Assembly (NCBI GenBank): GCA_963582685.1
Contig: CAUZSM010000001.1
Location: 1-37,705, forward strand
Reading direction: 5' to 3'
Length of the DNA: 37,705 bases
DNA from: Candidatus Thalassarchaeaceae archaeon
GTDB lineage: Archaea > Thermoplasmatota > Poseidoniia > Poseidoniales > Thalassarchaeaceae
Part shown: positions 1-37,705 of the stretch, piece after piece
Position numbering within the stretch: the first letter of the stretch is position 1
Layout: each line of letters opens with the position of its first letter
Made by a program: the position numbers and the translations under genes
The notes under the pieces: generated by a model
Told to the model about the DNA's origin: nothing
The model's database searches: none
Seen by the model: only the letters and a program-made list of their open reading frames with translations

Positions 1-1
1 G

Positions 2-199
2 CGCAAAATGTTCATGCATATTGCTGTAGTATTCGGGCTGTTCTCTGCCCTGGGTGGTCTGCGAATCGTCACACTCGGTGATGCATCAGATCTGGTTTAC
101 GTCTCACATGCGCTTCTGCTCATCATCGGCGGCAAGTTCACCTTCGTCTGCGTGAAGTCGTTCATCTGGGCTAGAAAGCAGCGTGAGGCGGCCGAATAG
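2..199 (+). CDS. Possible 3' end of a membrane protein, or a 63-aa small membrane protein starting at ATG 8
   Basis: The frame is open to the window edge. There are two hydrophobic segments (IAVVFGLFSALGGL, ALLLIIGGKFTFV). No recognisable family. Confidence 0.25.
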   Translation, partial: RKMFMHIAVVFGLFSALGGLRIVTLGDASDLVYVSHALLLIIGGKFTFVCVKSFIWARKQREAAE

Positions 200-262
200 G
201 CCAATCGGCGGCGAGCCGAAGCCCTTGAAGCATAAGCGGCCGGCCGTTGGTGCGGTGAGGCT

Positions 263-1333
263 GTGAGTAGGGGCGAGGCTTTCTGTGTCGCATGTGGTGC
301 ACCGCCACCGCATTCGTCGGGTAGATTGTGTGAATCCTGCTTCCGCATTCGCAATACACTATCCGAGTGTGATGAGACCACACAGGCCAATCGTTGCCCT
401 AAATGTTCCATGTATCTTGAGTCGGGGAGATGGGGCCATCTTTCCGATGATAAACTTCACGAGTATCGTGTTAATGACGCGCTGCGCATACATGAGAAAG
501 CGGAGGCTATTGAGATTGCATTCGTGGCAGAAATACTTGATGACAGAGCGGCTCGTGCCTCAATCCAGGTCCGTGGTTTTCTAGACGACTTCGAGTTCAG
601 CGATGAGCATCAACTGTTGATTCAAACCTCTAACATGGTCTGTCTGACCTGCACCCGCCGCGCTGGCAACTACTTCGAGGCAATTGTGCAACTGCGCTCC
701 TCAGGTAGGAAACTCTCCGAGGATGAACTGAATGTAGTCCGAGCCAGCCTCGACGAAATGATGGCTGAGATGGAACCGGACCCGATGTTCTTCATCACCA
801 AGGAAGGAACAGTTGTCGGTGGCTGGGATGTCACTATGGGTAGCAAGGCGTTGGCCCGCTCTTGGGGGCGACACATGGTCAACCGCTGGGGTGGACACAT
901 CAAGGAGACCAATACCATAGTCGGACAGAAGGATGGTAACGACGTGACACGACTGACCTTGCTGTATCGCAAACCCGGCTACGATGTCGGCGACGTCATC
1001 CGCTTCCGAGAGGCGCACTGGCTGGTTCAATCTTGGCAGAAGGATGGACCTTTGCTGCTGGCTCTAGATCACAACGAGAAGACCGGGGCGTCGTGGCGGG
1101 ACCTTGAGAAAACCGTCGTCGCATGTCGTTGGGTAGAGCAAACTGAAGTCGATATACTGAATCGCGACACTTCTGTTGCTGAATTCATGGACCCTAATGA
1201 CTTCCGCATGCGCTCAGTGAGGCTTCCTCACGATGATAATGGCAAACAGTCGCGGTTACGCGTCGGTTGGGTCATAGATGAGTGGGTTGCAATACCACAG
1301 GTGCGCAATCCCGATGAAGTGAGCGGGTCCTGA
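263..1333 (+). CDS. NMD3 family protein (archaeal homolog of the 60S subunit export/maturation adaptor)
   Basis: N-terminal paired Cys motifs (CVACG, CESC, CPKC, CLTC) are followed by the NMD3-like segment YFEAIVQLR. GTG start at 263; the first CxxC leaves no room for a later start. Confidence 0.7.
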   Translation: MSRGEAFCVACGAPPPHSSGRLCESCFRIRNTLSECDETTQANRCPKCSMYLESGRWGHLSDDKLHEYRVNDALRIHEKAEAIEIAFVAEILDDRAARASIQVRGFLDDFEFSDEHQLLIQTSNMVCLTCTRRAGNYFEAIVQLRSSGRKLSEDELNVVRASLDEMMAEMEPDPMFFITKEGTVVGGWDVTMGSKALARSWGRHMVNRWGGHIKETNTIVGQKDGNDVTRLTLLYRKPGYDVGDVIRFREAHWLVQSWQKDGPLLLALDHNEKTGASWRDLEKTVVACRWVEQTEVDILNRDTSVAEFMDPNDFRMRSVRLPHDDNGKQSRLRVGWVIDEWVAIPQVRNPDEVSGS

Positions 1334-1342
1334 GGTGTTCTG

Positions 1343-2416
1343 ATGAGTGGTGAGGACTCTGGTGGCATGGCAGCTCTGGCTGCGAAACTCGATGCTTCCG
1401 ATATGCTCGGTCATTTGCGAAATTACCCCTCTGACCTCGCCGCTGCTTGGGACCGAGCGGCCGCTTGGGATTTGGCCGCGGTGGAAGGTCGAAACTTCCG
1501 TGGTGTTCTCTGTCTTGGCATGGGCGGCTCCGCTTCTGGTGGGGATTTCCTCGCCGCCCTCTCTGATGCAGAGGGTTGTCTGCCTTTCATCGCTTGGCGC
1601 TCTTACGGAGCACCGACTTGGCTGAGCGATGAGTGGCTGGTTCTAGCCACCTCATATTCTGGCAATACGGAGGAAACACTCAACGCGGTTGATGCCGCAC
1701 TGGAACTTGGCTGCTCAGTCATCGGCCTGTCAAGCGGAGGTGCGCTTGCATCAACGATGGAAGCAGCTGCCGGCAGCGGCGCATCCGCCTGCTGGATTCC
1801 GCTACCAGGAGGCCAGCCGCCGCGCTCAGCCTTTGGTCACATTTTCGGCTCACAGGTCGCCATTGCATGGCGGCTCGGAATAATGACCCAACCAGAAGAT
1901 GCCGAGAGCATTCTCAAGCACCTCGTCGATGCGGTTGAGGCATGCGATTTCACCGTTGAGGATTCCGAAGATTGCGTAGTAACTGAGATGGCTGAATCGC
2001 TGGCCGGTTCCGAGGTCTCGGTACTCGCCGCTGACTCAATCTCACCAGTCGCATATCGCTGCGCCTGCCAACTAAACGAAAACGGCGGCGTATTCGCAAG
2101 ACCACAGGTGATTCCCGAGATGAACCACAACGAGGTGGTCGCTTGGGCAGACGAGGGTAACGCGGAACAGGCGCTAATCCTGTTCACTTGGGACGGAGTT
2201 CACGAGAGGGTGGACAAGCGCATCGAGTGGTTCACAAATTCAATTGAAACTGACCCTGCGTGGGGCATCGTCTGTGAGGGTGATTGCCTGCTTGAAGCGA
2301 TGTTGTATTCGGTGGTAATCATGGATTGGCTGTCTTGTGCAGTCGCACTACTGCGTGGTAAGGATCCGACTGCGATTGGGCCGATTAACGACCTGAAATC
2401 CTACCTCGACGACTAG
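1343..2416 (+). CDS. Bifunctional phosphoglucose/phosphomannose isomerase (SIS domain)
   Basis: SIS-type motif GMGGSASGGDF, then SYSGNTEET. Length and layout are typical of archaeal/bacterial PGI/PMI. GAGGTG lies upstream of the ATG. Confidence 0.7.
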   Translation: MSGEDSGGMAALAAKLDASDMLGHLRNYPSDLAAAWDRAAAWDLAAVEGRNFRGVLCLGMGGSASGGDFLAALSDAEGCLPFIAWRSYGAPTWLSDEWLVLATSYSGNTEETLNAVDAALELGCSVIGLSSGGALASTMEAAAGSGASACWIPLPGGQPPRSAFGHIFGSQVAIAWRLGIMTQPEDAESILKHLVDAVEACDFTVEDSEDCVVTEMAESLAGSEVSVLAADSISPVAYRCACQLNENGGVFARPQVIPEMNHNEVVAWADEGNAEQALILFTWDGVHERVDKRIEWFTNSIETDPAWGIVCEGDCLLEAMLYSVVIMDWLSCAVALLRGKDPTAIGPINDLKSYLDD

Positions 2417-3027
2417 TAGAGTTGGCCGAGAACCAACTGAGGGTCGGGGAAATCGAACAGCGCCTGCTCTCGGTCAGCCTCGCTGACCACTCCGGGCAGG
2501 TCGTGCGTCTGTGGTTCGATGAATGAAAGTTGGAAGTGGAGATGGGGAGGCCAGCCTCCGTTCTCATGCTCCGCACCAAACCACCCAATGACTTCGCCGG
2601 CCTTGATGTGGGGGTTTGCCCTCTCGGCCGCAGCCTGTGTGGAAGCCGCATCGAGGTGTCCATACAAAGCCCATAGCGGGACTCCGTCAATCTGTTGTCG
2701 CGTGATGATAATGTGGCCATAATCGCCGTCTGCAGGATTGTAGCCAAAATGACTGATTTCACCATCGGCGAATGCCATCACCGGGGTGCCGATGGGGCCG
2801 CCGATGTCGATTCCAACGTGGATGACTCGGTTATCGGCGAATAATTCGGTGGTGTAACAGGCTCGCTTCTCGTCATAACGGCCGATGCTCCACTCACTGG
2901 TACGACCACCCACCACTACACCCTCGGGCTCTGGACCTGAAAGGTCGAGGACGTCATATTGCTGTGGAATATGCACGACTGGGAGCCAATCATGAGCAGA
3001 GAAATCGATGCCTCTTACCGCTGCCAT
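2413..3027 (-). CDS. M23 family metallopeptidase (LytM-like), no signal peptide
   Basis: HxxxD motif (HVGIDIGG), LYGHL, and HxH motif (PPHLHFQL). Start placed at ATG 3027, which has AGGAGGT 5 nt upstream. The longer ORF to 3141 uses TTG and abuts the divergent gene at 3143. Confidence 0.7.
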   Translation of the reverse strand: MAAVRGIDFSAHDWLPVVHIPQQYDVLDLSGPEPEGVVVGGRTSEWSIGRYDEKRACYTTELFADNRVIHVGIDIGGPIGTPVMAFADGEISHFGYNPADGDYGHIIITRQQIDGVPLWALYGHLDAASTQAAAERANPHIKAGEVIGWFGAEHENGGWPPHLHFQLSFIEPQTHDLPGVVSEADREQALFDFPDPQLVLGQLY

Positions 3028-3142
3028 CGTCGACCTCCTGTAATCGCTATGAGCAGCCGGCTGATGACCACTTCGCTCATTGAATTGAGCCATCGACATT
3101 GATGAAAGGGAGGAACATACCGCCTCATACAGAGGCGGCAAT

Positions 3143-5656
3143 ATGGAAGGCGGATTCCTGACCGTTGTTTACCACATCATTCTCGGCTCTGCCTTGCTGA
3201 TGGGCTTGGGAATGATTCCAGGCCTTGCACTCATTCGAGCACTTGACCCGGGTGCTGACCGGCTTCGTCAGGTGATGTTAGCACCCGCTGCCAGCCTGCT
3301 GTGTGTATTCGGCATTGCAGGCTGGACCGTAGTGCTGCGTGGTGAACACAACGCCGTGGCGCTACTGACAGTTCTGGTTGTGGTCAATGCTCTGTCAGCC
3401 ACCGTGTTTTGGCAACGCGACATAGTCCGTGTTCGTCGCCTATCTGCTTGGGAACGGCTGGAGGAGATTGCTGCGGCCGCTGAATCCGAAGGAGGAGATA
3501 CCACCACGTTGGAAGAAGATGTAGCGGCAGAGAAAGCCCACTCGTCTTTGCTTGAGCAAGGTCGCCCACAGTGGTTGATTCCAGCGATGGTAATTGCAGG
3601 ATTGGTCTGCATTAGCCCATTGTTCATCTTTGAGAGGCCAATGGGTGTGGATTGGCTTGGATTCGCTACCTTGTCACATCGTCTAGCAACGGTGGGAACT
3701 CTTGAGTTACCTTCTCCATCCAGTGGATTCTGGTCATATCCACCCGCATTTCCTGCTTTGGCTGCAATGCTGGAAGAAGTTCTCGGTTTTTCACCATCTG
3801 ACAGCATCCATCTTCTGGGACAAATCTCACTACTCGCAGTCATCTTTGGTGTGGCCGGAGCTGCCGACCGCTGGGGAGCAAGCGGCCACACCCTGATTGC
3901 ACTCGCTCTGGCTCCGGCCATTTTCGCCAAAGCCTTCGATTCAGGCTATCCGACCGTCGCCAGTCAACTTGGACTGGTACTCGGCCTGTTGGTGCTGGTC
4001 AAACCGCCGAGAGAACGCAGAAAATGGCAAGACCTTGTTTTCGCATTTGGAATTGCTTTTGTCGGGGTGATTCACCCGACTGGGAGCCTGTACCTAGGTA
4101 CACTACTCATCGCTTGGATGTGTGCTCATCGCTTCTCAGCACAGAAAGAAGATTCCCATTCCGGACGATTGGCAATCCTCAGCGCAGTGGTGCTCGGCTC
4201 GGCTGTGGTCATCACTTTGGGAGCCTTCGCACCACGAATGCTGGAGAACCCTGTATTCGCAGAATATGGGTGGCAGGGCGGTTTACCCTTCCTCGCCTTC
4301 AACGGACCACTCATCATCGGTCTGGGTGGATGGGCATTATGGCGTTGGCGAAACTCGTTTGAGGTCTGGTTGCTCACCCTGTGGCTGATACTGCAATTCA
4401 TCCTCACCTTCGTGCATTTCTTCGATGGACTGGTCGGACTCTCAGTGCTATCTTTGGTCGCATATATGCTGTACTCGATGGCATTGCATGGCTTCCACGT
4501 GCCGCTCGCCGTTTTGGTCGGAATTCTGCTGGCGAGGAATCCACGATTGACTGCAAGATTACGTGAAATCGGAATTGCAAAGGCACAGTCAGACGATGCT
4601 GGAGAATATGTGGTGGATGAAGATGAGACGACTACGGTGATTCACATCGAAGAAAGTGACGCGGAATACATCGAACTTGAACTTCCTGAACCTGTACAGG
4701 ATAACTGGCTGAAAGCGGCGGCGGCTATCGCCATCGTCGCCATACTTTTCGCACACTCTGTTGCCTTCGGGATGGCACAGCACCCCGAACTTGAGGTGCA
4801 AACACCGGGAGATCGGCAACTTTCAGATGCATTGTATGACCTTGATGCAGGTTCAATTGTCTACGTTGAAACGGCGCACTGGGGCATTCGATACGACGCA
4901 CCGATGGATATCGGTATCACTTCCTTCCCATCGCTTGGACTGCTTACTGTGAACAGTCATATTCAGTGGAAAGTGGAAAGAGCCATCATACTGGATAATG
5001 CTCCTGTCGTCGCTTCTTATGGCGTGACCCACGCACTTACCTCACCCCGAGGTCAAATTGGATTCGTGCTGGCTCAAAGCCCGCATTGGATACTGTTGGC
5101 GAATGAGGGCGGCAGTCGCCTATGGAGTTTCGATGCCTCGCCAAGCGATGTGCACACCAGCACATACACCTTCCCAGACTCAGAGAATTGCTGGCTGGTC
5201 TCCGATTCCGAATCCGCTGCTTGCGAATACCGCGATGAGCCGTGGTGGGATTCCGACACCAACCACATTGGATACGGGCAGCAGAGTGTTCCGTTCATCA
5301 CAGAAGGAGAAATGCTCCTACGAGTTATGGATGAGGAACGCAGTCATCGCGACGTCGATGTACGAGTATTCGTGCAATATTCGGCTCCAATAGGTCTTGA
5401 TGTCAGTGTTTCAGCGTGTTTCGATAGCAACCGCGAAGACTGCACCACAATACGAGAACAATCGACAAGTGGTGGAATGAGTACCATCGAATTGCTGTTG
5501 CACACCCCTGCTGTGAGCGAGGAAATGTGGTTGACAGTCACGGTAGATGGCGGCGGTGATACCTTCCTCAATCCGGCAGGGCTCTCGGGTAGGGGTGACC
5601 GAATTGTCGACGAATCGGGGCTTTGGCTGCATTGGGTAGAGGTGAGGGACCTATGA
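3143..5656 (+). CDS. Large polytopic membrane protein with a roughly 270-aa C-terminal soluble domain; candidate GT-C-type glycosyltransferase
   Basis: Many predicted TM helices occupy the first ~560 aa, followed by a hydrophilic domain. Its stop overlaps (ATGA) the start of a GT2 dolichyl-phosphate-sugar synthase-like gene. The function is inferred from architecture and context only. Confidence 0.4.
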   Translation: MEGGFLTVVYHIILGSALLMGLGMIPGLALIRALDPGADRLRQVMLAPAASLLCVFGIAGWTVVLRGEHNAVALLTVLVVVNALSATVFWQRDIVRVRRLSAWERLEEIAAAAESEGGDTTTLEEDVAAEKAHSSLLEQGRPQWLIPAMVIAGLVCISPLFIFERPMGVDWLGFATLSHRLATVGTLELPSPSSGFWSYPPAFPALAAMLEEVLGFSPSDSIHLLGQISLLAVIFGVAGAADRWGASGHTLIALALAPAIFAKAFDSGYPTVASQLGLVLGLLVLVKPPRERRKWQDLVFAFGIAFVGVIHPTGSLYLGTLLIAWMCAHRFSAQKEDSHSGRLAILSAVVLGSAVVITLGAFAPRMLENPVFAEYGWQGGLPFLAFNGPLIIGLGGWALWRWRNSFEVWLLTLWLILQFILTFVHFFDGLVGLSVLSLVAYMLYSMALHGFHVPLAVLVGILLARNPRLTARLREIGIAKAQSDDAGEYVVDEDETTTVIHIEESDAEYIELELPEPVQDNWLKAAAAIAIVAILFAHSVAFGMAQHPELEVQTPGDRQLSDALYDLDAGSIVYVETAHWGIRYDAPMDIGITSFPSLGLLTVNSHIQWKVERAIILDNAPVVASYGVTHALTSPRGQIGFVLAQSPHWILLANEGGSRLWSFDASPSDVHTSTYTFPDSENCWLVSDSESAACEYRDEPWWDSDTNHIGYGQQSVPFITEGEMLLRVMDEERSHRDVDVRVFVQYSAPIGLDVSVSACFDSNREDCTTIREQSTSGGMSTIELLLHTPAVSEEMWLTVTVDGGGDTFLNPAGLSGRGDRIVDESGLWLHWVEVRDL

Positions 5657-6429
5657 AATCCAAGCGATTCCATCAAGAGGGAGCAGGGGAACCGAAGTCT
5701 GTGCGAGGCCTAACTATCCTCCTACCGACCCTCAACGAGGCGCAATCCCTTCCCACGGTAGTCGATGCATTGCCACTCGACCGGTTGCGGGAAGCAGGAT
5801 GGAGCCCACGTATCGTTGTCGCCGATGGAAAAAGCACCGACGGTACCATCGAATTGGCTCAGAATCTTGGTTTGGAGGTAGTCGTTCAATCTCTGGGAGC
5901 GGGGAAGGGCTTTGGAATGCGTGAGGCATTCGCTCGCTTCCTCGCCAGTGGCGATGATTCTCTGGTCATGTTAGACCCCGATGGAACCTACGACCCTGCC
6001 GATGTTGCCCGCATGCTTGAGCACTTGGAGCGTGGTGGGTATGACGTGGTGATTGGCAGTCGGCTACGCGGTGACATCCGCCAAGGGGCCATGTCTCGCT
6101 TCAACTACATCGGCAACCACATTCTGACTTGGACCGCAGTCGCTCTTTACCACCTCTACATCAGCGATGTTTGTACTGGGTACTGGGCCTTCAAGAAAAA
6201 CGCCATCAAGCAGATGCAGTTGAATTCCAAGGCATTCGAGATTGAGGCTGAGATGTATACCGCTTGCGCACACGAGAAGTTGAGGTTAGGAGAGATCCCA
6301 ATCCGCTACGACAGTCGCATCGGCGGTGACACCAAACTCGGTTCGGTAGGTGACGGTGCGCGAATATTGCGCAAATTGCTGGTGCGCCGACTATTCCGCA
6401 GACCGGTTAACCAGTCGAATGGTAACTGA
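5653..6429 (+). CDS. Family 2 glycosyltransferase (dolichyl-phosphate mannose/glucose synthase-like)
   Basis: LTILLPTLNE N-terminus, DGKSTDGT, and MLDPDG (DxD-like). ATG 5653 overlaps the upstream stop (ATGA) and is preceded by GAGGTGAGGG. Confidence 0.75.
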   Translation: MKSKRFHQEGAGEPKSVRGLTILLPTLNEAQSLPTVVDALPLDRLREAGWSPRIVVADGKSTDGTIELAQNLGLEVVVQSLGAGKGFGMREAFARFLASGDDSLVMLDPDGTYDPADVARMLEHLERGGYDVVIGSRLRGDIRQGAMSRFNYIGNHILTWTAVALYHLYISDVCTGYWAFKKNAIKQMQLNSKAFEIEAEMYTACAHEKLRLGEIPIRYDSRIGGDTKLGSVGDGARILRKLLVRRLFRRPVNQSNGN

Positions 6430-6546
6430 CAATTACAGCCGGCTGATGACGATGCAATGGCGACAATTGGGGTAGAATCATGATTCTGCCCTGAAGTGTT
6501 GGCTGAATGCTTATAGTCGCTTCAATGGCGTAATACATTGATTGAG

Positions 6547-7182
6547 ATGCTTGCGAGGATGCTGATTAAGATTGACCGCCGACTCGATTTCATCGTAATC
6601 CTATACCTGTTTCTCACCATTTTCTGGTTGCTCAATGGGCTTGATAAATTCTTCAACGGAGAGGACATCGTAAACATGGCTGATTATGCACAGAAGTATG
6701 CTATTGTGGATACAAATGGAACGGTCGTGTACGAAGTTCAGGGTATGAATCCCGATGGCTGGTTCGGAGTCAATCGCAATGCCCAGACAATCGGATACTT
6801 TGAGCGGCTAGGCATGCCAGCGAGTTGGGCACTTGGCTCGCTGTACGGTATCGCTGTAATCGAGGTCCTGCTTGGACTCGCCTTCTTCTCGATTCTGTTC
6901 TACAAGCCCTTGCCCGCTAAGGCAATGGAACAAGCACTTGAGGAGAACCGCCTCTTTGCGACGCAAACCATTCATCGACTCGCCTTCAAGGTGAGTTGTC
7001 TCATCTTCGTGAGTTTCATCACAATGGACATCTTATTCGGCGACCGGACCGAATTATGGGAGCATGGAACTTTCCTGATCCTTACCGCAATGACATACCG
7101 ATTCTACATCGACCACGAGCAAATTGAGGCGGTCGAAGAGGAGCAACTCGCAGTTGGTAAGGAGGTTGCCGACGCTACCTAG
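6547..7182 (+). CDS. Hypothetical integral membrane protein (about 4 TM, weak DoxX-like impression)
   Basis: Hydrophobic helices (FIVILYLFLTIFWLLNGLDKF, GIAVIEVLLGLAFFSILF, VSCLIFVSFITMDILF). ATG at 6547; a TTG at 6538 is also possible. Confidence 0.45.
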   Translation: MLARMLIKIDRRLDFIVILYLFLTIFWLLNGLDKFFNGEDIVNMADYAQKYAIVDTNGTVVYEVQGMNPDGWFGVNRNAQTIGYFERLGMPASWALGSLYGIAVIEVLLGLAFFSILFYKPLPAKAMEQALEENRLFATQTIHRLAFKVSCLIFVSFITMDILFGDRTELWEHGTFLILTAMTYRFYIDHEQIEAVEEEQLAVGKEVADAT

Positions 7183-8138
7183 TCGAGCAATTGTCGCAAT
7201 CCATCCTCAAGACTCACAGATGAAGTCCAGCCGATGGCAGAGTGCAAGGCCTGACCATCGCCCACGCTTTCACGCGGGTCACCTTGGCGTGGCGGCTCGT
7301 TGACCACTTCCAGAGATTTACCAAGCGCATTGCCAAGGGTGCTGATAATCTGGTTAAGACTGGTGGAATGACCGCTGCATGAGTTGAATGGACGACCGTG
7401 ACAGGGTGAGGCTTCTCCTTTCTCGACTAGCGAGGATGCCACAGCACACAGCGAAGATACAATGTCTGAAACATGGATGTAATCGCGGGTTTGCTCACCG
7501 TCACCGTACACCGTCAGAGGCTGTCCTGCCTGCGCTCGGTTGGTGAAAATCGTCAAAACACCACTGTAGGATGATGTTGGGTCTTGTCCGGCCCCATAGA
7601 TGTTGAATGGCCGAATTACTGAGAGAGGGAGGCCGCTCTCCGCCATCGCAAGGATTGCAGCGTCGGCCTCTGCCTTGTGTGAGCCATAGGTGCCAATCGG
7701 AACCTGTGGATGATTCTCATCGATGGGGATGATGGTCGGCTCTCCGTAGATGGCTGCGCTACTGACGAAGATGAATGCAGAGACGCCAGCCTGACGTGCC
7801 TCACGAGCCAACTCGATAGCGGCGGCGCGGTTCACCGCTGCGCTCAACTCGGGATTCTCCTCGCACAGTGGAACTGAAGCGATTGCGGCAAGATGCAATA
7901 CTACTTCGGCTCCATCAAGTGCCTCTGCGCGCGTTTCTGCATCTGTCACGCTACCTTCGATGAGGGCGGCACGTGAGTTGAGATGGTCGGTGGTGCCGTT
8001 GGACAGGTCATCGAGAACAACCACATCCGCACCGCCTGCGACAAGTGCATCGACCAGATGGGTGCCGACGAAACCGGCTCCGCCGGTCACTAATACACGA
8101 CGCCCGGTCATAGTGGAATCTGAAGTCATCTGAACCAT
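7179..8138 (-). CDS. NAD-dependent sugar epimerase/dehydratase (UDP-glucose 4-epimerase-like SDR)
   Basis: Rossmann motif VLVTGGAGFVGTHL and catalytic YGSHK (YxxxK). The start could be 8138, 8129 or 8111. Confidence 0.8.
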   Translation of the reverse strand: MVQMTSDSTMTGRRVLVTGGAGFVGTHLVDALVAGGADVVVLDDLSNGTTDHLNSRAALIEGSVTDAETRAEALDGAEVVLHLAAIASVPLCEENPELSAAVNRAAAIELAREARQAGVSAFIFVSSAAIYGEPTIIPIDENHPQVPIGTYGSHKAEADAAILAMAESGLPLSVIRPFNIYGAGQDPTSSYSGVLTIFTNRAQAGQPLTVYGDGEQTRDYIHVSDIVSSLCAVASSLVEKGEASPCHGRPFNSCSGHSTSLNQIISTLGNALGKSLEVVNEPPRQGDPRESVGDGQALHSAIGWTSSVSLEDGLRQLLD

Positions 8139-8164
8139 GACTTGCGGGCATTGCCCTTAGTCAT

Positions 8165-9442
8165 TCACTCCTCTTCTTCGGCTTCCACCAAAACCATCTC
8201 TGGCGCTGAATGTCCTTGATTGTGGTTGATTTCTGCCTCTTCTGCAAGTAGCCTCACTCCACTCTTCTTTCGCAGTTCCTTGCCAGTCTTTGCTCCAAGT
8301 TCACTCAACATCTCTGTTTGTCTAATGACATTACCATCACCACTAATCAGTTGTTTACGTGCCGTTACAAAAGCATCACGGGCCTGATTAATCTCAAATC
8401 CTACCTCTGTAAATGATTCTAGGAACAACACAACCTTGTCGTGAAGAAAACCGGCCCTTTTCACCAACTCAATTTGATTTTGAGATTGATTCTCACGCTT
8501 CCAAATTTCTTGAATAAGCAGCAAAGCGGTCATTATTGTAGAACCACTGACAACCTTGACACGGCGGCTCTCAGTAAGATCTTGATAAAGTTCAGGTTCA
8601 GCACGCATAGCAGTGATGAAAGCGCTCTCTAGAGGAACAACCATCAATACGAAATCAAGCGTGTTAATACTCTCCATATGCTCGTAGTTCTTTGAAGCCA
8701 AGTCTTTAGCATGCTTCTTGATAGAGTCGCAATGGGCCTTCAAGGCAACTTCTGCGGTATCGTCGTCCTCTGCGTTCACATAGGCCTCGTACGCCGTAAG
8801 AGATACCTTGGAATCAATGACGACTTGGCGATTATCAGGTAAATTCAGGACGAAATCAGTTCGTTTGCGCGTCTTATCTACTGCCGTCTCTGAGAATTGC
8901 TTGCTGTAATCACGACCTTCGGTGAATCCCATACTCTGCAACAGGTTCTCGACGACCACTTCACCCCATGCGCCCTGAGCCTGAGAATCTCCCTTAAGGG
9001 CCCTAGTCAAATCGCGAGTTTCCTGAGCAAGTTCCATTCCAAGTTTGCTTACACTACCAACCTCTTTGCTTAGTTCGGCTGCCCGCTTGATATCTGCTTT
9101 CTCCGTTTCCTGAAGAGCCTTGATGTATTCACTCATGCTCTTCGACAAAGCGTCGGTCGCTATTGAGAACGACTTCTCCTTCTCCCCATCAGCATTCTTC
9201 ACTGCGATTTTGAAAGCATCTGCAGCTGCGAGTTCAAACGCGTCTTGCATTTGCTTCCTCATGGTGCCTTTTACTTCAGCAAGTGCTTCTTCGCGAGCGT
9301 CAGCCGCCGCGAGTTTAGCAATGCCATCCGCCTTTGCTGCTTCGACCATTCTAACTGTTCGTTGCGACAATATCGCCCAGACTATTCCAGCTGTTATTAG
9401 GGCGGCGAAGGCAGCTATCGATAGGGTCAGGACTTCCGACAT
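8165..9442 (-). CDS. rmuC: DNA recombination protein RmuC
   Basis: N-terminal TM helix, a long coiled-coil region, and a conserved RmuC core (DFVLNLPDNRQVVIDSKVSLTAYEAY, LDFVLMVVPLESAF). ATG at 9442; GTG at 9451 is the alternative. Confidence 0.8.
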   Translation of the reverse strand: MSEVLTLSIAAFAALITAGIVWAILSQRTVRMVEAAKADGIAKLAAADAREEALAEVKGTMRKQMQDAFELAAADAFKIAVKNADGEKEKSFSIATDALSKSMSEYIKALQETEKADIKRAAELSKEVGSVSKLGMELAQETRDLTRALKGDSQAQGAWGEVVVENLLQSMGFTEGRDYSKQFSETAVDKTRKRTDFVLNLPDNRQVVIDSKVSLTAYEAYVNAEDDDTAEVALKAHCDSIKKHAKDLASKNYEHMESINTLDFVLMVVPLESAFITAMRAEPELYQDLTESRRVKVVSGSTIMTALLLIQEIWKRENQSQNQIELVKRAGFLHDKVVLFLESFTEVGFEINQARDAFVTARKQLISGDGNVIRQTEMLSELGAKTGKELRKKSGVRLLAEEAEINHNQGHSAPEMVLVEAEEEE

Positions 9443-9520
9443 GGGCCACACCTAAACGCCATGGTTCTTGAAGTCTCCACTTCCGTTTCACTGAAGAAGT
9501 ATAGCGCGACCCTTGGCTCC

Positions 9521-10606
9521 ATGCGTAGGCGCAAGGTTGCGATTCTCGGTGGTGGCGGCATCGTCTCTCAGCGATTTCAACAGCGACTGGCTAACCACCC
9601 CTGGTTTGAGTTGGCCGCAGTCGCCGGCTCACCTCGCACCACCGGAAAAGCGCTCAGCGATATCGTGTGGGTTCTACCAGAGCCGCGACCAGCACTACCG
9701 GACCTCACTATACTGGGCATGGACGGACTGATTGAGGCACTCGACGACGTCGAAGTGGTGTTCAGCGGGTTGCCATCTGATGTAGCAGCCCAAATCGAAA
9801 AGCCACTGGCAGAGGCTGGCTTCTTCGTATTCAGCAATGCGTCCACCCACCGGATGGACGACGATGTGCCACTGGTCATCGCTGACCTCAATCCGCATCA
9901 CCTGCTGCCACTGAAAACCAAACTAGCCGCTGGTCAAAGCCAAGGATTCGTCGCCTGTGGCACCAACTGCACCGTGGTACCCGCTGCCCTTCCAATCAAG
10001 CCAATTTGGGACATGATTGGCCTGCGCAAAGTCAGCATCCGCACAGAGCAGGCAACTTCGGGCGGAGGACTCAATTTGCTCGTACGCGCCCGCGAGGAAG
10101 GCAAAGTAGAGCCGGAAATACCCGGTGAGGCAGAGAAGATTGTTGAGGAATGTCGAAGTCTGCTCGGTCGCGCCACTGCTGAACGCTGTACTCAGGCCAA
10201 TATCGTGGTGGATTGCTCCTGTCGAAGGGTGCTGCGTGAATGGGGACATTTAGTTCACGTCGAAGTGCAACTCTCTCGCGAATCTGATGCTGCGGAAGTC
10301 ATCGAATGGGTGAGCAACCATCGTGGTAGAGCACAAGCGCTCAACCTACCATCAGCCCCACAAATTCCAATCATCATTGCAGCAGATATCGATACAGATG
10401 CCGACAGATGGGCAGGTGCTGAATCTGACAACCAAGACCCCTCTACCGACCTGCGAGCCGGGATGGCAGTAGTGATGGCAAACATCGAGGTCGAAGGCCG
10501 CACCCTTCGATTCACCGGTTATTCTGCCAACACGATTCGGGGTGCCGCTGGTGGTACAGTGCTACTAGCAGAACTGGCCGCTGCCGAAGGATTACTCGGA
10601 GAATGA
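9521..10606 (+). CDS. asd: Aspartate-semialdehyde dehydrogenase (archaeal type)
   Basis: VAILGGGGIVSQRFQQRLANHPWFEL N-terminus and an active-site Cys context GTNCTVV. An ASD-like paralog function cannot be excluded. Confidence 0.7.
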   Translation: MRRRKVAILGGGGIVSQRFQQRLANHPWFELAAVAGSPRTTGKALSDIVWVLPEPRPALPDLTILGMDGLIEALDDVEVVFSGLPSDVAAQIEKPLAEAGFFVFSNASTHRMDDDVPLVIADLNPHHLLPLKTKLAAGQSQGFVACGTNCTVVPAALPIKPIWDMIGLRKVSIRTEQATSGGGLNLLVRAREEGKVEPEIPGEAEKIVEECRSLLGRATAERCTQANIVVDCSCRRVLREWGHLVHVEVQLSRESDAAEVIEWVSNHRGRAQALNLPSAPQIPIIIAADIDTDADRWAGAESDNQDPSTDLRAGMAVVMANIEVEGRTLRFTGYSANTIRGAAGGTVLLAELAAAEGLLGE

Positions 10607-11487
10607 GCTCTCTTCAAGAGCCACAGGATGGGGTAGGGCTCAAGTGTCGGACCTTCTCACGGAGGCTCGGTGAGGGCATGGGTGAAGTGCAGATTCAAGA
10701 ATCATCTTCGCTTGACTCTGTGACTGAATCGATGGGGCTTGCCAACAATAGAACACGGGTTTTGCTGCTTGGCTCCCGAGATGAGAGAGTGGAACTACGC
10801 GAGCATGGAGCAACCGTAGAACTCGCTGACACGGCGATTTCGATTTTTTACCGGCCACGAGTGGAGCGGGAAGATATCGCTGCGGCCGGGCTTGACCACG
10901 CCGTCGCTTCCTTCCAATTCCTTGACATCTCAATGGGCGACCTCGGTCGCTGGCTACAACCGCTCATTGCACAAGGCTGGGTGCGCAAGGAGATCTCAAT
11001 CGTATCTGCAAGCACTGCATCATTCCCTGATGAGGACTGGGTCTGCTTCCACCATCCAGTGATACCTGCGCCCGACCGACTCCCGTTGGCTGGCAGCCCA
11101 GGTACCATAGAGAGGAGAGCCTATCTGAGCCTCGCCGGGGCGGCGACTAAACAGGCCACTACGCGGACACCAGCCGCTCCTGCACCCGCTCCCACACCTA
11201 CGCCTAAACCGGTGGAGGAAGCCGAAGTTGAGGAGACTGAAGAAGAGCCCGAGGCTGAGGCCGAACCGGAAGTGATTGCAATCACAAACGACGAACCACT
11301 GCCCGTGATAGCAAGGAAGGAGGAATCACCACTTGAGGCTGAACTACGCCAAACCATCTCATTGTTGGTTGCGGGTGGATTGGATGTTGCTGATGTGATG
11401 GAGCATGAGCAATTCATCGAAGTCTCCGAGCGAGCCAACGCGGCCGGCATAGATGTCTGGGGTATGGTTGTCAAACTCTCTGATTGA
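10603..11487 (+). CDS. Hypothetical protein with an acidic Pro/Ala/Thr/Glu-rich linker
   Basis: ATG overlaps the asd stop (ATGA). The central low-complexity region is PAAPAPAPTPTPKPVEEAEVEETEEEPEAEAEPE. No recognisable domain. Confidence 0.45.
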   Translation: MSSLQEPQDGVGLKCRTFSRRLGEGMGEVQIQESSSLDSVTESMGLANNRTRVLLLGSRDERVELREHGATVELADTAISIFYRPRVEREDIAAAGLDHAVASFQFLDISMGDLGRWLQPLIAQGWVRKEISIVSASTASFPDEDWVCFHHPVIPAPDRLPLAGSPGTIERRAYLSLAGAATKQATTRTPAAPAPAPTPTPKPVEEAEVEETEEEPEAEAEPEVIAITNDEPLPVIARKEESPLEAELRQTISLLVAGGLDVADVMEHEQFIEVSERANAAGIDVWGMVVKLSD

Positions 11488-11551
11488 GAAAGCCTGAGCC
11501 TTTTGCAGGACCACGTTGATAGGTATCAGGTGTGGACGACGCTTCGTTATC

Positions 11552-11866
11552 ATGGTATTCTGCACCGAATGCGGTCATGAACAAACCGACGACCAGAAGT
11601 TCTGTCGCTATTGCGGCGAACGCATGCCTGGTGCTATGCTGATGCGCCAATTGCGTGAGGAACAGAGCGCGATTGCGAAGGTGCAGGGAGTTCAGGTGAG
11701 TCCTACTCAGACAGCAACTCAACAGACCATACAGAATGTGCAGCAAGTCCAACAACACAGCAATCAAGTGCTGCCGCCTGAGCAAAGGCCGATGAATAAC
11801 AATCACGTCAAGAATAATCAGTCTGCAACCAACAACATGCTGCGGGACCTTGCCAACGGCGACTGA
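11552..11866 (+). CDS. Small zinc-ribbon protein with a Q/N-rich tail
   Basis: The N-terminus is CTECG-x12-CRYCG. The C-terminal two thirds is Q/N-rich low complexity (QTATQQTIQNVQQVQQHSNQ, NNNHVKNNQSATNN). Confidence 0.5.
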   Translation: MVFCTECGHEQTDDQKFCRYCGERMPGAMLMRQLREEQSAIAKVQGVQVSPTQTATQQTIQNVQQVQQHSNQVLPPEQRPMNNNHVKNNQSATNNMLRDLANGD

Positions 11867-11917
11867 ATACGTCGCCGCATTGATGGCCCCTCACCTCCTC
11901 GCGAAACCGGTGGAAGG

Positions 11918-12535
11918 ATGCGGCTCAAGCAACTCGCTATCACTCTCAGCAAACTCCCACCCCATCCTCAGACCTCGGTGGAGTTGGAGCAGTATGCTAT
12001 GGAAGGCGGCTTGGCTACACAATGGATTGCTGCTATGGCAGAAGCCGGGGACATCGGTGTTGACACCAGAGTTGTCGATCTCGGAGCCGGAAATGGCATT
12101 CTGGGCATCGGCCTGCTACTGGCTGGTGCTGCTTCAGCCACCCTCGTGGACATCGATGCGGGGGCACTCAAAGCGGCGCAGCAGGGTGTCGATGCTCTGG
12201 GATTGGAGAGCAAAGTGAACTATCTGCAATCCGATATATCTCAGTGGGATGAGTGGCCTGAGATTTCCTGTGACCTTCTGGTGACCAACCCTCCGTGGGG
12301 AGTTCAGACTGAACGGGCCGACCGGGCCTTCCTCGTCACAGCATTCGCTTCGCCTGCTTCAGTAATTCATCTAATGCATAACGCCAAGGCCACCCATATT
12401 TCTGGTCTAGCCGCTGATGCAGGTTGGACCGGCGAGGTATTGATGGAGGCGGATTTCGCTTTGCCAGCAGCGTATGAGCACCATACAACTCGCCGAGGAA
12501 CTACCAGAGTGGCCTGCTGGCGCTTCACCAGATAA
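11918..12535 (+). CDS. SAM-dependent methyltransferase, COG2263/METTL5-like (NPPW amino-methyltransferase)
   Basis: SAM motif I VVDLGAGNGILG and catalytic motif LVTNPPWG. Confidence 0.65.
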   Translation: MRLKQLAITLSKLPPHPQTSVELEQYAMEGGLATQWIAAMAEAGDIGVDTRVVDLGAGNGILGIGLLLAGAASATLVDIDAGALKAAQQGVDALGLESKVNYLQSDISQWDEWPEISCDLLVTNPPWGVQTERADRAFLVTAFASPASVIHLMHNAKATHISGLAADAGWTGEVLMEADFALPAAYEHHTTRRGTTRVACWRFTR

Positions 12536-12653
12536 TCGGGTGAATGGGCTCCCGCAAGCAAGGCGGTGTGTTGATAGGGGGTTGTCAGGTCGCCGGCCTG
12601 TGCGAGCGGTCCCCCCTTTGGGGTGACCGTAATGGCGCCGGAGAACGAGAGAA

Positions 12654-14063
12654 ATGACCTCCACCGCGAATGTGGGTGACCTTGTGGTCCCCGGTACAAC
12701 GATTGACGACAATGATTCTAGTGAACTCGGACGGGGAATTACCCGCGTCGATGAGCGATGTGTGGCTACTGTAGTAGGCATCCTATCCAATTCAGATGGA
12801 GTACTGCACATCGAACAGCGGACAGACCCGATTAGAGAGGTTGAAGTTGGCGATATTGTCATTGGCGAGGTTAATCGAATCAACCCGAAGACCGCTGAAA
12901 TCAAGATTCTGCATGTAGAAGGAAAGCCACCGCGCTCCCTACCTCAAAGACACCTATTTGCGGACCTCTTCGTAGCCAAAATCGTCGACCGATTCCTACC
13001 CTCTCCCGGAGATGCAATGCGCAAGCGAGATATCGTTCGCGCCAAAATCGAGCAGTTGGAGCCGATGCTGCGAGCGGAGTGCCGCTCTAGTGCGAATCTC
13101 GGTGTACTGCACGCCATTTGCCCCGCTTGTGGCGAATCGTTGCAAACCTCATTCGAAGTTGATGATGTCAATGTCGCTTGCGCACGTTGTGACTACGTCG
13201 GATTCCGGGCCCTCTCCGATGGCTTCGGCCACGGATTCGAGGCTGGTGAAGCCGGTGTAATCTCCGCGCTGAACCGCGATGGTGAACGCTGGTCCAATGC
13301 CGCTCAGGCATTTGTGTCCAAAGATGGTGAGCGACCCTACCTTTCCCCGCTCAGCGATTACCGCAGAGGCGACCACCATGAGAAATCGAAGGAAGTCGAG
13401 AAGTTCCTTGGCGCACTCCAGCAGAGCGGAGGTCGCGGCGGAGGTCGCGGCGGAGGCCGTGGCGGTGGCGGAGGAGGCCGTGGAGGCCGCCCCGCTCGCA
13501 AGATGTACGAGGCTCCCTGCACAATGTGCGGCAACAAGGCATCATTGCCCTTTGAGCCGACTCCCGGTGCCCCTGCGCGGTGTTCACCCTGCAAAGAGAA
13601 AGTCGACGAAGGTAAGGCAACTCAAGAAGAACTGGCCAAGGAGCGAGAGAACCTCAGCACTGCTCGAGAAAAGGCCCACCTGACAGCTGGCATGAAACTG
13701 TTCATCGGTGGAGTGGCCTTTGCGGCTACTGAGGATGACCTGCGCACTTTATTCAGCGCAGAAGGTGAACTCAAGGATGTACACATCGCCACTGATAGGG
13801 AGACTGGAAAGAGTCGCGGGTTCGCTTTCATCACATTCTCTGACCGAAAACAAGGTGCGGCTGCTATCGAGAAATTGAACGGAGCCGATTTGCAAGGTCG
13901 ACGCCTGAGTGTGCAAGAATCCAAGCCCAAAAGTGGTGGCGGCGGTGATCGTGGCGGCGGCGGTCGTGGCGGCGGTGGTCGTGGCGGCGGTGGTCGTGGC
14001 GGCGGTGGTCGTGGCGGCGGTGGTCGCGGACGTGATCGCGGTGGACGTAGGGACCGACGCTGA
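12654..14063 (+). CDS. csl4: Exosome cap subunit Csl4 fused to an RGG box, a CxxC-x17-CxxC zinc module, an RRM domain and a C-terminal GAR/RGG tail
   Basis: aa 1-195 is a full Csl4: VVPGT N-domain, S1 GDIVIGEV, and a CPACG...CARC Zn ribbon with the GVLHAIC context typical of archaeal Csl4. RGG repeats span aa 259-279. CTMC-x17-CSPC spans aa 289-313. The RRM spans aa 347-422 (RNP2 KLFIGGV, RNP1 SRGFAFITF). (GGGGR)n spans aa 428-469. Confidence 0.8.
   Translation: MTSTANVGDLVVPGTTIDDNDSSELGRGITRVDERCVATVVGILSNSDGVLHIEQRTDPIREVEVGDIVIGEVNRINPKTAEIKILHVEGKPPRSLPQRHLFADLFVAKIVDRFLPSPGDAMRKRDIVRAKIEQLEPMLRAECRSSANLGVLHAICPACGESLQTSFEVDDVNVACARCDYVGFRALSDGFGHGFEAGEAGVISALNRDGERWSNAAQAFVSKDGERPYLSPLSDYRRGDHHEKSKEVEKFLGALQQSGGRGGGRGGGRGGGGGGRGGRPARKMYEAPCTMCGNKASLPFEPTPGAPARCSPCKEKVDEGKATQEELAKERENLSTAREKAHLTAGMKLFIGGVAFAATEDDLRTLFSAEGELKDVHIATDRETGKSRGFAFITFSDRKQGAAAIEKLNGADLQGRRLSVQESKPKSGGGGDRGGGGRGGGGRGGGGRGGGGRGGGGRGRDRGGRRDRR
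13947..14033 (+). repeat. Coding tandem repeat with 15-bp unit GGTCGTGGCGGCGGT
   Basis: Four perfect head-to-tail units at 13962-14021 are flanked by degenerate units. It encodes the (GGGGR)n tail of the Csl4-RRM protein. Confidence 0.9.
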
Positions 14064-14144
14064 CCTTTTCCGGCCTCTTTCGAGCCATTGTGCGGCTCTC
14101 AACGCTCAAGACGTTGGCCCTACTCCCTCAAACGGGTGGAAGCA

Positions 14145-15878
14145 ATGACATGGCTGGTCATCGACGGATACGAGGATGAACCGGCCGCATTCGGTGTCCC
14201 TCCATACGTCGGTTTCCACATCCGATACGTCTGTGGAGTTCTGCAACACCGGGGCATCGACTACAACTACATCACCATCGATGAGTGGCGACGTGGAAAG
14301 CGACCTGAAGGCCTATCCGATTTGGAAGGAATCGCGCTGATTGCCGGCGCTGTAGTACCCGGGAAGTATCTGCGCGGCACACCTATCTCATTGCGTGAGA
14401 CCGCCGAGATGGTTCGCACCTTACCGAAAAATATCCCCTTCCTTGCAGGCGGCTGGGCAATCCGTGGATGGCGTCAGCAAGGCTGGCAACCGCTGCGAAA
14501 GAATCTGTTCCTATGTGTACAGGATACCGATGCTACCCTTGAACACTATCTGGCGAATGGTGAGTTCCGTCACCAACGACGTAATGCTGAGCAGTGGACC
14601 GAATGGGCCCACGCAGGTGCTGTATCTAAAGCGGTGACTGAACACCCGGATTTATCTGGCCCATTGACTTACGAGGTTGAAGTCTATCAGGGGTGCGTAC
14701 GCTACAAGAACGGCTGTAAATTCTGTATCGAGCCAAAGAAAGGAGTCCCCGTCTGGCGCACCCCTGAGGATGTTATCGCCGAGGTTGGCTTGGCCCTCGA
14801 TTCTGGAGTGCGTCATGTTCGTCTTGGTGGAATGACAGACGTTTACACCTACATGGCAGACGGTGTGGTCGAATTGGAATATCCAGTTCCTAATCCCGAG
14901 CCGATAGCCAAGTTACTGCATGGTCTTCGGCAAGATGAGCGCTTGGAGACTTTGCATGTTGACAATGGCAACCCAAGCATCATTGCGGAAAATCTTGAGC
15001 CTGCTACTGAAATAACCAAGACGATGGTAGAGACTCTGACCGATGGCTCAATCCTGTCTTTCGGATTGGAATCAGCCGACCCTGCTGTGCACGAGGCGAA
15101 CTGGCTCAACTGTGATACTGAGCAACTGAAGGTAGCTATTCGTCACGTCAATGAATTCGGTCGTGAGCGTGGTGAGCGTGGGCTGCCAAGATTGCTGCCC
15201 GGGTTGAACTTCATCGCTGGACTGCACGGCGAAACTGCGGCGTCATATCAATTGAATATGGACCTACTCACAAGCCTGCGGAAAGAGGGACTGTGGCTGC
15301 GACGAATCAACATCCGTCAAGTCGAGGGTATTGGATTTCAAGAGATTCCTAAGCAGCAATTCCGTTCGTTCAAGAACTGGGTTCGCGACAGTATCGATTC
15401 GCCGCTGCTCACGGAATTATTCCCTGTCGGGCAGCGGCTTTCGCAAGTAAGGTGGGAAAGTCACGATAGCCGAATCCGCCTGCCTGCGCATATTGAGGAT
15501 GAGGCACACAGAGACTCGACTATACATGGAAACGCGGGCGTCACATTTGGCCGCCAAATCGGTGCATATCCAATTCTCATCGGTGTGCCTTACCTGATTC
15601 CCCTTGAGACTGAGTCTGACATCATAATAACCAGCCATGGTGCCCGTTCAGTGACTGGAGTCGAGGTTGGTATCAATGTAAACGTCGCCTCCCAGAAGCA
15701 ATTGGAGGCTATTCCAGGAATTGGCGCGAAATCAGCATGGTTACTGGTATCTACACGCGCAAAGGCTGCACATGCAAAGGCTACAGGAGAACGGCCATTC
15801 GATAGTGTGGAGCAGGCCTTCGACGAAAGCGGAATCGAAATGCCGGAACTCGCAGCGGCTGTACTGGAGGTCCGATAA
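14145..15878 (+). CDS. Radical SAM protein of the archaeal COG1031 type with a C-terminal helix-hairpin-helix motif
   Basis: The N-terminus VIDGYEDEPAAFGVPPYVG matches this family as I recall it. The Cys cluster is CVRYKNGCKFC (Cx6Cx2C as read). Also FGLESADPAV and the HhH motif LEAIPGIGAKSAWLL. Confidence 0.7.
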   Translation: MTWLVIDGYEDEPAAFGVPPYVGFHIRYVCGVLQHRGIDYNYITIDEWRRGKRPEGLSDLEGIALIAGAVVPGKYLRGTPISLRETAEMVRTLPKNIPFLAGGWAIRGWRQQGWQPLRKNLFLCVQDTDATLEHYLANGEFRHQRRNAEQWTEWAHAGAVSKAVTEHPDLSGPLTYEVEVYQGCVRYKNGCKFCIEPKKGVPVWRTPEDVIAEVGLALDSGVRHVRLGGMTDVYTYMADGVVELEYPVPNPEPIAKLLHGLRQDERLETLHVDNGNPSIIAENLEPATEITKTMVETLTDGSILSFGLESADPAVHEANWLNCDTEQLKVAIRHVNEFGRERGERGLPRLLPGLNFIAGLHGETAASYQLNMDLLTSLRKEGLWLRRINIRQVEGIGFQEIPKQQFRSFKNWVRDSIDSPLLTELFPVGQRLSQVRWESHDSRIRLPAHIEDEAHRDSTIHGNAGVTFGRQIGAYPILIGVPYLIPLETESDIIITSHGARSVTGVEVGINVNVASQKQLEAIPGIGAKSAWLLVSTRAKAAHAKATGERPFDSVEQAFDESGIEMPELAAAVLEVR

Positions 15879-16612
15879 TGGCCAATGCAATCGCCGAATC
15901 ACTGATTGATGCCGCTAGACGCTTGCAGCAGCGATGTGCTGCTCTGGCGCCTGACCTTGGCCAACCTGTATCGTTCTCTTATGATCCGCTGGACTATGCG
16001 AAATCAGTCCACGAAGCATATCTGTCTCGATTTGGTGGACTCGGAGCAAAAACCATCCTGCTCGGAATGAACCCCGGGCCTTGGGGGATGGGACAGACCG
16101 GCGTACCATTCGGAGATGTCCACAAAGTAACCGGCTACCTCGGTTTGGCTGGCCATGAGGTTACCATCCCAAGTGGCACTCACAAGAAACGGCCGGTTCT
16201 GGGGTTGGCCTGCTCACGTGGAGAAGTGTCTGGAGACCGGCTCTGGGGTGCGGTCGAGGAATCGTTCGGCAACGCCGAGCAAGCGCATACCCACATTTTC
16301 GTTGTCAATCATTGTCCGTTGCTACTATTCGATGAAATGACGCGCAACCTGACTCCAGACAAGTTGCGCGGTGATGCTGCGCGAAAACTGCTTGAGGTCT
16401 GTGATGAGCATCTACGAGAAGTGGTTGGCATCCTTGCAGCGCAGCGGGTAATCGGTGTTGGCAAGTATGCGCAACGCAGAGCAGAACTGGCCCTCCGGGA
16501 GGTCGATGTGGAGATTGATTCGATACCTCACCCATCTCCCGCCAATCCATTCTCCAACAGGAATGGTGGCGCGGATTGGCGAGCAGCTTTCACGGCGACT
16601 ATGGGACGCTGA
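15878..16612 (+). CDS. SMUG1-type (family 3) uracil-DNA glycosylase
   Basis: Signature motifs GMNPGPWGMGQTGVPFGD and HPSPANP. The start overlaps the upstream stop (TAATG) and is preceded by GGAGGT. Confidence 0.85.
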   Translation: MANAIAESLIDAARRLQQRCAALAPDLGQPVSFSYDPLDYAKSVHEAYLSRFGGLGAKTILLGMNPGPWGMGQTGVPFGDVHKVTGYLGLAGHEVTIPSGTHKKRPVLGLACSRGEVSGDRLWGAVEESFGNAEQAHTHIFVVNHCPLLLFDEMTRNLTPDKLRGDAARKLLEVCDEHLREVVGILAAQRVIGVGKYAQRRAELALREVDVEIDSIPHPSPANPFSNRNGGADWRAAFTATMGR

Positions 16613-16665
16613 GAGTTCAAGTCTCGTCAGCGAGAACGTTAAGTCCGAGTCCGAATCTACAGCAC

Positions 16666-18462
16666 ATGATGTCAGACTCGATGACGACCCCCGAATGTCT
16701 ATTCAGAAATGCCGAACAGTATGGTGACCTGCCTGCGCTATCCGACAAAGGCAGCGATGGAGAATGGAATACAGATACGTGGTCAGATGTGCTCAGCAAT
16801 ACGCTAACTATTGCCAAAGCACTGTACGCAATGGGCTTTGAGGCGGGCGACAAACTCAGCATTTACTCCTACAATCGCAAAGAATGGTATCTGATTTACG
16901 CGGCTTCGCAAATGCTCAATGGAGTGGCAGTCGGTGTTTACCACACCTGTTCACCTGAGGAGGTGGAATGGGTTGTCGGCAATTCGGACTCCAAGTTCAT
17001 CTTCATAGGGAACAATCCTCAGGATGGCAATGACCCAGCCAAACTTCCGGCAAACCGGATTGCAGCGATTATCGATGACCTGCCGGCAATTGAAGTCGCA
17101 GTCATTCTCAACAATTCAGGCTCGCTCGACCATGCTAAGGCAACCTCTTGGGATGAATTTCTGTCCAAGGGAACCAACGTCTCTGATTCAGATATTCAAA
17201 CACGAATGGATGGGATACAGCCCAACGACACTTCTTCGCTGATTTACACATCAGGTACAACTGGAAACCCAAAGGGAGTCGAGTTGTCTCACGATAATTT
17301 CGCCTTTGAACTCAGTTGTATTCGCAACGTCATTCGCTTTGACCCCGGCGACGGATACGTCTCATGGCTACCATTGGCCCACGTCTTCGGACAGGTTGCT
17401 GACAACCATCTCTGGATACGCGATGTGCTCCACATGCGGGTAGTAGACAACGCACTGCACGCTATTGACTATGCAAAAGAAGTGCAACCGCACCTATTCA
17501 TTGGAGTTCCGCGCATCTACGAAAAAGTCTACTCAAATCTCAAAAATACAATTGATTCAAAGGCCATTATCCGCATTGGATTGGGAGTTCCTGTGCTGAA
17601 AAAGGTGTTGCAGAAAGCGGTCAAGCGCAAGATTGGTATGTTGAATTGTAAGTATGCAATCACCGGTGCTGCTCCAATCAATCCAGATATTCTACACCTA
17701 TTCCACCGGGTCGGTGTGCCACTATTCGAGGGCTATGGAATGACTGAAACCACCGCGGGTGCGTCAATGAATTACGATGGGCATAACAAGATCGGTTCAG
17801 TTGGCCAGACGCTGCCCGGAGGAACTGAACTGAAAACCGATGAACATGGTGAGATATTCTTCCGAGGACGCCACGTCATGAAGGGCTACTACAACAATCC
17901 CGAAGCGACTGCTGAGGTGTTGCAAGATGGTTGGCTCCGCTCAGGTGATATTGGCAAGATTGATGCGGACGGATTCGTCAAGATAACCGGCAGAATAAAG
18001 GAGATTTACGTCAATTCTGGTGGCAAGAATATCGCACCGTTGGTCATTGAGGAGACCATGAAGGCTATTCCGCTCGTTTCACAATGTTTCCTTGTGGGTG
18101 ATGGTCGGAAGTACTGCAGTGCGCTGCTCACACTCGATGTATCTGCCATTCTACGTGATAAATTCGACATGGATGGGTCAAGATTACCAAAGGACCCTGC
18201 AGAGCAAATCGCACTGCTCAACAAGCAAGGGCATGAATTGTCAGAATACACAGATAGTGCTGGGATTCATGCAGAAATTGATGCCGAAGTGCAGCGACTC
18301 AATGCTAAGTTCGCGCCTCCTGAGCAAATCAAGATGTTCACCATCCTGCCGCGCGACTTGACCGTGGATGATGGCGAACTGACGCCGACACTCAAGATTC
18401 GCCGCAAGCAGATTCGCGAGAATTGGGCAGCGGAAATCGAGCAGATGTACAGCGACGATTGA
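16666..18462 (+). CDS. Long-chain fatty acid-CoA ligase (AMP-forming acyl-CoA synthetase)
   Basis: AMP-binding motif IYTSGTTGNPKGVELSH, plus GYGMTET, SGDIG, and the C-terminal TPTLKIRRK. ATG 16666 avoids overlap with the upstream gene. Confidence 0.85.
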   Translation: MMSDSMTTPECLFRNAEQYGDLPALSDKGSDGEWNTDTWSDVLSNTLTIAKALYAMGFEAGDKLSIYSYNRKEWYLIYAASQMLNGVAVGVYHTCSPEEVEWVVGNSDSKFIFIGNNPQDGNDPAKLPANRIAAIIDDLPAIEVAVILNNSGSLDHAKATSWDEFLSKGTNVSDSDIQTRMDGIQPNDTSSLIYTSGTTGNPKGVELSHDNFAFELSCIRNVIRFDPGDGYVSWLPLAHVFGQVADNHLWIRDVLHMRVVDNALHAIDYAKEVQPHLFIGVPRIYEKVYSNLKNTIDSKAIIRIGLGVPVLKKVLQKAVKRKIGMLNCKYAITGAAPINPDILHLFHRVGVPLFEGYGMTETTAGASMNYDGHNKIGSVGQTLPGGTELKTDEHGEIFFRGRHVMKGYYNNPEATAEVLQDGWLRSGDIGKIDADGFVKITGRIKEIYVNSGGKNIAPLVIEETMKAIPLVSQCFLVGDGRKYCSALLTLDVSAILRDKFDMDGSRLPKDPAEQIALLNKQGHELSEYTDSAGIHAEIDAEVQRLNAKFAPPEQIKMFTILPRDLTVDDGELTPTLKIRRKQIRENWAAEIEQMYSDD

Positions 18463-18488
18463 CCGCTTTCTCGCTCACTCAACCATTC

Positions 18489-19196
18489 TCACGCGCCTTG
18501 CTTACCTTGGTCGTTCTGAAATGGGGAATCTTCCTCGTCGAAGATGTACTGCTGGATGGCGATGCCTGCGCCGATGCTGATGAAAAGCACCAGAGCAGAC
18601 TCGAATCCAAACGGCTCCCACACCTCCCACCCAGAGATTCCTACTCTGACCAATGCCACCCCGAGAGTTATGGACAACCCACCCACTACTGAAGGTGCGA
18701 GATAAGACACCATTTCCTTCTGGTGACGGGCCATTCGCATCCCAATCAGGAAGAATATGTCCGCTCCAATTGCGAGAACCAATGGAGTCCATCCCCAGAA
18801 CAGGTCATCAGGGAGGAATGGCTCAAAGAACGAGGCGAAAAGCACCCATGCACCAAGAGCCACTATTCCACCAAGAATCATGTGCAGTCGGTCATACATG
18901 ATTGCTGCAACCGTACCGGTTAATACTCCTACCAGCAATGCTGCAATAGCAGCAATCTCGGCATCTTGCCTTCCCAGTCCAGTGGTCAACTCGTAGGTCG
19001 ACCATGCGGATGGAACGAATGCCGAGACAGCGATGAGGGGGCGCATCACCCTTGAGCCGGCGAAGATGAAGCCGACTCCAATGACAATCAGGAGAGCGCC
19101 GAGCACATCCGCATAGCCCGAGACGGCCTCAGTAAAGTCTGTCGCGGCAGAGTTTGTTCCAATCATCGGGAGCCCGATTCCCGCATGGGGAGCCAT
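18489..19196 (-). CDS. Hypothetical polytopic membrane protein (about 7 TM)
   Basis: Continuous hydrophobic helices and no recognisable motif. The start is uncertain (19268, 19196 or 19166). The longest form leaves only 24 bp before the divergent icmF. Confidence 0.45.
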   Translation of the reverse strand: MAPHAGIGLPMIGTNSAATDFTEAVSGYADVLGALLIVIGVGFIFAGSRVMRPLIAVSAFVPSAWSTYELTTGLGRQDAEIAAIAALLVGVLTGTVAAIMYDRLHMILGGIVALGAWVLFASFFEPFLPDDLFWGWTPLVLAIGADIFFLIGMRMARHQKEMVSYLAPSVVGGLSITLGVALVRVGISGWEVWEPFGFESALVLFISIGAGIAIQQYIFDEEDSPFQNDQGKQGA

Positions 19197-19292
19197 GACT
19201 TGAGGCTCGCCCTTCGCGTACGAGCGCGTACATGCGCCCCGGCGGCCTAGGGCCGCCGGTGCTATCATGAGGTTCCTCTCTATCCCGCATCC

Positions 19293-22200
19293 ATGTCGAC
19301 TGCCGGCAACGCTGCTGACGATGCTGCAGGCGAGGCATCGGAAGCAGAGGGCACAGGTGCTGGTGATGCAGTTGAAAGAGGCACGTTCGACCGCTCTGGA
19401 ATTCCACTACGAGTGGTAACCGCCGCGTCTCTATTCGATGGTCATGATGCGGCAATCAACGTGATGCGACGACTGATTCAAGCAGCCGGATGTGAAGTGA
19501 TTCACCTCGGACACGACCGCTCCGCACTCGATGTAGTGAAGGCAGCCATCGAGGAGGACGCTCACGCCGTCGCTCTCACCTCATATCAGGGTGGACACAT
19601 GGAGTACTTCACCTATATTCGAGAACTGCTAAACGAGGCAGGCAGAGCCGATATTCACATCTTTGGTGGAGGTGGAGGCACTATTACCCCGCCGGAGATT
19701 CGTGACCTGCACGCAGCAGGAATCACTCGTATCTACTCTCCCGATGACGGCAGAAAGATGGGGTTGCTCGGGATGATTGATGACCTCGTCACCAGGGCAA
19801 GCGACTCGGACCTGATGTCTGAATCCAGCCTGTCTGAACTGGAAGGTGAACTCACACCAGATAACAGGGGAGGAATTGCTCGTCTCATCACCGCTGCGGA
19901 GAATGCCGACCCGGTCCATCTCGCCCAGTTGATCAAGATCTGTCGTTCAAGGTCAGATGAGCAGCGAGTTCCGGTCATCGGATTAACCGGAACAGGAGGC
20001 GCGGGCAAATCCAGCCTGATTGACGAGTTGATGCGACGCATCACCACGCAGAATCCCGAACTCAAAATCGCTCTACTGTGCACTGACCCAACCCGGAAGC
20101 GCACCGGAGGTGCGCTGCTGGGCGACCGTATTCGCATGAACACCTTATCAAATGAAAATCTATTCATGCGCAGTCTTGCAAGCCGAGATGGCGGTCGTGA
20201 AATCAGCGAGAAAACCCACGAATCCATTGAGGTGTGCCAAGCGGTTGGCTTCGACTTGATCTTCGTCGAAACCAGCGGCATCGGCCAAGGCAGCGATGCC
20301 ATCACCGATGTCGCTGACCTCAGTATCTACGTGATGACAAGTGAGTTCGGCGCTCACACCCAACTTGAGAAAATTGAGATGCTAGACGTCGCTGACCTCG
20401 TCGTTCTCAACAAATTCGAGAAACGAGGCAGCGAGGATGCATTGCGCGCCGTCCGCAAGCAGGTCAAGCGCAATCGGAACCTATTCGATATGGCTGATGC
20501 GAACCTACCGGTCATCGCCACAATCGCCAACCAATTCACTGACCCGGGGGTGGATATGCTGTGGTATCGCCTTGCAGGACTGCTCGATGAGCGGCATGGG
20601 GTTGAACTCGCAGCAACTGAACCCGAACTTGGGACCAGTGAGTTGCCCGAGCCGCAACACATCATTCCTCCTGAGCGCACACAATACCTCGCGGACATCG
20701 CTCGCTGTGTGAGGGAATACCATGGTCGAACCGAGTCAATGGCCGAAAAGGTCAGATTAACCCAGCACCTTGAATCAGCTGCTAAGCACATGGCTGACCT
20801 CGCCGATGGCACAGGTAGCACCGCAGCGATGGCCGGAGCGAGTGCAGCAGCGGACCTGCGGGTACAAATTGAGGAGGTAAAGAGCACAATTCATCCAGAA
20901 GCGTGGAAAATGTTGTCCGACTTTGAGACCAGAGCAGCGGCCTACCGTTCAGGCTCCTATACCTACCAAGTAAGGGGCAAGGATTTCGCTGTCCCGACAA
21001 CCAGCACATCTCTCTCTCACAACGAGATTTCACGCATCGCTCTTCCTAACTTCGCCGACGACGGTGAGCGACTCGCTTGGTTGCGCAAGGAAAATGTCCC
21101 CGGAGTTTTCCCATTTACCGCCGGCGTATTTCCGTTTAAGCGGGCAGATGAATTGCCAACTCGCATGTTCGCTGGCGAGGGACCTGCTGAGCGGACCAAT
21201 GCAAGATTCCACTATCTTTCTGAGAACGAGGATTACGCAAGGCTCTCTACGGCCTTCGATTCTGTCACCTTGTATGGACGCAATCCGCATACTCGCCCTG
21301 ACATCTACGGCAAGGTCGGTGAATCCGGTGTCTCCATCTTCTCTGTGGAGGAGATGTGTACTCTATTCGACGAATTCAATCTTTGTGAGGCAAATACCAG
21401 CGTTTCGATGACGATTAACGGGCCGGCGGCAATTGTTCTGGCGATGTTCTTCAACGCCGCGATACGCCAGCAAGTGGCCATCTTTGAGCAGGAAAAACAA
21501 CGCGCGCCACTACCCGACGAGGTTGAGGCGATTCAAGCCAGTACGCTACAAATGGTGCGTGGCACAGTGCAGGCAGACATCCTCAAGGAGGATCAGGCAC
21601 AGAATACCTGTATCTTCTCAACAGAATTTAGTCTGAAACTGATGGGTGATGTGCAGCAGTTCTACATCGATAATGACGTCCGCAACCACTACTCTGTGAG
21701 CATTTCTGGCTACCACATCGCTGAGGCTGGTGCTAACCCAATCTCACAGTTGGCTTTCACTTTGGCAAACGGCTTCACCTACGTCGAATACTACCTGAAG
21801 CGAGGGATGAGTATCGACGACTTCGCACCGAATCTCTCGTTCTTCTTCTCCAACGGCCTCGACCCAGAATACACCGTCATCGGCCGGGTAGCTCGCCGTG
21901 TCTGGGCTGTCGCTTTGCGTGACCTTTACAGCGGTGATGAGCGTTCTCAGAAACTCAAGTATCACATCCAGACCAGCGGGAGGAGCCTGCACGCACAAGA
22001 GATTGACTTCAACGACATTCGCACCACTCTACAAGCACTGCTCGCCATTCAAGACAACGCCAACTCACTGCACACCAACGCGTATGACGAGGCCATTACC
22101 ACCCCAACCGAGGACAGTGTGAGGCGCGCCCTCGCCATCCAACTCATCGTCAACAAGGAAAGTGGTTGGACCAAGACCGAAAACCCGTTGCAAGGTTCGT

Positions 22201-22676
22201 TCATCGTAGATGAACTGACCGACCTTGTCGAGGCGGCGGTCCTGACTGAGTTTGAGCGAATAGCAGAGAGAGGCGGAGTTCTTGGGGCGATGGAGACAAT
22301 GTATCAACGCGGTAAGATACAGGACGAGAGCCTGCATTACGAAGAGCAGAAACACTCGGGAGAACTTCCCATCACTGGTGTCAACTTCTTCCAGAACCCT
22401 GACGCCGCTGCCTTCGATGAGAGCAGCGCTGATGACTTTGAGATGGAACTCGCACGCGCGACGCCCGAGGAAAAGCAAGGTTGTCTTGACCGACTGGCAA
22501 CCTTCCATCGCACTCACAGAAAGGAGGCACCAGAGGCTCTTGCAAGGCTACAGCAGGTGGCGAGGGAGGGTGGCAATGTGTTCGCTGAACTGATGAACAC
22601 AGTCAACGTCGCCTCGCTCGGACAAATCACTGAGGCCCTATTCGAGGTCGGCGGTCAATACCGCCGCAATATGTGA
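19293..22676 (+). CDS. icmF: Fused isobutyryl-CoA mutase (B12-binding domain + MeaB-like GTPase + mutase catalytic domain)
   Basis: N-terminal B12 motif SLFDGHDAAINVMRR. The central P-loop is GLTGTGGAGKSSLIDEL, with NKFE. The C-terminal ~550 aa is methylmalonyl-CoA-mutase-like. The 1127-aa length fits IcmF. Confidence 0.85.
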   Translation: MSTAGNAADDAAGEASEAEGTGAGDAVERGTFDRSGIPLRVVTAASLFDGHDAAINVMRRLIQAAGCEVIHLGHDRSALDVVKAAIEEDAHAVALTSYQGGHMEYFTYIRELLNEAGRADIHIFGGGGGTITPPEIRDLHAAGITRIYSPDDGRKMGLLGMIDDLVTRASDSDLMSESSLSELEGELTPDNRGGIARLITAAENADPVHLAQLIKICRSRSDEQRVPVIGLTGTGGAGKSSLIDELMRRITTQNPELKIALLCTDPTRKRTGGALLGDRIRMNTLSNENLFMRSLASRDGGREISEKTHESIEVCQAVGFDLIFVETSGIGQGSDAITDVADLSIYVMTSEFGAHTQLEKIEMLDVADLVVLNKFEKRGSEDALRAVRKQVKRNRNLFDMADANLPVIATIANQFTDPGVDMLWYRLAGLLDERHGVELAATEPELGTSELPEPQHIIPPERTQYLADIARCVREYHGRTESMAEKVRLTQHLESAAKHMADLADGTGSTAAMAGASAAADLRVQIEEVKSTIHPEAWKMLSDFETRAAAYRSGSYTYQVRGKDFAVPTTSTSLSHNEISRIALPNFADDGERLAWLRKENVPGVFPFTAGVFPFKRADELPTRMFAGEGPAERTNARFHYLSENEDYARLSTAFDSVTLYGRNPHTRPDIYGKVGESGVSIFSVEEMCTLFDEFNLCEANTSVSMTINGPAAIVLAMFFNAAIRQQVAIFEQEKQRAPLPDEVEAIQASTLQMVRGTVQADILKEDQAQNTCIFSTEFSLKLMGDVQQFYIDNDVRNHYSVSISGYHIAEAGANPISQLAFTLANGFTYVEYYLKRGMSIDDFAPNLSFFFSNGLDPEYTVIGRVARRVWAVALRDLYSGDERSQKLKYHIQTSGRSLHAQEIDFNDIRTTLQALLAIQDNANSLHTNAYDEAITTPTEDSVRRALAIQLIVNKESGWTKTENPLQGSFIVDELTDLVEAAVLTEFERIAERGGVLGAMETMYQRGKIQDESLHYEEQKHSGELPITGVNFFQNPDAAAFDESSADDFEMELARATPEEKQGCLDRLATFHRTHRKEAPEALARLQQVAREGGNVFAELMNTVNVASLGQITEALFEVGGQYRRNM

Positions 22677-22679
22677 GCG

Positions 22680-23870
22680 TCAGTTCATTCCGAACATTAT
22701 CGATATCACAATCATCGATACGAAGAAGAACAGGAAACCCGGGATGATTGCAACCAACATCCCATATGCCGTGCTCTGTTGTTCTGTGACAAAGGAACGC
22801 ACCAGCATACCTATCCATCCTGCAATGAGCAGGAGGGGCATGCAGCAGCCGAGGAAACCCAAGAATATTTCCTCGGCAATCTCTCCGCCTTCTCCTCCGA
22901 ATTCGCTTCCTATTTCATATTCAACCCAGTAATCGGTCTCGTTGTCAGGCTCAAAAGGCAGTGTGAACTCGATATGGCCAGTGGAATAGTCAATTGTGCC
23001 AATACCATTCTGCTCAAAACTGAACCTCAACGGTCGGTTACCGTCGGCATCCTCACCATACCATTCTTTGCAGTAGTAACTATGGGCATCATTTGCAATG
23101 TTCACCTCAATGTCGAACCTATTAAGGTCCATGTTTGAGGTGTTGATGTAAAAGGAAAATGTAGTGTTGACGCCATCAGATATCCAGACATCATTCAACC
23201 ACATGGTCTTACTTCTCCAAGAGCCAGTTTCTTGGTAGATAATTTTCACATTCGCTGCGGTTGAATTGGGGTACACTTCTGGTAGATTGATGGTGATCTG
23301 TTCATTGTCAACATCAAAACTTCCTGAGACAATTTGGGCATCGACATTGATACTTCCGTCACAGTCATCATAAACATAGAGTGAATCTACTTCACCTTGA
23401 ACCGTCACGGCTTGGTTCCCTTTCATTTCATCTTTATCGTCGAAATTAAATGAGCAGGTTCCAATCGGCTCGCCCGCATCAAAGGTGAAGGTGGAGTTGA
23501 CAAAGGAATCACCGCTGACTATTGTCCCTGACCGATTGTCGTCCCATGAGGATTCATGCGATAATTGCAGCCCAAGCGTCAGCATTGCAGCAATAATGAA
23601 TGCAAAACAGATGCCGATTCCTTTCCACCAGGAACCCATGTGCTGTTCAGGAACTGCAACCCCAAGGTGAGGGCCCATGTCACCGCTCAGTTGTGTAACC
23701 TGTCCGGTCAAGGAAGGAGTAACGGCCATTGTATCGGCTTGGGATTCAATGCTCAGTCCGCCGGTAGAGCCGAGAACCAAGGGGCCTGAGGCTGCGGGAG
23801 GGGCTGCTGCGGTATCGCCACCGGTTTGCTCATCCCAAGGTGAGGAGGTACCCTCACTCCCATCGAACAT
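22680..23870 (-). CDS. Hypothetical membrane protein with a sequon-rich external domain
   Basis: The layout is an N-terminal ~80-aa Gly/Ala/Thr-rich region, a TM (GIGICFAFIIAAMLTLGL), a ~250-aa acidic Asn/Asp-rich domain with several N-x-S/T sequons, and then two C-terminal TM helices. No family recognised. Confidence 0.5.
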   Translation of the reverse strand: MFDGSEGTSSPWDEQTGGDTAAAPPAASGPLVLGSTGGLSIESQADTMAVTPSLTGQVTQLSGDMGPHLGVAVPEQHMGSWWKGIGICFAFIIAAMLTLGLQLSHESSWDDNRSGTIVSGDSFVNSTFTFDAGEPIGTCSFNFDDKDEMKGNQAVTVQGEVDSLYVYDDCDGSINVDAQIVSGSFDVDNEQITINLPEVYPNSTAANVKIIYQETGSWRSKTMWLNDVWISDGVNTTFSFYINTSNMDLNRFDIEVNIANDAHSYYCKEWYGEDADGNRPLRFSFEQNGIGTIDYSTGHIEFTLPFEPDNETDYWVEYEIGSEFGGEGGEIAEEIFLGFLGCCMPLLLIAGWIGMLVRSFVTEQQSTAYGMLVAIIPGFLFFFVSMIVISIMFGMN

Positions 23871-23934
23871 AGCAGTCCCTCAACGTTCTCCCTTCAAAGG
23901 GATTCACCTGCAATGAGTGTGTTCGCAACGAGGT

Positions 23935-24615
23935 CTAGTCATCAGTTTCATCGGAATCAACGAGGAGTTTGTCCCATACCGTCGCAGCTAGTACAGCGCC
24001 AATAATCGGTCCAAGCCAATAGATGACAAAGTCAATCTTGTTCTCCATGTCTGAAAACACCCATGTTCCCATCCAGCGAGCCGGGTTCATCGCTGCGCCA
24101 GTGATGCCACCACCCATCAGGATGTCAGCCATCACTGCAAGTCCAATACCAAAGCCAGCAATACCAGCAGGAGCGCGATTATCGACAGCAGTACCCATGA
24201 TTACGGTCATCAGTAGGAATGTCAGCACTATCTCGACTAGGATGACCGTCTGGGTATCGAATAGATTGCCATCCATCTCCTGTGGTGCTGGTGTACCGAC
24301 TCCAGCAGCGCCAACAAGGCATAGTATGCCACCAGCAAGCGCAGCGCCAATCAATTGTGATAGAATGTAATAGCCGCCCAACTTGGGGGTTATTCGCTTG
24401 GTTGACATCAGAGCGAGTGTTACTGCAGGATTGACGTGAGCACCAGAGATGTTCATCGTCGCGCTGACCATCACCGCCAAGATGATGCCGTGAGCAGCCG
24501 CAACAGCCACAATATTGTCACCATGCAACCATATGGTGCCTGCTCCAATGAAGGTCAACCCAAAAGTCGCTATTCCTTCTGCCACACACTTGCTAAGACA
24601 ATTCGATCCACTCAT
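23935..24615 (-). CDS. Aquaporin / MIP family channel (canonical, two NPA motifs)
   Basis: SGAHVNPAVTLA and TGAAMNPARWMG, six TM helices. ATG at 24615 gives the N-terminus MSGSNCLSKCVAEGIATFGLTF, as expected for MIPs. Confidence 0.85.
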   Translation of the reverse strand: MSGSNCLSKCVAEGIATFGLTFIGAGTIWLHGDNIVAVAAAHGIILAVMVSATMNISGAHVNPAVTLALMSTKRITPKLGGYYILSQLIGAALAGGILCLVGAAGVGTPAPQEMDGNLFDTQTVILVEIVLTFLLMTVIMGTAVDNRAPAGIAGFGIGLAVMADILMGGGITGAAMNPARWMGTWVFSDMENKIDFVIYWLGPIIGAVLAATVWDKLLVDSDETDD

Positions 24616-24685
24616 ACACTCAACTCCGGGCACCGGCCCGAAGTGTTCCCTTTGAGTGCAGACCATGAACAAAGCGGTCCATCCG

Positions 24686-24737
24686 AAACAAAAGAAGGGC
24701 CGGTCGAGGGCAACCGAAGTCGCCCAACGACCGGCCC
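24686..24737 (-). terminator. GC-rich hairpin followed by a T-rich tract on the minus strand
   Basis: A perfect 10-bp stem pairs GGGCCGGTCG (24697-24706) with CGACCGGCCC (24728-24737). On the minus strand it is followed by TTCTTTTGTTT, downstream of the CDS ending at 24778. Confidence 0.5.
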
Positions 24738-24777
24738 GTATGTCATCTGTTGTTATGTGTTAGATGAGAGAGTAGTC

Positions 24778-25356
24778 CTACTCTTCTTCTGGCAAGAACT
24801 GGTCGCCGACCATCAGTGCAGCTGCTGCACCGACACCGCCAACAATCATCGAGCCAAATAGCCCGACGAAGTCTGCTTCCCATGCGGAGTTAACCAGTGT
24901 CCCACCGAGGTCAGCGGCACCGGAGATTGACACTCCTGCACCAGCAACGACCGCAGCGAACAAACCAGCTGCCCAGCCTCCACCGAGACGGTCATAGACC
25001 GTCATCAGCAAAAAGCCACCAACGAGGGCTGTAACGGCATCGCCTAGGCTTGCCATTGCACCAACATCGGTTCCTACTGTCCCATCTTGTCCGAACTTAA
25101 TGACCGCAGCAGCTATCAATGCGCCAACTATCTGCATGCAGAAGTTCAGCGCACCAGTTTGCCAGTCAGTCTTGCCAGCGGCCATTGAGCCGATGGTGAT
25201 GACCGGTAGGAGCTGAGCCCCACTGAAGGTCATCCACAACACTGCTAGCACAAGGCCGAGGGTAATCATCTCACTATCTGCCTGGCTGAAAACCAGTAGT
25301 GTGAGAGCCAAGCTACCAACCGCTTCTGCTGTCATCTTTTTCGTGTCCATTTCCAT
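24778..25356 (-). CDS. Divergent MIP/aquaporin-like membrane protein lacking both NPA motifs (paralog A)
   Basis: It aligns by eye to the adjacent aquaporin: AEAVGSLALTLLVF vs AEGIATFGLTFIGA, SGAQLLPVITIG vs SGAHVNPAVTLA, and SGAADLGGTLV vs TGAAMNPARWM. The start MEMDTKK at 25356 has GGGAGG about 8 nt upstream and matches MEMDWKD in paralog B. The longest ORF start is 25374. Confidence 0.6.
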   Translation of the reverse strand: MEMDTKKMTAEAVGSLALTLLVFSQADSEMITLGLVLAVLWMTFSGAQLLPVITIGSMAAGKTDWQTGALNFCMQIVGALIAAAVIKFGQDGTVGTDVGAMASLGDAVTALVGGFLLMTVYDRLGGGWAAGLFAAVVAGAGVSISGAADLGGTLVNSAWEADFVGLFGSMIVGGVGAAAALMVGDQFLPEEE

Positions 25357-25403
25357 TTTCATTTCCTCCCGCATTGCTGCGAGCGTTGCCTCCTCCTTTG
25401 TTC

Positions 25404-25414
25404 TCTATATAAAG
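25404..25414 (-). promoter_or_regulatory. Candidate archaeal TATA box for paralog A
   Basis: The minus strand reads CTTTATATAGA about 50 nt upstream of the 25356 start codon. Confidence 0.35.
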
Positions 25415-25455
25415 TGAGCACCGAGGGAGGAATATGAAAATGCGTTTTTCGACGC

Positions 25456-25525
25456 TTTTTGACGCACCGATACGCCTTATTGCAGTAAGTGTTGCTGGCT
25501 ACACCTACGCCGCAGTACCACGTTT
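25456..25525 (-). promoter_or_regulatory. Conserved upstream block, copy A (imperfect inverted repeat GTGTTG-n4-CTACAC at 25489-25504)
   Basis: A 70-nt block recurs upstream of paralog B. The 29-nt core (25476-25504) matches 26510-26538 at 25 positions by hand alignment. Confidence 0.6.
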
Positions 25526-25666
25526 ATTGGCTAAAAAATGAGTTTTTGTCCTCTCTGGTAGGACCCAATGAATTATTCTGAACGATGATTCTTGTAATCG
25601 ACATATAGTTCGAATCAGTACATGTTGCATTCAGGAACAAGTCTGGAAAAATAACAGCGAGCCCGC

Positions 25667-25692
25667 AGGCAGGGAAAGGTGAGTCCCTGCCT
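25667..25692 (-). terminator. Hairpin plus T5 tract downstream of paralog B
   Basis: A perfect 9-bp stem pairs AGGCAGGGA with TCCCTGCCT around an 8-nt loop. On the minus strand it is followed by ...CTGTTATTTTTCC. A second small inverted repeat CCACAC-CTAA-GTGTGG lies at 25712-25727. Confidence 0.45.
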
Positions 25693-25770
25693 ACGAGCAG
25701 GCGTGTCAACACCACACCTAAGTGTGGTAATCGGTAATCGTTTGTGTTGTGTGTTCCGATTTACTGTGGA

Positions 25771-26382
25771 TCACTTTTCGAGTTCGGCTTCGACGAGGGT
25801 CGCTAACTTAGCACCGACACCGAATGCTACAGCGTTGGCAATGAACATCGCGGCTCCCATTACCTCGAACGCACCACCATCTGCCAAGCCTATCAGCATA
25901 GTACCAAAATGAGCACCGCCAGCAAACACTCCGCCCATTCCTGCAGCAGCTGCAAGTCCAACACCACCAGCTTGATACAAGCCTTCGCAGCGTGTCCAGA
26001 CAGTGTATGTCAAGCCACCACCAACGATTACTGTAACCCAATGTGTTAGGTCAGTTACCATTTCTGTTGGTCCAGAGTATGCAACCATTGTGGCATCGCC
26101 CGTTGTTGCAACCAATGCTAGGACACCAGCGCCTGCGGCGCCGACTACCTGGAATAGCACTTTCATGCCACCTGCTTCCCAATTTTGGTCGTTCAACATC
26201 CTACTTACTGTTAGTGCAGGTATGAGGTCTGCCCCGCTGAATGCGGTCCAAAGCACTGCCAAGGCCAAAGCCCATTCTATCATTCCAAGGTCGCCGTCAG
26301 CGACCCATAGCTTCAGCAGGAGGAAGGTCAGCGCTAGGCTGCCAAACATCTCTGCACAGTTGTCTTTCCAATCCATTTCCAT
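25771..26382 (-). CDS. Divergent MIP/aquaporin-like membrane protein lacking both NPA motifs (paralog B)
   Basis: It shares GSLALT, LAVLW and FSGA blocks with paralog A. The first NPA position reads SGADLIPALT and the second reads GGAHFGTMLIG. AAGGTGA lies about 8 nt upstream of the ATG. Confidence 0.6.
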   Translation of the reverse strand: MEMDWKDNCAEMFGSLALTFLLLKLWVADGDLGMIEWALALAVLWTAFSGADLIPALTVSRMLNDQNWEAGGMKVLFQVVGAAGAGVLALVATTGDATMVAYSGPTEMVTDLTHWVTVIVGGGLTYTVWTRCEGLYQAGGVGLAAAAGMGGVFAGGAHFGTMLIGLADGGAFEVMGAAMFIANAVAFGVGAKLATLVEAELEK

Positions 26383-26488
26383 TTCATTTCACCTTTTCAA
26401 TCGCACATGGCGATTAGGCGCCCATGCCAATTGTTCCACTTATGAAGGATTAGGCGGATATCAGCAATAATCACGGCATTTGTTGAGG

Positions 26489-26558
26489 TTTTTCGGGGGA
26501 CCGGTGTCGCTTATTGCAGTAGGTGTAGTCGGCTACACTTCTTCGCAATATCACGTTT
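26489..26558 (-). promoter_or_regulatory. Conserved upstream block, copy B (perfect inverted repeat GTGTAG-TCGG-CTACAC at 26523-26538)
   Basis: It has the same 70-nt layout as 25456-25525 and the same spacing, with the core about 120-130 nt upstream of the start codon. It directly abuts the fpg stop codon. Confidence 0.6.
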
Positions 26559-27410
26559 TTAGCGTTGGCAAGTCTTACAATGGAAGGTTGAGCGACCCTG
26601 TTGCACTGTTCTAACAATGCTTCCGATGCACCCCTGCTTCAGGCAGGGTTCTCCTTCTCGGTCATAAACTCCGAATGATAAAGGAAAATAACCAAGTTCA
26701 CCGGAAATGTCGCTGAATTGGCCATCCTTGAGTGTGGAGCCGCCTGCTGCAATAGCCTCACCCAATACCTTTGGGATGTGCTCAACCAAGCGAGTTGCTT
26801 CCTCGACGCTTATTGATGCAGCCTCCTTAGTGGGGGCGATTCCGGCACGGTGCAGAATCTCGCAGACGTAGATGTTGCCAAGTCCAGCGATGGTGCGCTG
26901 GTCGAGCAGGGCAACCTTGACCGGAGTGCGTCTGTTCTGCAAAGAGGAGACAAGACCCGGTGCGCTAAGTTCGTCTGAGAGCGGTTCTGGACCTAATGAG
27001 CGCAAGAAACGGTTGTCCTGTTGCTGTTCCGTGTCAAATAAATCGATGAAACCGAATCTGCGAGCATCTGTGTAGATGGCTCGGCGACCGCCTTCGAGTT
27101 CGATTACAAGGTGGTCATGCTTGCCGTCACCGACATCCTGCTCGCCTGACGAATCCTCTCCGACAAGCCGCCAGCGCCCAGTCATCCCTAGATGCGACAG
27201 CATGGTCATGTCATCGTTGAGGCGGACGAGGATGTATTTCGCTCGCCTATCCACCGCTTCTACAATCCGGCCCTCAAGTCGAATCGACAAATCTTCAGGA
27301 AATGGGAATCGCAGATCCGGTCGCCTGACTCGCACTGTACCGATTCGGCGACCGACCAGATGCGCTGCCAAACCGGTTCGAACCGTCTCTACCTCAGGGA
27401 GTTCGGGCAT
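26559..27410 (-). CDS. mutM: Formamidopyrimidine-DNA glycosylase (Fpg/MutM, Fpg/Nei family)
   Basis: Invariant N-terminus MPELPEVE, an H2TH region, and a C-terminal zinc finger CLKQGC...CKTCQ. Confidence 0.85.
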   Translation of the reverse strand: MPELPEVETVRTGLAAHLVGRRIGTVRVRRPDLRFPFPEDLSIRLEGRIVEAVDRRAKYILVRLNDDMTMLSHLGMTGRWRLVGEDSSGEQDVGDGKHDHLVIELEGGRRAIYTDARRFGFIDLFDTEQQQDNRFLRSLGPEPLSDELSAPGLVSSLQNRRTPVKVALLDQRTIAGLGNIYVCEILHRAGIAPTKEAASISVEEATRLVEHIPKVLGEAIAAGGSTLKDGQFSDISGELGYFPLSFGVYDREGEPCLKQGCIGSIVRTVQQGRSTFHCKTCQR

Positions 27411-27416
27411 ACGCCC

Positions 27417-28091
27417 TCACTCCGTCCCTGCCTCATCGAGCAATGTTTGCACATCTTCAAGGAATAATTCAGGAACGAATTCTGCGTTATCCCAAGATAC
27501 CCGCTTGCGGTGTTGGCTGTCAACCAGCACGATGGGTTGGTTATGCACGATGACAAAGTCATCTTCTCCTTCCTCTGCAGGAGCGGTTTCCAAAGATACC
27601 CCGTAGGCACCCCACACCAATTCAAGGTCGAAATAGCGCTGCTGGCTCATGTTGCCGGCATCAGGACTGGTCAAATGTGGCCAATCAGCATCCTTGCTCG
27701 ATGCGAAATCAGCCAACATGCTCACACTATCGTGCCATGGGTCAAGGCTGATGGTCAGAATCTGGACTCTGGCAGAATCATTCTCATCGAGATTGTCGGT
27801 AATCCACTTCATCGATTCTGTCTGTGCAAGGCATACATCCATGCAGCGAGTGAATACAAAAGTGAAAATTGTCAAATCCGCATCGATATCTCTACTGTCG
27901 AATGACGTATTCGTGCTATCGACCAAAACAAACTCGTAAGCGACCGGTTTTGCCGCTAATTCATTTCCATTGAAGGTCATGGCCACGTCATCATCGCCTA
28001 GGCAACCAGCAAGCCCAGTGGCGAGAAGCAATGCCGCCATTACGGCAGCGAGCGAGTGGGAACGGAGTGTCAATCGGCTACCCCCGGCCAA
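27417..28091 (-). CDS. SCO1/SenC family thioredoxin-fold copper chaperone, probable lipoprotein
   Basis: CxxxC motif (FTRCMDVC), SLDPWHDS, and a lipobox-like LAGC after a hydrophobic signal segment. The start is uncertain: TTG at 28091 overlaps the fibrillarin 3' end, and the first ATG is at 28040. Confidence 0.65.
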   Translation of the reverse strand: MAGGSRLTLRSHSLAAVMAALLLATGLAGCLGDDDVAMTFNGNELAAKPVAYEFVLVDSTNTSFDSRDIDADLTIFTFVFTRCMDVCLAQTESMKWITDNLDENDSARVQILTISLDPWHDSVSMLADFASSKDADWPHLTSPDAGNMSQQRYFDLELVWGAYGVSLETAPAEEGEDDFVIVHNQPIVLVDSQHRKRVSWDNAEFVPELFLEDVQTLLDEAGTE

Positions 28092-28798
28092 TCTGCTGGT
28101 GCTTCCACATGAAAGAGAACGTGGTTATCCTCCCAGCCTGTAAGATTAAGTCGTTGGCGCAGAATCAGACCGGATTCAGTCAGGGATTCCTCTGCGTTGT
28201 CGAAAGTCGCACGGTGACCTCCTTCAGTGATTCGCTCTGACGCCGCCTTCAGTGAGAGCAGACCACAGCCGCCGGCTGCAAGAAAAGTCGTTGCGGCAGT
28301 GATGAACATCTCTACCTGTCCTGCTTGACTCACATCTTGAAACAGCCAAGTGACTCGGCCGTTTAGAAATGGAGTGATGGATGTCGCCTTGCGTGCATCA
28401 GCGAGTACAGGCAGCAGACCCGGTCGCGACCTTGCAAGTCGAATCAAGTCTCGAACGCATCTGGGACTGATATCAACTGCGACGATACTTCCACCAAGGT
28501 GGTTCTTAGAGGCGCACAGATGGTCGTGAAGATGGCTGATTGTAGTGCCGTGGCCCGCGCCAAGATAGAGTGTGGACACTCCAGACTCGGGCAACATCGA
28601 AGCGAGTAATTCCCCCGATTGTGACCGCAGTAACCCGGCCGCAAGTTTGGATGAACGTGGGCTCCATTGTCGCCATTCCTTGCGACCATCTCGCTTCAGT
28701 CGCTCTCCACGGACGCTGACACCCTTCACAGCGTTTCTGCTCCAGAGTGACCTACCCTCGATGCGAACATACGGAGAAACCTCGGTGAGGCGAGCCAT
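28070..28798 (-). CDS. flpA: Fibrillarin-like rRNA/tRNA 2'-O-methyltransferase
   Basis: SAM motif VLYLGAGHGTTISHLHD and downstream fibrillarin blocks. ATG 28798 lies 13 nt after the Nop5 stop. No GAR domain, as expected in archaea. Confidence 0.85.
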   Translation of the reverse strand: MARLTEVSPYVRIEGRSLWSRNAVKGVSVRGERLKRDGRKEWRQWSPRSSKLAAGLLRSQSGELLASMLPESGVSTLYLGAGHGTTISHLHDHLCASKNHLGGSIVAVDISPRCVRDLIRLARSRPGLLPVLADARKATSITPFLNGRVTWLFQDVSQAGQVEMFITAATTFLAAGGCGLLSLKAASERITEGGHRATFDNAEESLTESGLILRQRLNLTGWEDNHVLFHVEAPADWPGVAD

Positions 28799-28811
28799 AA
28801 TTTCACCTCGT

Positions 28812-29870
28812 TCAGCGACCCCGCGGTTTCGGATGCCGTGCGCGGATTCCCGCAACCGCATTCTCGACCTTGGCGACTTCAGTTTCACCCCAAACTTCAC
28901 CGCCAAAATGGTCGACTCGTGCTGCTATGGCGGCTTTGCCAGCCACCATCCTTGCGATTTTCCCACGCACCCATCGAGGGCTTCTGCACACCCATGGGTG
29001 CTGGAATAGATGGCCGTGTTTGGGAGGGTCTGTACCTTGCTTCAAGTGCATGAAGAAGGCTTTCTCTGCTCCAAGAATCTGCACTGTTCCCGCCGGCAGG
29101 CGGGCAAGTCTTGCGCGACCGCGCGCAGTTACGCACAGCCGCGAAGCAAGCAGCGGCCCGAGGAGTCGAGACAGAGAAGGCAAGTGAGATTCGGAGAGAT
29201 GGCGAACTGCATCTTCGAGATGAATCAGATGGGCTGCTGACTCGACGGTGGTGTTAGCCCAACCCTTCAGCGCTTTCCACTCGGCTTTGCCGACTTCTGT
29301 ATCAGCCGCCTCAACACCCAAGGCAGCAGCAAGCCCAGCCAAGTCGTCAGCCTGTGCAACTGCTGGCGCAATCTCAGCGCGTCTTGCATCAAGGTCGAGA
29401 GAAGGAAGGAACATGCCAGCCCACTCAACGATGCGTGATTCCAAAGTATTGTGAGAGGAACGCAACTCATCTGTCGCTCGGACCAGATGCTCTAATCGTC
29501 GATCAGGGTCAGAAGCAGCAGAAGATACACCGGATTCAGCCATCATCAGGGTAGCGCCCTGCAACAACTCTCCCTCATCATCCTCCAGTGCAGGCCACTC
29601 CACACCAACTTCCGTGATGTCAGAAACTACTGCCTCTGGGAATCTCTCGTGTAGATGTCGTGCCTCGTTGGTCATGCGGCCATCAATCTGCATCTGCAAT
29701 CGCTTAGCCAGCGTGGAAATACTGCGGTTCTTTGACCAGACTGCTTCGTCCACACATTGGCCCTCATCATCAAGGATTCGGGCCATTCTCCAATCCCAGA
29801 ATAGTCGCACAGCCCGCACAGGCAACCCCACTTCAAAGACCCCCCTGCAAAGCAGTATTGAGCAATTCAT
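28812..29870 (-). CDS. nop5: Nop56/58 (Nop5) C/D box sRNP core protein
   Basis: The Nop domain signature is ILGAEKAFFMHLKQGTDPPKHGHLFQHPWV. It forms the canonical archaeal pair immediately upstream of fibrillarin. Confidence 0.85.
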   Translation of the reverse strand: MNCSILLCRGVFEVGLPVRAVRLFWDWRMARILDDEGQCVDEAVWSKNRSISTLAKRLQMQIDGRMTNEARHLHERFPEAVVSDITEVGVEWPALEDDEGELLQGATLMMAESGVSSAASDPDRRLEHLVRATDELRSSHNTLESRIVEWAGMFLPSLDLDARRAEIAPAVAQADDLAGLAAALGVEAADTEVGKAEWKALKGWANTTVESAAHLIHLEDAVRHLSESHLPSLSRLLGPLLASRLCVTARGRARLARLPAGTVQILGAEKAFFMHLKQGTDPPKHGHLFQHPWVCRSPRWVRGKIARMVAGKAAIAARVDHFGGEVWGETEVAKVENAVAGIRARHPKPRGR

Positions 29871-29912
29871 CTTAGAGTTGCATTGAAAAGGGGATACGTA
29901 CCGCAGTCTGCT

Positions 29913-30272
29913 ATGTTCTGTCCTGCGTGTGGAACGCTAGCCTTTCCAAACCCCAATGGTAGTATCAAATGCCCGAACTACGAGTGCGGGTACAATGGCA
30001 GTGCAGAAAACGAGGTGCAGATGGCCGACGGGTCCGTTGTAGATGTGTCTCAAGCCACCTCATCCTCCAAGGCCAAGACTATGAAACATCTCACCGAAGT
30101 GATTGATGATTCAGACACCCATCGTGGTGTTCTCACTACCAAGACATACGTCTGCCCGAAGTGCGATTCCGACGAAGTCTTTGCAGAGTTGGTTCAAACT
30201 CGTGCTTCGGACGAGCCTGAGACTCGGATTTTGACTTGTAAACCGTGCAGTCATGGATGGCGAGAGTACTGA
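29913..30272 (+). CDS. tfs: Transcription factor S (TFS / RpoM-like transcript cleavage factor)
   Basis: N-terminal Zn ribbon FCPACG...CPNYEC. The C-terminal TFIIS-type ribbon is CPKCDSDE...QTRASDEPETRILTCKPCSHGW, which includes the acidic hairpin DE. Confidence 0.8.
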   Translation: MFCPACGTLAFPNPNGSIKCPNYECGYNGSAENEVQMADGSVVDVSQATSSSKAKTMKHLTEVIDDSDTHRGVLTTKTYVCPKCDSDEVFAELVQTRASDEPETRILTCKPCSHGWREY

Positions 30273-30353
30273 GGCGGCCTTCTTGTCCCTATCAGCCAAT
30301 TACAATCCTTTTTGTGCCTTCGCTGAAGGGCATGTCTGTTGGAGAGGGGTAAC

Positions 30354-31100
30354 ATGCTGAACATCACCGCACGTCAGGACTTGATGCGCACCATTGTCGA
30401 TATCTTGACGGTGCTCGTCGATGAGGCACGACTCAACTTCCACGAAGACCGATTAGAGGTGCGGGTCGTCGACCCGTCCCACGTCGCGATGATTCAAATG
30501 GAGGTCGATTCGGCAGCCTTTGAAGCGTGGGAGTGTGACGAGGTTGCAATTGGAATCGAATTGGTCAAACTGCGCGATCTCATCAAGTTGGCTGCTGAAG
30601 GAGATTCGCTCATCGAGATGCAATACGATGACAACGATGGTCGATTCAACATCCAGATTGGCGAAATTGACCGAGTCATCCGACCGCTCGACCGACAGGC
30701 TATGCTGGAGCCTCGAGTTCCAGATATCGACCTTGACTGCAAGGCCAGCCTTGCGGGAGACAAGTTCAGCCGAGCGCTCCGAGCGGCCAAGCAGGTTGGC
30801 GACCTCGTGACATTCTCATTGGACGCACAGCAGTTCTCAGTCAACGTCAGTGGGGATACTGACGCAGTCAATGTCACCTACGAGGCGGGAGAGTTGCAGG
30901 AATTGGTCTGTGACTCTCCGGTGAAAAGCCAATACAGTCTGCAATATCTCGCTCCGCTTGCCAAGCGTATCGAGTCGTTGGTGGATACTGTTGACCTCAA
31001 CTTTGGTGAGAATTTCCCACTGAAACTTGAGTTCGAGTTTGCTAATGGCGCCGGCCGCTGCATTTACTTCCTAGCGCCGAGAATCGAGGGCGACGCTTGA
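30354..31100 (+). CDS. pcn: DNA polymerase sliding clamp PCNA
   Basis: Length is about 248 aa. The N-terminal segment is LVDEARLNF...VVDPSHVAMIQM and the C-terminal archaeal PCNA signature is YFLAPRIEGD. Confidence 0.8.
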   Translation: MLNITARQDLMRTIVDILTVLVDEARLNFHEDRLEVRVVDPSHVAMIQMEVDSAAFEAWECDEVAIGIELVKLRDLIKLAAEGDSLIEMQYDDNDGRFNIQIGEIDRVIRPLDRQAMLEPRVPDIDLDCKASLAGDKFSRALRAAKQVGDLVTFSLDAQQFSVNVSGDTDAVNVTYEAGELQELVCDSPVKSQYSLQYLAPLAKRIESLVDTVDLNFGENFPLKLEFEFANGAGRCIYFLAPRIEGDA

Positions 31101-31157
31101 GGCATTGGTATTACCGCTGCCCATCAGCCTTGAAATGCGAGGGCCGGTCGGCCCACC

Positions 31158-32261
31158 ATGGCTGACAGCCCACGCGTCGCTGTGCTCATTCCTAGTCTAC
31201 GCAATGCTGACGAGTTGGCAATTGCCCTCAATGGTCTAGCCAATCAGACATGGAACGGGCCATTGGAAGTCGTCGTTGTAGGACCAAATGGGGACCCCGG
31301 CGAAAATGTAGCAGCCACAAACGGTGCTCGCTTCATCGACGACGAGGGCTCTCGTACCCGAGCCGATGCTTGCAACGTCGCCCTGAGACAAATCGACTGT
31401 GACATTGTCTGCTTCACTGACGACGACGTCTGGGTTCCAGAAAACTGGGTGGCTAATCTAGTGCGCTGGTTTGAACGACCTGAGGTCGCCGGCGTGGGTG
31501 GCCCTAACTTTGCTCCTGCCGATGACCGCTCGACATTCTGGCAGCGAGTCATCGATGTGACATTCTGCTCCAAGTGGGTGACGGCTGGAACCAACTACGG
31601 CAAGCGTGGAAGCGAGGAACTTGAGCCCGCAGAGCAACTACCCGGTGTCAATGCCGCATATCGTAAGTCGGTCCTCGACGAGATCGGTGGATTCGATGAT
31701 GGCGCAATAGGCTGTGAAGATGCGATGCTCGACCACCGTATAGAGCAGGCAGGACATCGCCTCTGGACCGACAGGAATGCGATAATGTGGCATCGCAGGC
31801 GTAATCCAAGTCGAGTGAGAAAGCAGATTCAGAACTACGGACTTGTGCGCATTCTTGCCGCTCACCAGCATCCCGGCATGAAGGGGTGGTCACACAACGC
31901 AGTCGGTTTATTCCCGCTGCTGGTCATCGCAGCCATCTGCGCTTTCATTTGCGGGGCAATCAACGGTGGCCTCGCTTGGCCTGAGTTCTGGGATATTTCC
32001 CTAGCAACCGTACCGATGGGTTGCCCACGAGTCGCAGTACACACTCCAGTCAGTCTCGCCGCACTCTACGTAGGATTGTGTTGGTTGGGTGCGGCCTATG
32101 GCAACTCACCCAGCCGTTCTCTGACTACCGTGCTTGCCGCCCCACTGATGACTTTCCTGCTGCACTGGTCTTACGGCACCGGAGTGCTACGGGGATGGTG
32201 GCGTATCCACGTCTCAAATAACCCCGGTTTGCAGGTCGATGACAAGGACCGTAAGGGTTGA
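31158..32261 (+). CDS. Family 2 glycosyltransferase with C-terminal TM helices
   Basis: VAVLIPSLRN N-terminus, the DxD-type FTDDDV, and GCEDAML, followed by about 3-4 hydrophobic helices. Confidence 0.75.
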   Translation: MADSPRVAVLIPSLRNADELAIALNGLANQTWNGPLEVVVVGPNGDPGENVAATNGARFIDDEGSRTRADACNVALRQIDCDIVCFTDDDVWVPENWVANLVRWFERPEVAGVGGPNFAPADDRSTFWQRVIDVTFCSKWVTAGTNYGKRGSEELEPAEQLPGVNAAYRKSVLDEIGGFDDGAIGCEDAMLDHRIEQAGHRLWTDRNAIMWHRRRNPSRVRKQIQNYGLVRILAAHQHPGMKGWSHNAVGLFPLLVIAAICAFICGAINGGLAWPEFWDISLATVPMGCPRVAVHTPVSLAALYVGLCWLGAAYGNSPSRSLTTVLAAPLMTFLLHWSYGTGVLRGWWRIHVSNNPGLQVDDKDRKG

Positions 32262-32384
32262 ACGGAAAACACCCATCGGTTGTTCAAGTTGTGAGTAAAT
32301 GAAGGACACATTTTCTACCTTGCCTGGGGTATGCTGAAGCGTCGACGACAGAGAATGCGTGCGGCTGAGAAGAATGCGTGATTA

Positions 32385-33233
32385 TCACTCAGTCTGCATT
32401 CGATTATCCTCGCTCAGTCGCCACACCTTGGTGCGAGGACGCCAAACAAATGCGCTCAGAGCCGAGACGAATAATCCGCCAACAACCAGATTCAGCCAAC
32501 TGTCGGTGATGTAGTTCGGGCTGGCGTTGAACCAAGCCCAAGTGAATGATGGAATGATACCGATTATCAAAGCGATTATGCCTTCACGAACCAACAGAGA
32601 TGACGTCGGCGGTGGGCCGGGCATTCGCGGTGGCTCGGATGTGGAATATGCGTGCTCAGAAAGCCTGACCAAACGAAATCCCATCTGCGGACGTGTCACC
32701 TCACGAGGGGTAGTTCCGCGTGCAGTTCCTCGCCCACCATCACTGCCCTGCCAGACTCTGGTGACATGGGCAGCCGGAAGCGGCGCACCACCGGCCTTTG
32801 GTTGAGCAACCCACGGGCGGCCATCACATGGCGCGCCCCAATACCCCGACTTTGGAGGACGGTCTGCAAGCAACTCAACAGTAACGTCGAACTTACTGGC
32901 TACTCCTTGCTCCTCAGCAAGCGCCCATTCGGCTTCTGAAGGAGGGCGCAAATCACCAGAACCGACCAATCCGCCTTCAACCATCAGTGGGGAGAGTCTA
33001 TTCAGAGTCGCGTCGGATTCATCGCCAACAATGGTAGAACCGGCGATTTCCTTCCACTGACCGAAGGTTACCGGCTTCGAGGATATCTCAAATCCAAATT
33101 CGATGCGGACCTCGTGCTGCGGATTACTGCCAGAGTGCATCAACGCACCTCGAGAATCACCAAGCATCACCGAACCCGGCTTTACCGCGACCCACTCGAT
33201 GTCGTGCTGTGACATCCGTTCCACCTCAATCAT
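32385..33233 (-). CDS. Membrane-anchored formylglycine-generating-enzyme-like (FGE-sulfatase/SUMF1 fold) protein
   Basis: Degenerate FGE-family landmarks: WVAVKPGSVMLG, HEVRIEFGFEIS..VT..QW, PSEAEWALA, GFRLVR. Two C-terminal TM helices. ATG overlaps the ABC exporter stop (ATGA). Confidence 0.45.
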   Translation of the reverse strand: MIEVERMSQHDIEWVAVKPGSVMLGDSRGALMHSGSNPQHEVRIEFGFEISSKPVTFGQWKEIAGSTIVGDESDATLNRLSPLMVEGGLVGSGDLRPPSEAEWALAEEQGVASKFDVTVELLADRPPKSGYWGAPCDGRPWVAQPKAGGAPLPAAHVTRVWQGSDGGRGTARGTTPREVTRPQMGFRLVRLSEHAYSTSEPPRMPGPPPTSSLLVREGIIALIIGIIPSFTWAWFNASPNYITDSWLNLVVGGLFVSALSAFVWRPRTKVWRLSEDNRMQTE

Positions 33234-35101
33234 CCATCGTGACGGGTAGCCTCACCAGTCGTCTTGTCCAACTCACCTGTCTGTACTGCCCACAGGTCTG
33301 CATAGACTCCCTCGGCAGCAATCAATTCATTGTGACTACCGCGTTCGACCACTACTCCTTCGACCAGCACCAATATCTGGTCAGCATCGCGAATAGTGGA
33401 TAGACGATGGGCTACAGCAACCGTCATCCGATCCTGCTTGAATTGGTTGAGATTACGCTGGATAATCTCCTCAGTGCGGGTATCGACAGCGCTGGTCGCT
33501 TCATCGAGAATCAGCAATGGTGGTTTGCGCATTATCGCTCGCGCCAGAGAAACGCGCTGGCGCTGACCGCCAGACAGCTTGACGCCTCGGTCGCCGACGA
33601 TGGTATCGTAGCCATCGGATAGATCGTTGATGATGAACTCGTGCGCTCCGGCCAAACTTGCGGCTTCCTGAACCAACTCATCGCTCGCGCTCTGGTCTGA
33701 GTAAGCGATGTTCTCACGAACTGTACCGTGGAACAGATAGACATCCTGTGACACGTACCCAATTTGGTCCCTGATGCTTTCCAACGTCAGCGATTGAATG
33801 TTGTCTCCATTCATTGCTACCGAACCATTGTCCGGCTCATAATATCGCAATAGCAACTTGACGATGGTCGATTTACCTGCTCCGGTAGGACCGACAATAC
33901 CGATGCTGTGATTTCGCCGCAACTCGAACGAAACCCCGTTCAGCACCTTGCCTCCTCTGGGATATCCAAAGTGTACGTCATCGAAGGAAATTGATTGGGT
34001 CGGGCCCGCAAGCGGCTTCGCATTCTCACTGTCAACAATGCTCGGCTCAAGGTCAATCATCGCGAATACCCGGCGGGCGCTCGCCTCGCTCTTCTGGATT
34101 TGATTGACTAGCATCCCGAGGATGAATAGCGGCATTGACATCCGCGTCGACATCAGCAAGAAAGTCACAAATTGGCCGGGAGTGATTCCCCCCAACTCTG
34201 GACCCAGCAACACAAGGTAGCCACCAGCGGTAGCAAGGATTCCGAAGGCAAGCCCCGCAATGACATAGATGCCCGGCAGGAAGCGGGTCCTCTCTACGGT
34301 AGCACCAATGGCTGCATCCATGTATGATAGTGATTCGCGGCCGACCCGTTCGGACTCATACACCTCAGCATTGTATGCCTGCACGACACCCATTCCCGCG
34401 ATATTGTTGGCAAGTACCGAGTTAATGTCTCCGAAGGATTGACGGGATTCTCGATATTTTCTCTGAACTCTCGTTGAGAAGAAATAGATGAGAGGCAAAA
34501 TGATGAGAATGGGAATGAAAAGCAGCACCGTGAGTTTCCATGACATCCACATCAGAATCAAGAAGGCAACGGAGAAAGTGATAACGATGCGTATCATCGA
34601 GGTTGAAGCGTCGGATAGGAAGTTCTCCAACTGGTTCACATCAGCGGATAATACCGACATGATATCGCCGGTCTGTCTATCCTCAAAGTAGCGTATTTCC
34701 ATCTTAATCAGTGTATTGAATGCCGACATCCGAATGTCGTGCTGCAAATATTGCGCTAACGTCTCCCAAGCGTAATTCGAGATGCCTTGAAACAAAGCCA
34801 GCCCACAAAAACCACCGAGGATTAGCATTCCGTAGAACAGGTAATCTTCGAAGACGAGAGTCGTATCGGCCTGTTGTGCATTGAGCAAAGCGTCGGTCAG
34901 CAGCCCCATTGCAACGAATGGAAGCAGGTCAAAGGCCCGTGCAGCAGCGTTACTGAGAACGCCAATTGTGAAACGAGCCTTGTAGGGACGGATGTATGGA
35001 AGAACCCTCCACAACTTTCTGCCCAATACCTGCTTGTCGCCAGACTCGTCAAGCCCGTCCTGAGAGGACTTGGCGGTTTTTCCTTGAGGTGATGGCATCA
35101 T
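33230..35101 (-). CDS. ABC exporter, fused permease/ATPase (MsbA/MdlB-like type I exporter)
   Basis: Six-TM N-terminal half, Walker A GPTGAGKST, signature LSGGQRQR, and Walker B LLILDEATS. The start is set at ATG 35101 because the longer ORF runs into the tRNA gene. Confidence 0.85.
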   Translation of the reverse strand: MMPSPQGKTAKSSQDGLDESGDKQVLGRKLWRVLPYIRPYKARFTIGVLSNAAARAFDLLPFVAMGLLTDALLNAQQADTTLVFEDYLFYGMLILGGFCGLALFQGISNYAWETLAQYLQHDIRMSAFNTLIKMEIRYFEDRQTGDIMSVLSADVNQLENFLSDASTSMIRIVITFSVAFLILMWMSWKLTVLLFIPILIILPLIYFFSTRVQRKYRESRQSFGDINSVLANNIAGMGVVQAYNAEVYESERVGRESLSYMDAAIGATVERTRFLPGIYVIAGLAFGILATAGGYLVLLGPELGGITPGQFVTFLLMSTRMSMPLFILGMLVNQIQKSEASARRVFAMIDLEPSIVDSENAKPLAGPTQSISFDDVHFGYPRGGKVLNGVSFELRRNHSIGIVGPTGAGKSTIVKLLLRYYEPDNGSVAMNGDNIQSLTLESIRDQIGYVSQDVYLFHGTVRENIAYSDQSASDELVQEAASLAGAHEFIINDLSDGYDTIVGDRGVKLSGGQRQRVSLARAIMRKPPLLILDEATSAVDTRTEEIIQRNLNQFKQDRMTVAVAHRLSTIRDADQILVLVEGVVVERGSHNELIAAEGVYADLWAVQTGELDKTTGEATRHDG

Positions 35102-35214
35102 GGGCGGTCCTTCGGACCGCGGGGGGCGTGGTCCTGTCTTGAACTTACACATTGAAGATGTGGCGATGTGGGACCGAATTGGATAAGACCGGGAGGCATC
35201 CCGCAAGGATTGCT

Positions 35215-35285
35215 GCGGGTGTGGTGAAGTGGTATCACCTGAGGTTTCCAACCTCATATCGTGGGTTCAATTCCCGCCACCCGCA
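35215..35285 (+). tRNA. tRNA-Gly (anticodon UCC)
   Basis: Hand-folded cloverleaf. The acceptor stem pairs GCGGGTG with CACCCGC. The D arm is GTGA-AGTGGTA-TCAC. The anticodon arm is TGAGG-TTTCCAA-CCTCA. The variable region is TATC. The T arm is GTGGG-TTCAATT-CCCGC. The discriminator is A, and CCA is not encoded. Confidence 0.85.
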
Positions 35286-35317
35286 CTTTGATGGATAGTT
35301 GCCCGGTAGGGGGGTCC

Positions 35318-35533
35318 ATGCGCGGCCGTACCATGCTCGGTCTTGCGATGGTTATTGCCTTCATGCCAATCAACTCCTACCTGTGGGTTTGGCTTATCGA
35401 AGTGATGACAGGCAAACAGTTCACGACTGCATTCGTAGCCGTCGTGATGCTCCCTCTATTCGTCATCGGCCTCTTGATGGGTTTCTCCGGGCGTCTTCGT
35501 TCTGATGCTGATGAAGCCGGCGAGGAGGAATGA
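35318..35533 (+). CDS. Small two-TM membrane protein with an acidic tail
   Basis: Hydrophobic segments LGLAMVIAFMPINSYLWVWLI and AFVAVVMLPLFVIGLLMGF. The stop overlaps the MFS start (ATGA). A G-rich tract lies upstream of ATG 35318; ATG 35291 is the alternative. Confidence 0.35.
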   Translation: MRGRTMLGLAMVIAFMPINSYLWVWLIEVMTGKQFTTAFVAVVMLPLFVIGLLMGFSGRLRSDADEAGEEE

Positions 35534-36900
35534 GGGTGACTTCCACCATCTGGCTGATGATTGGGACAATGGCAGCGGCTCTTGGGCTCGCGTTCTGGCT
35601 CGGATTTAGAATGGAGAGATTACTCGACAGCGATGACAATACCTACGATGATTGGGGGAAGCGGAGAGCGTTCGCCTGGAATGTCTCTGGAAGGTCATTC
35701 ATGGAAGCCTCTTGGTTCATGTTTGGCTACACCGTGTACCGCTTTCGGGCTGAGGACCTCGGTGCACCTGTTTGGTTCACTCCAATCTTCCTCGGAATGA
35801 TGGTGCTCGCGTATGGTGTTGGCTCATTCATATGGGGAACAATCGCTGATAAGATTGGCAGAAGGAAGCAGTTGCTTCTCATCGGTACTGTCGCGCTGGT
35901 CATCAGCATGGCTTTGATGCCATTTCTCAGCCTGATTCCGTTCGTAATCTTGGTGTTCCTACAGATTCTGATGGCCGGTTGTGTGCGCATCTCGTTCGCG
36001 CTCGCATCGGAGTGGACAGCTGACCACAGCGGTGAGGCAATCGGCTTGATGCACGCCACTGGCTGGATGCTCGCTGTGGCTGTGGGAGTGTTGGCGGGTG
36101 GCATCTACGACATTTACGGCATGGGTGCAGTCGCAATAATCGGCTGTTCTCTATACGCCATCGCTGGGGTGTGCTACCTGCAGATGACCGGGGAAGAGGT
36201 CGAGGAAATCAAGTCGTTCAGAGATGACGATGCATCCTCTGGCGGATTCGACCCGATTGGAACTACCAAGGCTCTGTTCACCTTCCAGAGTCGCTGGCCA
36301 CTACTCATCCTCGGCGTTGTCCTGCTAATCACCATACCACGAGGAGCGATTGTGCTCACCAGTCTCAATTACATCGAAAAAATCGGCTTCGATCTCGACC
36401 TTGTTTTCATCTTTGAAGCGTGGGCTCTCGCACTCAATGTCGTCCTATTCACCTACGCTGGAGTCATCTGTGACCGCATCGGCGCTGAGAAGGTTCTGAC
36501 CGCTGCAGCATTCGGATACTTCGTGCTTTGGTCACTGTTCGCAGTCGGAATGCCAGCCGTCATCGCGGTGACCATCTATCTGATACCAGTCGTTGGACTG
36601 CTCTACACCTCCAGTGATTCACTGCTGGCTCGCCACACCACTCTTGAGGAGAGAAATCGAGGCGTTGGAATCAGCGCAGCAGCACTATTCGTCGGACAAT
36701 TCATCGGTTCTGCATCTGGAGGATTAATCATGGCAGCACTGAACCATCTGCCTGAGGTGAACCAATACTTGTGGTCGTATCGAGTGATGGCCCCGATTCT
36801 GGGCGTAGCCACCTTCCTTGGTTGGCGACTGGTCAAGGCAATGGAGAACGATGAGGGTGATGGAACTCTCGACGCGGTTCTTGAGGCTGAGGTGGTCTAG
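35530..36900 (+). CDS. MFS transporter
   Basis: About 12 TM helices and MFS motif A GTIADKIGRRKQLL between TM2 and TM3. Confidence 0.8.
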   Translation: MRVTSTIWLMIGTMAAALGLAFWLGFRMERLLDSDDNTYDDWGKRRAFAWNVSGRSFMEASWFMFGYTVYRFRAEDLGAPVWFTPIFLGMMVLAYGVGSFIWGTIADKIGRRKQLLLIGTVALVISMALMPFLSLIPFVILVFLQILMAGCVRISFALASEWTADHSGEAIGLMHATGWMLAVAVGVLAGGIYDIYGMGAVAIIGCSLYAIAGVCYLQMTGEEVEEIKSFRDDDASSGGFDPIGTTKALFTFQSRWPLLILGVVLLITIPRGAIVLTSLNYIEKIGFDLDLVFIFEAWALALNVVLFTYAGVICDRIGAEKVLTAAAFGYFVLWSLFAVGMPAVIAVTIYLIPVVGLLYTSSDSLLARHTTLEERNRGVGISAAALFVGQFIGSASGGLIMAALNHLPEVNQYLWSYRVMAPILGVATFLGWRLVKAMENDEGDGTLDAVLEAEVV

Positions 36901-37634
36901 ACTCGCTCAAGTAATCGTGAGAATCCAAAGGTGAAGGAGCGCCCGTCGAGTAACTCGCCCCAATGATGAACTTCCAATCGGTAGGAAGATTGCTTGTGAT
37001 TGAGGAAAACATCCTCGCGACCAAGCACAGTGAATGATTGTGGCGCAACCGACATTCCTAGTCCGCACGCCTTCTGAACTGCCTCTTTCACTACCCAAGT
37101 TCGAGTCGTCTCCTGCATTCCAGTCCACTCATTGATGTCCCAAAGTCGGTCAAGATAGTCGAATTCCTCTCCGCTCACCATGAATGGAAGCAGGTTTCTT
37201 GGACGTGGCAAGTCGAGTGGCTCGGCGTCAAGGCCTATCCATGTCTCGTCAAGTGATAGGGCGGCGACTGCGCATCCATTTGAGTGACCTATACTGATCT
37301 CAGGCAATGCTTCACCTGACTGTCCAGCGCGATAGATTAGTGATGGTCGGCGGTTCTCATCGCGGGTAATCGCAAGATTGGCGACATCGAATCCTTGCTG
37401 CTTAAGCAGAGTAGCGAGGACATATCTGCCAGATGCGTGTTCATGCGCTCGCTTTGGAATCGAAAAAGATGCTGCCTCGGCCGCATCAACAAGCGGTGCT
37501 GCCGCAAGGTCAGGCATCTCATCGGTCGCTGCGGACTCAGCAATTGGCATCCACGCAGCGACCACACTGCCTTCGCCGATGGCAATAGGTAGAGGCAGAG
37601 GGGATACCGACCCTGCTGGGAGCCATTCTGACAT
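36897..37634 (-). CDS. 4'-phosphopantetheinyl transferase (Sfp-type)
   Basis: PPTase motifs SIGHSNGCAVAA, IGLDAEPL and WVVKEAVQKACG. ATG at 37634; the longest ORF starts at 37646. Confidence 0.7.
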   Translation of the reverse strand: MSEWLPAGSVSPLPLPIAIGEGSVVAAWMPIAESAATDEMPDLAAAPLVDAAEAASFSIPKRAHEHASGRYVLATLLKQQGFDVANLAITRDENRRPSLIYRAGQSGEALPEISIGHSNGCAVAALSLDETWIGLDAEPLDLPRPRNLLPFMVSGEEFDYLDRLWDINEWTGMQETTRTWVVKEAVQKACGLGMSVAPQSFTVLGREDVFLNHKQSSYRLEVHHWGELLDGRSFTFGFSRLLERV

Positions 37635-37705
37635 ACAAAACACCAATTGGAGATTTAATTTTTCAATTGCATACTCAACCCTTTCTCGTCAGGGAGAATT
37701 GCAGT

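What the first reader, a model, noticed from the sequence alone, without database searches (positions are those of the whole stretch)
23935..26382. Tandem trio of MIP-fold genes: one canonical aquaporin plus two divergent paralogs that lost both NPA motifs
Three same-strand genes lie head to tail. The first (23935-24615) has both NPA boxes. The other two (about 192 and 203 aa) align to it helix by helix, but the pore-defining motifs are replaced. In paralog A, NPA1 reads LLPVIT and NPA2 reads DLGGTL. In paralog B, NPA1 reads LIPALT and NPA2 reads HFGTML. The paralogs are unusually Gly/Ala-rich and share MEMD N-termini and GSLALT/LAVLW/FSGA blocks. From established knowledge, the two Asn residues of the NPA boxes form the central selectivity and proton-exclusion site of aquaporins and glyceroporins. 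Losing both therefore implies a different substrate or a non-channel role. Each gene has its own terminator-like hairpin, so the three are probably separate transcription units.
Basis: partly seen in the sequence, partly recalled or inferred. Interest (0 to 1): 0.7.

Follow-up and report, generated by a model that had tools for sequence, protein, structure and literature searches.

The report
Aquaporin-fold genes lacking pore motifs
Next to an ordinary archaeal water-channel gene sit two old, well-preserved relatives that keep the aquaporin fold but have lost every residue that makes an aquaporin selective; they form a small uncharacterised family in abundant marine archaea and almost certainly do something other than conduct water in the classical way.

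Summary
Three minus-strand genes lie head to tail.
- 24615..23935 is a canonical AqpM-like MIP with NPA/NPA.
- Paralog A is 25356..24778 (192 aa).
- Paralog B is 26382..25771 (203 aa).

A and B are true MIP-superfamily members. They match MIP profiles, and their AlphaFold models (pLDDT 88) have six TM helices plus two half-helices. The listed top 50 Foldseek PDB matches are all aquaporins.

Both lack the pore signature.
- NPA1 is L/I-P-x in 41 of 41 relatives.
- NPA2 and the ar/R arginine are replaced by small residues in a shortened loop E.
- The TM4 glutamate is gone.

They are not pseudogenes. dN/dS is 0.13 for A and 0.28 for B. Intact orthologs exist down to about 44% identity. The NPA-less clade is monophyletic (bootstrap 100) and splits into old A and B lineages. 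The B-A-aquaporin trio recurs in a lineage where the aquaporin itself is only 54% identical.

All genome hits come from Poseidoniales, where classified further Thalassarchaeaceae or Marine Group II. Databases name the proteins "hypothetical". No paper was found.

Function is inferred, not shown. The most likely reading is an apolar, uncharged pore for small neutral or gaseous solutes. The main rival is a non-conducting partner subunit. I rate it a new variant of a known kind, of moderate interest.

The parts
23935..24615 (-). Canonical AqpM-like MIP channel gene (226 aa). It has NPA at residues 62 and 177. By alignment its ar/R filter is H-I-A-R.
   Evidence: Pfam MIP 147.8 bits. Best solved relative is AqpM 2evu, E 4.5e-29, and that alignment gives the ar/R positions. 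dN/dS is 0.034 against L001.
24778..25356 (-). Paralog A, an NPA-less MIP-fold protein (192 aa from MEMD; alternative in-frame ATGs at 25362 and 25374). L50-P51-V52 replaces NPA1. About S145-G146-A147 replaces NPA2. A148 replaces the ar/R Arg.
   Evidence: Pfam MIP 27.3 bits against a cutoff of 25, residues 37-124 only. Canonical-only HMM E 1e-18. AF2 pLDDT 87.6, eight helices. Foldseek: the listed top 50 are all aquaporins, TM-score 0.65-0.80. dN/dS 0.128. 15 homologs at 49-92% identity.
25771..26382 (-). Paralog B, an NPA-less MIP-fold protein (203 aa). I54-P55-A56 replaces NPA1. About A154-G155-G156 replaces NPA2. There is no Arg.
   Evidence: No Pfam or NCBIfam hit. Canonical-only HMM E 2.6e-11. 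AF2 pLDDT 87.9. Foldseek: the listed top 50 are all aquaporins, including AqpM 2evu at TM-score 0.74. dN/dS 0.281. Homologs at 57-89% identity.
24686..24737 (-). Terminator-like hairpin after A. Outer stem GGGCCGGTCG/CGACCGGCCC with an inner stem, followed by UUCUUUUGUUU.
   Evidence: MFE -37.2 kcal/mol, z -6.5, 0 of 200 shuffles as stable. Also flagged by the pattern scan.
25640..25728 (-). Terminator-like hairpins after B, followed by UUAUUUUU.
   Evidence: Fold of 25770..25640: -52.9 kcal/mol, z -5.6. The part coordinates were read by hand from that fold.
25406..25413 (-). TATA-like box TTTATATA, 50-57 nt upstream of the start of A.
   Evidence: Sequence. TTTAWATA is present at the aligned position in 15 of 16 species and its TTA core is invariant in all 16.
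26438..26446 (-). TATA-like box TTCATAAGT, 56-64 nt upstream of the start of B.
   Evidence: Sequence. The same 9-mer lies upstream of the B-type genes in L010 and L026.
24663..24673 (-). Promoter-like box TTTGTTCATGG, 48-58 nt upstream of the aquaporin start.
   Evidence: Sequence. TTGTTCATAG or a close variant recurs upstream of the canonical gene in most of the other loci listed.
26476..26559 (-). Copy 1 of a duplicated ~85-nt non-coding block. It starts at the Fpg stop codon and ends about 30 nt before the TATA-like box of B. It contains the palindrome GTGTAG-N4-CTACAC and TACTGCAATAAG.
   Evidence: Pairwise alignment. nhmmer 76 bits. The 12-mer occurs twice against 0.05 expected.
25442..25527 (-). 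Copy 2 of the same block, about 29 nt before the TATA box of A.
   Evidence: nhmmer 86 bits.

Best explanation
**Shown.** Paralogs A and B belong to a small, old, selectively maintained clade of the major intrinsic protein (MIP/aquaporin) superfamily. Every genome hit comes from Poseidoniales (Marine Group II archaea); those classified further are Thalassarchaeaceae. The clade arose from an AqpM-like ancestor, split early into an A lineage and a B lineage, and has stayed beside the canonical channel gene.

The proteins keep the aquaporin architecture of six TM helices and two re-entrant half-helices. The N-terminal half is nearly canonical: the TM1 Glu, the S-G-A carbonyl stretch of loop B, the Pro and Thr of 'NPAVT', and the TM3 Gln-x-x-Gly. 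Every polar selectivity element is gone.
- NPA1 Asn is Leu or Ile.
- NPA2 is Ser/Ala/Gly - Gly/Ser/Thr - Ala.
- The ar/R Arg is Ala or Ser.
- The TM4 Glu is lost.
- TM2 is shorter by 3 residues and TM5/loop E by about 8.

**Inferred.** Without the two Asn donors and the Arg, the proteins cannot work as classical water or glycerol channels with proton and cation exclusion. The most likely mechanism is a tetrameric channel whose monomer pore is apolar and uncharged. Such a pore would pass small neutral, weakly polar or gaseous solutes (for example O2, CO2 or NH3) rather than a hydrogen-bonded water file.

A and B have their own promoters and terminators. In this lineage they share a duplicated upstream block, so they are probably co-regulated with each other but transcribed separately from the aquaporin.
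For: **Sequence membership.**
- Pfam MIP hit for A.
- A profile built only from NPA-less proteins reaches NPA-bearing MIPs at E 1e-7 to 1e-3.
- A canonical-only HMM gives A E 1e-18 and B E 2.6e-11.

**Fold.** AF2 pLDDT 87.6 and 87.9, pTM 0.85 and 0.86, helix pattern TM1-TM2-HB-TM3-TM4-TM5-HE-TM6. The listed top 50 Foldseek PDB matches for each model are all aquaporins, probability 1.00, TM-score 0.63-0.80.

**Motif loss across the clade.** L/I at N1 and Pro at P1 in 41 of 41 sequences. None has N-P or Arg in the second motif. The TM1 Glu and TM3 Gln are almost invariant (39 and 40 of 41). The TM4 Glu is absent.

**Selection and age.**
- dN/dS is 0.128 for A and 0.281 for B, within the range of the flanking genes (0.095-0.335).
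- NJ tree: the NPA-less clade has bootstrap 100, A 83, B 93.
- The trio recurs in L035-L037 with B 44%, A 44% and the aquaporin 54% identical to the window proteins.
- A second NPA-less gene sits directly upstream of A in L010 and L026.

**Distribution.** All 19 genome loci are Poseidoniales; those classified further are Thalassarchaeaceae or Marine Group II.

**Transcription units.**

**Background from the literature.** The Asn is kept even in aberrant NPA variants and is tied to cation blockage (PMC8355241). A prokaryotic MIP subfamily is reported to import oxygen (PMC8406300).
Against: - An open apolar pore is therefore not shown. A hydrophobic, Gly/Ala-rich and shortened pore could equally be collapsed or dewetted.
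- The AF2 alignments included six canonical MIPs. This may bias the models toward the canonical fold.
- Alignment of the C-terminal half is unstable, so the assignments for NPA2 and the ar/R positions are uncertain by about two residues.
- The need for protein gas channels in very small cells is debatable.
- dN/dS rests on a single pair of sequences.
- The NJ tree does not resolve the sister group (bootstrap 33).
Confidence: 0.6

Rival explanations
1. A and B are non-conducting (closed-pore) MIP subunits. They co-assemble with the neighbouring AqpM-like channel, or with each other, into heterotetramers. They would tune its activity, stability or localisation, as plant PIP1/PIP2 heteromers do.
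For: - An A-type gene and a canonical MIP gene lie on the same strand about 0.2-4 kb apart in nearly every locus with enough flank.
- The scaffold-forming N-terminal half is conserved while the pore elements are lost.
- Very Gly/Ala-rich helices favour tight packing.
Against: - The genes have separate promoters and terminators.
- In most species three unrelated genes lie between A and the aquaporin.
- Two loci show no canonical gene within 7-8 kb downstream (L012, L026).
- The divergent relative P0158 stands alone elsewhere in the genome.
- The whole neighbourhood is syntenic (Nop, fibrillarin, Fpg ... IcmF), so linkage may only reflect origin by tandem duplication.
- Oligomer modelling could not be run.
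Confidence: 0.25
2. A and B are ion-conducting MIP derivatives. Loss of the NPA dipole and Asn barrier and of the ar/R Arg removes the electrostatic block to cations or protons.
For: The literature ties the Asn to cation blockage (PMC8355241). Both Asn and the Arg are gone in all members.
Against: - The replacements are hydrophobic or tiny (Leu/Ile, Ala, Gly, Ser).
- No conserved charged or polar coordinating residue appears along the presumed pore. D149 of A is not conserved.
- A purely apolar narrow pore disfavours ions.
Confidence: 0.07
3. A and B are decaying duplicates (pseudogenes) of the aquaporin with no function.
For: Loss of all signature motifs. B has no Pfam hit. B has the highest dN/dS of the three genes (0.28).
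Against: - Intact full-length orthologs exist down to about 44-50% identity in many species.
- dN/dS is well below 1 and within the range of neighbouring genes.
- Many positions are invariant.
- Promoter boxes are conserved.
- The clade is monophyletic with two old sublineages.
Confidence: 0.02
4. A and B belong to a different family with only a superficial resemblance, for example FNT channels or an unrelated six-TM family.
For: Low pairwise identity to aquaporins (15-22% in Foldseek alignments). B has no Pfam hit.
Against: The listed top 50 structural matches for each model are all aquaporins. Profile and HMM links to NPA-bearing MIPs are significant. Conserved MIP-specific residues are retained: TM1 Glu, S-G-A-x-x-x-P-x-x-T, and TM3 Q-x-x-G.
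Confidence: 0.02

Closest known systems
AqpM, the archaeal aquaporin of Methanothermobacter (PDB 2evu/2f2b), and the AqpM-like gene in this window
   Same: Same fold and the same superfamily. The neighbouring gene's best solved relative is AqpM. AqpM is among the top structural matches of model B. The TM1 Glu, loop B and TM3 Q-x-x-G are shared.
   Different: AqpM has NPA/NPA, ar/R F-I-S-R and the TM4 Glu. A and B have L/I-P-x, no second motif, no Arg, no TM4 Glu, and are 20-35 residues shorter, with TM2 and TM5/loop E trimmed.
Unorthodox MIPs with aberrant NPA boxes: AQP11/12 and plant SIPs (from general knowledge), and Trypanosoma brucei AQP2 (NSA/NPS with ar/R IVLL; PMC8355241)
   Same: MIP fold with non-canonical signature motifs. 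TbAQP2 also lacks the ar/R Arg and has an altered substrate range.
   Different: All of these keep the Asn of both motifs (PMC8355241 stresses this for TbAQP2). A and B have lost both Asn. The others are eukaryotic.
Segniliparus rotundus AQP, with TPV and VPA in place of the two NPA motifs (PMC6912568)
   Same: A prokaryotic MIP in which both Asn are replaced.
   Different: It is mentioned in that review only as a variant of one bacterium. It still has Pro in both motifs. The present case is a whole archaeal clade with two old paralog lineages, no Pro in the second motif and a shortened loop E. No homology test against it was run here.
Pneumococcal AqpC subfamily, reported to import oxygen (PMC8406300)
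   Same: A precedent for a prokaryotic MIP subfamily whose physiological substrate is a gas rather than water or glycerol.
   Different: This is a functional analogy only. It was not compared by sequence here, and I did not read the paper's motif details.
Intermediate marine MIPs P0060 and P0066 (NPA / NPG, no Arg)
   Same: They share the K-x-D-x-Q-T/V-G turn after half-helix B and the D-Q-x-x-x-E-E(-E) C-terminus with A-type proteins. They lie near the NPA-less clade in the tree.
   Different: They keep both Asn and a full-length loop E. P0060 lies in an unrelated gene neighbourhood (P0066 was not looked up). The sister relationship is not supported (bootstrap 33).

Membership tests
MIP superfamily (Pfam PF00230 / TCDB 1.A.8) | Significant sequence similarity to MIP profiles | tested here: met
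   A: Pfam 27.3 bits against a cutoff of 25, partial match. Canonical-only HMM: A E 1e-18, B E 2.6e-11. The NPA-less profile hits NPA-bearing MIPs. B alone fails Pfam and NCBIfam.
MIP superfamily (Pfam PF00230 / TCDB 1.A.8) | Six TM helices plus two re-entrant half-helices (the aquaporin fold) | tested here: met
   AF2 DSSP shows eight helices in the canonical order, pLDDT about 88. In Foldseek the listed top 50 are all aquaporins, TM-score 0.63-0.80. Caveat: this is a prediction, and the alignment contained canonical MIPs.
MIP superfamily (Pfam PF00230 / TCDB 1.A.8) | Conserved TM1 Glu and TM4 Glu that buttress loops B and E | tested here: inconclusive
   The TM1 Glu is almost invariant (39 of 41). 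The TM4 Glu is replaced by Ala, Gly or other residues in all members.
MIP superfamily (Pfam PF00230 / TCDB 1.A.8) | Homotetramer with one pore per monomer | not testable with these tools
   No multimer modelling and no model coordinates were available.
Functional aquaporins / aquaglyceroporins (AqpZ, AqpM, GlpF type) | Two NPA (Asn-Pro-Ala) motifs meeting at the pore centre | tested here: not met
   NPA1 is L/I-P-x in 41 of 41. NPA2 is replaced by [A/S/G]-[S/T/G]-A or is not alignable. No Asn occurs at either position.
Functional aquaporins / aquaglyceroporins (AqpZ, AqpM, GlpF type) | Aromatic/arginine selectivity filter with a conserved Arg after NPA2 | tested here: not met
   The Arg position is Ala or Ser. 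The TM5/loop E segment carrying H5 and LE1 is about 8 residues shorter.
Functional aquaporins / aquaglyceroporins (AqpZ, AqpM, GlpF type) | Water or glycerol conductance with proton exclusion | not testable with these tools
   Needs proteoliposome or oocyte assays.
AqpM-like archaeal aquaporin (applies to gene 23935-24615 only) | NPA/NPA, Arg in ar/R, and a best match to AqpM | tested here: met
   Pfam 147.8 bits. AqpM 2evu E 4.5e-29. The ar/R filter is H-I-A-R rather than AqpM's F-I-S-R. The score is below the NCBIfam TIGR00861 cutoff (131 against 171).

The most novel reading that the evidence does not exclude
The NPA-less clade is a new functional class of MIP-fold proteins, found here only in Marine Group II (Poseidoniales) archaea. 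Either its apolar, Asn-free and Arg-free pore conducts a gas or another non-aqueous small solute, or the fold has been re-used for a non-channel membrane role. The A and B lineages would be an obligate, co-regulated pair.
Probability: 0.3. Interest if true: 0.75.

Novelty: new variant of a known kind. Interest (0 to 1): 0.55.

Why it matters
The two NPA asparagines and the ar/R arginine are treated as the near-universal mechanistic core of the aquaporin superfamily. This clade has discarded all of them, yet it has been kept under purifying selection for a long time in one of the most abundant archaeal groups of the surface ocean. It is a natural experiment on what the aquaporin fold can do without its canonical pore chemistry.

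It offers concrete, small proteins (about 190-200 aa) for testing gas or apolar-solute conduction, or regulatory heteromerisation.

It also corrects annotation. NCBI lists these proteins as hypothetical, and JGI calls them 'glycerol uptake facilitator-like aquaporin'. That name is unlikely to describe their function.

Tried and rejected
1. **Pseudogene hypothesis.** Rejected by dN/dS and by intact orthologs.
2. **Non-MIP family.** Rejected by Foldseek and HMM results.
3. **Rfam scan of 23700-26700.** The only hit was a weak snoR9 match inside the coding region of A (23.5 bits against a gathering score of 90, E 0.013). I treat it as chance.
4. **Structured RNA in the duplicated 85-nt upstream block.** Copy 1 folds better than shuffles (z -3.35) but copy 2 does not (z -0.65). 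There is no case for a conserved RNA structure, so a DNA-level element or recent duplication is more likely.
5. **Covariation in the leader hairpin of A-type genes.** 85% of cells pair, but only 2 cells change on both sides, and the shuffles are not clearly exceeded. This is weak.
6. **Sigma-70 promoter scan.** It found no more sites than shuffles give, and it is not appropriate for archaea. I read TATA-like boxes from the alignments instead.
7. **Pore-radius inspection of the AF2 models.** Model coordinates are not exposed to the script environment.
9. **Literature.** No paper combines aquaporin with Poseidoniales or Marine Group II. The phrase search 'lack both NPA' found nothing.
10. **First tree script.** It timed out and was redone with numpy distances.
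11. **Context of P0060.** It lies in an unrelated neighbourhood and told me nothing about function.
Full report
**1. What is in the sequence**

The region holds three minus-strand ORFs head to tail.
- B is 26382..25771 (203 aa).
- A is 25374/25356..24778 (198 aa, or 192 aa from the conserved MEMD start).
- The third gene, 24615..23935 (226 aa), is a normal MIP channel.

Evidence for the third gene:
- It scores 147.8 bits against Pfam PF00230 and has NPA at residues 62 and 177.
- Its best solved relative is AqpM, E 4.5e-29.
- By that alignment its ar/R filter reads H-I-A-R.

A and B are 39% identical over their N-terminal 135 residues (E 7e-15). Each aligns weakly but significantly to the aquaporin (E 5e-5 and 2e-6). 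Gly+Ala is 31% in A and B against 26% in the aquaporin.

**2. Are A and B really MIP-fold proteins?**

Yes, on three independent lines.
- *Profiles.* A passes Pfam MIP marginally (27.3 bits against a cutoff of 25, residues 37-124 only). B has no Pfam or NCBIfam hit. A profile built only from NPA-less homologs (alignment A1) was searched against 1.84 billion representatives. It finds first the NPA-less family and then, at E 1e-7 to 1e-3, dozens of ordinary NPA-bearing MIPs.
- *Reverse test.* An HMM built only from 48 canonical MIPs scores A at E 1e-18 and B at E 2.6e-11.
- *Structure.* AlphaFold2 models have pLDDT 87.6 and 87.9 and pTM 0.85 and 0.86. Their helix order is TM1-TM2-half helix-TM3-TM4-TM5-half helix-TM6. 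The listed top 50 Foldseek PDB matches for each model are all aquaporins, at probability 1.00 and TM-score 0.63-0.80.

One caveat applies. The alignments given to AlphaFold contained six canonical MIPs.

**3. What has been lost**

I examined 41 non-redundant NPA-less sequences.
- The Asn of NPA1 is Leu or Ile in all 41. The Pro and the following Thr are kept.
- The TM1 Glu, the S/G-A stretch of loop B and the TM3 Q-x-x-G are kept.
- The second half is remodelled. No member has Asn-Pro or the ar/R Arg.
- The most consistent alignment puts [S/A/G]-[G/S/T]-A at NPA2 and Ala or Ser at the Arg position. In A these are S145-G146-A147 and A148. In B they are about A154-G155-G156 and A157.
- The TM4 Glu is gone.
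- TM2 is 3 residues shorter and TM5/loop E about 8 residues shorter than in canonical MIPs.

The conclusion that there is no NPA2 still stands.

**4. Not pseudogenes: a conserved clade**

*Homologs.* Word-index searches found 15 A-type homologs (49-92% identity) and 5 B-type homologs (57-89%). All are full length except fragments from short contigs.

*Selection.* dN/dS between the window and its closest relative L001:

| Gene | dN/dS |
|---|---|
| aquaporin | 0.034 |
| A | 0.128 |
| B | 0.281 |
| Fpg | 0.095 |
| SCO1 | 0.136 |
| downstream 395-aa gene | 0.335 |

*Phylogeny.* A neighbour-joining tree of 75 sequences makes the NPA-less proteins monophyletic (bootstrap 100). They split into an A lineage (83) and a B lineage (93). 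The B lineage includes a divergent 'GAHILP' group. The sister group among canonical MIPs is unresolved (33).

*Distribution.* All 19 species-level genome hits are Poseidoniales MAGs; those classified further are Thalassarchaeaceae or Marine Group II.

*Annotation.* Sources name the proteins 'hypothetical protein' (NCBI) or 'glycerol uptake facilitator-like aquaporin' (JGI).

**5. Genomic context**

The neighbourhood is archaeal and syntenic: PCNA, TFIIS, Nop56/58, fibrillarin, (SCO1), Fpg, [B], A..., canonical MIP..., and an IcmF-like mutase.
- An A-type gene follows Fpg in every locus where the upstream flank is available.
- A canonical MIP lies about 0.2-4 kb downstream on the same strand in nearly all loci with enough flank. 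L012 and L026 are exceptions within 7-8 kb.
- In many species three unrelated genes sit between A and the aquaporin: LGT-like, radical SAM, and a 380-aa protein.
- The full trio B-A-aquaporin recurs in the L035-L037 lineage. There B and A are about 44% identical and the aquaporin 54% identical to the window proteins.
- A second NPA-less gene directly precedes A in L010 and L026.
- One divergent relative (P0158) stands alone elsewhere in the genome.

The arrangement is therefore old. It looks like retained tandem duplicates rather than an operon.

**6. Transcription signals**

- A is followed by a very stable hairpin (-37.2 kcal/mol, z -6.5) and UUCUUUUGUUU.
- B is followed by hairpins (z -5.6) and UUAUUUUU.
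- The aquaporin has no convincing terminator before the next gene, which starts 64 nt downstream.
- Each gene has a conserved promoter-like box 50-65 nt upstream of its start.
  - A has TTTAWATA, present in 15 of 16 species with its TTA core invariant in all 16.
  - B has TTCATAAGT, shared with the B-type genes of L010 and L026.
  - The aquaporin has TTGTTCATAG or a close variant in most of the loci listed.

**7. Mechanism (inference)**

In established aquaporin mechanism, three elements matter (PMC6912568, PMC8355241, and general knowledge).
- The two Asn side chains donate hydrogen bonds to the permeant at the pore centre.
- The half-helix dipoles and the ar/R Arg give proton and cation exclusion.
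- The ar/R ring sets the size and polarity filter.

All of these are replaced here by Leu, Ile, Ala, Gly or Ser, and the filter-bearing segment is physically shortened. The loop B carbonyl stretch and the overall scaffold are kept under selection.

I consider the most likely function a channel with an apolar, uncharged pore for small neutral or gaseous solutes. My probability for that specific function is about 0.35. Identity as a divergent, functional MIP clade is at least 0.9.

The main rival is a closed-pore subunit that heteromerises with the neighbouring aquaporin or with the other paralog (about 0.25). Ion conduction (about 0.07), pseudogenes and a non-MIP family (about 0.02 each) are unlikely.

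I could not compute pore radii or model oligomers.

**8. Comparison with what is known**

- Aberrant NPA variants are well known: AQP11/12, SIPs, and TbAQP2 with NSA/NPS and an Arg-less filter. They retain the Asn (PMC8355241).
- A review of prokaryotic aquaporins lists a single Segniliparus protein with TPV/VPA (PMC6912568).
- A pneumococcal subfamily is reported to import oxygen (PMC8406300).
- I found no paper linking aquaporins with Poseidoniales or Marine Group II.

The present clade belongs to the MIP superfamily by fold and sequence. It fails the defining features of functional aquaporins and aquaglyceroporins. I therefore file it as a new variant within a known superfamily, not as an aquaporin.

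**9. Verdict**

- Novelty: new variant of a known kind.
- Interest is moderate (0.55). A specialist would find a conserved Asn-free, Arg-free MIP clade in abundant ocean archaea notable. Its function remains conjecture until it is assayed.

Noticed in passing
window 26476-26559 (-) and 25442-25527 (-): An ~85-nt non-coding block is present twice at about 75% identity, far above the 39% protein identity of A and B. Copy 1 begins at the Fpg stop codon, upstream of B. Copy 2 lies upstream of A. Each ends about 30 nt before the TATA-like box. Both share TACTGCAATAAG (2 matches against 0.05 expected) and a GTGTAG...CTACAC-type palindrome. Both copies also occur in the L001 lineage. Only weak matches occur in L019, L026 and L016. 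Only copy 1 folds better than shuffles. Possible readings are a shared operator or upstream promoter element, or a recent duplication or gene conversion.
   Followed up: partly
window 25357-25413 (-); aligned leaders of 16 species (alignment A5): The leader of A-type genes is strongly conserved at the nucleotide level across species whose proteins are only about 50% identical. It holds a TATA box and then GCTCGA-loop-TCGAGC directly before an AGGA(T)G Shine-Dalgarno-like motif. 85% of cells pair but covariation is weak. In many species an out-of-frame ATG 9 nt upstream opens a 5-codon mini-ORF (ATGAAAAAATGGAAATGA) that overlaps the real start.
   Followed up: partly
window 23935-24615 (-): By alignment to AqpM (F62/I187/S196/R202), the canonical aquaporin has ar/R H-I-A-R. 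From my own knowledge this combination is typical of plant TIPs, some of which pass ammonia or urea, and it differs from AqpM's F-I-S-R. The gene scores below the NCBIfam MIP cutoff (131 against 171 bits).
   Followed up: partly
window 24616-24680 (-); upstream regions of canonical MIP genes in L011, L013, L015, L018, L022, L027 and others: In other species the canonical gene's leader carries a perfect 8-bp inverted repeat, TCTGAATC-N4-GATTCAGA, just before the start codon. At the same place the window has a different 5-bp hairpin, CGGGC-CGGT-GCCCG. This may be a compensated leader hairpin. It was not tested formally.
   Followed up: no
P0060 and P0066; P0060 at loci L029-L031 (gene at 6001-6654 in L029 and L030, 3877-4530 in L031): Marine MIPs with NPA / NPG and no ar/R Arg. 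They share the K-x-D-x-Q-T/V-G turn and the D-Q-x-x-x-E-E(-E) tail with A-type proteins. They may be evolutionary intermediates (Arg lost before Asn). P0060 lies in an unrelated gene neighbourhood; P0066 was not looked up. The tree does not support sisterhood (bootstrap 33).
   Followed up: partly
window 22680-23870 (-): A 396-aa acidic membrane-anchored protein with no Pfam or NCBIfam family starts 64 nt after the aquaporin stop, with no terminator between them. Counterparts of 395-404 aa occupy the same position in L001 and L035. dN/dS is 0.335. It may be co-transcribed with the aquaporin.
   Followed up: no
L005-L009, about 6727-10097: In many Thalassarchaeaceae, three genes are inserted between the A-type gene and the canonical MIP: an LGT-like protein (prolipoprotein diacylglyceryl transferase family), a 500-aa radical SAM protein with a Zn_ribbon_HMPTM domain, and a 380-aa protein without a family. 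They are absent from the window lineage.
   Followed up: no
L032-L034 (gene at 1688-2305 in L032): The divergent 'GAHLLP' relative P0158 is not next to Fpg or an aquaporin. It sits between a 313-aa and an 81-aa hypothetical gene, near a TspO/MBR gene. The NPA-less family has therefore also dispersed in the genome.
   Followed up: no
window 25206-25315 (-): A weak Rfam match to the C/D-box snoR9 lies inside the coding region of paralog A (23.5 bits against a gathering score of 90, E 0.013). It is most likely chance.
   Followed up: no
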